Made by a program: the position numbers and the translations under genes. This document shows, one piece after another, positions 1-64,000 of a stretch of DNA of 64,000 nucleotides (positions are counted from its first letter, which is position 1; each line of letters starts with the position of its first letter). Origin of the DNA: Fistulifera solaris (taxonomy: Eukaryota); the NCBI GenBank assembly GCA_030295235.1, contig AP026138.1, forward strand, positions 806,001-870,000. The letters are read 5' to 3'. The notes beneath the pieces are model-generated. The model had not been told where the DNA came from. It ran no database searches and worked only from the letters and a program-made list of their open reading frames with translations.

Positions 1-353
1 TCCAATGTCAATGGCTCAAAGGCTTTTTCGTCACCAAAGATCTCGACTCGTTTCTTCCAGTAATTGAGATAACGGGTGACGGCATCGGTGACTCGAAAGA
101 CTTCCGATCGCAAGAACATGAGTTCAAATTGGGCTGTCAACAATTCGGGACATTTTTCCTTGGCCATGAGATACTCCTGATTCGAGGGAGTCTTCTGAAC
201 CGTTCGTTCTGCCAATTCTTCGGCAAACTGTGCCAACGTTTTCTGAATGAGATCAGGCGTTTCTTTCGGATGCACTTGACCGTAATGATCCGGTTCGTCA
301 TCGCTGTCGGAAGAAATGGTGCAAGTAGAAGAAAGAGATAGTAATTTGACCAT
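1..353 (-). CDS. CRAL-TRIO N-terminal-like protein (5' part; continues off the window edge)
   Basis: My translation from ATG at 353 is open to base 1: MVKLLSLSS...AKEKCPELLTAQFELMFLRSEVFRVTDAVTRYLNYWKKRVEIFGDEKAF. The FLR...A..R...YW..R..LFG pattern is typical of CRAL-TRIO N domains. Confidence 0.6.
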   Translation of the reverse strand, partial: MVKLLSLSSTCTISSDSDDEPDHYGQVHPKETPDLIQKTLAQFAEELAERTVQKTPSNQEYLMAKEKCPELLTAQFELMFLRSEVFRVTDAVTRYLNYWKKRVEIFGDEKAFEPLTL

Positions 354-1029
354 GATGGAAGGTGGACAGTTTGTTTTCGTGATGAAGTTGTGGTTGTGAT
401 GGCAATATCAATTAAAAAGGGTCATGTGTCGTGTGTTTTGAGCTTTGTGCCGACGACCGAGATTTTTCTCGCCCAACATAAACATTTGTGATGCTGATGC
501 GTGGCTGCGTGGCGCATTGATGCGATGATGAGAAAGTAGAAAGTGTGAACCAAACGGACATTTTGCTCAACGCATTCTTTGGCCTTTCGAGAACTTTATG
601 AACCTAGACTATCGCCGCTTGCTATAATTGTTTTGAAAACACTTCAGTCATTATCGGCATTCGTCATTCTCGTCCATGCAGGATTTTGGATTTTTCTCCC
701 TCCAGGTGGACTATAGTGTCGAAGTGTTAATTCATGACTGAAATCCAGTCGTGAAAAAAGTAACGTACACATTGTGCGAGAGTAAACTTTTACCAAACAT
801 CCTTCGATGAAAATTATCGACCTTCGACGCAAGCATAAACTTCTTCCGTCCAATCTATTGCTCAGTTGATTGCCTTCAAATCATCGAAACTTTGCCTTCA
901 GGTTCATCTAAAATAAGAAAGATCAGAGAATTGTCCCTTTTCGTTTCGCCTCTTTTTGCACTATTGTCGAAAGTGTTGTCCGTTTTTACCAAGACTGGAT
1001 TTCAGTCATGAGCATCTCTCGGTTCGAAT

Positions 1030-1116
1030 AAAAGCGCGCTTTTCACCAACGGACAATTCGCACGCGCGTCGTCCTGCCCGCCAAACTTCCCGCCACAGTG
1101 GATTGCGCGCGCCAAG
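1030..1116. promoter_or_regulatory. Candidate E2F-type sites upstream of PCNA
   Basis: CCCGCCAAA (reverse complement TTTGGCGGG) at 1077-1085, TTCCCGCC, GCGCGCCAA and the palindrome AAAGCGCGCTTT lie within ~300 bp of the PCNA ATG. E2F control of PCNA is established in plants and animals; function here is inferred. Confidence 0.35.
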
Positions 1117-1324
1117 TTGAATGGTTACGTAGATCCGCGTAGAAAGTACTACCAGCATTGCCGCTGTAGGCAATCTTGCCGCCACAACAACATAAACTCT
1201 CGTCCGCCTCGTCGTCTCTCCTCATTTTCCGTTCCTCGTGTGTGTTGCTAAAGAAGCATTCGACGATCTCTCTCCCGTCAACCACATCTAATTATTGTCT
1301 TTTACACTAACTCCTACCAGCAAG

Positions 1325-2185
1325 ATGTTTGAAGCTCGCCTCGCTAACGGAAATATCTTCAAAATGATTGTGGAATCGATCCGCGAACTCATCGTCGATG
1401 TCAATATTGACTGCTCGACGGAAGAGCTGGCGATTCAATGCATGGACTCGGCTCACGTTGCTTTGGTCTCTATGAGCTTGTCACAGAGTGCCTTTGATCA
1501 CTTTCGATGCGATAGATCTCTTTCGCTCGGCTTGAACTTGCCGAATGTCTCCAAGATCTTCAAGATGATGGGTCGTGATGATACGATGGTCCTCAAGGCG
1601 GAAGATAGTGCCGACAAGCTCATGCTCATGTTTGAGAATGATAAATCGGGAACTATTGCGGATTTCGGTGCGTCTAGATTGAGTTGATTGTAGTATTTTT
1701 ACTCTGTTTGTCTTGTTTACTCACTTCCTCTTTCTACAACAGAACTCAAACTCATGGCCATTGAAGCCGAACAACTCGGTGTCCCCGATACGCCCTACAA
1801 ATGCAGCATTTCCATGCCGTCGTCGGAATTCCAGCGCATTGTACGTGATCTACAAGTCATGGGTGATACGTGCAAGATCTCGTGCACCAAGGAAGGTTTG
1901 AAATTCTCCGCCACGGGTCAAATTGGTACGGGCAATATCTTGATGCGTCAAAATGTCGCTTCCGAGAAAGAAGAAGACCACGTCACGATTGATATGGAAG
2001 AGCCGGTCGAACTCAACTTTGCGTTGCGGTATTTGAATTTCTTTACCAAGGCGACGCCCTTGTCGCCGACGGTCATTATCAAAATGAGTCCGGGTTTGCC
2101 CATTGTCATTGAGTATCCCATTGAGCAATTGGGTCATGTCAAGTACTATTTGGCGCCCAAGATGGAAGAAGATGAAGAAGAATAA
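1325..2185 (+). CDS. PCNA: Proliferating cell nuclear antigen (2 exons, intron 1668-1742)
   Basis: MFEARL...QCMDSAHVALV...YYLAPK. Splicing the GT..AG intron restores ADFELKLM. Confidence 0.97.
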
Positions 2186-2286
2186 ACGGAAAAACGCAAG
2201 GAAACGCAGGAGTATTACTGTGATGCAAATTATAATTATTGTTGAACGCCACATCATTCGTTTCTACTAGAGTCTAAGTTTTCAGC

Positions 2287-3384
2287 TCACTCTCGCGAAG
2301 GAGTCTCCAATCCATGTTGCGCGGTATGACAAATGGAATCCCAAATGGTTTGAGGAATAGGTAAAACACCCGCTGCTTGGCGTTCTTGTGCTGTTTTCAC
2401 CGAGCGCTCTCCCGGAATACGGACATTCTCACCGGAAGCTTGAACCGTGCGAAGAATCGAGGCACTCTTTTCTTCAAAATCATCCACGAACGCGTGAGGA
2501 TTAATCGCAATGAACGTATGCCCCCAGGATTGGGCCATCTTTTTCGATTCCACTTGTCCCAAGACCGCCGCACCCGATAAGGCACCCGCCAAAAGTTCCA
2601 CACACAGCGACAATCCCAGTCCCTTGTGTCCACCAAAGGTAGCAATGGCCCCTCCATTCATGACTTGCTTTGCATCCGTAGTAAATTGTCCTTGTGCATC
2701 ATAGGCTACTTGTGGAGGCAAGGGTTCTCCTTTGGCTTGTGCACTCAATACTCCAAACAACGCAATGGCCGACGTCGCCATATCAAACGTATATGGCACC
2801 GTTCCGGCCCGAGGAATCCCAATCGCCAACGGATTGGTCCCAAACACGGGCTTCGCTCCCGGTGCGGCCGCTACGAATTCGGGAGAATTGCACAAGGCCA
2901 CCCCGATGCATCCTGTCTGGGCCATGCGGTTGACATAATACGCCAACTGCCCCGAACTCGTACACGAATTGTACGCACATACCATGGCAATACTGTTGCC
3001 TGAATGAACTTTTTGAACGGCCAAATCGGCCGCCGTGACGGCCGCCAACATTCCCGGTGCTTTGTTGGCATTAATGACGGCCGACGACGGTGTTTCTCTC
3101 TCCACAACAGGAACACCGGCACCCGGAGCCGGCGCCATTTGTTTCGGTTGATACATTTTGACAAGTCCTTGATTGTTGCCGCACAATTCTGCGGCAATCA
3201 TGATATCGGCTTGTAATGCGGCATCTTTAACATTCCATCCAATTTGTTGTAACGCTCGTGCGGTCGTTGTGCGGGCCTCTTCCATGGGAATTTGTAAGAT
3301 CGATGTTGTAGAGGTGTTGCTGTGCGTCGCAAAGGAACGGCGGCTGTGACGACACACTAATCGGGTAATAATCATTCGTTGCAT
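2287..3384 (-). CDS. Ldh_2-family (malate/L-lactate/sulfolactate/ureidoglycolate-type) dehydrogenase, probable mitochondrial presequence
   Basis: Motifs FGTNPLAIGIP, FDMATSA, FGGHKGLGL..CVELL, VRIPGE. Arg-rich N-terminus. The start codon is uncertain. Confidence 0.85.
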   Translation of the reverse strand: MQRMIITRLVCRHSRRSFATHSNTSTTSILQIPMEEARTTTARALQQIGWNVKDAALQADIMIAAELCGNNQGLVKMYQPKQMAPAPGAGVPVVERETPSSAVINANKAPGMLAAVTAADLAVQKVHSGNSIAMVCAYNSCTSSGQLAYYVNRMAQTGCIGVALCNSPEFVAAAPGAKPVFGTNPLAIGIPRAGTVPYTFDMATSAIALFGVLSAQAKGEPLPPQVAYDAQGQFTTDAKQVMNGGAIATFGGHKGLGLSLCVELLAGALSGAAVLGQVESKKMAQSWGHTFIAINPHAFVDDFEEKSASILRTVQASGENVRIPGERSVKTAQERQAAGVLPIPQTIWDSICHTAQHGLETPSRE

Positions 3385-3738
3385 TTGAATAGGAGAGTTT
3401 GTTTTACAAACCAATAGTTTGGAGAGAAACAATAAAAATTGTTTACCTGGTAATGAATGAAGGTGACATCAATGCGACGAAAGATCCTGTAGTGCGTTTT
3501 TTACGTGTCCCGAAAATCTGGAAGAGGGAGTGATAATATACCACGTATCCAGAAAATCTGGGGGTGTCATGTTACTACTTGTCCCGAAAATCGCACGCTT
3601 TTTTTATAAAAAAAAAATAATAACGCATTACCGGTAGGGTCTACTCATTATTTCGCGGTCTTTATTTTTTTTGTATAATTTCATTTCCTTTTAGAAACAC
3701 TACATTTACTTACAAACAATTAATACGATCACTCTCTA

Positions 3739-5370
3739 ATGCTTACAATACAACAAACACAGCGTTTGCTACAGACAGGCGCCATTTCCAGTGAACAGTT
3801 GGTTCTCTTTTGTGTCGCTCGCGCTGCTACGGTTTCGGATGCGTGGGAACGACGCATCCATACACAAACGTTACTCGAACAGGCACGACAATCGGATTTC
3901 CGTCGTGCGCAAAACAAATTACTGTCACCATTGGATGGAATACCTTTCTCAGTCAAAGCCAATTTGGCGGTTGCTTCGTTGCCATTGACGGCGGGGAGTG
4001 CCATTTTACAAACCAATGCGTGTGTTGGTTATCATGCACAAGTTGTTGACGCCTTACTGCAATCGGGGGCATTGTTGATGGGAACGACTGCTATGGATGA
4101 ATTTGGAATGGGAAGTTTAGGAATGAATCGTCCTAAAACTACGACGAGTCGAACGAAAAATCCAATCTCTGGATGGCATCGCCACAGAAAAATGTTTTCC
4201 GATGAAGAAATGATACATATGATTCTAAGTTGTTCCGAGACGATCAATAAGACTCAACAACAGGACGACGAAAGCACTGTCATTTACAGTCCTGGAGGAT
4301 CTTCGAGTGGCAGTGCGGTGACCGTCGCCCAACAAGCCGCATTATTCTCTCTCGGCAGTGATACGGGAGGATCGGTGCGTCTTCCCGCCGCCTGGTGTGC
4401 CATCACGGGCTTCAAACCAACCTATGGACGTTTGTCACGGGATGGATTAGTGGCGTACGCGAGTTCGTTGGATACAGTCGGTATCTTGGCACCGACGGTG
4501 TCGTGTTTATCCGTTGTATGGGAAGAATTGTTACAACAGCAATCACGACAACCGCGACAGGATTCGACTTTGCGGTCAACTCTCAGCAATGATGCTAATC
4601 CGACGCGTGCGTCGGCTTCTACACGACAACAACTACTGGAAGGTGTAAAAGTGGCAGTGCCCACAGCATTCGTGGTTAAGGAAATGTCACAACAAGTTCG
4701 AGACAATTGGAAAAATGCTGCGCGGCAGCTAGAAGAAATGGGAGCTACCGTTCATGTCACCGACACAATAACACCGCAAGTATTGCAGCAAGCATTGGCG
4801 GCCTATTATGTTTTGGCGTGTGCGGAAGCCACGTCGAATCTTGGTCGCTACGACGGGTTCCGTTATGGTTCCGCAGCCGACTGCGGTTGGATGAATGCAG
4901 TAAGAGAAGATGAACAGCCACAAAGTAAATCTTCTTTATTGGAGCAACAATACGCCAAGGCCCGGACACGAGGGTTCGGTAGCGAAGTCATTAGACGTAT
5001 CTTGTGCGGAACATCGGTCTTGTCGTCGGATCATTATCACACACATTACGAAGCTGCTGCGAAATTGCGTGCCGTTTTGGCCCAACAAATGCGGAACGTT
5101 TTAAAACAATACGATGTACTGTTGGTTCCTACGACATTCAACATGCCACCGCGCATCGATGAGGCAAATTCCATTGATTCTACCGCAATGATGGCGAATG
5201 ATATCATGACCGTACCGGCTAGTCTAGGAGGTTTCCCAGCATTATCGATACCGTACGGGCATTGGGAGGCTGTGCCGTTCGCCATGAGTATGCAATTGGT
5301 GGCGGCGCAACAGGATGAACACACACTCTTTCGAGTGTCTCAAGCTCTGCAAGACCGTGCTGTGGCTTAG
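3739..5370 (+). CDS. gatA: Glutamyl-tRNA(Gln) amidotransferase subunit A (amidase signature)
   Basis: PLDGIPFSVK, MDEFGMGS, PGGSSSGS, LGSDTGGSVRLPA, EATSNLGRYDG.RYG, RTRGFGSEVIRRILCG. Confidence 0.92.
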   Translation: MLTIQQTQRLLQTGAISSEQLVLFCVARAATVSDAWERRIHTQTLLEQARQSDFRRAQNKLLSPLDGIPFSVKANLAVASLPLTAGSAILQTNACVGYHAQVVDALLQSGALLMGTTAMDEFGMGSLGMNRPKTTTSRTKNPISGWHRHRKMFSDEEMIHMILSCSETINKTQQQDDESTVIYSPGGSSSGSAVTVAQQAALFSLGSDTGGSVRLPAAWCAITGFKPTYGRLSRDGLVAYASSLDTVGILAPTVSCLSVVWEELLQQQSRQPRQDSTLRSTLSNDANPTRASASTRQQLLEGVKVAVPTAFVVKEMSQQVRDNWKNAARQLEEMGATVHVTDTITPQVLQQALAAYYVLACAEATSNLGRYDGFRYGSAADCGWMNAVREDEQPQSKSSLLEQQYAKARTRGFGSEVIRRILCGTSVLSSDHYHTHYEAAAKLRAVLAQQMRNVLKQYDVLLVPTTFNMPPRIDEANSIDSTAMMANDIMTVPASLGGFPALSIPYGHWEAVPFAMSMQLVAAQQDEHTLFRVSQALQDRAVA

Positions 5371-5719
5371 TGAACTCATGGGAAACAAATGATTCCTTTC
5401 AAAACACGATAATACGCTCTCACAGCTAGCGAGGCATGGTTCGTCAGCGGTAAGGATACATAATTGTGTTTGGTTCCTTCGACGTTCTCAATTAATGAAA
5501 GGCAATCAGGGCAACAGTTTGTTACTTCTGTGACGGGAAGACACAAACTGGAAACCCAAGTGACACGCCTTTATCAAGAGCATTTCAATTTACTTCGAAA
5601 AAACACCATGGAAAATATTCCCATCTCATGAGTGTTCATATTAAGGCGTTACGATTATGCGTACTATGATGCTGCAATCCCATAAAGATCCTAACGATGT
5701 AGTCGGAGCTACTAGACAC

Positions 5720-6995
5720 GAATCTCCCCTACCAGTCTGGGGCCTATGCAAAATCACGTAGACATTAACAACCGTCGCATCTGCTGCGCTCCACGTTGAG
5801 TCGACTCTTGCTAAATGTCTTTAAAGCTAGCGCGATGAGTGGAACATGGAATTTGTTACTGTCGGGACCGATTTCCAACCGGTTGCTACCTGCATCGATA
5901 AAATTCCTACGAGGTCTACATGATTTTCCTGTAGACATTCAAAGCGTTTTAACTCAGCTCTATTTTACGATTTGTTTTCGATTCGATGATTATTATCGCT
6001 GATTGGTGCAACGTCGTCACGTAGGGGAAAGCGACGATGGCATTAGTGCCCAATAGACCTGGCAAACGGTGTGATCCAAAGTAAGCAATGTCCGGGTCTC
6101 CCCTCTGTCGACAAATTTCCCTACGAGAGCTACGTGAAATTACGTAGAAATTCGAAGCGTTGCATCATTCGTTCCATCAGCGTTTGGTTTTCCAGTCGGT
6201 GGCAATTATTGCTTCCCGTTACGAAGCCAATACAGTGCGCAAGGAAACGTTGACCTCTGAGCACTGTAAATGCAAGAATTGGATGATGGCGAAAAGACAC
6301 AATATCCGGGTATCCCTACAGAGATAAATTTCCTACCGCGGCTACGTAAAATTCGCGTAGACACTGGAAGCGTCGTAACTTTCTACTGTTTCATGTTTCA
6401 CTATCAAATCACTTCCGATTATTGTTTCATGGGTGTCATAAGCGATGTTGGGCAAAGTATTGCTGACATTGTTGTCCAAAAGACGCGAATAATGGTGTGA
6501 TCGAAATTAGGCAAAGTCCGGGTCTCCCCTCTGTCGATAAATTTCCCTACGAGAGGTACGTGAAATTACGTAGACATTCGAAGCGTTGCATCTGTTTTCA
6601 TTCTCAAGATAATTGCTCTTATTATGGATTCTTGCTTATTGCCTCTTTTAAGGTATGAAAATGAACGTTACATGATATTCACTGCTGTCGTGACCGATTT
6701 TATCGAGATCGAATTTTGATGAGTTCCGGTTGCTACCTGCATCGATAAAATTTCTACGGGGTCTACGTGATTTCCTGCAGACATTCGAGGTGTTGTCTCG
6801 CAGCTCTATTCTTCGATTTGTTTTCTGCTTGGCACCAAGTCGTCACGTTTGGGAAATCGACGATGTCATTAGTGCTCAATAGACCTGGCAAACGGAGTGA
6901 TCGAAATTAGGCAAAGTCTGGGTCTCCCCTCTGTCGATAAATTTCTCTACCAGGGCTACGTGAAAATCACGTAGACAATTGCAACGTTGCATCTG
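5720..6995. repeat. Degenerate tandem array, ~7 copies, ~213-bp period, with an ~80-bp conserved hairpin-containing core
   Basis: Core GTCCGGGTCTCCCCTCTGTCGATAAATTTCCCTAC...CTACGTGAAA(A/T)T(C/T)ACGTAGACATTCGAAGCGTTGCATC recurs at ~5878, 6090, 6303, 6516, 6725 and 6916, with a weaker copy at ~5720. Confidence 0.85.
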
Positions 6996-7474
6996 TCGTA
7001 TTTTTCAAGATAAGTGTTCCAATTATTGTCGATTATCGATTATTGGCACGATATAAAGATCACACCGGAAAGTTTCCGGTATAGACCCTTACAGAGGCGT
7101 TGGCAACATTCGCAAGCAAACATCCACCTAACGCGTCTGGCCATCGCTCGCAAGGGAACGGTTTGTTCGGAAATTCCAGCAATGCTCCCTCCAATGAATA
7201 ACCGTAGAATAACGTCGTATTGTCACACGATTGCTGCGTGTACCGGTACTTGTTCGCCTATACTAAACACCGCATTGTTGGGTATCCCAACGAGCCGGCC
7301 AATCCTTGCGGACGAAAAATGCACTTCAACGGACCTCTTTCGGTGCACCTTTCGTGTGTGCATCAACGCAAATAATTGGACCGCAACTCCTTCCAAATAA
7401 AAATTCAAACGAACGAACGCAACACACACGCACGAGAGAACATTCACACTTGCTATAAGCAACAAAGAAAGACC

Positions 7475-9737
7475 ATGGACGCTCCTGCAGATCCTCCCGC
7501 GTTCCTTCCTCCTCGTTATCCTGGTGAAGATTTTGCACCCGGGCAATTTCGGGACGCGTATCCTTCGACAACTCCGTCGGAGCCCGAAGAATACTATGCG
7601 GACGAGTCTCGCCTCAATGCATCGTTACTCGTCGACGACGACGACACGAATCTGTCTTCGTTAGAATTACAAGAAGAAGGAGGACATTCGTTACCGACGG
7701 CCGACGAAGTTCGCAACGCCAACGCGATGGAGAATAATCCGTACAGCGGACGTCGGAAACGAATGTGGGCTTTGCTGGGAGTCGGTCTCCTTGTGTTGAC
7801 GCTAATTATTGCCCTGAGTGTAGCGGTTCCTCGACAGAAGGAAAATAAATCTGTATCCGGTTCTTCGAGTGCCTTGGACGGTGTTGACGACGGAAATTCC
7901 GCCACCGGCGGTAATCAAGGAACGACAGACCCATTACGCAACCCGAATGCGGCTTTGCAAGTCGGTGTTTCCCGATACCAGCAAGTGACCGAATATATTG
8001 TATCACGGGGTATCACTGCGGCAGATAAATATGCCGATAAGGAAGGACCGCAACATCGAGCGGCGCTCTGGATTGCCGATTACGATCCTTTGCAACTGGC
8101 GATTCCGGAGACCGGAAACTTTGAATTTGAGCAACGTTATATCTTGGCGACATTTTATTACGCACTTGATGGTCCGAATTGGCGTTCGGATCTCAAATTC
8201 TTGTCGGGATCGTCGGTTTGTGACTGGAATTTGCCCTTTGACTTGGTGAATGAATTAGGAAAACAAAGCACATGGGACCAAGGTGTCACTTGCGGAGATA
8301 CTAAGAATGCCGAAATTCTTTTCATTGGTAAGTACTTGCCTAATTGCGAACGCATTTTATTGCTTGGGGAACATACTCACAGACACGTCATGATTCCCTG
8401 TACTCTATTCGCAGCGGGCAATGGACTTTCGGGTGAACTACCTCCGGAGTTGGGTTTCCTTTCGACATTATGGCATTTAAGCTTGTATGATAATGATTTG
8501 AGCGGAGCACTTCCTTCGGAAATGCAGCACTTGACAAAATTGTGGTTCGTCGGCTTGGAAGAAAACAATTTGGAAGGACCCATTCCGTCGTGGATCAATA
8601 AATGGACGGATCTAGAATTTTTGGCTCTCGGGACCAACTGGTTTAGCGGTAGCCTTCCGTCTTTGCTGGACTAACCAAATTGAAAGAAATTTCACTTTAC
8701 GAAAACGAATTGACGGGATCCATCGACTCGTTGAACCAAGCAACATCCCTCACGGCTATTTTCGCCAATACGAATAGCTTCAGCGGTCGCCTTCATTCGA
8801 CCACATTGGGCAACCTTAAGAAGCTACAAACACTTGATCTGAGCGACAACGATCTCACTGGTTATTTCCCAGAGCACTTTTATGGAATTAAGAATGTCGT
8901 ACTTGCCGAAAACCAATTGACTGGCCAGCTTCCAGATGTCACTGCCACTGGTCTGCCGATCGAAGTGCTCTCACTGCACAACAATGGTATTTCTGGAGAT
9001 GTCCCGGCCAAAATCGGACTTCTGTCGAACCTGATTCATTTGGATCTTTCCCACAATCGCTTGGATGGGGAAGTTTTCGATTCGGTCAACGGATTGACGA
9101 AACTGCAATTCTTGCTCCTCTCGCACAATCCGTTAACACCAGGTCGCATTCCTGTCATGTCCTCGCTTAAGGTATTGCAAGATCTAAGTTTGGGCAACAC
9201 CAACCGCTCTGGTCCTATTCCTACCGGATTGGGTACCTTGACGAGCTTGCGTCTCCTTGATTTGCACGGAAACCAGCTCACTGGAGCAATCCCCACTCAG
9301 CTGGCCACAATTCCCAATCTTCGCTTTTTGTCGCTCAATCGCAACTCACTGACAGGAGGTGTGCCAGATGAATTGGCTGCATTGACCGACCTTTGTAAGT
9401 ATCTCGTTGTTGATCCAACCAGTCTTTTCTCAATGCTTTCGCTGACCATCTTGTTTGTCTCGTCTTCTATTCTCCGTCTTTAGACACCTTTTACATGGAT
9501 CATAACAACATCACTGGTAATGTGGGTGAGATTTGCTTGAATGGAGGATCCGATAACTTGAAGATGTTTGTCACCGACTGCGAAGTCGAGTGCCCTTGCT
9601 GTAATGAGGGCACCTGCTGCGCGGAGTTCGACGATGCGTGCAATAAAGAAGAGCTTCTGACTAAGTTCCGAAAAGAATACGTCAGAGTTGAGTTTATTTT
9701 TAACGAGAATGTTGCTTTGAACACGACCGCCGTTTAA
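7475..9737 (+). CDS. Type II membrane leucine-rich-repeat protein (diatom RLP-like); introns 8328-8414 and 9395-9483; apparent -1 indel near 8662
   Basis: Cytosolic N-terminus, TM (MWALLGVGLLVLTLIIALSVAV), QRYILATFYYAL..W..LSGSSVCDW cap, plant-type LRRs (L..L.L..N.LSG.LP), and a C-terminal DC..C.CC cap. Confidence 0.88.
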
Positions 9738-10445
9738 ATTGCATCCATCATTTCCGTTTCGCTCCTCATATCCCACCGAAACGTTTCCGCAAACATAGCA
9801 ATAACTGTATCGTATATAACAATGAGCACAGTTGTGCTTCAAAAGACTTTCCATAATGAAATATACTATACGTGGAGGGTACGTCCATCTAGACAACTAC
9901 GTTGCATGAAACTACTGGAACCGACTGCAGATGCCTCGCAATTTAGACTTCCATTCGAAGCACAATTGCCGACGGGACGTTTACGTTTGATAGATGTCGA
10001 ATTGTAACGACGTTTAAGTTAGTGTATGATGCAAAAATTTAGCGTGAACGGCCTTGTGTAGGAACGTTATTTTTGCCATGACTGAAATTCAGTCGGCTAC
10101 CCGCTACACAACGGATGATATTAAAATCTATTTAGATGTTTGTATACCACTATGATTCACTTGATGCACACTACTTTCGATAATGACGTAGGCACATCAA
10201 CGCAGCGATCCAAAGAACAAAACAAAATCAACGAAAAAACACCATCACGAAGAATCATCAGCATTATCGATCATCGATGCTTCAAATACTAAGGATCAAC
10301 AACAGAACTGCATCGATAAGATTCCGAGAGGTGATCAGGTGGTCGATACTGCTGAACACGGAACGATTGACATGGTGCAGCCGTAAAGAACAAGATCAAG
10401 CACAAGTCCTTGAAGATGTTTCCTTAATAGAGTTACGTCTCAAGC

Positions 10446-10773
10446 TTAAAAGGCCGCAGCTTGTCGCGCTTTGGTCCAGATATCTTCTACCTGATCTCTA
10501 AGCTTTTGTGCTTCTTCCTTGTTTCCGCGGCCCTCATGGTAAGGGATTTGTGCTTCTAACTTTTGGACTTTCTTTGCGTCTTTTCTAAAAATGTGAACGA
10601 GGGAGAGACAAGGATTAGCGACGGCATTTCCAGATGACCAAGGACGGCAAAGAAGTGAGCGCGTAGGGGAAGATACAGAACGCAACAGCCATACTCAAAG
10701 AAGCAATGATTCACCGCTAAACTTACTTGTTGAGAACGACCTCTTCACTTGCTTTCGACTTTGGCTTGGCCAT
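10446..10773 (-). CDS. Small 61-aa basic/helical protein of unknown function (intron 10585-10726)
   Basis: A GTAAGT..TTTTAG intron joins MAKPKSKASEEVVLNK to KDAKKVQKLEAQIPYHEGRGNKEEAQKLRDQVEDIWTKARQAAAF* in frame (47+139 nt). Confidence 0.7.
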
Positions 10774-10812
10774 GTTTGTGTTGTGTTAGACTGTTGACGG
10801 CTGACGTTAAAG

Positions 10813-10841
10813 TTTCGCTTTCGCTTTCGCTTTCGCTTTCG
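10813..10841. repeat. (TTTCGC)n microsatellite upstream of the small gene
   Basis: About 4.8 copies of TTTCGC, read directly. Confidence 0.8.
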
Positions 10842-11492
10842 TGACGATCACGAGGACAAAAGATTTATGAGAGATCGGAACGATTGCAATTCGTTCCCTA
10901 AAAAGATCAAAGAACAACGCACGAGAAAGATCGCTGTCGTGCAGAATCATCGCGTGCTTTCACGCACCTTTCCTGGTAAAGCGCAGAACGGTATCTTTTG
11001 ATTTCACGTCATTTTTTACGCGAACGAGTAGGAAAAATCCGAAGTCGAAGAGTTCCACAGAACATGTCTATAGTGTCAGCATCTCGACATCTCCGTGTCA
11101 GAACAAGATTTAGTTACCGGTATAGTTTAACGCCAGTGGCTATTATTATATAGTTCGATTATCAATCCAATGTGGTTAAACCGTATCGTTGTTGTGATTG
11201 CGCTCGACGGTGCGAGTATACGATGCAAAGTACTCACATTCGTGTGATTTTCAGTAGGTTTGAGTACCTAGCCTCTTTTCAATCTATAGTAAAATCGATA
11301 CTATGAGGCAAGATGTATTTGGATTGGTTAGCGAAGCTGTCGCAAAGTTCCACGAGGAAAACACCCGTTCCCCTCTTCTCGTTTGATGCCCCTCAGCTTT
11401 TTCTGTGTAAATTGTGCAAAGATCTCATAAAACAAAACTCATTTCCACTTTGAACGTTAATCTTTACCCCCAACCCAAAAACAACTGCTACC

Positions 11493-13712
11493 ATGGGACA
11501 GTCTCAGTCCTCTCACACTCAGGATATCCACAAAGCTTCTACTGCGAAGAAGTCTCTACCTGAAAGTGTGAGAGGACGGAAATCTGTCGAAAATTTGAAC
11601 AAACCAGCTCCGCAGCGCCTTCATTATGTGGTTCATGAAGGACACGTGCCGGACTTTGACGACACCTCGGTCGACCACTCGTCGTTCCAAGGTGATGATG
11701 ACTTTCATTTGTTTCATCACGATTTTCACAAAATTGCGCATCTCGAGGAACTCGAAGAGGTTACCGAAACAGACTCGGAAAGTGATTTCGAGGATAACGA
11801 GGGTAAGTCAGAAAGAAGGGCTTTGTTTTGGTTTGTTTCAATCTTAACTCAATTTCATTGTACTTCACAGAGGACGAAGAATGGGAGGAACGTCTCCGCA
11901 TTCTTGAGGATGCCCGCAAGATGAAGCAGGTAGCTGAATTCTTTCTTCATCCGGAACTTCCTGTGAAAGAAAGCGCCGATTGCAAGGCGCGCTGCTTCTT
12001 TGATCGCGTGAGTGCCCCTGAACGCTTGCCGGTCGAAGAGGCAGAAGAGCACAATCAGATCATGAAAGACCTCAAGATTTTGAAGCAAGCCGCTACAGCC
12101 TTTATGCATCCTGAACGCACCATCGAAACCACGGATCCAGCAGCATGTGCCCGCAATTACTTTTTCTCGTGCTTCGGCTCCTCCGCAAGAGAGCGTTAAA
12201 GAAGCCGAGGAGAAAGCTCAGGTCTTGAATGATATTGCTGCCTTGAAGATGCTCGCTGGTCATTTTATGCATCCGGAAGCTTCTTTGAAGACCACCGATG
12301 GTGCTGCTTTTGGTCGCAACTACTTTGCTCGCGCGTCTGCTCCGAATATGGAAAGTGCTGACGAAGCCGAGGAGCGTGCTCGCATTTTCGCAGATGCCAA
12401 GATGTTGAAGCGATTGGCTGTCGACTTCCTGCACCCTGAACTCCCTGTGGTTACTTCGGATGCTACGGCTTGCGGTCGCAATTACTTTAGCCGGGCTTCG
12501 GCACCTGAGTACGAAGATTCGGAGGCCGTTCAAGAGCGCGACACCGTGTTGGCTGAGGCTCGCGAGATGAAAAAGCTCGCTGGTCATTTCATGCACCCCG
12601 AGAACCCCGTTGTCGTGGACCCTGGTGCGTTTGGGCGCAATTACTTTTCTCGTGCTTCGGCTCCTCCGCAAGAAGATGCCGAAGACGCCGAAGAACGAGC
12701 TCACGTCATGGAAGACATTGCCGCTTTGAAGATGCTCGCGGGGCACTACATGCATCCAGAAGTCCCGGTCAAGACTACTGATGGTTCAGCGTTTGCTCGC
12801 AACTATTTCAACCGCGCGTCTGCTCCCATCATGGAAAGTGCTGACGAAGCCGAGGAGCGTGCTCGCATTTTCGCAGATGCCAAGATGTTGAAGCGATTGG
12901 CTGTCGACTTCCTGCACCCTGAACTCCCTGTGGTTACTTCGGATGCTACGGCTTGCGGTCGCAATTACTTTAGCCGGGCTTCGGCACCTGAGTACGAAGA
13001 TTCGGAGGCCGTTCAAGAGCGCGACGCCGTGTTGGCTGAGGCTCGCGAGATGAAAAAGCTCGCTGGTCATTTCATGCACCCCGAGAACCCCGTTGTCGTG
13101 GACCCTGGTGCGTTTGGGCGCAATTACTTTTCTCAAGCTTCAGCACCTTCGCAGGAAAATGCCGAAGATGCCGAGGAGCGAGCTCACATCATGGAAGACA
13201 TTGCCGCTTTGAAGATGCTCGCGGGGCACTACATGCATCCAGAAGTCCCGGTCAAGACTACTGATGGTTCAGCGTTTGCTCGCAACTATTTCAACCGCGC
13301 GTCTGCTCCCATCATGGAAAGTGCTGACGAAGCCGAGGAGCGTGCTCGCATTTTCGCAGATGCCAAGATGTTGAAGCGATTGGCTGTCGACTTCCTGCAC
13401 CCTGAACTACCTGTGGTTACTTCGGATGCTACGGCCTTAGGACGCAACTATTATGATCGCCCTGCTGCAACCGGTCACTTCGAAATGATCCATACCTTTG
13501 CCCCACATGATCACGACGAGTACCATGATGACGAACACGAGGAGCATTTTGGATGGGATGACGAGGCTCACTTGTTTGAAGACATTCGTCAGAACCTACA
13601 TGTGCCCTCTGGTACCACCGGAAAGCAGGGCCCGAAAGGAGATGACGAGAGCAATCTTTCGCGCTCCCCTTCTTCTGTCATGCTCTTTACAGGCGAATCC
13701 GCCTATGATTAG
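11493..13712 (+). CDS. Protein with ~10 tandem 53-54-aa HPE/GRNYF repeats; intron 11803-11870; apparent +1 indel near 12161
   Basis: Repeat F.HPE.PV...D..AFGRNYF.RASAP..E..E.AEERA. MGQSQS N-terminus suggests possible myristoylation. A 483-nt higher-order DNA repeat starts at 12348, 12831 and 13314. Confidence 0.85.
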
Positions 13713-13978
13713 TTTGTTGAAGCATCGCTTAGCTGTGGTACCGACGGCTGTGCTTCGACAACAACAAAACACAAAAATTTGTATATTTCAGCCGTCTGTA
13801 TTATTAGCTCATTAAATCTAAACGCTACATAAGATTATCTTACAAACAAGGCTTTTTTGTAACTTGATGATTAGCACCGACATTAACGAAGTCACGCAGA
13901 AGATATCTCGCACTACTTGAAAAATAGAAAGAATGCATGGTGTATCAGATGATGTACAAGTTTATTGATCGACTTTAT

Positions 13979-15254
13979 CTATAAGCACTGACACTCGTAA
14001 TCTTCTGGGAAAAAAGCGCGGAAGTAGTCGCATACGTCGGCCAACTGGTCATCTGGTTCAATCTTTGTTAGGATGAGGTACAATACCCCAGCCGTAGAAG
14101 ACGAAAGTCCGAGCAGGGAGAATGATATCCAAAAGAATCGTGTACAACAACTTCCTACGGGTCCACTGAGAAGTATGACACCGCCTAGAAAGCCAAAGAG
14201 GAAGCCCCCGACAAGCCCTGACCAGTCTATGTAGGTGAAGGCACTTAAGATGAAAACCAGTGCCATGCCACACATTGTAGAGCTGATTTGATCCACCCTT
14301 ACAAGGTCGTCGTATCGGTCATCCTTCAGGTCGAAAAGCGAAAGGGTAATAATTTCTGCCAATTTACCTCCAAACATCCCCATCAAAGCCCCTGAACTTC
14401 CAACGGCAATCGTGTCTTCGTCGAAGATCGTGGAACAAAATTGACACCCGACACTGCTCAGCAAGTAAATTACTAGCCAACGGAATGAACCCCATTCGCG
14501 CTCAAAAGAGCGACAGACTCGAGATGACAAAAGCCGTTGATGACGAGATGAAAAATCCCTACGCTGAGAAATGATGGAGTCACCAACCTCCACCATTCAT
14601 GTTCGCGGATCATGAGATACGAGTTCTTCCCGCCCCATTCGCTGAACGTTGATGGATAGGGTCCCAGAAAGCCATTGACATCAAATGGTGCCATACCACA
14701 TAATATCATTTGAATCACAAGAATGCAAATCTGTGTGGCGACCAGCAATATTGAAAGCACAGGAACGGATTGCCTTTTCGGATAATGGTCCTCGCCAGGA
14801 TCATGTAATAAGTTGAACGAGTCGTCTATTGTGAGATCTCTTGTCGATGCATAGGACCATGTACTCAGTGTTCCTGAGGGTTCTGGATGCAGAGGTGAAG
14901 GAGATTGTTCTTTTGCCATTGTGATGGAACTAGCGCATTACGTGATGTTTGCACTTTATCGATGGACTGCCCTTCCTCGTTTGCACCAACGCTGCCGCGA
15001 ACACGAGATTTTCGGTCTCGCCGTCCCTTCCCATAGGTGTCTTCACCGACGACAGTGCCGACTGTGGGTTCGGATGATATGTAAAGGCTTTCCTGAGCTT
15101 TGATGCCGTTGTATTTTCGAGACGATTCTTTCCGCGATTTCGCTGAGCTCTTACACCAATCTTCTTCTTCTGTTTGTAGCAAGGCCCTCTTTTTCTTCGC
15201 CCACATGCTTTTGCCTGATGGTTCCATCAGCTTATCTTGCATTAATCGAGGCAT
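13979..15254 (-). CDS. Rhomboid-family membrane protein (split by two apparent indels)
   Basis: N.FLGPYP..FSEWGGKN, EWWRLVTPSFL..GIFHL..N, FEREWG, IAVGSSGALMG, and TM6 DWSGLVGG, spread over three overlapping ORFs. Confidence 0.85.
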
Positions 15255-15811
15255 GATGTTCTATGGAAATTGTTTGCTAGCGTCTTTGATTTGAATCGGA
15301 AAGAGACGGCTGAACTTCCAAAGATCACTTCGAATATCCCAACAAACCTCTTCTTCTTTTGTTCTGTTCAGCCTCTACGTTTGGCGCAATGAGTAATCTT
15401 AGAGCAGAATAAAAGCGTTCTTTGTATTTTGACGACTTCTTTTCCGTGTCAATGAAATCGCCGATCAGTGCCGCTTTTCCTTTCCTCGGCTGGCGCAACA
15501 ACCTCGGTATTTAGAGATCCGGTACCTGAATTACTAAGTAAAATCTAAGACAAAACTAAACTGGCTTTTGAAGAGTTATGTAAAGTACGAGTTTAGTACA
15601 TAGTATGCTAGAATATTGACTCTGCTCATAAAAGTATTACTTAGTCACCCGGATACTCGGGTCGCCGGCGAAAAAGAAAGAAAACCAAAAAGAAAAGAAA
15701 AAGCCATCGATCATCGATCATTTATTATTTGATGACAAATAATATAGCATACGAACAGCCGTTGCCCCATCTAAGCAGGTTGAACACATTGTCCAACATT
15801 AATAAGCCGCA

Positions 15812-16683
15812 ATGAACGAAAAAGGGATCCGTCGACTTATCATTTGCGTTACGCTACTCTTTTCTTTCAACGTGCTCTCCTACGCTTTTACTCCATCGCG
15901 TCATGCCCGACTTGTGACTTCCACTTTTCGTCATGGCCGTTCTACAATAAAGCCAACGTCTATTTACACTGAGAAACCTTCCTTTAGGCACGTTCTTTAT
16001 TCTAAAAACGACGATGAGAGCGTTACACCTTTTGATTATCGAATCACCGTCACCATGGTGGGAGGTCAGAGTTTACTCATTTTGGGTTCACTTGTGATCG
16101 CGTTGCTTGTAGGAACTCCCAATTTCGGCTTCGGTCCCGGTATAGCTTTTAGCTGGAATGCTATCAAGATTGGGGCTTTGTATACTATACCTCTCTTTGT
16201 ATTGGCATTCGTTCTTGACAAAGTAGAAGCCCGCTTTCCGGCTTTACAGGATGTCTCCAAGGCCACACAACGTAGTGTTCTGGCGCTATTGGGCGGAGAA
16301 TTAAGACCGCTTTTGCCTTCACTACGGCATTGGCATTGGGTCTTGCAGCCGGTTTTGGTGAAGAAATGTTATTTCGGGGCATTTTGCAATACGAGCTCGC
16401 CGGACGCTGCGGAACAATATTGGCTGTATTATTATCCAGCATCATCTTTGGAGCCTTGCACGCGGTCACTCGACTGTATGCTTTTTTGGCCTGTATTGCA
16501 TCTTTGTATTTTGGGTGGCTTTACATTGTAAGCAGCAATCTGGCTGTTCCGATTGCGTGTCACGCTTTCTACGACGTCGTTGCGTTGCTCATTGCCCATT
16601 GGACAGTTTCCAAAATGACCGAGGCCGAACAACGAGAGATCGCCATGTGGTCAGGTCCTACTAATAAAGCTAATACCGATTGA
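15812..16683 (+). CDS. CPBP/Abi (CAAX type II) intramembrane metalloprotease, plastid-type presequence; apparent indel near 16315
   Basis: GFGEEMLFRG, FGALH and HAFYD motifs. Signal peptide ending SYA-F. Confidence 0.88.
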
Positions 16684-16784
16684 AATAACAACTTTAACTA
16701 ACTGACAAGATGATTCTACTTCGTAGCATTTATACGAGCAGATGCGTTGACTTTCGCGACCGAGGAAGCTCTAATGACTTTCTT

Positions 16785-17417
16785 TCACAAAATGACGCAG
16801 CATCCACCTTCTGCTCCACCCGCTCGTTTATACTGCTTGCGATATCCTTCCAAGTACAACAACTGTTTTTCATTAATGGCGCCTCGACGACGTTCCCGGA
16901 TGTACGAGACCGCTTCGACTGGATCCATGCCTCCAAATTCAATCAAAGCGATAGCAACCATTTGCGGTGCACGTCCGAGACCCGCCACACAATGAACAGC
17001 GATGCAAGCATTGTCACCAGCACCCTGAAAGAAGGTTTTGTCGACCAGCTGCAACCACGCCATGATGATTTCTTTCGAGGGAGACGTGCCATCTTTAAAT
17101 TCCATCTCATGAAGCCTAATTCCGGCATTGGTGAGCTCCTCTGATTTATAAGTAGGTTCACAATAACGCACAATATCGGTAACGTGATGCTTTCGCAGCT
17201 TTTTGATATACAAATGAAGGTTTCCTTGTCGCGGGGCATCCATAATCAAGAATCTCATTTGCTTGACTTCAATAAAAGTCGGCTCCGTGCCGATCGTCAT
17301 GGCATTCGCCATCATAACACCGTTTCCCTTTTGTTTCTTGGCAGAATTATTAATAGAAGCTCCAGGGCGAGAAATCGCTTGTACGTTCACTGGCTGTTCG
17401 AGATGTTCCGTTCCCAT
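16785..17417 (-). CDS. PTP4A: PRL/PTP4A-type prenylated protein tyrosine phosphatase
   Basis: RFLIMDAP, HCVAGLGRAP, IRERRRGAIN.KQ, and C-terminal CAAX box CCVIL. Confidence 0.93.
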   Translation of the reverse strand: MGTEHLEQPVNVQAISRPGASINNSAKKQKGNGVMMANAMTIGTEPTFIEVKQMRFLIMDAPRQGNLHLYIKKLRKHHVTDIVRYCEPTYKSEELTNAGIRLHEMEFKDGTSPSKEIIMAWLQLVDKTFFQGAGDNACIAVHCVAGLGRAPQMVAIALIEFGGMDPVEAVSYIRERRRGAINEKQLLYLEGYRKQYKRAGGAEGGCCVIL

Positions 17418-18081
17418 TTAGTTTCACAAACCAGCAAACAAGCTAGTCAGTCACTGCAGCAGTAGGTTATTGATAAAAGTAGTCAAGCGGCTCAAAAATA
17501 GATAAAAAGAAAAGAGTAGCACGAGAGAAGACACTACCCCGGCTTATCCTTGCTGCACACCAACAAATTGCACAGCTGCGTTAGTAGTCGCCCAATCCCG
17601 GGCGGGGCAGTCGATTTGATAATAGCGCACAGAATGGTGACGCAAAGAGTCCAACACAAAGTTGTTTGCTGATGAATTTGTGAAAGTGGCAAACAACCCA
17701 ACGAGCTGCAAAAAGACGGCGTTTTGTAATGCAACGCTGGATGCGCGGCAGCGCAACGCGTGAAAAAAAACCGATGGCAGTCGGAAGCGAGCGTCGTGGC
17801 AGGTTTGTAGCAGCGAGCGACGGCGACGAAAAGTCACGGAGTAATCGCCAGTTTGTCCGACCTACACGTGGATTTATACTATGAAACGTGAAAAACGCTT
17901 CATGCCGTAGTGTTAAGTACCGTCAAATGGAAGTATCGAACAAAAAGAACAACGGGACGGCGTGTGGTGTGGACGTGTGTGACGCAAGTCAGTCACGAAA
18001 TGTCACAGTTACTTGACTCGGAAAGAGCGGCTATTGTAGCCATCAGCTATCAGGACTGGGATCATAAAAACTATAAATGAT

Positions 18082-19260
18082 TTACGACAAAAGACCAACA
18101 AAAGGGAAGACAGCGTCCGGCATTGCTGCAAAATGGTCTTGTCGTTCTTCCATCAATATCTGATAAATATCGTAGGCACTAGTGACTCCTGTTAACACTA
18201 GAGCCGTAAACATTCCTGAATCGTTTCCAAATTGAATGTCGGTATCCAGACGATCGCCAATCATCATGGTGCGACTCAGATTCAAGCCATGTTCGCTCTC
18301 TATTAGTGCGGCCAACGTCCGACTTGGTTTGCCGACATTCACCGCCACTCGACTTGATGCACACTCCAGAGATTGAACAAGAGAGCCATTTCCGGGAATA
18401 CGCAGCGCACCAGTTCCCACCAAGTCATACGCATCGCGATTGGTTGCCACGAACAGTGCGTCAGGGTTGTGTTGCAGAATGACAGTAGCAATGGTTAATT
18501 TTCGAAACGAAAATGTGGGATCATGTCCCACGACAACTGCATCAATATCTTTTGGAAATTCGTATCGCATCATGTCATCTCGATCCATGAAATGTGGCTC
18601 ATTAGCTGGTGTAGTCACCACGTTGAAGCCAGCACTTCGCAATTCGTCGCATAACCCCGGTGAACCAATCACATAGACACGAGTCCCTTTCTCAAGATGC
18701 TGTCGCAGGTAGCATGCTGCAGCGTAGGCACACCCTACCATTTGTGCATCCTTTAATAGTGATTCATCAACGCGCAACATTTGTATCAATTTGTGACGCA
18801 ATTCCGATCGACTGCTCGACGCATTGTTGGTGACAAAGAACACTTGTTTCCCTTGCCGTTGGAGCGATTCAATGCATTCTCGTGCCCCCGGAACCACATC
18901 CGGTGATCGATATAGTACACCATCACAGTCAAATAAAATATGATCGATGTGTTCCTGAACATAGTCGCGTATTTCATTCCGAGTCGTCCATAATTTCGGT
19001 AAGTATTGGTGTTTCATCTTCTCAGTGTTGTTGAGTGACGAGAACAGTGCTTGTAAGCGAACCATTTCGTCTTCCGATTGTTCTTGAATTTGTTGAGCAT
19101 TATTGTGAATGCTTCTACTGTCTTGATAAGTTCCAGGACGAATCGGTGTTGTGTTAAAACGATATCGACAGACCCTTTCGGAACGGCATTTTGTCCTGGA
19201 AAGAAATGTGCGGTAGAAAACGGCTGCCATTGGTCTATCGAACCAACGTGCACGAATCAC
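18082..19260 (-). CDS. HAD subfamily IIA phosphatase (phosphoglycolate/4-nitrophenyl phosphatase-like) with targeting presequence
   Basis: FDCDGVLY, FVTNN, VATNRD, VGKPS, MIGDRLDTDI.FG, LVLTGVT. Confidence 0.9.
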   Translation of the reverse strand: MIRARWFDRPMAAVFYRTFLSRTKCRSERVCRYRFNTTPIRPGTYQDSRSIHNNAQQIQEQSEDEMVRLQALFSSLNNTEKMKHQYLPKLWTTRNEIRDYVQEHIDHILFDCDGVLYRSPDVVPGARECIESLQRQGKQVFFVTNNASSSRSELRHKLIQMLRVDESLLKDAQMVGCAYAAACYLRQHLEKGTRVYVIGSPGLCDELRSAGFNVVTTPANEPHFMDRDDMMRYEFPKDIDAVVVGHDPTFSFRKLTIATVILQHNPDALFVATNRDAYDLVGTGALRIPGNGSLVQSLECASSRVAVNVGKPSRTLAALIESEHGLNLSRTMMIGDRLDTDIQFGNDSGMFTALVLTGVTSAYDIYQILMEERQDHFAAMPDAVFPFVGLLS

Positions 19261-19762
19261 TACTAAAAGGAAACGCGATATTTTTGGTAATTATACTCCA
19301 GCGATTGCTGGGAGGAAGACAATGATGTACCAAGGGCGCACACGCACAAACGCAATAAAAATCGTTAGTTAGATCATGACTGAACTTCAGTCTTGGATTA
19401 TGTCTACTACACAGCAGTGAGGCTATAGTAAATTCTGGTTGGTAAAAAGCGGGGCGACTTTTCGAGGCAATGCTTTAGTCGTAATGATAAATGCATCACC
19501 AACGTTCTAGATTTGTTTCCAAACTAGTCTTAATTCATTAAAATGGCATGTAAGACTTTTATGTAATCATGACTCTCTTTACTGCGTTCCTAAACCTAGA
19601 AAAACGCTTTTTCCCAGTAACCGAGCTGACCAAGTCCCATGTGGACCTAAATTCGCCCCAGCAACACGCGCTTTCAGTTCTAATTTTCAAGCAAAATAGA
19701 TCTCAGTATCTTCTTTACAATAAATAACTTTTCTTTGCTTATCAGTATGGAATACAATTAGA

Positions 19763-20691
19763 CTACAATTCATCCATCGCTTGATCCTTTACCACACCTA
19801 CATGACAGATATGATCCAGGACACGAGGCAATGCCACCTGCAGACTCTGACTTGCTGCCAGCAAATTCGCCAAGAATTCGTCTTGTGTCGGATGTTCTCC
19901 ATCCACAATATCTGTCACTACTTTGAGGCCCAAAAATGGCGTATCAAACAATTTACAACTCCACGCAATCGCGGCCGCTTCCATATCTTTGACAGCCGCA
20001 TCATTCGCCAGCATGTGCTTGTCGTCTTCTTCCGTCTTATCGAGCGAATTACCGGTGGTACAGACACCTAGTTTGTATTCTAGTTCGAGTGCCAACACTT
20101 CGGCGGTTGTGAAATCCCCATGTCGACTGGTATCGAGTTTACCAATGCCGTAGGGAACAAAATCGGGAATCGGAATACGCCGATCGTGATGTGCGACACC
20201 TGTCACAACAAAGACGTTTCCAACTTCAGCGCCTTTGCGTCGAAAACCACCGCACGTTCCGGCGTTGATGAGAATATCGGTTTCGGGTAACTTTTGCAAG
20301 GCCAGAAAGGTGGCCAAAGCCGCTGGTACCGTACCCACATTGTCGACACCGGTCTCGTGAACAGTATCTTTGCCATTGGTAATGACAGTGACGGTGCAGT
20401 CACCGTGGGGGCCTTGATACGCCTGAAAGGGGTGTATTGGAGGGAAAGAAATCGGCGACTAATTTCAACTGGAGATGCTGAATGAAAGGAGCCGCTTCGG
20501 CTTCCATGGCAATCGCGACAATGACACTATAGAAATGTGCGTGTTACATGTGTGAGTGAATATTGACTTAAAAGAAACGGAGAAAATAACACAAAAATTG
20601 TAGAAAGCGCATCTATGCAGAGTCATGAAGCAACGGAGTATCTTTTTCTCTTTTACATTACGGCCGCGTTGACTCACTTTTTAACGGGCAT
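19763..20691 (-). CDS. MTN: 5'-methylthioadenosine/S-adenosylhomocysteine nucleosidase (intron 20527-20677)
   Basis: Spliced MPVKNVIVAIAMEAEA...GVDNVGTVPA...INAGTCGGF...KDMEAAA...KVVTDIVDG. Confidence 0.92.
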
Positions 20692-21730
20692 TGTTTTCGA
20701 GATGGTAGTAGCACCTGTATTGTGAGCAAATAATGTAACAAAGACAAAAAGGAATGCAGTAGATAAGCGTTGCAATGAAAAAGATAGCATTGTTGTTTGT
20801 TTGTGATGTGTTGTTCTTCGACAACAATAAAAGCGCGCGTCGGCATTTTTTCGCTTTGCGACGCAACGACGCGTTCCACAGCCTTCCCTGGAATGCGGTA
20901 CTCGAATATGATGTGAAGTGTAGATTACCTTTTTCCCGGTACTAAAAAATGAGCCACGTGTTCGTCGTCCGAGTGACTGTTTCACGAAACAGTCAGTCAC
21001 GCGGCGCAACGTGTATTATACTCCGTATTGCTTTTGCTTTTTGTTTTTATTGACTTTGAAGATAGAAGCTATCGTAGTACCTGTAGACGCTACAACCTTC
21101 AAGAGCAGCCCATTTTCTTCGTTTTTACTCTATCGAACAACAACGGGGATGAAACTTTGGTTTACGTTGTGGATCATCGCAACAGTCGATTCTTTTTCAA
21201 TCTCGTCTCCCCGCCGACAACCGTATCAGCAACAACAATCAGTTTACAGAAAGAAAAATGCTTCTCGTTTACATATGACATCATCCAGCACAAAATCTCC
21301 CAATTTCTCATCCACGGATCCCTTCCAAATACTCGGAATTGACCCAACAGCGGATGCACAAGCCATCAAACGGGCCTACAAGAAATTAGCCTTCCAATAT
21401 CATCCCGACATGGTTACAACCAAAGACTCCACGGCCGAAGAAAAGCGCAAAGCTTCCGATCAATTTGCAAAAATCAATGCTGCCTATGAAGCGTTAGCGG
21501 GAAAGACCGGGCGGACGAGTACGAGTAGTAGCACTTCTGGCAATTCCAAAGACAACACGAATAATAACTCCTGGACACCACCCCATCGACGTACCAGTTC
21601 GACCGCCTCTTCGTCCTCTACAAACTGGAAAGATTATATACCCTACTCAACGGTTGAGGATGAAAAGTACGACGCGGGAGGTGATTCGTTTGGCGCTATT
21701 TTGCGGATCTCTTTGCCGGAGCCTCCAGTT

Positions 21731-24095
<2,365 letters not shown>

Positions 24096-26926
24096 GAGGC
24101 CGGTCAATCACTTAAGAATCCAGAACTTATTAGCAGCATGTCTTAATCGCACCCGCAAATTCCTTAGATTTGAATTCGGGAAGGAGAATAGCGATAGAGG
24201 TCGGTGCAAGTGGCTATCAAACAAGAAGCATTGTGAATTGCTGGTCGTCTCGAGTGTACCACCACGCCCCAAGATTATTTTTTATCCAAGAATGCCGAGG
24301 CAAACTTATACGCTATTTTAACTCCAGGTGTTTTGCGCAAACCCTGATCTTGCATTATGCTTCTTGTTTTTTTATTGTTTGCCGCCCATAATCTAAAAAT
24401 AAGCTCCCATGTCCCATCGAACCGAACATCGGCTATTAAAGTAAAGCAGATATGAGCTGTTCGGATTATATGCCACCAGCCACACAAAGGTATAACAAAA
24501 CGAATCGTTAGGCGAAAGCAGATTCGAGCGCATATAGTTCCCAATAATCAGTTTAGCTCGTGACACAAGACATCGTTCGTGATTCTTTGGCGTTTCAGAA
24601 AAATTAGACCTTCCTCCTCCCTTGATTGAGAGCGGCGTGAAAGCGCTTCGATTCAAGAATCAAGATGAACACCATGATATCTCTCAGGCTATCATGGTGG
24701 ACAATGTCACAAGATGATCGAATATGTGTGGGCATAATCGACTTTATCGCCGCTCCCGCGCGCATTGACAAAAGCATCAAGGAGCAACGCCATCGCTTCT
24801 TTTGAATCAACCTCACCAAGACGGAGATTCTCTCTCGTTATAAGTTATGCACAACTCACGGAGATCAGCAGCAGTGGTATGACGAGGGTCGCGTCCGTTG
24901 TAAGTCTACTGTCCGATGTAACAATCTCGGCGTTCACTTGCCATGGGGAGACGTCATCCTTTTTTTATCCTTTTGGATACATCTAGCTAATGCAATCGTT
25001 CACACGCTCGCGTCTAGGCTGAAAATCTTTATGGGGCATGTTGCTCGAGTCGACTCACGCGTATTTTGCACCTGCTTAGCGCGGCTCAAAGCTTATGCGC
25101 TGGGTGGATTGCCAACTGACCGGAGACATTATTACCAAATGAAAGAGGGCCGCCCGCCGCGTCCACCTGCGCGCGTTACGCGGACCAATATTTATCAAAA
25201 GAGACCGTAGTAACATTTTGTTTCGTCGCCTAGTATACTCCATGAATGTATCAATATTCTGAGAGAAGAGTCCGTAGGGCACCGCACCGAGCTTTCGGTT
25301 CACAAAGGAGACCTGCATTTTAAAGTCTCCATTAAAGCGGTGGAAACATATCGGCGATGTGCGGCCATATTTCCGCAAACTCATATCTAATTCTTGCCAC
25401 ACAGCAATGTTTGTTGTGCCCTTTGGTGGCTCTCGAAAGTAAGATATTCATCCTTGTCGTGTTGACACAAGGAATTGGCATCAAGTCCTGCTTGCGTTCG
25501 ACGGCCATTTCCAGCCTTTCGGTATCCAATGTGGACAAAAGCGTGTGCCATTTTTGAATCAAGTCTTCGCCTCCGTTGTAGTACCCTATTTTTGCAATAA
25601 AGTTCTCGACGATTGTTCCAGTTGGGTGAATTGTTGATCTACCAGTTGGGTATGTTGTTGATCTGTCGCCGGAGGAGTGGTAAACTTAAAGGCCGTGCAT
25701 TAATTCGAAGATAACAAGGCAGGGCTACATCAAAACAATTATAGCTCCGTTTGCTCTTTTTTAACGATGAAGAGTTCTAACAAATCCATTTTCGGGATAA
25801 TATGCGCTGTATCTTCGTTGCCTTAGTCTACTTGCAATCATTATTATTTTTTGTTGATTCATGCATTCAAACACTCATTCGAATCTCAGCAGCTACCGCA
25901 CTTTTCCATCAAGATCAAGCACAAAAGATGAAATAATTTGCTACTGCGCTTCTCTAACGAGTGATTGCAAAAGCTACGAGAAGATATGTGTTTCATCGAC
26001 ATCAATGGCAACTGGCAACCTTGATTACTCCGTATTGTACAAGTACACGTATTATTTTTTTTCTCCATCGTGCGCGGGAGGGGGAACAGAACGTCTATAG
26101 CACAAAAGTGTACTTTCCAATGTAGTATAGACTAAAGTGATGGTTTACGCCACCATGACACGACTCTCCTCGGTTTGAATCGCGACGAGGAAAACGATGG
26201 ACACCGAAAATGTTTACACATAGTCTAGCTCTTAAACATAAATGTAAACATGCACAATAGAAGATAATGGGTTAGCTAATTATTTCAGTTGAAATGCTTC
26301 ATAGCAATTTTTTGGGCGTCGAAAAGCTTCTCAGAATTAATTTTCCATTTTTGACTATAGGCTTAAGTGTGTGCTCTACTTTTCCACGACTGGATTTGAG
26401 TCATAATCCTTACCATGAGGGTTGCAATGACAACACATAGCTCCACGAACGGAAATAAGAACATGCAATGATGTTGAAGGCATTGAACTAGCGATCCGTA
26501 TTCTTTGAGATGCACTATTGCATTTATTGCGTGGGAAGGCTTCGACATCCTTTTACACTTTGATTTACTATAACCCCAAAGTGAAGGCGACCTTTGTCAC
26601 GACTGGATTAAGTCATGAGTCGTTGCAATAGATTCAAGCGAGGAAAGCCCCCTTGCTACTTCTCGTCAAGTGACTCTGATTTTTCATTTTATCTAGAACT
26701 TTTTAATTCCTTCTTGGTCGAACTGAAATAGATCCACTAAGGAGCACGGTGAATGGCAGATGATGTCGTACATCGTACAACGAAGATGAGCTATCGAGAT
26801 CGACTCACTTTTCCGTCGTCACATAGGTTATAGGCTTCAGCAACGGCTTCATTTGTTTACGATTTACGATAAACAAAAATAAAGCGGCGACAAATGGAAT
26901 CCAGAACCCGCAAAAGACCAAAGAGG

Positions 26927-27002
26927 CAATGCTTCGATTGTCTACGTGGTTTTCACGTAGGCCTGGTAGGGAAATTTATCGACAGAGGGGGTACCCGGAT
27001 AC
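26927..27002 (-). repeat. Solitary inverted copy of the ~80-bp core of the 5720-6995 array
   Basis: Reverse complement reads GTATCCGGGTACCCCCTCTGTCGATAAATTTCCCTACCAGGCCTACGTGAAAACCACGTAGACAATCGAAGCATTG. Confidence 0.85.
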
Positions 27003-27835
27003 TGCAAAGTTGTTTCAACCGCGCATTTTAGATTTATTTAGCTCAGAAATATAATCATGGAGCGACGACAAACTATAGAAATTGTCTCTTCTGGAAATCA
27101 TATCTGCCGTAATAATGGCTATAAATGCTCAACAAAGTAAATAGGACGTTTGGCGATGTTTAGAGTTTAGAGCGGCATTTACATGATCTGCGAAAGGGAA
27201 TTGCTGCGTGCTAGTGGTTGCAAGTTGCGAGTCGCGAGGCGACTATTTGGCCGTTTTTTACCGACTTTCGCCCCAATCCAGATCAAGCTGTAACACAACC
27301 ACACAACACTATATTTGAGTCTATCACCAACGCTTGCTCGTGCAGCGTTACGGTTGATGTTCGATTTCTGCTGGTATTTTTATTCAGACTGTTGTCATCA
27401 TGCCTTTGAAAGTCGTGTTGCAGTCCATTCTGAGTGATATAAAAAATTGAAGGCGCTTTTGTAAAGAATGGAAATTATGACACGGGTAAAAACATCTCGG
27501 CGTGTGTACAGCAGCCATCAATCCGCCTGCGTTTCGTTGCATCATTCGACGCTACAACTGTAGCGATAAGCTTGCCCTTTGCCGTTTCCTTTACTCGGAA
27601 ATCTTGGTGATACTATACGCGCCGGGTGTTTGTTGTATTGCTGCGGTATTCGATACCCTCGACAAAAGTCTTTGGGCACGGGCGCGAGAGGCGAGCTTAT
27701 CAAACAGAAACCATTACCCCAAAAGATAAGGATGCTACTTTGATCGCAATATACTCAATGAATTCGACCGCCGTTTGTCGAGTAAGTATCACGATTTAGC
27801 ATACCATCAAATGAGAAAGAGTCCTTACGCAAACA

Positions 27836-28721
27836 CGAGTGGTGGTGTCGTCAAAGACTTTATTGAATTTCTCGAACAAACGGTCGATGCTTACAGTTCC
27901 ACGAGCTCGTCGTCGTATAGTTCCGTAAACAATGAAAATGATGCGGATTTACAATTCTTGTTACAAGTGGGCAGTATTCGTCAAGTCGGAGATGAGATGG
28001 ACGAAACAGAGTTGGTGTTGCAGCAATTGAACAAAAAGATGCAGCGTATGGACATGGACTTGATGGAATTGCAAGCTGATATCGCCACTTCCACGAAATT
28101 TACACAAAAGATGGAACTGGAAGAATCGGTCGATGAATTACGAGCTCGGAAACGCGTGGTGGAGAACTACATTCAGAAAGCACGAAAGCGATTGCTGGCT
28201 TTGCAAACGCGATACAAACAGTTGGTCGTCCAAGGTGAGAATGATCCCAAAGCGGGAGGAACGAGTCGCTCGCCTCGTGCAGATACGAGTTACACCAGTC
28301 CTCCTCCGCCACCACCTCGTGCTTCATCGTCGTCTGCTACCAGCAGTCAAAATAATAACAATTCGGAGGATTCGTGGAAAGAGGAAAGCTTTGGGTCGTT
28401 CGGTCGCGGACGGGGTAGTTCTCGACGGAGAGCACAACGAAATACATCGTACGAATCATCATCCAGTTCATCAACAAGTGCTGGAAGCGCATCTTCGTCT
28501 TTTATTCATCCTCATCTCCGAGTCAGTCGTCGTATGCAGCTCCGGAATCGAATCGGTCGACGTCGCCGTCCACACCGGCTTCGACGCCTGGTAGCTACGA
28601 CTACATCCCACCACATTGACACACACAAGCGTCATCATCCACACAAGAAGATAAGCGGCGACTGCGTGAGATCAAAGTGGATGAGGAATTTGAAAAGCTT
28701 AAGCGCGATTTGGGTTTATAA
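27836..28721 (+). pseudogene. 5'-truncated copy of the DnaJ gene (no signal peptide or J domain)
   Basis: Matches the DnaJ gene only from SGGVVKDFIEF onward. Frame disruption near 28500-28525. Confidence 0.8.
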
Positions 28722-28847
28722 GATCAACACGTGAAAATAAAACGAATACCTTTCAATACAATTTTCAGGAAAGGCAGACCTTGCTGGTACGTTACAAGGC
28801 CAAAGATTGGTTGTTAAATTAATTAATTAATTAAATTAATTAATAAT

Positions 28848-30124
<1,277 letters not shown>

Positions 30125-31063
30125 CTTGGTATTTGTTAATGAAAAGATTACTCAAACAAGGACGTTGAATTGTGATACAATTCCGAAAAGATCTTCGCGT
30201 TGTTTAGTCGATGGCGTGTGAGTGGTGGCATGGTCGTACGTCAGTGCCGCTTTTCACGCAACCGCGCCAATAGCGCGCCATATTTACTGTCAAACACAAT
30301 GTACTATCGCTCGATGATGCGCATACGTATGAGAGGACCCGAAAGGAGAAGGAGAGCAACGCGCGCTTTCGTCCGCATTTTGACGAAAGACAGATGGACC
30401 GACAAGAATACTTAGATGAGTTGAGTCCTACAGGTTATCAAATCCACCAATCAAATTGTAGTTGTAATTTTTCCACGCCTTGTGTCTCGAAATGAGACAA
30501 ACGGCCACAATGGACAATGGCGGCCGCGTGGCGTGGCCTACGCTCGCGTCGCCGTGCGGCGCACACATGTCACTGTCACCGCAACCAACGATCTGACTGA
30601 CTCAGTTAGAGTAGAGGTTCAAAAGATACGACAACAGCAGCAAGGATACTCCGCAATTGCTAGGGGAGATGGATGCGACTTGCAGCAACAATCATAGTAC
30701 CTGGTAATCTGAAAGACTGAGCATCACTTCTACGAGATTACTCTATAGAAGGCGACTCGAATCACCACCGTTGAAAGACACAAGACACAAGAAAAAAAGC
30801 TGAGATGCTTTGTGCCATATTTGCGGCTAAAATAATGCGAACCACTACATCGATCCTAATTAGGTACCGTATTGATAAAAAAATGAGAGCTGTAAGTGAC
30901 TTGCAAAAATATTAATAATTGGAATCAAAAGCTATTTGCCAAAATCTAATTTTTCTATGCTTTGTGAACTGGTGACTGTCTGTCTGTCCGGGACAGCTGA
31001 ACGATAGAGCGAACAACACCATGGGAGATGCTGTATAGGTATAGTACTTCCATCGCAGCGCCC

Positions 31064-32594
31064 TTATGGTTTTTTCGTTATTTTGCTTGAACGCTTACGA
31101 GAGCGAGCCTTAGAAGAAGCCGGAGGTGCATCTGACGATGGCGTTGGTATCCCCTGATATATTCTAGGTGGGGGTGGCATGGTAGCACTCGTATTTGACA
31201 CGGTGTTGGACATGATATAGGAAGAAGGCACTGAGTTTGGTTGCTGAGAAATATCAAACGCCGAGCTGCCTTGCTTCTGTAGCATGTGTGTTGCCTGAGT
31301 GTTTAGCGCATACTGCATTTGATTCTGCTGCATTTGCTGGAGTTGTTGTAACTGTAGCGCATTCAATGCGGAATTCATCGACGAAATGTTTGCGCTATTC
31401 ATCATCATCATGTTCAAGGACTGCCCAAAAAGCACTGCATTGCTCGATAGACCCCCTTGATTCAAAATCGCTGTGCTATTGCCTGAGAAATTCGGCACTT
31501 GAAGCATGTTGCTAGAATTAACAAGGTTCCTTTGCGAATTCGGGGGCTGATTCATTCCTCCAGGAACAGGCTGCAGTTGCAAAGGGCGAGGAAGCGGTAG
31601 TCCTAAGGGAAAGCTAGATGATTGAATCGCATTCTCTGCCCCATGTTGTTGATTGGAAGAAGAAGGTTGATTAGTCGAGACATCCCCGACGACCGATGGA
31701 GAAGTGTATTGCTGCGTGAAACTCAACCGAGATGACGAGGGAAGCGATGATTCGGACACAGAACCGACTGACGTCGGCACAACATTATTCTCAGCCAGCC
31801 TTTGAATTGTTTGCAGTGACGCTGAAGAGGCGAGGGAAGCAGTCGAGTTTCGTTTGGAAACGTTTTCAGCAGAAGTAAGAGACGAGATAGAAGATCGGGA
31901 GCTCATCATTGAATTTCGTTTTGTTTTTCCTGCTTGATATTGTTGCGTGATAGCTTTTGCGATTGTTTTCAGCCGTGATTTGAGGGATTTTCGATCAAGG
32001 TAAGCTTCTAGTGAAGGAGCACTTCGATACAAACGTTCTTCAAGTTTTTGTACTTTGTGAGGCAATTGCTGTAACCACGCCTGAGATGGCGGTGAAGTTT
32101 TGCGCATTTGCAGCAATTTCGCTCTAAGAGTTAGGAAAGAAACAGAATTATGAGGCCGTGCACCCTGTATATAACATTCAGCAACGCAGATCTGCGCTTA
32201 CATTTTCCATTTGCATCGCTTTGCGATGAAGTTTATCAGCCGCTTCACTGTGCCAACGCGGCGGAGGAAGCGAGCGATCTGCGTGTTCAATTTTGAGGCT
32301 CTGTCGCTTCTTTTTCGGTTTTACTGAGGCAGCATCGGCCGGTTTCTCATCCTCTGCTGCGGATTGCGATGATTTGATTTCAGCGGACTCTAACAGATCC
32401 TCCATGCTAATTCCGTCGAAAAACATAGCGTCATAATCGATAGTCATATCACCCGAGCCTCCATCCTTAACTTCCTCATCATCGTCATTGAAAACATCAA
32501 ATAAGCCAGCGTCCATGGGGACTGCTACTTCTCCTTCGTCACTAGCTGCATTATTATTTGTTTCCTCGTTCAGCTCGTCCGAATCGATTGTCAT
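31064..32594 (-). CDS. KIX-like (MED15/CBP KIX_2-type) domain protein with Gln/Ser-rich tail (intron ~32124-32201)
   Basis: WHSEAADKLHRKAM...AKLLQMRK...WLQQLPHKVQKLEERLYRSAPSLEAYLDRKSLKSRL. Acidic N-terminus, Q-rich region, basic NLS-like C-terminus. Confidence 0.7.
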
Positions 32595-33418
32595 TATCGA
32601 AACACATTTCAGTCCTCTTAGTTGATGATTCACGAAACGTGAAATTCGATCAAGAGAACGACTGTCTTGCTTGTCGGAAAGCAATTAGTTATCTCTGTTA
32701 TCGATTGTTGTTGTTATTATTATCGTTGATGCTTTGCAAAGACATGGGCAAGGAAAAGAAAGTGTAGAACGGATCTTCCATCGAAAACTGCTCAGAGAAC
32801 GGGTAAATAATGAGGCTGGGATTGACCTGCGAACTTCAAAGGCCCAGAAGTACAGAAACGTTGATAGCCGAGATAACATTGAATAAGAGGTGACATCTTT
32901 TGTGGTTGAGCTCGACTGTGATTGGCCAGCCATTTACACTAAATACAAAGGCAATGACCTAATGACTGCATGCGAATACCGGTCAAAGAGATACTATTAG
33001 CTTCTAAGTATATTCAGATGTCATTGTCCAGTCGGTTTATTATTTTAGTCGCTACTGTGCGATGTGCGATAGCGATACTGGAGCCAGCTTCAATCTTCGA
33101 TCGCCTCAGACGAAATAATAACACGCTAGCTAATAGATAAGAGAGCTAGAAACACCTATAAGGCGAGCTACATATCGGCCATCATTATTTGTCATGAGTA
33201 AAGATAACATTTTTATTAGTTGTTTGAGTTGTTTGCATCTTGCATCACATGCATCGCATATCGTATGTGACCCGATGAAGAAAAAGCAAAAAGTATTTGC
33301 AATAAAATTGACTTGAAGGGGTTGGTGATTTAGGCTCTAGTCGAGGCTTCAAAATGTAAAAAAATGAAACTATGAACGTTTTGAGTGGAAAGATGAATTC
33401 AGTTTTAAGGACGCAGGT

Positions 33419-35407
33419 TCATGTTAAAGTCGGTAAGCCATCATCATCAGATTCTTCCGATACTGTTTCCGGTGCAACCTTGCGACTGCTTGCATCGTCA
33501 TTGACTTCTGGCGCGCGAAGAGGGGTCACGGATGCAGTTGACTGAAGACGTGAACTACCGGTTATGCTGGGGTCTCCGGCCTCATAAGACCACGCCCCTA
33601 GCGATGATTTGTCTTTAGAATCCTCATGCACGTTGCATCTAACTTTGGGTTGACGAGCTCTCGCGGTCGAAACTGTGTCAAGAGCCGATCGGACTGGGTC
33701 ATCGTTGTGTCTAGTGTCTAGTTTTAGTCCAGAGTATTCCTGTGTAAGATGTTGGGATCTGTCACTGTCAGTGTGGTCGCTTTTGCTTTCCCCTTGCACC
33801 AACTCCAGCGGCGCATTCGGTGCAAGACCGATCGGTGCAGAGACTTCTGAGATGTGCTTTTCGCATTCTTCAAAAGACCCTTTCAGCTGAACGGAAGTAG
33901 CGTCAGGCGCAAGCCAAACTGACGTTCCCCCTTTTTCTGTTGTATCAATCGAAGAGTCGAGTTCTCGTGAAGATGCATCGGGAGCTAGCCACATCGGCTT
34001 TTGATCCATCCCATTCTTTGTTGGTGGGACCCAAATGGGTAACTGGGCGGCATTGTTGTATGAATAGAAACTGGATCCTTCCGAATCGTGACTAGAAGGC
34101 ACGGGCGCAAGCCAAACTCGTCCACCAGCGGTGCTTTCGTCTGAAACGGAATTGTTGTCCTCTAGAAGAACCTTCTGTAAAATGCTGGGACCTCGTCTTC
34201 TTCTGCGTCGGGTATAGTATGCGCCACCAAATATAAGAAATCCCACAGCGGTCGCGAGCATGAGGAAGCTTCGAGTAGAGCTTAAAAAAGACGCTGACGA
34301 TTTTGGCACTTGACAGCCAAGCAGTTTCATGCACCGGCTACAAATGTTGCAGTTACGAGGACAGGCTACTGCGTCATCGCAGCTTAGGCTTCCTAGCTCC
34401 ATCATTTCCTCCGCAAAGATACATTCACAAGTGGATGAATCGCCGTCTTTTGCGCAAGTAAGCGACAAGTCCCACATCCACAAATTTTCGTATGTGTCGC
34501 ATTTGGTAATGTCAAAATCTCCGTATGGGTCGAAAGTAGCTTGGCCCTGGCTTTGACCGTCATTATTTCCGCTATTCTTTCCATCTTGACCATTATCATT
34601 CGCATTATTTCCGTTGCCATTGTTGTTTCCGTTACCTCCATTGCCGTTGTTGCTGGCATTACCTTGATTGCCATTATTGTTTGCATTGTTCCCTCCGTTG
34701 TCGTTATGGTTTGCATTGTTTCCTCCGTTGCCGTTGTTGTTGGCATTGTTTCCTCCGTTGCCGTTGTTATTCCCATTGTTTCCTCCGTTGCCGTCGTTGT
34801 TCCCATTGTTTCCTCCGTTGCCACTGTTGTTCGCATTATTGCTTCCGTTGCCACTGTTGTTTGCGCTAGTTCCATCGTTTGTTCCGTCTCCTTCATTTTC
34901 GGTAGTGTCGTTAACATTGTCAAAGTCACCGTTGCTCACGACTGTATCACTATCGTTATTAGATGATCCGTAGTCGCTCCCGCCGTTATTTGTGTTCCCA
35001 CTGTTTTCATAAGAGCCGCTAGACGTCGAGTTTCCTTTGCCTGCATGGTGTGTATATTGGCACTTTGGGGCTCTACCGGACAATTTCCATGATGACTTAA
35101 GCTCAGAATCGCTCAGACCAAGACATCCCAGATACCCCGAATGGCTTGTGCTATGGCCATGTCCACTGGGACCTGTCGGTACGAAGAGATGGTTAAGATC
35201 CTTTTGATGCCACTGTTTACACCGAGTTCGGGTGTACTTACGTTTGGGAAGACGCCGTCGGTTGAAAACTTCCGGAGTCGTCGTCGCACCTCGTAATTGA
35301 ACAGAGCCTTCATTTTCAACAAGTAACCCGCGTGCAAACGCTCCATTGGCTACGAGTAAGGAGGATAAAAGCAAGATTGTTGGGTTGAGGACACGTCGCG
35401 TTATCAT
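33419..35407 (-). CDS. Type I membrane protein: signal peptide, RRL motif, Asn/Gly-rich repeats, Cys-rich module, TM, cytosolic tail
   Basis: Single 662-aa ORF. NNGNGGNNAN repeats (30-nt unit, ~34600-34865), C-rich FDITKC...CMKLLGC, TM FLMLATAVGFLIFGGAYY followed by RRRRRR. Confidence 0.85.
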   Translation of the reverse strand: MITRRVLNPTILLLSSLLVANGAFARGLLVENEGSVQLRGATTTPEVFNRRRLPKRKYTRTRCKQWHQKDLNHLFVPTGPSGHGHSTSHSGYLGCLGLSDSELKSSWKLSGRAPKCQYTHHAGKGNSTSSGSYENSGNTNNGGSDYGSSNNDSDTVVSNGDFDNVNDTTENEGDGTNDGTSANNSGNGSNNANNSGNGGNNGNNDGNGGNNGNNNGNGGNNANNNGNGGNNANHNDNGGNNANNNGNQGNASNNGNGGNGNNNGNGNNANDNGQDGKNSGNNDGQSQGQATFDPYGDFDITKCDTYENLWMWDLSLTCAKDGDSSTCECIFAEEMMELGSLSCDDAVACPRNCNICSRCMKLLGCQVPKSSASFLSSTRSFLMLATAVGFLIFGGAYYTRRRRRRGPSILQKVLLEDNNSVSDESTAGGRVWLAPVPSSHDSEGSSFYSYNNAAQLPIWVPPTKNGMDQKPMWLAPDASSRELDSSIDTTEKGGTSVWLAPDATSVQLKGSFEECEKHISEVSAPIGLAPNAPLELVQGESKSDHTDSDRSQHLTQEYSGLKLDTRHNDDPVRSALDTVSTARARQPKVRCNVHEDSKDKSSLGAWSYEAGDPSITGSSRLQSTASVTPLRAPEVNDDASSRKVAPETVSEESDDDGLPTLT

Positions 35408-35847
35408 TGTTGTCTTTTTAGTTTGTTGTTCCTTGTTTTCTTTGTGTTACGAGTGAAATGGACCGAGGTCGTGCAAATGTGTGTGTTTGCACTTCAACGC
35501 CCACCATGATTGTGTGCACCGTGCGTTGATCGCACGCCGGTCATTTACTTGGAAAAGAACGGCTCTATGTATTTCAACGTTTATAATAAATTGCTCTTCG
35601 ATCAATGTCGTCCTCTAAGTATCCTTATTTTGAACGGTCGCGCCAAATTCAAAATTTTGTGCCAAAGTCTCTGACTATAGAATAAAGTGTACCTGATGGC
35701 GCAGCACTGTTTTCCTCTATGAATGCTTTCTAACGGATTTTGCGCGCACTTGAGAGTCCAAACGGTTACTTTGAATCAAACCTTCAAGGCGCACCTATCC
35801 TGACTCAACGCGGATCCAAACATGTGAATGTAGAGCAATGCTTCAAA

Positions 35848-36685
35848 TTACCATTTCAGAGGAAATACCCCCTCACCGTAGTTGCCGTGCAAGAAACAGC
35901 CAGTATTTCTCAAGCTAATGGCATCTATTGCTTCTAAGACACCTTTCGCACTGACATTAACGTCTCTTTGGCCCTTAACGCGCTCCTTTGTGCCACCAAA
36001 CCCTGTGTAGACATATCCAGGATGAATCATGCCGACTGCGACCCCATTCGATAGAAGGTCCACAGCTAACCCCTTCCGACCATATTGACAGCTGCCTTAG
36101 ACGCACAATAAGCATAGTGACCTCCGAAGAATTATCGGAGATCGAACCCATTGCAGATGAGATAAGGGCGACTTTGACATCCGGAGCGGCGCACGTAGAT
36201 TAGGCAAGAGAGCTTGCGTGAAGAAAGAGTGGTGCTGCCGCGTTGAGCTCAAAAGCATATTGGAATCGGTCCGGGGTAATATTATGAAGATTTTGTGACT
36301 GATTGCGATCGTTTATACTATCATAGTCTTCCGGAGGGCCTGCACGCCCCGGCATTTTGAAGAAGCAAGTGAATCGGTATCGGTGATGTCAGCGTCGGTT
36401 TCAAAATGCCTTTTCAAAGTCGAAGCAGTAGCTGCATACTTCATTATGTCAATTTTTTCCAGTATCTCTAGTTTTTTGCTGTTTTGGGCCAGCTGGGCCA
36501 GATCGGAGCTTACCTTTCGACAAATGGCATACACGCTGACATGTCGGTTTTTCCAGGAGTTGCTTGCAGAATTCCAGTCCCAATCCACGATTTGCTCCAG
36601 TGACAACGACGTTCCTAGCGGCTCCTTTCTGTGTGAAGCTTAACGTAAGCTTTATCGAAACTAATAGCACAGCGACGAACAACAT
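35848..36685 (-). pseudogene. CsgA/C-factor-like short-chain dehydrogenase with N-terminal signal peptide; several frameshifts (pseudogene or read errors)
   Basis: NVVVTGANRGLGLEFCKQLL, SKAAVNMVG, VGMIHPGYVYT, GCFLHGNYGEG. Clear paralog of 43186-43962. Confidence 0.75.
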
Positions 36686-36697
36686 GGTGGCGCTTTG

Positions 36698-37063
36698 TGT
36701 TGAATAACCAGTCACGACGTGTCTACAATAAACGGAAAGACATGTGAACTACATATTACATGATACTGAAAACGAAGCGAACAGCAATCTACCTAATCCC
36801 CGAATCCTCGTTATTCAAAGAACTAACAGCTGCCGAAGGAACCTAAACTATTACTGACAAAGAACAATGCCAGCAGCTTCTGCATATTCTACATGAATCA
36901 AATGAGAACAATGAAGAGACAAACAAGAATTCAAATCAATAGGATAACTTCATTTACTAGCTCATAATTTTAACAAGCAATCCGTTTGCAGCAATCCGTT
37001 TGCACCAAGTTAATTTTGTCAAGCCCAATCCATAGACGGCTCCGGCACCTGTGGATTTCAAGA
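36698..37063 (+). repeat. 5' LTR (TGTTGAA...TTCAAGA)
   Basis: By eye it differs from the 3' LTR only by three small indels. Contains a tandem 14-mer GCAATCCGTTTGCA x2 at 36977-37004. Confidence 0.95.
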
Positions 37064-37086
37064 CGCTTCCTCTGCGCCAAGTGACC
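37064..37086 (+). promoter_or_regulatory. Primer-binding site complementary to the first ~23 nt of a tRNA
   Basis: Reverse complement GGTCACT-TG-GCGC-AGAGGAA-GCG fits acceptor strand, U8, D-stem and D-loop. Confidence 0.7.
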
Positions 37087-40000
37087 ATAAAGCTCCGCAC
37101 TTTATAACAACTACTTCGTTCCGACGAAATGGCTGACGCTAACGCGAACAACGCCAACCAAAACCTCGCTGCTCCCGTAGCAGTAGCCTTTGCTCTAAGC
37201 CCGGCTTGAGCACCCACCATGTCATCGACTTCTCTACTCGCGAAGGATCTCGCCTCTGAAATGGCGACCAAGCAGATTGGAGATGAACGATTCGACTGCG
37301 ATCCCGGTCGCATGCGCTCTCCTTCATCGAAGGACTTAGCATCCGTGCTAGCAACTTTGGTTGGGGGCCGATCTTCAACATCCCCGACGATATCGAAGCC
37401 ATCGAGCCTGTCCAGAACACCACCAACCTCCTCTCCAACTACGGAGACATTACTTTGGAGCACATTCAAGCTCACGCACGCACATACATCGGTACCCAGA
37501 CCCGTGCAGCATGAAGACTCCTACATGGCAGCCAACTGCCTCATTTCCTCTCTAAGCCCAGCCGCCATCGATCGCATCACGATCTGGCGGGACCAGTACA
37601 CCTTTGATGGTATCCCCAGCGGGCCTTGCCTGTTCAAAGTCATCATCCGTGAGACTTACATTGACACAAATGCAACGGTCACGCATTATTCGCGCAGCTC
37701 TCCAGTTTGGACCAGTACTTACCTAAGATTCAGCACAACATCACCAAGATGAACCAGCAAGTTAAACAGCTATTGGAAGGCTTGGCAGCGCGAGGAGAAA
37801 CCACAAACGATCTTCTTGGCGAATCTCTTTAAGGGTTACAAGGCAGCCTCCGATCGCACCTTTGTCAACTACATCCTGAAGAAAGAAGAAGATTACCACG
37901 AAGGTCTTCTGATGACACCGGATCACCTCATGAACCTAGCAGATAACAAGTACAAGACCTTGGTACAACTTTCTCTGTGGAACGCTGCCTTCGCCGGAAG
38001 AAGAAAAGATTCTCGCATTGGAGGCAAAACTCCAAAAGTTGGAAAGCAAAAGAAGACCGAAAACAAGCCAAAGCATCAAGCCAAAAGCAAACCCCAGCGC
38101 AACAGAAACACTCCCAAGCCAGACTGGATGTCGGTGCCTCCAAAGGACGACGAACCCAAGCAGAAAACAGTTGAGGGAAGCGAGTACTTCTGGTGCGAAA
38201 AGCATAACTCATGGGGCAAACACAAGACGGTTGATTGTCGCCAAGCCAACATCCGCAGACCGGGAGTCTCCAAACCCGAAGCGAAGAAAGAGCGACTCGT
38301 CAAAGCGCTAGCTGCACTCCTCAATGACAGCGACAGCGATGAGGACGACAACGTAGATGAGTATTCGGACGCAAGTGACAACGAAGCAAGCGACAGTGAA
38401 TGACTTACCAAGTCTATCTGGCGGTACCTCAGCTTCAGCTGGGACTGGCTTCTTGCCTGCACCGCAACCCTGATCTACTGCTTGTTCTTTGACCACGCAC
38501 GACATTGCGACCGCTACATTCCTAAAACGACTTCGAAAGGAAACCATTAGTAAGCGATTGAAAACACTTGGTCAACGGGTCGGCAGTCCAATTCAGACTT
38601 ACCTGGTCCGCATTCACACAGTATGGATACGAAATTCCACGACCCGAACGGTCCTTCACAAGAGGCGAAAAGCAGCAAGGCAGGCACTCTACTTTTCTCA
38701 TACACCACTCATTCGATTCCGCAATCCAATAGCCAGATGGTGGAGACAATGGAAACTGGGCGTCAAAGGAGATATGTGTTAATGATGACAGCGATGTGTT
38801 ACAGTGCAAACGCGGTCCCACAAGTACTTACCAAGACTTTTGATACCGATTCAGTTCCAATTGGTGTCGACAATAGATGCTCAGCGTGCATCTCCCATGT
38901 CGCTGACGGACTTTGTTGGAAAACTACAGGAGACCAACTTGATTATCAAAGGCTTTGGCGGTAACCGCACCAGCAATGTGATGAAAGGCACTCTGAAATG
39001 GTCATGGGAAAATGATGAGGGCAAGATGACATCATTCACGATTCCAAACTCATACTACGTACCAGACGGCAAAGTTCGACTTCTATCACCGCAACATTGG
39101 GCAAAATACACCGGAAACAAACTCTCTGGATGTGATACCACGAGCAAACATGCGATTCTGTATTGGGGCAGCAACAAGAAAACAATTCCGATTGATCCAC
39201 GTTCAAACGTTGCAACGTTTTACTCCGCCCCCTGGCTGCCGCGAATTTCGAAACCTTCTGCGCCCGAAGCATCGATTCCTGACGATGAAGACGACAATCC
39301 GCTTTGTTTCGATGCAAACACAGTCGACACAACACCTTCAGAGGGAGCGAGCGCAGATTCAGAGGGAGCTGAACCATTTCGCAGCCGCACAGTTGACTTC
39401 GAGTTCGACGGCAATCAACAACAACACAAACTGGTCATACAGGAAAGTGACACAACAACAAGTCAAACAGTTCCAGCAGCCGAATTGCTCACTTACCATC
39501 GCCTTTATGGTCATGCGCCGATGGAGAAGCTTCAGGAATTGGCGAAGCAAGGAGTTATTCCACCGACTTGCAACGTGTCCGACACCGGTGTGCACCGCCC
39601 TGTTTTTACGGAAAAGCAACAAAGCGTCAGTGGCGAACGAAACCAGCTAAACAAAGCAAAACCCTTCACAAGCCTACTCACCCCGGCGAAGTTGTTGCTG
39701 TGGATCAAATGGTATCACCCACGCCTGGCCTCATTGCGCAGCTCACAGGAATCTTGACGACAAAACGCTATTTGTACGCCACCGTCTTCGGCCGACCTTT
39801 ATTCCAGCTTGAGTTATGTTCACCTGCAAAAGACACAAAGTGCGAGTGAGACCTTGGAAGCAAAACACGCTTTTGAACAATACGCTTCGAAATTGTGGAG
39901 TCGACAAGATCAAACACTATCATGCCGACAATGGAATTTTCAATTCGAACACTTGGGTCAACGATTGCGTAACAAACGGTCAGGGACTTTCCTTTGCAGG

Positions 40001-42514
40001 AGTTGGAGCACATCATCAAAATGGCAAAGCTGAACGCCGCATAGGACAATTGCAAGAACTCACTCGAGCGATGCTGATCGATGCACAACACAAGTGGCCG
40101 CAAGCCATCACAACTCACCTGTGGCCTTATGCTTTGCGCGCATGGCAAACGATTCCATCAACCACATGCCAAACATGAAGCACCCTGAGCTCGTACTCCT
40201 TATCAACTCTTCGCCAACACGGATATTCATTCGAATCCAATTCATTGGAAACCATTCGGTTGCCCAGTATTTGTTCTTGACGCCGCGCTTCAAGGAGGAA
40301 AAAGTCGGATATTTCACAAATGGCGCTCTGCGCTCACATCTCGGAATTTATTTGGGACGTTCTCCAGTACACAGCCGTTCTGTCGCCCTGGTACTGAACC
40401 CAGACACAGGACTCGTCAGTCCCCAGTTTCACGTCAAATTTGATTCGAAATTCCAAACTGTTCCGGACCTTGCGAAAACATGTTTGTGGCAACTCAAAGC
40501 CGGTTTTATTGCCGCTCCAAGCGCAAATCCTCAACAATCCACGCCTACATTGTCGGATACACCTACTACTACACCCGCCGACCTCTCTCCGTTACCGATG
40601 CCGCTGCCGACCGCCGCACCACCTGATGACAATGTTCCGTCCACCGATCGTCAACCTGAACCACTTTCCTCTCCATCGCCACCACAATCTCAGAGGGAGA
40701 GACGCAGCACTCGCCAACGACGTCCCGTTACTCGATTAATAGAGATCATGATCGCAATGTTCGCTAGTGAACTCAGTCAATCATCGGCCGACATCAAAGG
40801 GGAACTTTTTGCTTACGAATCTCTTCAAACCGCCTCAGCAAAACTCAATCCACCGGATCCATTCTATGTTTTCAAAACGAAAGCCGACCCCGATTCAATG
40901 TATTTGCATCAAGCTCGCAAACAACCCGATTGGCCGGAGTTTTCCAAAGGCATGGACGTAAATCGAGGATCAAATGGCAAATGGAAATTTCTCATTGTTT
41001 CCAAGGAGTCAAGTTCCAGAGGGAGCAACGATTCTACCAACAGTATGGCAACTTCGCTCGCAAACGAGACATTATGACACGCGAAGTCAAGAAGTGGAAA
41101 GCGCGACTGACTATTGATGGGTCACGGATGAAATATGGTCGCGACTATGAATTGACCTACTCTCCGGTTGCTAATTGGACTTCAATCCGCTTGTTACTAG
41201 CAATGGTGATCATACATGGTTGGCATACGAAGCAACTCGATTGTGTTCAGGCATTTCCTCAGGCGCGCGACAAAGAAATTTATCTGTCCATTCCAAAAGG
41301 ATATACAATACACGGAGCATCCCCCGGACGATTATGTTCTGAAAGTCCACAAGAATGTTTATGGAGCAAAGGATGCAAGTCGAACATGGTTCCTTTATTT
41401 GCGAAAGAAACTATTTGAGATCGGTTTCAAGCAATCGGAATACGACGAATGTGTGTTTTACTACAAGAGCACGATGTATGTTCTATATACCGACGACAGT
41501 ATTCTTGGAGGTCCTAATGAAAAGGAAATTGAGGAAATTATTGAAAAGATGAAACAGATCAAACTAGACATTACAGTTGAGGGAGATTTATCGGATTTTC
41601 TGGGAGTTAATATCAACAGGATCGGTGAATCAACAATTGAATTGAAACAGCCACAACTCATCGACTCGATAATCAAAGACATGAAATTCGACCAGAAGGA
41701 AGTTAAAACAAAGGATATTCCAATGGCATCATCGAAGCTACTTTCGCAGCATCCCAAATCGCCGCCATTTGACAAAAGTTTTCATTACACTTCAGTCATC
41801 GGAAAAATGAACTACCTGACGCTGAGGATCCAGGCCAGACATCGCCTATGCGGTACATCAATCGCGCACGCTTTGCATCAAACCCAAGGAAAGAACATGG
41901 AGATGCAATGAGATGGCTTACAAAGTATCTGATAGGGACAAGGGACAAAGGAATGATTCTGCACCCAGACGTCTCTAGAAGCTTGGAAGTTCATGTCGAC
42001 GCCCGATTTCGCAGGCAATTGGGATCCAGAGATCGCTTTTGAGGACCTAAACACAGCTCGCTCCAGACACGGATTTTTCATCACCTATGCCGGAGTATTG
42101 TTGCATCACAAGAGTCAACTTCAGACAGAGATTGCATTGAGTTCCACCGAGCGAATTCACCGGATTGAGCTACGCACTCAGAGATGCAATTCCTATCATG
42201 AACACTTTGAAGGAGATGCAATCACTCGGATTTGATGTGAAAGAGTGGAGGCCAAAAGTCCATTGCAAAGTATTTGAGGACAACTCGGGAGCTCTGGAAA
42301 TCGCAAAAGTTCCGAAGGCTCGACCAAGGACGAAGCATTTGAATGTCAAACTGCACCATTTTCGGTCATACGTTGACAGCGGAGATATAACAATCCACAA
42401 AATCGATACTCTCGAACAAGTTGCGGATATTCTAACGAAACCACTCACATTTGATCTCTTTGCCAAACATCGGAAGGCAATTCTCGGATGGTGAGATCGC
42501 AGTTCGAGAGGGAG

Positions 42515-42880
42515 TGTTGAATAACCAGTCACGCGTGTCTACAATAAACGGAAAGACATGTGAACTACATATTACATGATACTGAAAACGAGAAGCGAAC
42601 AGCAATCTACCTAATCCCGAATCCTCGTTATTCAAAGAACTAACAGCTGCCGAAGGAACCTAAACTATTACTGACAAAGAACAATGCCAGCAGCTTCTGC
42701 ATATTCTACATGAATCAAATGAGAACAATGAAGAGACAAACAAGAATTCAAATCAATAGGATAACTTCATTTACTAGCTCATAATTTTAACAAGCAATCC
42801 GTTTGCAGCAATCCGTTTGCACCAAGTTAATTTTGTCAAGCCCAATCCATAGACGGCTCCGGCACCTGTGGATTTCAAGA
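42515..42880 (+). repeat. 3' LTR
   Basis: Direct repeat of 36698-37063, preceded by a polypurine tract. Confidence 0.95.
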
Positions 42881-43185
42881 GCTTTGCTCATTGAATTACT
42901 TTCACCGTCAATAATATACTCGAACGCACAACGTGCGAACTGCGAAGGGCGCACGCCTAGTTAGAGTTAAAGTTACCAGGTAGTCATAAAACAAATAATG
43001 AATTCCATCGAATTCGTTGGAATTCGCAGCGCTCGCGTCGTCGTTGTGTTCCTCTTGATTTTAAATTGGTACTGTATGCCTTCTTTGCAGTAAAAGAACG
43101 CTTCATCTATTTATCTCATAGGAGTTACTCTTTTTAATTTTGAAGCATTAACTTATTGAACAGCCGCGAGAAGAACTAAAGGATC

Positions 43186-43962
43186 ATGACTCTCAAGAAC
43201 GCCGTCGTTACTGGTGCCAATCGTGGCTTGGGATTGGAGATATGCAAGCAGCTTTTGGAAAAGAAAGAGTATCAACGTGTTTACGCGATCTGCCGCAGTA
43301 CAAGTCCGGATTTGAAAGCGTTGGAGAAGAACGAAAAGCTGCAAATTGTTGATAATATTCAAGTGATGGATCACGCCGATACGGCTACGCGATTGAGAGA
43401 CTATTTTCAATCGACTCAATCGGAGCCGATCCCTATTCACTTGCTGATTCACAATGCCGGTGCGTACGGACCTTCGGAGGGATTCTCCAGCCACAAAGAA
43501 GAGCGTCAGTCTCAAGGAATTGAAACTATTACGCCGGAGCGATTCCGATTTGCCTTTGAACTGAACACGGCCGCTCCTCTTTTTGTCACGCAAGCATTGT
43601 TATCCAATTTGCGTGCTGCGGCACCGGAAGCAAAAGTGGCTATTATTTCTTCCGCCATGGGTTCGATTTCCAATAATACGTCGGGTGAGCACTATGCGTA
43701 TAGGGCTTCGAAAGCCGCCGTCAATATGGTTGGAAAAGGTTTGGCGGTGGATCTGAGCAAAGAGCAGATTGCCGTCGGCCTCATTCATCCTGGTTTTGTA
43801 TTCACTGGTTTCGGAAGCATCAAAGAACGCATGGAGGGACAGAGGGATGTAGACGAGAGTACAAAGGGAATTCTAGAGGCGGTTAATTGTATCAACTTAA
43901 ACAACACGGGTTGTTTTCTTCACGGAAACTACGGTGAAGGAGTCAAGCCTATGGAATGGTAA
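43186..43962 (+). CDS. CsgA/C-factor-like short-chain dehydrogenase/reductase
   Basis: TGANRGLG, LIHNAG, ISSAMGSI, catalytic YRASK, IHPGFV.T. Intact 258-aa ORF. Confidence 0.92.
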   Translation: MTLKNAVVTGANRGLGLEICKQLLEKKEYQRVYAICRSTSPDLKALEKNEKLQIVDNIQVMDHADTATRLRDYFQSTQSEPIPIHLLIHNAGAYGPSEGFSSHKEERQSQGIETITPERFRFAFELNTAAPLFVTQALLSNLRAAAPEAKVAIISSAMGSISNNTSGEHYAYRASKAAVNMVGKGLAVDLSKEQIAVGLIHPGFVFTGFGSIKERMEGQRDVDESTKGILEAVNCINLNNTGCFLHGNYGEGVKPMEW

Positions 43963-44232
43963 ATACTGATGATAACTTTATACAGATACGACATAGCTTG
44001 TCAAGGTTAAAAAAGAACTATAATGAAGTAATAGATACTTTAGAGAGATACCAAGTGCCTAATAAAGAGATGATGGAGCTATGAGCTATGGTTTCATGGC
44101 TTACTGGTACCTGGCAAGGATGACGATGACTAAAAACTAATGACAGAAATGCAGCCGAGCCGTGGTAAAAATAATGATAAAACGATAGTTTATAGTACTT
44201 GCAGGAGTTAACAGCTTTCTTTATTATAAAAA

Positions 44233-45637
44233 GTCGCGATCGCGTACAACCTACACTTTACCATTATAGTGAAAATGGCAGTCAACGATACGGATGCTTT
44301 CCGACGCAAATATTTGCGTTTCGAATGAAGATGATAGTTAGACTAGTTCATACATTGATATTTCCATGGCATTTGATTATCCACTTCGCGCTTTTGTTTG
44401 AGGACCACTTTGGTGACGTTTCAATACTGTTCCTGATGTTTCAAGTGACTGAAATTTAGTCCCGATCGCGTACAACCAACACTTTACCATTATAGTGAAA
44501 ATGGCAGTCGACGATACGGATGCTTTCCGACGCAAATATTTGCGTTTCGAATGAAGATGATAGTTAGACTAGTTCATACATTGATAGTTCCATGGCATTT
44601 GATTATCCACTTCGCGCTTTTGTTTGAGGACCACTTCGGTGACGTTTCAATACTGTTCCTTATGTTTCAAGTGACTGAAATTTAGTCCCGATCGCGTACA
44701 AACAAGACTTTACCATTATAGTGAAAATGGCAGTCGACGATACGGATGCTTTCCGACGCAAATATTTGCGTTTCGAATGAAGATGATAGTTAGACTAGTT
44801 CATACATTGATATTTCCATGGCATTTGATTATCCACTTCGCGCTTTTGTTTGAGGACCACTTCGGTGACGTTTCAATACTGTTCCTTATGTTTCAAGTGA
44901 CTGAAATTTAGTCCCGATCGCGTACAAACAAGACTTTACCATTATAGTGAAAATGGCAGTCGACGATACGGATGCTTTCCGACGCAAATATTTGCGTTTC
45001 GAATGAAGATGATAGTTAGACTAGTTCATACATTGATATTTCCATGGCATTTGATTATCCACTTCGCGCTTTTGTTTGAGGACCACTTTGGTGACGTTTC
45101 AATACTGTTCCTTATGTTTCAAGTGACTGAAATTTAGTCCCGATCGCGTACAACCAACACTTTACCATTATAGTGAAAATGGCAGTCGACGATACGGATG
45201 CTTTCCGACGCAAATATTTGCGTTTCGAATGAAGATGATAGTTAGACTAGTTCATACATTGATATTTCCATGGCATTTGATTATCCACTTCGCGCTTTTG
45301 TTTGAGGACCACTTCGGTGACGTTTCAATACTGTTCCTTATGTTTCAAGTGACTGAAATTTAGTCCCGATCGCGTACAAACAAGACTTTACCATTATAGT
45401 GAAAATGGCAGTCGACGATACGGATGCTTTCCGACGCAAATATTTGCGTTTCGAATGAAGATGATAGTTAGACTAGTTCATACATTGATATTTCCATGGC
45501 ATTTGATTATCCACTTCGCGCTTTTGTTTGAGGACCACTTCGGTGACGTTTCAATACGGTTCCTTATGTTTTAAGTGACTGAAATTTAGTCCCGATCGCG
45601 TACAACCTACACCCATTATAGTGAAAATGGCAGTCGA
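44233..45637. repeat. Satellite-like tandem repeat, 226-bp unit, ~6.2 near-identical copies
   Basis: GATCGCGTACAA recurs at 44238, 44464, 44690, 44916, 45142, 45368 and 45594. Confidence 0.97.
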
Positions 45638-45719
45638 AGGTACCAGGGTAATGCCTTTCTCAAGAAAGAATGGCACAAAACAAAAACTGCAAACAATCTT
45701 GTTGCGAGACTAAACAATA

Positions 45720-47229
45720 TTACTTTTTACTCTTTTTTCTCTTCGACTTTGTACCACGTCGAGAATTTGGCGATCGATTCGCCGCATTCACCTGTAAAGG
45801 CGGTACTACTGGACGCGGCGCTACGGGTGCTGCTAAAACCGTTTGCTTTTCTTGAGAACGTTGATCACGCTCTGCTCGAAGAGTATCTAGTCGAGCTTGA
45901 AGCATGGCTCCTTCGTTCACTTTAGAGCTTCCACCGGCTGCGCCAATACCTAAAAGACCATCAACAAAGCCATCCGGTTCAAACTGCTCACACGTGACAA
46001 ACAAATAGAACGTAGCTGTATAAGAAAATGCGCAATGCAAAACGATTTATGCCCTTCCAATAATAGCGACTTACATCACGAAGATCCTCCATCCCTTCTC
46101 CGACACCAATTAGTTTCACCGGAAGTTGTAAATCTCGAGAAACCGCCACTACACTACCGCCTCGTGCACTTCCATCCAACTTGGTCAATATCAGTCCCGT
46201 CAATCCAATCTCTTTGTTCCATACTTGCGCTGAGTCCAACGCCATGCGTCCTTGTGCGGCATCTATCACTAACAATGTTTCGTGCGGGACATTCATGTTC
46301 GGGATAGGAAATCCTTTTTCATTGTTTTGTTGCGAAAGTCGCTTCTGTATAACACGTTTCATTTTCACCAACTCTTGCGTTAGCGCCTCATTATTGCTCA
46401 AGCGTCCGGAGGTATCCACCAACAGTGTATCGTACTTTTCCAGAACCGCCTTATCGAGTGCCGAATAGAGAACAGCGGCCGGTGACTTGACGGTATCGGT
46501 GGGTCCCACGAGATCAACTTGCGCTCGATCGGCCCATTGTTGCAGCTGCGCTACCGCCCCGGCACGGAATGTATCACACGCGGCCACCAAGACCGTTTGA
46601 TTTCCTTCGGTGCGCAAACGATGAGCTAGTTTCCCTATTGTTGTCGTCTTTCCCATGCCGTTTGCACCCAGTATGAAAAGAACCGTAGGCAGATTGGGAT
46701 CTTGACTGAATTGAATCATTCTGGATTGTTCCGTTTCGAGTGCCTCTAATATTTTTCCGCGCATGATCGACATGAGATCCTCTCGCGACAAACGCTGACG
46801 TGAACTTTCGCGGAGACTTTGTACTTCTTGTACAATGTCTTCGGCCGTCGCAATACCCAAATCCGCTTGCAGTAATACATCTTCTAACTCTTGCATCATT
46901 TCTTCTGGATCGATTCCGGTGAATAAAAACTCCAATCGATCGAGAAATCGGTTGCGACTTTTTGAGAGACCTTCCGCAAATGCCTTGTTGCGTTCGTTTG
47001 TGTAAGACGCTACATCCGCTAATCCTTTACCCAGTTGCCCCTGACTTGCTGATTTCGCTAAATTGTTGAGTTGATCGATTCCTTCTTTCGTGCGGTCTTT
47101 GAAAAAGTCAAACACCATATTCAATTGCGTTTTACTTGCAAGAGATGATGGTGTCACGACGACAAAGGCAAACGCCGTTTGTTGCAGAATAGCAGCCAGT
47201 AAGAAGCTGCAAAGCCTTTGCCCTTTCAT
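45720..47229 (-). CDS. cpFtsY: Plastid SRP receptor FtsY (intron 45984-46074)
   Basis: Presequence TAFA-F, GANGMGKTTT, DTFRAGA, DTSGRL, TKLDGSARGG, and GVGEGMEDLRD|FEPDGF across the intron. Confidence 0.93.
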
Positions 47230-47548
47230 AGTAAATACGACTTAGGAAGGCAAATAAAGTGAATAGATAAAGAGTAATGGAGAGAAAGATTAGATCGAGA
47301 AGAAATAAATAAAAGCGTCAACAAAATATTTTTGATGATGTGTTCGGTCTCAGCGTCCGTCCCCACGTCCGGGACGTAGCTTAAGCTAAGGGCACTAATA
47401 GGAAAACTCAGAGATAATCGTTATACTTGAGACGACGGGTAAATGAGGCAAGGTTTACCTAGAAAAGAGAGACCTTTGGAGAATTAGTATACCAGCATCT
47501 TTATGCATTTGTATATGCATTTGTATTATTCGCTACAATTCTTGCTTT

Positions 47549-50176
47549 CTAGATCACAAAGGCTCCTTGACTACTCACAGTTCCTCCGCTCGCTTGACGA
47601 CGCATCAATATATGATCATCGGAAGGTCGTGGTAACTGCGCTGACGGATCTGATTTCTTCCAGTGCCGTCCCGCCCAACTCAACAATAGTTCACGATCAT
47701 CCGGTGGATAGGCCTGTGTATATTCTTTCAAAATCGAATTCGCATTCTGTTCATTCACATCGGCAATGTAGATTGTCGCGGCCAGTCGCATTTCATTATG
47801 CCGTCGATAGTCGACGGCCGAAGTGGCATGGACCGCACCGTCGCCCATCATCGAACCCACTTCGTATTCGTATCGATACCGACCGACAACGCGGTTCTCC
47901 TTATCGTCAAATCCATCCTCGTACGAAGCACCTTCGACCAAATCCAATTCAGGACCGGTATGATTGGCTAACAACAATGGTACAATGACGTTGTAAGTTT
48001 TGGCACCCGTCCACAAGACATCGTGATGTTGATAACCTTCGGTCGATTGAGATACGGCGATGAAAGTGACATGGAACGCCACCAAGCCGTCCAAGCCTAG
48101 ATACTTTCCCACACCGTCCAGCACAGTATCAAAGCCAGATGCCGATAAAGCTTGCAAGTAATGTTCATGAGAATGCTCGTCACCGGGTGACAGCCAATGT
48201 AAATTTGATCGCCATTCGGGTCCGGGTCGTTGCAAATACCATTTCGTACCATCCGCTAAAGGCAAATATCCATTTTGCCGTGCTTGCAAGGCATTTCCTT
48301 CAATAGTCACGTGTCGAAATACATCCATGATGCCCATGGATTCACAATACTCCAGCAGGACTTGTCGGACAGAAGCCGGAACGCCGACACGAAATGCCCA
48401 GGGCGTGACGACTTGAGCGGACGACTGCCACCGAATGGGAGCCATCATCCCTGGTGTCAATGGCGAGGCAATAAAATCACCGTATGGTTGCGGATCCGGC
48501 AACAGCCAATGTCGCGGATAAAAGTCGTCGTGCAGTGGTACACTGATTTCGTGACGAAAGGCATGATCTGAGTACTCGGGAAGAGTGTAAGGTCGATTTA
48601 CTAGTCGAATTGCCTCGCGTGGGATCTGCGTCACTTGAACTGCTGTTTTCAGCACACCGCATTCCGATGGTTCGCGAATACTTCCCATAGGATGTACAAT
48701 GACCGTGTAAAGCAATTTCTCGTTATCAAGGCGCTCAAGAATCTCACAAGGACGCCAGCAGGAGGATAGAGTTGGTTTTTGCCAAGTAGCGACGTTGCTC
48801 AGTTCTTCGGTATCAATCGCGTTCATAAAATGACAGGCTGTTTGCAATTGCGCAGGCAATGCTTTTGTGGACAATGGCTCCCATGCATGTTGTTGCGTAT
48901 ACTCGTCGGCTGTGACGATAGCTTCTCTTGGTAGCTCTTTTATTTGCTGTTGATGTTCATTCCAAGCCGCAACCCAATCACTTCCATAATCCAAAAGGAT
49001 TTCGTCACCGGGTTGTATATCTCGCAAAGCCACATATTCCATGACGAGATAATATCCATCCTCCCCAAACGCCATTTCGAGTAGTTCCATGACAGGATAC
49101 GACTCCGACGATAACAAGGTATTCGCATGCCCGTATCGACGCGACCATTGCAGTCTGACGTTGGGCACAATTTCCGATTGAACACTAACACTTGAAGCGT
49201 GCTGAATGAAATTACTCCCGGTTGCCATGGGCCACAACAACACATTCGAGTCATCTCGTCCGTACACATAATTGGTGAACAACTGTTGACGCAGTACATG
49301 AGTATTGTTGAATTGAATGCCATGTCCCCGTGCGAATTGCGGCAATCGATTTTCGTTCGTATTACTCGGATGACTGGAACGTGCGTGTTGTTGCACCACA
49401 TTCAATTGACTCCGATCTAACAACAGAACGGGAGAAAGCATTACAACTTGTCCGGCGGCGACGTGATGCTTCGAAAAAGCCCCGTACCCTCCATTCGATG
49501 AGGGCTGTACCGACACGGTATCCATACACATGCCCTGCTGCAGCAAATCTTCAAAAGTCCGAGAAGCTTGTCGTTTGTACAGTCGCATCATTTTCGGATT
49601 GTTGGCTCGACACGGTGTCAACAAGACTTCTCCCGCTCGAATATCTCGGATCGCCCGTGCTTGAATGAGTTGTCGGGTGGACGCCGAACCATCTCCTGGA
49701 CGACTGCGGCGATCGGCTGGAACTGCAATGAGCTCAATATTCGCGTATTCCAGTCCACCGCATTCGGTCAGCGATCCGATTCCTCCCAACAAGACGTCAT
49801 GCAAGTAATTGGTTTCCCATAAAGCATCCGGATAAAGTACATTCTCTTCGCTCGTTGTCGTGTAGGACAAAGGATCCCATACCAAATCATGCCACGGACT
49901 GTATTCATTCGGATTCGCATCCGAAATCGATAAAAAGAGATCCGGACTTCCTAACAAAGATCCTGCCGGGATGGTTACGGCACTGTAGAGCGTCCATTGA
50001 TGAGGATTCCATGGCGATGGACTAAAATACGTTTGACAGGCAGTATTTTCTTCGTCGGAACAGTTCTCGTTCGTTTTGTAGCAAACGGGAGCTTCTCTTT
50101 GTTTTTCGGAAGATGAAGAGACGAGAAGCAACAACCATGTTGTTGTCAGGAAAGAAATGTTTTTCATCGTCATCAT
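47549..50176 (-). CDS. Secreted SET-domain protein with a C-terminal 2OG-Fe(II)-oxygenase-like domain
   Basis: Signal peptide. Degenerate SET1 (ARAIRDIRAGEVLL). SET2 with GYGAFSK, SNFIQH and VALRDIQPGDEILLDYG. C-terminal domain with HHD...HAT...MRL. Confidence 0.75.
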   Translation of the reverse strand: MMTMKNISFLTTTWLLLLVSSSSEKQREAPVCYKTNENCSDEENTACQTYFSPSPWNPHQWTLYSAVTIPAGSLLGSPDLFLSISDANPNEYSPWHDLVWDPLSYTTTSEENVLYPDALWETNYLHDVLLGGIGSLTECGGLEYANIELIAVPADRRSRPGDGSASTRQLIQARAIRDIRAGEVLLTPCRANNPKMMRLYKRQASRTFEDLLQQGMCMDTVSVQPSSNGGYGAFSKHHVAAGQVVMLSPVLLLDRSQLNVVQQHARSSHPSNTNENRLPQFARGHGIQFNNTHVLRQQLFTNYVYGRDDSNVLLWPMATGSNFIQHASSVSVQSEIVPNVRLQWSRRYGHANTLLSSESYPVMELLEMAFGEDGYYLVMEYVALRDIQPGDEILLDYGSDWVAAWNEHQQQIKELPREAIVTADEYTQQHAWEPLSTKALPAQLQTACHFMNAIDTEELSNVATWQKPTLSSCWRPCEILERLDNEKLLYTVIVHPMGSIREPSECGVLKTAVQVTQIPREAIRLVNRPYTLPEYSDHAFRHEISVPLHDDFYPRHWLLPDPQPYGDFIASPLTPGMMAPIRWQSSAQVVTPWAFRVGVPASVRQVLLEYCESMGIMDVFRHVTIEGNALQARQNGYLPLADGTKWYLQRPGPEWRSNLHWLSPGDEHSHEHYLQALSASGFDTVLDGVGKYLGLDGLVAFHVTFIAVSQSTEGYQHHDVLWTGAKTYNVIVPLLLANHTGPELDLVEGASYEDGFDDKENRVVGRYRYEYEVGSMMGDGAVHATSAVDYRRHNEMRLAATIYIADVNEQNANSILKEYTQAYPPDDRELLLSWAGRHWKKSDPSAQLPRPSDDHILMRRQASGGTVSSQGAFVI

Positions 50177-50660
50177 CTTGTGAGCGTTTATTACTCCCTA
50201 TTTCGATTCAACAACCGTCTTCGACTTTAACGCATGATCCATTTACACGAAATGTAATTATGAGCAAAGAATACGGAAAGCAATCTTCCAATGCTCTACA
50301 AAGGAAAGGCAAATCCGAACTCTTTGCCGACAATGCGACGAGAAAAAAGGAGCTGCGAAAATTTCCAGCCGAAAATAACGCTCAAATCCGAACGGTACTG
50401 GCGTTTCAACGGACGCGTCCATTCTACGACGAGACAAACTAAGGTAAGCATACTACTTGTCTTAAAGACGTGTCAATCTACCACCAAGTACCAAGAACGA
50501 TAATACCATGATAGCACTTCCTTACTATACTAGCTGTTTATCTGTCGTATTTATTCACACTACATTCTGTTTGGCGCTAAACGGCAGAAGACTAGAAGGA
50601 TCCAAAGGAAGCGCTTATTCAAAGCTCCGCTTCCCCCCTCAATCGCACGAGTCCTCAACT

Positions 50661-51886
50661 TCACTTGTCTCGGTTCGACTGCAGCAGCAGTAACATTTGT
50701 TCATGAATGTCTTTCTGTAGTCGACGTTTCGTCGTCTCGTCACAAAAAGCATACTCCACGGATTGTTCCACCAAACGACATATCATTGACACATTCAAAT
50801 CAAAGGCACGACAGAGCAGCCATAACTCTTTCGTAGGATTGGTATCAAAGACCCCCGGATCGTCCGTTCCAATCGCTAAAGGATATTGCGTATCCAGCCA
50901 TTCGCGCAATTGTGGATGTTGCTGCAATCCTTCGATTAAATGACCTCGCACGTGTTGAGCCAGTTCCAAGGTCATGACATTACTCATGGGACACGTTTCG
51001 ACGGGAATGTGACGTTGTTGCGACGACCAGAGTGTATTGGGAACAAATAATGCGTGTCCCAAGCGATCGGGGCCGAATTCCAACATGGCCTGTGTCTCGC
51101 TGTATTTCGGAGGTGACGACTCATCATCATGGTCACTCGTCATAGCCCCACTATCAGCAACTTCACCGCAATGTAGTGTAATGCGCAATCCAGCTTGTCG
51201 TGCTCGCTCCAAGTGCGGTCGAACGATCCTAAAATCACCACGAGTCGGATTCCCTCCTAAATCCATTCCGACAATGCGATCGGCGTACAGGGTGCTTTTT
51301 CGCAAATCAATAGCCAGCTCAACATTTTCACAGGCTTCCTGTTCCGACAGTGACCGATCGATTGCTACAATCAAACGGCACGTCATGGGACGAGTGCGAC
51401 TTTGTTCGAATTCGTTCATGACACCCAGAACCGTCTCTAAATACTGTCGTTTGTCGCATTCAGCATTCAATACTTTGGGCGTGGTGCGCAATTCCAGATA
51501 CAAAACATTGTGCGCCGCAAAGTCGTGCAAAGCTTCGAACGTGATCCTCCGTAACGAAGTTACATCACTGACGCATCGAGGAATTTCAGCAAACATGTCG
51601 AAGCAATCATGTAACGATCGTGGCTGTACATTGTACAAGAGGGCGTCCTCGTCGTCCGTGTGATATCTATTTTGATTGTTTTCATTCTTTTCGCAGGTTG
51701 AAAGTGATGTGACGACAACGTGACGCCTTTTTCTTCCGCCAAAGCAAAGAGTGTGTCGGGACGAATGCATCCATTTAAATGAGCGTGTAATTCCACTTTG
51801 GGGATTTTCTGGAGAAATGAATAGAGCGATGATGCTAGTGGCCCATTGCTGTTATCATATTTCCTCTTGAAATCGGTCTCTCTCAT
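50661..51886 (-). CDS. ADAL: Adenosine deaminase-like protein (N6-methyl-AMP deaminase type); apparent indel near 51700
   Basis: PKVELHAHLNG, YLELRTTPK, DLGGNP, TLHCGE, PDRLGHA, ETCPMSN, TDDPGVF. Confidence 0.88.
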
Positions 51887-52874
51887 GTTTTTATAGATTG
51901 TGTAACATCATTATTATTATTTTACCATCGCAATCATCGTTGCTCGTCTTCGGTGTATTCCTCATTATTACTCCGTATAATACAGTTCCTCATGACTCCT
52001 CACTCATGACTCAAAACTCATGACCTATCGGTACTACGGGGTGACTACTGTCAAGGGTGTTCGATGTTCGATGTCATTACTCCGACTACGTAGTATGTAA
52101 ATTTTTGTCTCACTATTTACTATCTCCAAAATAATGAAAAGCAAGAAAAGCCTAAAGGTTAAAGCTGTTTCAGGATTGGGGTCATCCAAACCATCTGGAT
52201 CGGATTACTATTAAGTACTAAGTAGATGATCTCAGAAGATAGCAAAAAAAGAAATTCTGCACGACAACTTTTATAGCCATTTCTCCGGATCCAAAGAACT
52301 TATGTCTTCATCAAATTTCTCTCTTTCCCAACTTCCAACAACAAGGCAACAAACAACTGCGAACCTGAGACGTCTATTCTCAAGACGTTGTTGCACAAAT
52401 TCATAAGTCGAAGGAAAAGCATTGGTACCATGAAAGTATCCGACGATCCGAGGCCTCGCTCGTTGACGAACGAGCTGCGGTTATCCAGCCCGTCGTCCCT
52501 GCCGGAGGTCCATGACAATTTAACGCACTCTACGGCCCGTTTTATCGAGGCAAGTCAAAAGAAGAGTCGCGTCGGCGACTGATTGACACTCTCACGCAGG
52601 CGCTAGCTTTGCTCAAGGAGGACATGGAAGGAGGTCCTGGCGACAAGCTGTAATTTTCTTCTTGAAGAATTGCAATCGCCATCTTGATGCTACCATCGAC
52701 AGCAACGAATAAAAGTCATGTTGGACTTTCTTCCAAGTTATGAAACGATTACGGAGCATTATGTTGTTGTCGCATGATATTTTACATGCATTATTTTAGC
52801 ACCTTGCTAGGCGTTTGTTCCAAAATCGTAGTCGGTTTGAGGAGGCAGGAGAGACTTCGGTGACATTATTTCCA

Positions 52875-53076
52875 CTAGCCGCCTTCGGCGTCTAGCCCCT
52901 GCAGGGCTTTTTTCGTTCTCGCCCTTCCCGCAAGCGGGGGGCTCGATCCCCGGGGATAGCGTCAAACCCGTGATTCAGACACCCGGGAGCGCGTTACGTT
53001 ACGTGACACACACACACACGCACACACACGGACACAGCGCGCTATTATAAATAGACTACGGAGTATTATAAATAGA
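52875..53076 (-). mobile_element. Short non-autonomous Helitron (~202 bp)
   Basis: Minus strand: host A, then 5'-TCTATTTATAATA..., (GT)n tract, GC-rich hairpins, ...CGCCGAAGGCGGCTAG-3', then host T. Confidence 0.75.
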
Positions 53077-53709
53077 TGATTCCTCGGTCTTCCTGCTCTC
53101 CTTCCTTTCTGAACAACATCCAGCTAACATACCAGTAAGCTTAGACGCCAAGGATTGAGTCGTGGATATCACTCTTTTGTCACGAGTTCGTGGTGACGTC
53201 GATGATGCAGAAAATCACACGACGTCTGCATGAATCTACTACGGCGTACTACGGCGTACAGTACGTAAATGCTCCGAAATGGTTTGTCTCTGTTTCACTT
53301 TCATCGACGTCGCCCGTTTTTTTGCGCCTTGGAACGTGTGTTCGACTCCGACTGCCATGACGCAATCAATGACTGTATAAATCGTGATTCGTTGATTATC
53401 TCAAAGTAATAAGAGTACAAACAATACCGTATAAGCAAGCAACGACCGGGGGGAAGGACGTTATAATTCTTCCTTCCAGTAAAAGATTCCACGTAGCGTC
53501 CACGACGAGGCAGAAATTTAACGCCGTTTCAGACAAGTCCACGACTGGAGTGGAAAGCGCAAAACAAAAGCGTTCCGTTGCCCATCAACTTTTTCGAACA
53601 TTCCGCACCACGCATTGTATTTTCGTTTCCCTATCTTCTATCTTCTCGATTTCATTGTAAAAGCTTTAAAAGGGAAACATCGGGTTTTAAATACAACAAC
53701 AAAGTCAAC

Positions 53710-54681
53710 ATGCTGCTTCACTTGTTTCTCGTTTTACTCACTTGGGCGACGCCTTTCTCTGTGGATGCCTTTTCCGTTCACCAGCAACCACGCCATCGAA
53801 TCTCCTTGTCGCCTCTCTCCTTCTCCATTCCTTCTTCTATTGATATATCAGATATTTCCTCTTCCGTTTCATCATCGACCCTCTTTATCAGTGGCGATGA
53901 ATCGCTGATCGAAAGCACGATACAGGCAGCTGCAACCCAATTGATGGAAGCAAAGCTGTTTACGGGTATGGCGCATTTGACTTTGGATCTCGCCGCTTTT
54001 GTATCCCGTGGAACGGCGTGGTTACGTCTCGGTGCGGTGATGGGACGTCTCTTTGTCATCGGAGCGGATTACATTCCCGATCATTCCGTCAATACGGATG
54101 AGTTTGTGTTTCAAGTGTCGATGATGTCCATTTCTCTGATTGGACTCATACACTCGATACTTCCTGCGCTTCTTGCAATGACTCTTCCCACCAGCAAGGA
54201 AACTTTGATAAAAGATGGACGTGCTTTCCAAGTTCTTTTCCGAAATGTCGGTCTCACTTGGTTTCAATACAAGTCACTGGTGGCATCTCAGGCTTTGGAA
54301 TGGGTCACCGTACCTCCGGGGCAAGTCATCACTAGCGAAGATGACAATCAGAAGGACGACGGAGTTTACTGGTTGTATCAAGGCGAAGTGCGAGTTGCAT
54401 CACAAGGGCAATATTTGCACAATGTGACGCGTCGCGTGGCACCTCGCCTCTCGGATGCTAGTTTGGGTCTCTTTGGAGAAACACGCTTGGTAGAAGACTC
54501 GCAAAGTTTCCCACCTACGACTCTCACGGCTGGAGAAAGCGGGGCAATTTTGTTGCGTATTCGATCCGAAAAGCTCAAGTCACTCATGTCCCATGATGTT
54601 CATATTGCTGAATCAGTGCGGAAACTGCTCTTTCGCAGCATGCAAGACAAGCTCAAAGCTGCCCTTCTTGTGCAGTCGTAA
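53710..54681 (+). CDS. Plastid-targeted membrane protein with a cyclic-nucleotide-binding/Popeye-like domain
   Basis: Signal peptide then VDA-F, 2-3 TM segments, and F..VGLTW.QYK...V.PGQVI...VYWLYQGEVRV...GLFGE...AILLRI. Confidence 0.6.
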   Translation: MLLHLFLVLLTWATPFSVDAFSVHQQPRHRISLSPLSFSIPSSIDISDISSSVSSSTLFISGDESLIESTIQAAATQLMEAKLFTGMAHLTLDLAAFVSRGTAWLRLGAVMGRLFVIGADYIPDHSVNTDEFVFQVSMMSISLIGLIHSILPALLAMTLPTSKETLIKDGRAFQVLFRNVGLTWFQYKSLVASQALEWVTVPPGQVITSEDDNQKDDGVYWLYQGEVRVASQGQYLHNVTRRVAPRLSDASLGLFGETRLVEDSQSFPPTTLTAGESGAILLRIRSEKLKSLMSHDVHIAESVRKLLFRSMQDKLKAALLVQS

Positions 54682-55353
54682 CTCGACGATATTTCTTCCA
54701 CCTTTTTGCTCATACATGCGTGCATGATCTCGAATACAATTCATATAGACATAGACGATAGATAAAGATGACTTTTTACAGTATTAGATGCCTTAATTCA
54801 GAACGACTAGTTCAATAACAGTATTTTGCAAAGGAAGCTTTAGTTTTTCGAAGCGTCAATCGATGACTCAGCACCCAGCAAACAAGACTGAGTTGAAAGC
54901 CAAGAGGTGAAACTCCGACCAGCCAATCAAATTCCAAATTCCAACGGTTCGTGTTTTGTGGATCAAATAATTCGTTCGATAATCGGGTGGATGGACGGAC
55001 GTTTCATGTCATGAGTTGTGCGTTGTAAGTAGTCGTGATTAGTTGAGCAGATGGCCCTAAAACGCATCAAAGAAACGCTTGATACTTGCAGTACTGATGG
55101 AACGATACGATGGTTTTCCACGAGAAACACGAGATGATGAAAGTAGGGAAGATTTCGACGTTCGAGTTTCGATTGTGTCAACACTATTACCAAACTTCCT
55201 GAAGTTTCGTTGATTGTATCCATCATGAATCTATGAAAGGTCAATCATATAACAAATGTGATGCCTTCGCCGTAATCCTTGTAAAGATCGCAATCTACAG
55301 GCTGTATCAACACATTCATAGCATCGGGTGGCGCCTTTCAAATATCGATCACC

Positions 55354-56930
55354 ATGGAAGATTACGAAGAAGGAGTTCAATGGTATGTTCGCTGTTGCAA
55401 TCTTAATCATTTATGTATCCAAGCTCGACGCTTTTCGTTATTAATTTTGATTGGTTGCACCTATAACTAATTTAAAATCTTCATCTTACCGAATTACTAA
55501 ACGCCACATTTTGCCTCATTTTCTTGCTTTCCATTATTTCAGGAAAAAGTACAACGAGTACAAGATCACTGTCGATCCTTACCAAGATGACAAGGCTACG
55601 GAAATCAAATTGTGCAGTTTCGCTCGTCCGCACATGCGCGCCTTTCACATGGCATGGATCGGATTTCACATGGCGTTTTTCATTTGGTTCTCGGCGTCAC
55701 CACTTCTTTCCGAAATTCGGGAAGATTTGGGCCTCACAAAGAAACAGATATGGAGCACATCGGTGATTGCGGTCGGTGGAACCATATTGTTTCGCTTCAT
55801 TATGGGTCCCGTGTGTGACAAAGTGGGGCCGCGCATCCCCTTCGCCTGTGTCCTCATGTTTTGTTCCATTCCGACGGGTCTGACCGGTCTCGCCAACAGC
55901 TTCAACTCTCTACTGTTCATTCGATTGCTGATTGGTATTGCCGGATGCACGTTTGTCATGTGCCAATATTGGACGAGTCGTATGTTTACCAAGAATGTCG
56001 TCGGCACGGCCAACGCGATGGTGGGCGGATGGGGGAATCTGGGCGGCGGCGTGACGCAGCTCGTGGTCGGATCACTGCTCTTTCCGCTGTTCAAAATCTT
56101 TTATGATGGCGACTCGGAAAAGGCGTGGCGTACGGTTTGCGTCGTCCCGGCGGTCATCACCTTTCTCGTAGCCCTTTTGATCTTATGGATTACAGAAGAC
56201 GCTCCCAAGGGCAATTACGGCGACATGAAGAGACATGGTGTCATGCCCGATATATCCGCTGCAGCATCATTTCGGTCGGGAGCTCTGAATTTGAATACTT
56301 GGATTTTGTTCTTTCAATACGCCTGTTGCTTTGGTGTCGAGTTGACGATGCAAAATGCGGCAGCACTCTATTTCACGGATGAATTCGGACAGTCGACCGA
56401 GTCGTCGGCCGCCATTGCTTCGATCTTTGGCTGGATGAATTTGTTTGCGCGTGCCATGGGCGGTTTTTTCGAGTGACTGGGCGAATCGCAAGATGGGGAT
56501 GAAGGGTCGCATTCTCGTTCATACCATTTGTCTCTTTGGCGAAGGTGCATTGGTCGTTGTCTTTGCGAATACACAATCACTGGTTGGTTCAATTTGTATA
56601 ATGATTTGTTTTGCGATTTGCGGGCAAGCTGCGGCCGGTACATCGTTTGCCATTGTGCCTTATGTGGATCCTACTGCTACCGGTTCGATTGCCGGGCTGG
56701 TGGGCGGAGGCGGTAATTGCGGTGCTGTCGCATTCGGTATGGCGTTCCGAGAGCTTTCTTACAAAGAAGCCTTTACTATTATGGGATTTTGCATTATTGG
56801 TTCCGCTGTGTTGTCGGTCTTTATCAAAATTAAAGGCTGTTCGTCGTTGTTGCTGGGTGGCGTCGACGATCGACCTGCCAAAAAGGATTCTACGCTTTCC
56901 GTTCCCGAGCCGCAAAAGGACGCTGCATAA
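55354..56930 (+). CDS. NRT2: High-affinity nitrate transporter, copy A (intron 55383-55542; indel near 56465)
   Basis: FARPHMRAFH, VGGWGNLGGG (nitrate signature), CFGVELT, FGWMNLFAR, GLVGGGGNCG. Confidence 0.93.
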
Positions 56931-57641
56931 CAGAAAAATAAGCGCACCGTATCTTTAGTGTGAAAAGCACGCTTCGATTGCTTTTTCATGGTGTCTTGTC
57001 TACACTACGGAGTAATTAGTCATCATTAGGTTTCACTCGTCACGAGAAAAAAATGGTCTCAACGATATCATTGAATTGCAATAAGGTTAAAAATAGGCGA
57101 AAGACAGGACAAAAATCGTCATCGGCTTTGAAGTTGCTGCTTCCGGAACCACACATTCTTCTTTTCCGAAGGAACTTGGCGGCTGTCCAAGAACTTCCGG
57201 AAGCATCCAATGACGGACCGGTTCTGCTTGTACACATTGAGGGAGTCAAGTAGTGTTTTTGTTCTTCAATGACGAGCATTTTTACGCCACGCATGCAACG
57301 AAGTCGGCAGTACTTTGAGCTTCGAATTGACGAGACGTCTGAGACACTTGACTGTAGAATAAATTGAACACCTCATCTACAGTGAGTCGTATACAAGATA
57401 CGTGGTGGACGCAGAACCGGTACTCGATACTACTGCGAAAAACGAACTTCCTGAAGTTCGTGTCCTTGCTTCTGTCGCGCATTTCGGAAGTGCGACAACG
57501 ACGTTTTCAAAACCATTTTCCCATTCACCATCCACTGCGTTTTTTCTTGTTGTCGATGAGCTCACATTTTTGACATTGTTTCACTTTTTATCTTTCTTTT
57601 TGATATTCACTTTTGAAACTAATTTTGTGTGAAACGAAACG

Positions 57642-59128
57642 ATGGCTGAAACAGGAGAAGCAACCGAATGGTAAGTGAATCAATGCGATCTCTGTATTAA
57701 CCGACCCGAAAAAAGATACCTTACATTTCATCGGCTCGTCTCTTTAGGAAAAAGTACAGCGAGTACAAGGTCAACGTTGACCCGGACCAAGATGATAAGG
57801 CGACCGAGATTAAGCTCTTTAGCATTGCCCGACCGCACATGCGTGCTTTCCACATGTCGTGGTTTGGTTTTTTCATGGCGTTCTTCATTTGGTTCTCTGC
57901 CGCGCCTCTCCTTTCCGAGATACGTGGTGACCTAGGACTCACCAAAAAACAGATTTGGAGCACCTCTGTCATTGCCGTGGGAGGAACCATCTTGTTTCGT
58001 TTCATTATGGGTCCTTTGTGCGACAAATTCGGACCCCGTCTTCCCTTTGTCGGTGTGCTCATGTTTGCATCGATTCCGACGGGTCTGACGGGTCTCGCCA
58101 ACAGCTTCAACTCTCTTCTCATCATTCGATTGCTCATTGGGATCGCCGGATGTACCTTTGTTATGTGTCAGTATTGGACGACGCGCATGTTCACCAAGAG
58201 TGTCGTCGGTACGGCCAACGCCACGGTCGGTGGATGGGGAAACTTGGGTGGAGGTGTCACACAGTTGGTGGTGGGATCCATTCTGTTTCCTCTTTTCAAG
58301 GTTATCTACGATGGCGACTCGGAAAAAGCCTGGCGTACAGTCTTTGTTGTTCCTGCCGTTGTTACTTTCTCGGTAGCGGTATGCATGTTGCTATTCTCCG
58401 AAGATGCTCCCAAGGGAAACTACGGTGAAATGAAGAAGCATGGTGTCATGCCCGAAGTGTCGGCGGCTGCCTCTTTTCGTGCGGCGAGTTTCAACTTTAA
58501 CACGTGGATCTTGTTCCTTCAATATGCCGCCTGCTTTGGTGTTGAACTCACCATGAATAACGCCGCTGCGCTCTATTTCACGGATGAATTCGGTCAATCG
58601 ACAGAGTCGGCTGCCGCGATTGCTTCTATCTTTGGCTGGATGAACTTGTTTGCGCGTGGTATGGGTGGTGTTTTCAGTGATCTATTCAATGCAAAGATGG
58701 GAATGAAGGGTCGTATTTTGATCCACACTTTGTTCTTGTTGGGAGAAGGAATCCTCGTCATGGTCTTTGCCAACACCAAGACCATGTCGAGTGCGATTGT
58801 TGTCATGATCTTTTTCTCTCTTTGTGTGCAAGCCGCCGAGGGTACGTCTTTCGGAATTGTGCCGTACATTGACCCACCGGCAACGGGTGCGATCTCGGGT
58901 TTGGTCGGTGGAGGTGGAAACTGTGGAGCGGTTGCCTTTGGCATGGCATTCCGCGAGTTGTCCTACGAGAAGGCCTTTATGATTATGGGTTTCTTCATTA
59001 TTGGGTCGGCCATTTTGTCCCTCTTTATCAAGATCAAAGGCTGCTCTTCGTTGATTCTCGGTGGAGAAGATGTGTCCCCTTCTGCAAAGACGACTCTTGA
59101 AGTTCCTGAACCAGAGCAGGAAGCCTGA
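57642..59128 (+). CDS. NRT2: High-affinity nitrate transporter, copy B (intron 57671-57747)
   Basis: Intact ORF with the same motifs. Intron at the same Trp codon as in copy A. Confidence 0.96.
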
Positions 59129-59384
59129 GGACGGGCCCCAGGATCCGTATTTTGAAAGTTACGCTGTTTTTATCTTTTGGTTTGTAAGTGTCATTTTACC
59201 AACGGCACAGTAACCGACGTAATTTAGTTTATACTACATGACTTGAAATCACTTGCGTACTGCCGTTCAATCGCTTTGAATTGATGTTTTCATGATCAAA
59301 CACCGCCAAGACTAGCAACACTACAATGCATTTCGTTTCCGTATAAATCTATTCGACAGTCTAACTATAGTTTACAATACGATC

Positions 59385-60521
59385 TCATTGCTTGGCACAA
59401 TCCACCGACAAAAAGGATCGCGTCAATCGTTTTGGTGGTCCATGACAATGCCGTCCCAGTATCGCTTCTAACCTTTGTGTAACATTGCCGACACTCGCTG
59501 CAATCGACCGCAACGATCCGTTCGGTCCACCCGCCGTGCAATCACTGATCCAGACACTCTCATCGGCTCGAGCGCGCAAAAAACACAGTTGCGGATGTTC
59601 GAAAATAGCATCTTCATTGTGCAGCACTTGTCGGATCGCGGGGAAAATGGTGTAATTCAAAAATCGTTCTTCGTGCAATCCCCAACCCGGATCATGTTTC
59701 GCAATAAATTGTACATGCTCTTCGATGCGAGGAAATCGTTCCGTCGCCCAAATCCGGACGGCGTCGTACGGACCATACACCATTCGATCACTGATGGGAT
59801 ACTTTCCGAATCCTGGTATCACGATGCGCTGTTCATTTGCGTATTCATTTAATCGTAGCGGTGTCAAATAAACGACATCGGACCGCAAGAGAGCAACTTC
59901 ATCATAGACATATCCCTGTTGTTGACTCGTGTGCTCCATCAATTTCCAGACGCTCTGTATCGAATGCCACATTTTGAAGATATTGACCATTGTTTGATAA
60001 TTGTATGTCTTTGCTTTCCAGGGAAAATAGAGTGGCCGATTCGTTTGTGGATGTTTCGTGTGATTGACTCGTTGTAACAGTGTCTCGTAAAGCGGCCAAA
60101 ATTGTGTTTCGGGTTCGGCTTGTATATAACTGACCGTCACATACTTCTGTAATTGATAAATTTCATCGGGTCGTAAAGTTCCTCCTTGTCCTGATCGCCC
60201 CGCAGCTTCTTGTGTTTGTTGATAAAAATGTACGTAAACATGACAATTGGGATTGTGCAACAAAATGTTTTGTCGAATCGAGGGAAGAACGAGGGAAGTA
60301 AAAGCTCGCGGTAATCCGAAGAACAGCAATGCACACGTCGGTTTTGTTGCGTTATTAGCGTCAAAGAGAAGAGAGTCAGGAAGATTGTTGCTGTTGTTTA
60401 AATGACTGGGATACAGCGAAACTCGCCATGACAAATGACATTGCAATGCGAGTAACAGAACTGCCAAAAGAAGGAGTAGAGCTTGCAAGAGAGCCATTAA
60501 AGGGACTTTTGTCTTTTTCAT
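59385..60521 (-). CDS. Type II membrane hypothetical protein, glycosyltransferase-like
   Basis: N-terminal anchor, CALLFFGLPR, YDEVALLRSDVVY, ISDRMVYG, LHEERFL. The fold assignment is inference. Confidence 0.6.
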   Translation of the reverse strand: MKKTKVPLMALLQALLLLLAVLLLALQCHLSWRVSLYPSHLNNSNNLPDSLLFDANNATKPTCALLFFGLPRAFTSLVLPSIRQNILLHNPNCHVYVHFYQQTQEAAGRSGQGGTLRPDEIYQLQKYVTVSYIQAEPETQFWPLYETLLQRVNHTKHPQTNRPLYFPWKAKTYNYQTMVNIFKMWHSIQSVWKLMEHTSQQQGYVYDEVALLRSDVVYLTPLRLNEYANEQRIVIPGFGKYPISDRMVYGPYDAVRIWATERFPRIEEHVQFIAKHDPGWGLHEERFLNYTIFPAIRQVLHNEDAIFEHPQLCFLRARADESVWISDCTAGGPNGSLRSIAASVGNVTQRLEAILGRHCHGPPKRLTRSFLSVDCAKQ

Positions 60522-61372
60522 TGTGTAATTGTCGATTTTTTGCGGTATTGTTTGTTATGGCAAGGCAACAAATTTGTTTAATGATGCTTTTATTGCCCTT
60601 CAAACCGGTCAATGCGATATTTTGTTGCGTTTGCTTTTTTGTTGCGACACTTTCGACGTTCGTTTCAATCCGGCACTTTGCAACGGAAAATACATGTCCG
60701 AGTGCGTATGACATAATAAAGTCGCGTTTTCCGTAAAGCAACAGTTTGAGCCATAGTAAATAGGGACGAAATCGATGACTATTTTTTTATTTTTAATAGT
60801 ATTTTTTTAGTCTGACGGAAAGATTCGGTACGCCTTTATTACTAATTGGCGAATTGAAAACTCGTTACTTAGCAACCGAGCCGACAAAACTCAGCGTTGC
60901 TTGCAGTCTGGCTCAAAACATCAGATTCGTGACAGCTTTTTGCAGTCGTGTTTCCCTAGAACTAACACTTTGTGCTATAGTATCCAAGGACAAAATCGAT
61001 CAAGACAATTTGACGAAAACAAACAACCGATGCTCAATTTTAAACTCAAATGACGTTAGGAACTTATGATATGCAGTTTTGATTATTAGCAACCAATACG
61101 AGAGAAATTGCATTTTGGTAGCAGTTCGAAGCAGTTCGGCTCACAATCCGATTTGAGTAGTCATGACTGAAATTGTAGTCGTGTTTCCGCAGAACCATCA
61201 ATTTGAGCTATAGTACCTTTTCCGGACTTTCCACAGCCACCTAAAAATTTTTATAACCTTTCGGAAAGAATAATCGACGCACAACAGAAAGCATCACACA
61301 ACTCTCATTTAAGTCCTTTGTACAACAGTCTTCTTTCCCTTCTGTTTCTTTCTAACTTACTACTTCAATTCA

Positions 61373-63082
61373 ATGAGCTCTATTCGTACATTGCCTCATA
61401 TATCCATCCGCAACGACACACGCACGACCAGTCTCGTCGAACGATCCTTCGTGCGACAAAGTGCCCTTTCGACTCCTCGCGCTCTCCGCACCGACGGCCG
61501 TTCTTGGAACGAAGGACGACCGCAACGAGTCCAATTGCTGCGCAGCGACAATACAGCACACGCCACGGTACAATGGGGCGCCGGAACACGCGTCACGTGC
61601 TCGTGTACGGCACAAGTGATACCGCCGTATCCGGATCGTCCGCAGGAAGGAATTGTATCCCTCAGTGTCGATGCTTCACCGAGTGCGTCGACGGCGTTTC
61701 GGAATGCACCGCCCGTGGCTACGACGCGTTCGGAATTTAGCTCAAACACGAATAATACGATCATGGACGAGACCCAAAAAGCTTGGACAAATCGTATATT
61801 ACGAGCGCTCGAACGGATTCTATTAACGGGCGGGGCACTGGATTCGGAAGCCTTGTGCATTACACCGGAGGAGTGGGCGTGGAAGCTCGAACTCAATTTA
61901 GTATTACTCGATGCGGCCGGTGGGAATTTGATGGACGCGAGTATTTATGCGGCCATGGCGGCCTTACGGCATTATCGCAAGCCGTGTTTGGAAATGATGG
62001 GCGGGACACCGATACTGGTGGAGGCGCATATCAAAGAACCGACTCCGCTACCGTTGCATCATACACCATTGGCTTTGTCATTTGCTATTATAGCTGCGGA
62101 AGATGCGATCAAAGGATCATTGACGACGACCTCGTTTTCGGCAAATACCGACAGCCCGTCGCTGCAAATGGTCGCTCTATTGGATCCGACATTGCAGGAA
62201 GAATTGGTCGCCGACGGAAGTCTCATTACCATTGCTATGAATGTACACGGAGAAATATGTTTGGTCGATTATGCGGGAGGGTGTGAATTGGAACCCGTCA
62301 TGTTTCGGACCGTGTGTCAAACCGCCGACCAAGTATTGCGTCAGAATCTATGTCCTGGATTGGAGCAGTCATTGGAAGAAGCCGATGAACAGGCCTTGCG
62401 GGAACGATTGCAACGATTGCAGTTGCAGCAGCAGCAGCAGCAGCGTGAAGCACAGGCCGATGCGAAAAGTACCGATATGGACTGGAACACTACCGAAAGC
62501 ACGACTGTGACGACGGCTACCGCAATGGACGTGGTGTTGGATGCCGCCGTCGAACAAGCTCAAGTCCAAGCGGAAGAAGCCTACAAACGACAAGCTTTAG
62601 ATTACAATATAGGACACATGCCGACGGCTGTACGTGAAACGAAACAGCAACAAGTCAAACAGCAAGCAAATGCGCTATTGCAGTCTTTGTTGCAGTCGGT
62701 GGCACAGGAAGAGGAGCCATCATCGGTTCAAGTATCCGGATCAAATGAAACAGTAGAGCACACCAATGCGGTCGTGGAAGACGTGCCTCCTGTCAAGAAC
62801 CAAAAGATTGTCGCAGCTCCTTTAGAAACTTCAAATGCGACAGAAGCTCCCTTGCAACAAGCAGTTACAAAGACGATGAATGACGAGGATGACGATGAAG
62901 AAGACGAGCCAGTTGTGTTACAAAGCGAATTTGCTAGCATCAAACCACCTGCTAGCACCAACGACAATAAAGTGATCGCGGCTATCAGCAACGAAAAGAA
63001 TCAAGACGACGATGAAGACGACGTGGATGATTTGGCGGATGCTATACGAAAGAAGAAAAAGTCGAAGAAACCAAAGAAATAA
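61373..63082 (+). CDS. RRP45: Exosome complex component RRP45/EXOSC9
   Basis: LRTDGR, PYPDRPQEG, ALDSEALCI, LLDAAGGN..DA..AAL.HYRKP, EPTPLPLHHTP, LDPT..EE. Acidic/basic tail. Confidence 0.92.
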   Translation: MSSIRTLPHISIRNDTRTTSLVERSFVRQSALSTPRALRTDGRSWNEGRPQRVQLLRSDNTAHATVQWGAGTRVTCSCTAQVIPPYPDRPQEGIVSLSVDASPSASTAFRNAPPVATTRSEFSSNTNNTIMDETQKAWTNRILRALERILLTGGALDSEALCITPEEWAWKLELNLVLLDAAGGNLMDASIYAAMAALRHYRKPCLEMMGGTPILVEAHIKEPTPLPLHHTPLALSFAIIAAEDAIKGSLTTTSFSANTDSPSLQMVALLDPTLQEELVADGSLITIAMNVHGEICLVDYAGGCELEPVMFRTVCQTADQVLRQNLCPGLEQSLEEADEQALRERLQRLQLQQQQQQREAQADAKSTDMDWNTTESTTVTTATAMDVVLDAAVEQAQVQAEEAYKRQALDYNIGHMPTAVRETKQQQVKQQANALLQSLLQSVAQEEEPSSVQVSGSNETVEHTNAVVEDVPPVKNQKIVAAPLETSNATEAPLQQAVTKTMNDEDDDEEDEPVVLQSEFASIKPPASTNDNKVIAAISNEKNQDDDEDDVDDLADAIRKKKKSKKPKK

Positions 63083-63229
63083 ACATTGTTGGCGTAGAAT
63101 AGCTATAATTTTCCCCCACAGAAGCCGAGCTTATTATGCAATCGGCTAGCCGACTCCTCTACGCCCCATGACCATGACGATCTAGTTTATTTAACGAAAA
63201 ACCTTATTCATAGAAACTGAGCAGTTATA

Positions 63230-63710
63230 GGCGGAAACTATAAAACGGTACAGTCTTTATGATTGTACTGGAGCATGGCTTTGACAAATCATATGAATGA
63301 GTTGGATGCTTTGTTCCAGTCAATGATGGAGGAGATGTGGCCGTCAAAGGTTCAGTTAACTGGATTTGAACTGGCAGTATCTGGTAGTCATGGAAGATTT
63401 GTCACCCGTTCCGAGCAAAAAAGTCGCAACGCTCGCGGCACGATTAACAGAATATGTCGTTGCTCAAGTGAAACAAGCAAAATGAAACGACTGATGACGA
63501 GGATGAAGATGAAGACGAAGACGATGAGCCGGTGACACTGCACATCGGATTCGCTACCGTTAGAACTCCCCAGCAGGAAAGTTACAACAAACAAGCAGAT
63601 AACCATCTTATCATGTACTTATTACAAGTTGCTACACTCACAATTCCATTTCGACAATTAATCGACGAAGATAATGATTGTTGCGGCGGCGGGCATTTAC
63701 AGTATATTGC
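63230..63710 (+). pseudogene. Decayed tandem copy of the RRP45 C-terminal region
   Basis: NELDALFQSMMEEMWPSKVQLTG aligns with NALLQSLLQSVAQEEEPSSVQVSG; VVMEDLSPV with AVVEDVPPV; DDEDEDEDDEPV with DEDDDEEDEPV. The blocks are in the same order, with frameshifts. Confidence 0.65.
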
Positions 63711-63730
63711 GAGTGTCGGGAAAGCTGAAT

Positions 63731-63959
63731 TTTCACGTTCCCAGGAAATCTGGGCGATTGGTATTAACGTTGGTCCAGAAAATCTGGACCAGTTGTAGTT
63801 TCGCGTTCCCAGGAAATCTGGGTGATTGGTATTTACGTTGGTCCAGAAAATCTGGACCAGTTGTAGTTTCGCGTTCCCAGGAAATCTGGGTGATTGGTAT
63901 TTACGTTGGTCCAGAAAATCTGGACCAGTTGTAGTTCTCGCTTTCCCAGGAAATCTGGG
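63731..63959. repeat. 68-bp minisatellite, ~3.3 copies, two hairpins per unit
   Basis: CCAGGAAATC at 63741, 63809, 63877 and 63946. Each unit has TGGTCCAGA-AAA-TCTGGACCA and CCCAG-GAAAT-CTGGG. Confidence 0.93.
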
Positions 63960-64000
63960 AATGTGGTTTTCTCACTCTGGTCATTTTTTACTCGCAAGAG

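Follow-up and report, generated by a model that had tools for sequence, protein, structure and literature searches.

A candidate primer binding site complementary to the D-arm of initiator tRNA-Met in a diatom family of Ty1/copia retrotransposons

Background

LTR retrotransposons are known to prime reverse transcription from the 3′ end of a tRNA, from the half-tRNA left by cleavage of the anticodon arm, or by self-priming. In copia the half-tRNA primer is about 39 nt long. According to the ICTV profile, the primer binding sites (PBSs) of pseudovirids are usually complementary to initiator tRNA-Met (tRNAiMet). A review of Ty3 describes a half-tRNA primer for copia and a cut in the anticodon loop for Ty5, for which RNase P has been invoked (PMC5371799). 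In GalEa elements the 3′ end of the tRNA is used in Metazoa and a hairpin takes the place of the PBS in fungi (PMC5445492).

We analysed a 64-kb stretch of DNA from the diatom Fistulifera solaris (hereafter the window), which contains a Ty1/copia element with an unusual post-LTR sequence. Like the Hemivirus elements Drosophila copia and yeast Ty5, it belongs to Ty1/copia, appears to address an internal region of tRNAiMet and would require the tRNA to be cut (PMC5371799). The site is complementary to tRNA positions 8-24 and not to the anticodon stem-loop. Whereas the PBSs of copia and Ty5 pair with the anticodon stem-loop, the diatom site would pair with the D-arm, and its primer, of about 23 nt, would end at G24, one structural domain further 5′ than the copia and Ty5 cut. 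Since the anticodon arm is not the part addressed, we file the family as a variant and not as a member of Hemivirus. By analogy, the D-arm site resembles the half-tRNA mode, with which it would share tRNAiMet and the need for a cut, shifted away from the anticodon arm.

Ty1, plant copia and metazoan GalEa elements (TGGTA..., tRNAiMet 3′ end) use the same tRNA at the same place after the LTR (PMC5445492). Unlike them, the diatom element has no TGG and matches the other end of the tRNA, from which an intact tRNA could not prime. Tf1 and the fungal GalEa hairpin likewise depart from priming by a tRNA 3′ end (PMC5445492), but the putative PBS in the window is a tRNA complement, and self-complementarity of the LTR is only at chance level. 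The literature searched did not describe a PBS of the D-arm type; an earlier description, for instance in Repbase or GyDB, is possible. The main text of Maumus 2009 mentions neither a PBS nor a tRNA, and its supplements may still hold a PBS table.

Results and discussion

Structure of the element

The window contained a single LTR retrotransposon (36698-42880), identified as Ty1/copia by its LTR pair, polypurine tract, target duplication and RVT_2 matches. The 366-bp 5′ LTR (TGTTGAA...TTCAAGA; 36698-37063, + strand) was delimited by alignment to the 3′ LTR (42515-42880, + strand). Identity ended at 37063 and 42880, two small indels were the sole differences in the alignment, and the two LTRs were about 99% alike. 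A target-site duplication, GCTTTG (or CTTTG, if 5 bp long), flanked the element at 36692-36697, and the same hexamer followed the 3′ LTR at 42881-42886. A contig from the public run X1 had the same LTR-flank junction as this right end. The polypurine tract GAGAGGGAG (42506-42514, + strand) lay directly 5′ of the 3′ LTR. The same tract preceded the LTR in three of the relatives discussed below (L125, L138 and L134), and the tract of a fourth, L130, was GAGGGAG.

The gag-pol region (integrase-RT-RNase H; 37129-42494, + strand, with an ATG at 37129) was recognised from RVT_2 matches and tblastn, and was spread over several frames in the window copy. RVT_2 (PF07727) matched two ORF pieces in the window (E values 1e-13 and 1.8e-16), and amino acids 96-1323 of the family polyprotein P0001 were colinear with 38776-42491 in tblastn, with changing frames. 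Family polyproteins possessed both PF13976 and PF07727; the ORF pieces of the window gave no integrase match in Pfam. The gag start was similar to that of L125. Pol homology within 38776-42491 switched frame many times despite the 99% likeness of the LTRs. At 37199, 37257 and 37317, in the gag start, full-depth contigs from four out of four public runs differed from the window by +C, +AC and −2 nt respectively. Assembly indel errors may be the cause instead of decay, and the window copy may be either dead or mis-assembled.

The window was gene-dense and rich in long ORFs. Its genes mark the host as a pennate diatom, one GAPDH showing 99% identity to a protein named from Fistulifera solaris. 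ARAGORN detected no tRNA genes in its 64 kb, an Rfam search of 36900-37250 returned no matches at E ≤ 10, and a search of the window for another element that uses the 3′ end of tRNAiMet (TGGTNNTCACT) gave 0 matches. A near-identical direct duplication was present at 21731-24098 and 27836-30207, its units recurring at an interval of about 6105 bp. This 21.7-30.2 kb repeat was rejected as a retroelement, being a host gene duplication with a GAPDH copy in each unit and DnaJ nearby. Just downstream of the element and of a short-chain dehydrogenase gene, a 226-bp unit was repeated six times in tandem (44232-45661, 83-98% identity). An ORF of 662 aa (33419-35407, minus strand), which matched no Pfam family, included a 30-nt periodic repeat (34646-34885).

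The post-LTR site and the tRNA it matches

The 23-mer CGCTTCCTCTGCGCCAAGTGACC (37064-37086, + strand) adjoined the 5′ LTR with no intervening base and occurred once in the window even when three mismatches were allowed, where shuffled sequences predict 0. Neither TGG nor a complement of the anticodon arm was present after the 5′ LTR of the window. A first-pass annotation of this DNA had reported a tRNA-like sequence in place of TGG, and this was borne out, with the 23-mer adjoining the LTR. The segment 37064-37079 (+ strand) was perfectly complementary to positions 8-24 of initiator tRNA-Met, that is, U8, G9, the D-stem strand GCGC, the D-loop AGAGGAA and the D-stem strand GCG.

The tRNA was identified by scanning IMG/VR viral contigs with this 16-mer, which matched at least 118 loci, with 132 motif occurrences listed. 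Among the matches listed, 105 of the 132 occurrences lay inside tRNA genes called by ARAGORN (104 tRNA-Met(CAT) and one tRNA-Ile), and in these listed genes the motif started at tRNA position 8 every time. The remaining 27 occurrences among the matches listed were tRNA-Met-like genes with inserts or partial copies (14) or lay in other contexts (13). The 76 distinct 72-nt tRNA sequences listed were eukaryote-type initiators, though all are viral, mostly from giant-virus contigs, and none is from a diatom. They shared an anticodon stem with three G:C pairs (G29-31/C39-41) and an ATCGAAA T-loop, and 72 of the 76 had A1. The earlier description of the D-loop as initiator-like was confirmed by the 104 tRNA-Met(CAT) genes that carried the 16-mer among the matches listed. 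Judging from the sequence match, 37064-37079 (possibly extending to 37080) is probably the minus-strand PBS, pairing with the D-arm of cytoplasmic tRNAiMet and not with its 3′ end.

The viral contigs held some unusual tRNA genes. Seven giant-virus loci (L044, L059, L066, L071, L101, L105 and L118) were initiator-type tRNA-Met genes with inserts of about 55-65 nt, which were mutually related, started right after the D-stem and replaced the anticodon arm; ARAGORN did not call them. A similarity between the end of the LTR and these insert-bearing genes (TCTTAAAACATC...) was judged coincidental. In the viral contig of L115 (300-560), two tandem 5′ halves of initiator tRNA-Met reached the anticodon loop; a shared sequence of about 55 nt came after each half, and then one complete tRNA-Met gene.

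Conservation in related elements

The family comprised 2418 proteins at E ≤ 1e-20, one of them named from the diatom Fragilaria crotonensis. A protein-based scan of genome contigs with an alignment of 22 family proteins (A2) found 14 loci, all in bacterial MAGs and evidently on contaminating contigs. Viral contigs yielded no relatives by protein, either with a single protein or with A2. Four of the 14 protein-found loci (L130, L134, L135 and L138) were also matched by a scan for the core with up to three mismatches. These were the only protein-found loci in which an LTR-leader junction was found, and in each the junction read ...CA followed by CGCTTCC(T/A)CTGCG(C). The other ten lacked the core, and by their coordinates most begin inside pol. 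When these MAGs were searched with the 14-nt core, L175 and L178, both collapsed pol-LTR-PBS contigs, were recovered in addition, together with an unrelated locus, L179.

A seventh relative came from JGI metagenome contigs, which were scanned with a 20-mer. The ten loci recovered were a bacterial gene represented six times, two other coding-like contexts, a bacterial-type tRNA-Val(GAC) and L125. In L125 the order was pol end, GAGAGGGAG, a 392-bp LTR (TGTTAAGA...TTTTAACA), CGCTTCCTCTGCGCCAAGTGAtt and gag. L127, L123, L179 and the six loci of the bacterial gene were rejected, their agreement with the pattern being due to chance or to coding sequence.

The seven relatives (L125, L130, L134, L135, L138, L175 and L178), all from metagenomes and contaminated MAGs, had pol identities of 42-57% and LTRs that could not be aligned. 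When the window was aligned with L125, the LTRs agreed in 237 of 442 columns, and agreement between the leaders was 112 of 229. The core CGCTTCC(T/A)CTGCG(C) nonetheless followed the last LTR base directly in eight out of eight elements, the window included; three of the seven relatives (L125, L175 and L178) were found by patterns bearing the core, leaving an unbiased sample of four. The sole substitution in the core was T>A in L134, giving a D-loop AGTGGAA. We count it as covariation because this D-loop position is variable among the initiator-like viral tRNAs (AGNGG). The putative D-arm PBS is family-wide, because seven diverged relatives carry the core adjoining the LTR end. Conservation of the 23-mer in the family, proposed as a check in the first-pass annotation, was found for the first 13-14 nt in all seven relatives and, in six of them, not for the acceptor part.

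L130 lay in a 350,942-bp contig of a MAG labelled Planctomycetota, a genome with bacterial fMet tRNA and with this diatom-type copia element inside. Apart from the PBS itself, the MAG yielded only a bacterial fMet-type tRNA; a 9-mer T-loop pattern was unspecific (120 matches). The outer ends of the L130 LTRs did not match, the 3′ LTR lacking its last 6 nt and the 5′ LTR its first 20 nt or so. The placement of this element suggests a chimeric assembly or contamination. Diatom-type copia elements were present in 13 further bacterial-MAG contigs besides L130 (L129-L142).

Extent of the pairing

The extent of the pairing was judged on six relatives that had not been selected for sequence beyond the 14-nt core. 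The base opposite G9 was A, A, G, G, G and T in these, and never the complementary C. Opposite U8, five out of six had the complementary A (binomial p ~0.005-0.02, depending on A content). Beyond position 8 (8/7) the six differed from the window and from one another, and none implied A1. The robust part of the candidate PBS is thus positions 8-24, and the heptamer AGTGACC (37080-37086, + strand), opposite tRNA positions 7-1, is a doubtful extension into the acceptor strand that only L125 has in common with the window. The first-pass annotation had fitted a tRNA layout to positions 1-24. Its D-arm part (8-24) stood. The acceptor part did not, as the relatives disagree there, and complementarity down to position 1 cannot be upheld as a general feature when six relatives diverge past position 8. 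The "7-nt acceptor strand" is no test of the layout, because any 7 nt would fit.

It is a tentative possibility that in the sub-lineage of the window and L125 the PBS pairs with a whole 23-nt 5′ fragment, tRNA positions 1-24. The 23 nt are unbroken and fit the tRNA layout. Both elements have C opposite G9 and A opposite U8 and share AAGTGA, and L125 matches the window 23-mer at 21 of 23 nt despite the pol divergence and the unalignable LTR and leader. However, L125 was retrieved by a 20-mer that required AAGTG, so that a single further base counts as independent. Over 36850-37350, a comparison with contigs from four public runs gave evidence on both sides. The 23-mer was unchanged in bridging contigs of X1, X2 and X3, bar one variant in X3, a low-depth contig with C>T at 37086. 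This T, also found in L125, would give the A1 of most listed tRNAs, but the window itself implies G1. One X2 contig was like the window up to 37080 and then diverged. The disagreement of the six relatives also tells against the longer pairing, as does the failure of the 20-mer to match any eukaryote-type tRNA-Met, with no loci in viral contigs and no initiator tRNA among its ten metagenome loci. With the longer pairing, plus-strand strong-stop synthesis would run off the 5′ end of a 5′ tRNA fragment (5′ tRF) that is made beforehand and either lacks modifications or is hypomodified. A PBS copied to nucleotide 1 would therefore admit only a pre-made hypomodified 5′ tRF as primer; that this sub-lineage copies the whole 23-nt fragment from such a tRF, and not from a cut mature tRNA, seems doubtful to us.

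A 5-bp inverted repeat, made up of AAGTG (37080-37084) and CACTT (37098-37102), extends across the doubtful part of the site, and the variant X2 contig joins 37080 to sequence starting with CACTTG.

The U5 region, self-priming and other explanations

The U5 motif ACCTGTGG (37047-37054, + strand; reverse complement CCACAGGT), read in the sequence of the 5′ LTR, had been taken to resemble the region from the 3′ side of the anticodon to the variable region of tRNAiMet, and annealing of the whole tRNA had been proposed from it. This did not survive comparison with shuffled sequences. CCACAGGT was found in none of the 76 listed initiator-type tRNAs, the best match between U5 and the tRNA was 7 nt long and was equalled in 57 of 60 shuffles, and U5 in five relatives had nothing comparable to the 3′ parts of the tRNA. 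The motif was therefore rejected as a tRNA mimic, being at chance level. Complementarity of the U5 and leader of the window to other parts of the tRNA was likewise only at chance. In L138, 11 nt of the leader (CGAAGGTCGGT, within 200 nt after the PBS) were complementary to tRNAiMet positions ~40-50, a match reached in none of 30 shuffles. As in Ty1, the tRNA may make a second contact through this stretch; nothing similar was seen in the window.

Self-priming had been named as a finding that would speak against a tRNA primer, and the element had no self-complement to the PBS beyond chance: the longest match of the LTR to the PBS complement was 6 nt, which 251 of 500 shuffles also reached. This argues against self-priming of the Tf1 kind.

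The D-arm complement might instead be kept for another function, as a packaging or dimerisation signal or as a target of silencing guided by tRNA fragments, with priming achieved in another way. The site has been assigned as a PBS from its sequence, and diatoms are described as making unusual tRNA fragments of about 19 nt from the D-loop and anticodon (PMC4247016), both of which leave room for such a function. We nevertheless consider it improbable, as the core directly follows the LTR in all eight elements, the matched tRNA is the usual primer species of Ty1/copia elements in the ICTV profile, and the vicinity of the LTR in the window offers no TGG, anticodon-arm complement or self-complement as a substitute. 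A primer role for a different tRNA with a similar D-arm, such as one like the tRNA-Val(GAC) on L120, is highly improbable. That tRNA begins with CGTCACTTGGCGCAGAGGAAGCGC, matching at 22 of 23 nt, and the D-arm is thus not unique to initiators. L120, however, is a bacterial- or phage-type array of eight tRNAs with encoded CCA, and it was found by the 20-mer, which leaves two of three extra bases as independent agreement; among the matches listed, tRNA genes bearing the core were tRNA-Met in 104 out of 105 cases. A chance resemblance of the post-LTR sequence to a tRNA has next to no probability, given an exact 16-nt identity to the D-arm where a PBS is expected, repeated in seven relatives whose flanks are saturated with changes. 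Pairing with the D-arm of tRNAiMet is the reading that we follow below.

Proposed priming mechanism

From the sequence, position, tRNA identity and conservation of the site, we infer that it would serve in priming, where the tRNA would be cut and how tRNA modification might act. The first base of minus-strand DNA would be laid opposite 37063, and the primer 3′-OH would be that of G24, because the site adjoins the last base of the LTR. The primer would be a 5′ fragment of tRNAiMet, about 23 nt long, released when the 3′ strand of the D-stem is cleaved between positions 24 and 25. The LTR/PBS junction, in placing the 3′ end at G24, supports the earlier proposal of a fragment that ends at the D-stem. 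The cut could be made either before annealing or within the annealed complex. The RNase H of Tf1 is known to cut its own duplex. We found no experimental precedent in the literature searched for a tRNA cut at 24/25 and used as a primer. The D-arm model predicts a host initiator tRNA-Met with GCGCAGAGGAAGCG at positions 10-24.

Fragments of 22-24 nt from the 5′ end of tRNAs, ending in the D-stem, constitute the tRF-5b class. Their size and end point equal those of the putative diatom primer. Such 5′ tRFs are known as regulatory small RNAs; in the literature searched, a role as primers of reverse transcription is undescribed.

Starting at the GAGAGGGAG tract, plus-strand strong-stop synthesis would subsequently reach the primer at G24, copy it back from there and so regenerate the site. 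Eukaryotic initiator tRNAs carry m1G9 and m2G10. While the primer is being copied, modified G9/G10 could form an obstacle that blocks the reverse transcriptase or causes misreading. A core that ends at position 10, with position 9 unpaired and position 8 mostly paired, would fit such an obstacle.

Implications

Annotation tools that seek complements of tRNA 3′ ends would call elements of this kind PBS-less, in a family that is abundant in diatoms (2418 proteins, E ≤ 1e-20). If true, a family-wide D-arm site would add to the known ways in which initiator tRNA-Met is used. The 22-24-nt class of 5′ tRNA fragments would also gain a job as primers, one that needs the D-stem to be cut in its 3′ strand. 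Termination of the core at position 10, together with the mismatch at position 9, may make the action of tRNA modification on a retroelement readable from sequence. Were copying of the whole fragment true of the window and L125 sub-lineage, reverse transcription across m1G9 would have left a heritable scar in the other lineages, namely the non-complementary base opposite G9, and the retrotransposition of stress-activated diatom copia elements would be gated by the stress-induced production of tRNA fragments.

Follow-up and report, generated by a model that had tools for sequence, protein, structure and literature searches.

A diatom SET-domain protein with a predicted C-terminal Fe(II)/2OG-oxygenase fold: a candidate lysine methylase and hydroxylase of cell-wall proteins

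Which enzymes make the modified amino acids of diatom cell walls? To our knowledge, none has yet been identified for these modifications. Passages of PMC4557024 describe epsilon-N,N,N-trimethyl-delta-hydroxylysine and 3,4-dihydroxyproline as long-recognised diatom wall amino acids, propose KXXK motifs as recognition sites for the unknown modifying enzymes and state that silaffin lysine modifications govern silica precipitation in vitro. A protein encoded in a 64,000-nucleotide stretch of Fistulifera solaris DNA (the window) raises the question anew. The initial annotation had seen SET modules and a separate C-terminal domain in one frame, and had interpreted the product as a lumenal lysine hydroxylase and methylase for silica proteins. 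The observation is confirmed, as one unbroken 875-aa open reading frame (ORF) occupies 47549..50176 of the reverse strand (table 1), and the interpretation is partly supported. Our main reading, with a probability of roughly one half, is that of a secretory bifunctional enzyme, a SET methyltransferase and an Fe/2OG hydroxylase, that modifies lysine in KXXK cell-wall proteins. An oxygenase domain fused to a lysine methyltransferase is a directly testable candidate for the enzymes that modify biosilica.

The identical protein sequence is present in public protein sources, and tblastn finds no other copy of the ORF within the window. Mapped contigs show no joints inside the ORF. In X1, one of four runs from one study (its run type is a guess), all 30 bins are covered evenly, and contigs of X2 (run type again a guess) touch both halves of the ORF, e.g. 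at 48116-48230, 48323-48665, 48867-49011 and 49516-50020. Among the contigs listed none spans the SET/oxygenase junction, which neither demonstrates nor refutes a single mRNA.

Table 1. Features of the protein, in coordinates of the window.
Feature	Position	Strand	Basis
Whole ORF (875 aa + stop), single exon	47549..50176	-	ATG to stop uninterrupted
Hydrophobic N-terminus, probable ER signal peptide (residues 1-23)	50108..50176	-	Kyte-Doolittle hydrophobicity
Degenerate SET-like module (residues 48-195)	49592..50035	-	hhalign vs SET module
SET lysine methyltransferase domain (residues 215-400)	48977..49534	-	Pfam PF00856 + SET fold
Long helix + small beta-rich domain (residues 401-529)	48590..48976	-	DSSP of model
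PhyH-like Fe(II)/2OG oxygenase-fold domain (residues 566-850)	47627..48481	-	AF2 + Foldseek + VIA
H717-H718-D719, proposed HxD metal ligands, end of DSBH strand II	48020..48028	-	Motif + conservation
H783-A-T785, proposed distal His ligand (strand VII) + conserved Thr	47822..47830	-	Motif + conservation
R797, proposed 2OG C5-carboxylate-binding Arg, start of strand VIII	47786..47788	-	Motif + conservation

That the C-terminal domain has an Fe(II)/2OG-oxygenase fold and the matching metal-site motif is well supported. The AF2 model of residues 530-875 (pLDDT 89.8, pTM 0.87) arranges eight core strands in DSBH order, and the DSBH fold anticipated by the initial annotation is the one that AlphaFold with Foldseek and VIA returns. 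With this model as query, 460 of the best 500 Foldseek matches have E<=1e-3; CurA Hal (2.4e-7), OkaE and AsqJ lead, SnoN, PhyH and P4H also appear, and the matches listed are all Fe/2OG oxygenases except that at rank 48 (8fni_14, a chain of a trypanosome RNA-editing complex). VIA superposes the model on SnoN with Z 12.8 (rmsd 3.6 A, 215 residues), and a second, independent scan with VIA, covering 48,161 chains, yields 90 at Z>=8 with SnoK first, also at Z 12.8; 47 of its best 50 rows fall in the 2OG-oxygenase superfamily, as assigned by title or by what is known of the protein. The language-model neighbours of the domain point the same way ('2OG-Fe(II) oxygenase', 0.95, and the HalD and PF13640 clusters). 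With the PhyH-like group at the head of the ranking, JmjC was dismissed as the nearest fold. These PhyH-like enzymes (SnoK/SnoN, AsqJ, OkaE, PrhA, PHYHD1, PhyH and the CurA halogenase domain) share the DSBH with the window domain (Z 11.6-12.8, ~205-225 aligned residues, rmsd 3.4-4.1 A), as well as the HxD...H triad layout and an Arg opening strand VIII. They differ from it in sequence (7-14% identity and no Pfam/HMM match) and in setting, since the window protein is eukaryotic, probably secretory and SET-fused, and its substrate is probably a protein.

In sequence space the domain stands apart. No Pfam oxygenase family, PhyH (PF05721), 2OG-FeII_Oxy_3 (PF13640) and HalD (PF23169) included, matches the window protein or any of 30 members of its family at E<=10, and we therefore treat the C-terminal domain as a separate, unnamed sequence family. 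This lack of a sequence link to known oxygenases is a point against our main reading. Phmmer and profile searches of PDB sequences return nothing relevant, and hhalign against the P4H domains of two family members (P0098 and P0127) gives a probability of 0.1%. Passages of PMC2938197 note that homologues of a cyanophage dioxygenase occur in diatoms; a tblastn search of 50,697 phage records with the C-terminal domain finds nothing relevant. A family of 506 representatives is now defined for which Pfam has no model, and its domain is found as a stand-alone protein, in tandem copies, and joined to SET, to ShK and prolyl 4-hydroxylase, or to MBD. Its named members come from three diatom genera only and the remainder are metagenome proteins, which counts against our main reading.

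The putative active site is where the family agrees best. An HxD near 48020, a distal His near 47828 and a downstream Arg had been pointed out, and they correspond to the HHD at 48020..48028, to H783 (codon 47828-47830) and to R797 (47786-47788); the segment HATSAVDYRRHNEMR spans 47786..47830. R797 is the first residue of model strand 268-276, and H717, D719 and H783 are placed on strands from the DSSP string and the fold match. Where the column is occupied, homologues keep H717 and D719 in 58/59 cases each, and H783 and R797 in 52/54 each. An alignment of 30 sequences that includes distant stand-alone forms shows no variation at D719, H783, T785 or R797. Across domain copies with the residue present, the counts are 199/220 for H717, 207/223 for D719, 182/202 for H783, 167/202 for T785 and 183/203 for R797. 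The expected conservation of the His and Asp residues thus holds, HxD...H...R being the best-conserved positions of the family, and, as judged from the alignments, these motifs are no chance matches because H717, D719, H783 and R797 are conserved across homologues.

A non-catalytic role, with the C-terminal domain serving as a DSBH binding or scaffold module on a plain secreted SET methyltransferase, would fit the lack of sequence-family membership and the decayed copies seen in tandem proteins. We consider it highly improbable, as the full set of H717, D719, H783 and R797 is intact in 170/193 domain copies and in 135/138 single-copy proteins, and the exceptions are mostly extra copies within tandem proteins. 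Multi-copy proteins nearly always retain an intact copy (at least one in 32/36, their other copies having decayed), and this combination is a pattern typical of selection on catalysis. As to the type of chemistry, Fe/2OG halogenases have Ala or Gly in place of the triad carboxylate. A halogenase of the CurA Hal or SyrB2 type was rejected, despite CurA Hal being a top fold match, on the Asp kept in those 207 of 223 copies; with the Asp retained, the domain reads as hydroxylase type and not as halogenase type.

The other half of the protein holds the two SET-like modules that had been described. The first is degenerate, lacking the NH and DY motifs, but aligns to the SET module with an hhalign probability of 92.8% (E 3.9e-7, 138 columns); it has conserved Cys47/139/189, and its predicted model has pLDDT mostly >90. 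The second matches PF00856 over residues 230-398 (E 1.4e-6, 29.1 bits vs a gathering cut-off of 22.4), and its model (range 215..398) superposes on the EZH2 SET domain 4mi5 with VIA Z 11.3 (rmsd 2.6 A, 106 residues). It carries the motifs GYGAF, NFIQH and GDEILLDYG, with G230/G232 as the GxG glycines, and its key residues are nearly invariant among homologues (G232 58/60, H326 60/60, N339 60/60, E392 59/60, Y397 59/60). Against our main reading, the window protein has Q325 at the position where the SET 'NH' motif calls for Asn, the residue present in 52/60 homologues. The beta-rich domain that follows has conserved Cys448/473/477/506, each retained in 37-38/38.

SET domains are protein-lysine methyltransferases, and we know of no SET enzyme for free polyamines. 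Both points bear on the possibility that the two domains act, by N-methylation and oxidation, on long-chain polyamines, polyamine-modified lysines or another small molecule, and not on plain protein lysines. The closest structures to the C-terminal domain are mostly enzymes of small-molecule or carrier-tethered substrates, which weighs against our main reading, and the PhyH-like neighbours in particular are overwhelmingly small-molecule enzymes. A group of diatom-specific SET proteins, the BacSETs (Nemoto 2020, Mar Biotechnol 22:551), has also been proposed to regulate long-chain polyamines, according to passages of PMC11151724 and PMC11554505. Given the established protein substrates of SET domains, and degenerate extra SET and oxygenase copies that suggest the binding of a macromolecular substrate, we regard action on polyamines as quite unlikely.

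The window protein resembles the BacSETs, a group known here through papers that cite it, in its diatom origin, its SET domain and its hydrophobic, ER-type N-terminus; expression of the BacSET family is tied to cell-wall formation. In Seminavis, the expression of 24 BacSETs peaks at cytokinesis, as does that of cell-wall genes (bioRxiv 10.1101/2020.11.23.393678), and passages of PMC11151724 and PMC11554505 tie SET-domain genes to silicon or salinity responses. The difference is that the citing passages describe a methyltransferase only and mention no oxygenase-fold C-terminal third. In the literature searched, in which Nemoto 2020 is represented by its citing papers, no account of these SET proteins mentions an oxygenase domain; to that extent, the oxygenase half of the protein appears undescribed, and the SET half probably belongs to the published 'BacSET' group.

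The proposed signal peptide stands in part. The N-terminal sequence of the ORF, MMTMKNISFLTTTWLLLLVSSSS, is hydrophobic in character, and such N-termini are common among homologues, but on the Kyte-Doolittle scale its highest 9-aa window reaches 1.82, under the cut-off for a hydrophobic N-terminus (9-aa window >= 2.0), a point against our main reading. The cut-off is reached by 46/56 M-starting proteins of the homologue set (window protein included), with 2.78 for the near-identical sibling P0002 and 2.57 for P0003, an 88% homeologue. Hydrophobic N-termini are frequent both in the SET-oxygenase homologues and in many stand-alone forms of the C-terminal domain. The window protein has no further hydrophobic segments (19-aa maximum 1.28). 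Its ten conserved cysteines were counted toward the secretory route, and secretory-type partners (ShK domains and a P4H) occur elsewhere in the oxygenase-domain family.

The partners of the oxygenase domain also bear on its substrate. P0098 and P0127 join it to ShK and a P4H-type 2OG-FeII_Oxy_3 domain (one source names it 'prolyl 4-hydroxylase'), and P0142 and P0162 join it to MBD, or to ankyrin, SET and MBD without a signal peptide. Both pairs speak against our main reading, and they indicate that the domain is not tied exclusively to lysine or to the secretory route. The former pair would fit an oxygenase that acts on proline (e.g. a second hydroxylation to 3,4-dihydroxyproline) or another residue while SET methylates lysines independently, so that the fusion would reflect shared substrate proteins and not a shared residue. 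The free-proline hydroxylases 7dt0 and 7dzz are among the fold matches, and 3,4-dihydroxyproline is a diatom wall constituent with no known enzyme, according to passages of PMC4557024. We nevertheless hold a proline substrate to be unlikely: among 74 scanned representatives SET far outnumbers every other partner (20 with SET, against 2 with P4H), all 61 homologue hits align to the SET-bearing query, most over >90% of its length, and the gene models of P0098 and P0127, which come from short metagenome contigs, may be artificially fused.

The MBD and ankyrin architectures of P0142 and P0162 look chromatin-like, and one could read from them an N-methyl-lysine demethylase that hydroxylates N-methyl groups, as JmjC or AlkB-type enzymes do, and so trims or proofreads the methylation by SET. 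JMJD6, a JmjC protein, is a lysyl 5-hydroxylase. Passages of PMC2938197 place SET-fused 2OG oxygenases among chromatin enzymes (JMJD2/KDM4), so that the pairing of a 2OG oxygenase with a lysine methyl-mark domain is shared with the JmjC enzymes, and the weaker fold matches include demethylases of the AlkB family. The window domain, however, belongs to the PhyH-like DSBH subgroup and not to JmjC, and the protein has a probable signal peptide and is presumably not nuclear. A writer and an eraser on one secreted polypeptide would be futile, and the stable C-hydroxylated lysine of diatom wall proteins requires a hydroxylase. Demethylation is therefore very unlikely in our view.

Returning to the methylase and hydroxylase of wall-protein lysine, the analysis shows the ORF, its SET domain, the predicted DSBH fold, the conserved HxD...H...R set, the hydrophobic N-terminus and the fusion partners found in the family. 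From these we infer catalysis itself, the target residue and which of its carbons is attacked, the sequence of the two reactions, where the protein resides and its tie to silica. The window protein, a probable member of the diatom-specific 'BacSET' group, would reside in the lumen of the ER, Golgi or silica-deposition vesicle. Its degenerate SET duplicate is probably a substrate-binding or scaffolding module, while the catalytic SET would transfer methyl groups from SAM onto lysine epsilon-amines. Beyond the small Cys-rich beta domain that appears to separate SET from the oxygenase, Fe(II) would be bound via H717, D719 and H783, and 2-oxoglutarate via R797 (with T785). The oxygenase would then hydroxylate a C-H bond on the same substrate as SET, most likely a lysine of KXXK-type wall proteins (silaffins, cingulins), and the two activities combined may give epsilon-N-methylated delta-hydroxylysine. 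We likewise infer lysine hydroxylation of silica proteins, with proline and polyamine substrates as live rivals. A bolder version is tentative and rather doubtful: the C-terminal domain might be the delta-hydroxylase of protein lysine that has long been sought in diatoms, the SET-oxygenase might by itself install epsilon-N,N,N-trimethyl-delta-hydroxylysine on KXXK motifs within the secretory pathway, and the expanded family (stand-alone, tandem with pseudo-copies, or fused to SET, P4H or MBD) might form a diatom toolkit of protein C-hydroxylases that also serves dihydroxyproline and perhaps nuclear lysine hydroxylation. If the candidate enzyme is confirmed, the maturation of biosilica proteins would become accessible to enzymology, with tools for authentically modified silaffin peptides.

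The collagen lysyl hydroxylases PLOD/LH3 are ER-lumenal, multidomain, lysine-modifying enzymes. They show no detectable sequence relation to the window protein, and PLOD and JMJD6 are absent from the best 50 structural matches, a result that counts against our main reading but does not exclude that family. The likeness lies in the proposed chemistry, in which an Fe/2OG domain hydroxylates C5 of lysine, and in successive lysine-modifying activities on one lumenal polypeptide. The partner domains differ, being glycosyltransferases in PLOD/LH3 and SET in the window protein.

The C-terminal domain (residues 530-875 as modelled, with the domain proper at ~566-850) is the most conserved part of the protein. 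It shares 61-63% identity with relatives of ~700 amino acids, whose SET halves share only ~37%. No Pfam family matches it at E<=10, in the window protein or in 29 relatives, and the PDB holds no relevant match by phmmer or profile search. The AF2 model of the domain (346 residues, 61-row alignment) reaches a pLDDT of 89.8 and a pTM of 0.87, with 261 residues at a pLDDT of at least 90. With Foldseek against the PDB, 460 of the best 500 matches had E<=1e-3. Those listed were all Fe(II)/2OG oxygenases (the CurA halogenase domain at 2.4e-7, OkaE, AsqJ, SnoN, PhyH, GriE and P4H) except rank 48, 8fni_14, a chain of a trypanosome RNA-editing complex. VIA re-alignment to SnoN gave Z 12.8 and an rmsd of 3.6 A over 215 residues, and SnoK, CurA Hal, AsqJ, PrhA and PHYHD1 scored similarly. 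An independent VIA scan of 48,161 chains placed SnoK on top (Z 12.8) and returned 90 chains at Z>=8. Among the 50 matches listed, we take 47, partly from their titles, to be members of the 2OG-oxygenase superfamily; 8fnc_14, 2rg4_A and 8ag3_C lie outside it. Language-model neighbours include a '2OG-Fe(II) oxygenase family protein' cluster (0.95) as well as HalD and PF13640 clusters. The DSBH fold predicted in the initial annotation is thus borne out by the AF2 model, Foldseek and VIA, and we consider it very likely that the domain truly has the 2OG-oxygenase fold and that its metal site is intact.

DSSP places the core strands of the predicted model at domain positions 168-179, 181-191, 198-206, 215-218, 235-238, 244-248, 253-256 and 268-276 (position 1 is residue 530). 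The proposed Fe(II) ligands are H717-x-D719 (188-190), at the end of the second strand, and H783 (254), on the seventh; the putative 2OG-binding R797 (268) is the first residue of the eighth. Such positions are canonical in the superfamily for the facial triad and the residue binding the 2OG C5-carboxylate. The layout first read from the sequence (HxD, distal His and Arg) therefore holds, both in strand placement and in conservation. In SET-fused homologues, H717 and D719 are each kept in 58/59, and H783 and R797 each in 52/54. In an alignment with 29 relatives (mostly stand-alone forms, 29-59% identical), D719, Y769, H783, T785 and R797 never vary, and H717 is kept in at least 90%. A domain HMM finds 241 copies in 198 of the 199 proteins collected. 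The H-D-H-R set is complete in 170 of the 193 copies covering all four columns and in 135/138 single-copy proteins covering them, while at least one complete copy occurs in 32 of 36 multi-copy proteins, beside decayed sister copies. Tandem arrays of 2-4 oxygenase-fold copies occur in the homologues P0065, P0009, P0064, P0066, P0069 and others; the copies of P0065 read QYHR, HDHR, HDHV and YDQV. Typically H-D-H-R survives in one copy and is lost from the rest, an enzyme-plus-pseudoenzyme arrangement which argues that these residues matter for catalysis. Although the top fold matches include a halogenase, a halogenase reading was set aside because the Asp is kept, which argues for a site of hydroxylase type. 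The domain is probably catalytically active.

The sole Pfam family in the protein is SET (residues 230-398, 29.1 bits against a gathering threshold of 22.4). In the AF2 model of residues 1-529 (pLDDT 85.3, pTM 0.83), the range 215..398 matches the EZH2 SET domain (Z 11.3, rmsd 2.6 A, 106 residues), closely followed by vSET, MLL1 and SMYD2. Motif residues are kept throughout the homologues: G232 in 58/60, H326 and N339 in 60/60, E392 and Y397 in 59/60. Position 325, in the NH motif, is Q in the window protein versus Asn in 52/60 homologues. The two SET-like modules noted initially are both real, but the first is degenerate. The profile of residues 45-200 aligns with that of 205-410 (probability 92.8%, E 3.9e-7, 138 columns), with its strand …RDI.AGE.L… on …RDI.PGDEI.LDY… of the SET module, and it lacks the NH and DY motifs. 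Residues 401-529, between the SET and oxygenase domains, comprise a long helix plus a small domain rich in beta structure. This linker is conserved and carries four near-invariant cysteines (C448, C473, C477 and C506).

The hydrophobic N-terminus spans residues 1-23, MMTMKNISFLTTTWLLLLVSSSS. Its best 9-residue hydropathy, 1.82, is under the applied cut of 2.0, which 46/56 M-starting proteins of the first homologue set (window protein included) reach. The protein has no further hydrophobic segment of membrane-span grade (KD19 maximum 1.28), and inspection of its sequence by eye revealed neither a Phe-type plastid motif after the hydrophobic core nor a KDEL-type signal at the C-terminus (…GAFVI). 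Ten cysteines are conserved: C32 (36/38), C47 (58/58), C139 (59/60), C189 (58/60), C217 (59/60), C448, C473 and C477 (38/38 each), C506 (37/38) and C611 (58/60). This pattern fits a lumenal, disulfide-bonded protein.

Searching 1.84 billion representatives with the domain (phmmer) recovered 506 relatives at E<=1e-3, of which 380 reach E<=1e-10 and 196 reach E<=1e-30. All members with a named source belong to Fistulifera, Mayamaea or Nitzschia, and the family is likely restricted to diatoms. Pfam partners were scanned in 74 of 150 matches listed, chosen as the long, multi-stretch and ~300-aa ones. SET is the partner in 20/74, ShK alone in 3/74, MBD alone in 1/74 (P0142) and ankyrin+SET+MBD in 1/74 (P0162, a Nitzschia sp. 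transcript). Among the other 48, P0095 has only an extra sub-threshold match beside its SET and 47 carry no family. Many ~300-aa stand-alone forms have a hydrophobic start. P0142 and P0162 have none, the latter starting with an acidic region containing a PKRPRS stretch, and both are probably nuclear paralogues. ShK occurs with 2OG-FeII_Oxy_3 in 2/74 (P0098 and P0127), and the P0127 cluster carries the source name 'prolyl 4-hydroxylase'. Proline is a live rival as the oxygenase substrate, given this fusion of the same domain with P4H. From partners and N-termini, the domain appears to be a mobile catalytic module, mostly of the secretory route. It occurs most often beside SET, also beside a proline hydroxylase, and in a few proteins its context is chromatin-like.

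We propose that one lumenal polypeptide would combine a SAM-dependent lysine N-methyltransferase with an Fe(II)/2OG oxygenase; holding the substrate protein would probably be aided by the degenerate SET duplicate and the small beta domain. As PMC4557024 describes, diatom walls contain lysines that are epsilon-N-methylated and delta-hydroxylated to trimethyl-delta-hydroxylysine, later phosphorylated, and also need proline dihydroxylation. Neither chemistry has a known enzyme so far, and KXXK motifs are a proposed recognition code for the enzymes (PMC4557024). Lysine is the most economical substrate because of the SET fusion. The oxygenase half would work in the manner of PhyH-type enzymes, and this structural neighbourhood keeps small molecules and polyamines as live rivals. 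We put the probability of the full interpretation at about 0.5, namely that the protein is a bifunctional enzyme of the secretory route that modifies wall proteins, mainly at lysine; that the domain is specifically the delta-hydroxylase for trimethyl-hydroxylysine is a tentative and rather unlikely refinement.

The SET half probably belongs to the BacSET group (Nemoto et al. 2020, as cited in later work). In Seminavis, 24 BacSETs peak with cell-wall genes at cytokinesis (bioRxiv 10.1101/2020.11.23.393678), and in other diatoms SET genes of the group show silicon or salinity responses (PMC11151724, PMC11554505). The literature searched makes no mention of an oxygenase domain in BacSET-type proteins and offers no candidate diatom lysyl hydroxylase; the text or supplements of Nemoto et al. 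2020 may mention a conserved C-terminal region. Fusions of SET with a JmjC oxygenase are known in chromatin proteins (PMC2938197), whereas here the oxygenase is PhyH-like and lies behind a probable signal peptide. The oxygenase half falls outside every Pfam oxygenase family and is a new sequence family in a known superfamily; its combination with SET behind a signal peptide is a new architecture as far as the literature searched goes.

Coordinates of the gene, its neighbours and associated features
Feature	Positions	Strand	Remark
Location of the skip in an X4 contig	45983..46075		3' end of FtsY-like gene
SRP54-type GTPase (FtsY-like)	45988..47229	-	flanking gene
SET-oxygenase gene	47549..50176	-	single open frame, 875 codons, ATG to stop
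Linker, residues 401-529	48590..48976		
End of X2 contig match	50035		codon Q48
Adenosine-deaminase-family gene	50661..51770	-	flanking gene

An identical protein is present in public records, and Fistulifera solaris, an allodiploid diatom, is the recorded source of a 90%-identity cluster sibling, a hypothetical protein. The homologue P0003, 88% identical, fits a homeologue; tblastn with the protein found no second copy in the 64-kb window. The contigs that cover parts of the frame are short and come from four runs of unrecorded type. One contig from run X2 tracks the frame to codon 48 and then continues upstream, in gene sense, with 255 letters unlike the window, whose sequence has no AG acceptor at that point. 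P0063, a public sibling protein of 822 aa, starts at the equivalent of residue 49. The divergent contig may represent a second haplotype or copy with another 5' end, without the signal peptide. Together, these two observations make the 5' end, and hence the probable signal peptide, less certain.

Neither neighbour shows an evident functional tie to the SET-oxygenase gene. The SRP54-type GTPase has a hydrophobic N-terminus containing AFAF and is possibly a plastid cpFtsY. At the 3' end of its gene, a contig from run X4 lacks 91 bases bounded by CT..AC (GT..AG when read on the minus strand), which suggests an intron and that X4 contains spliced RNA.
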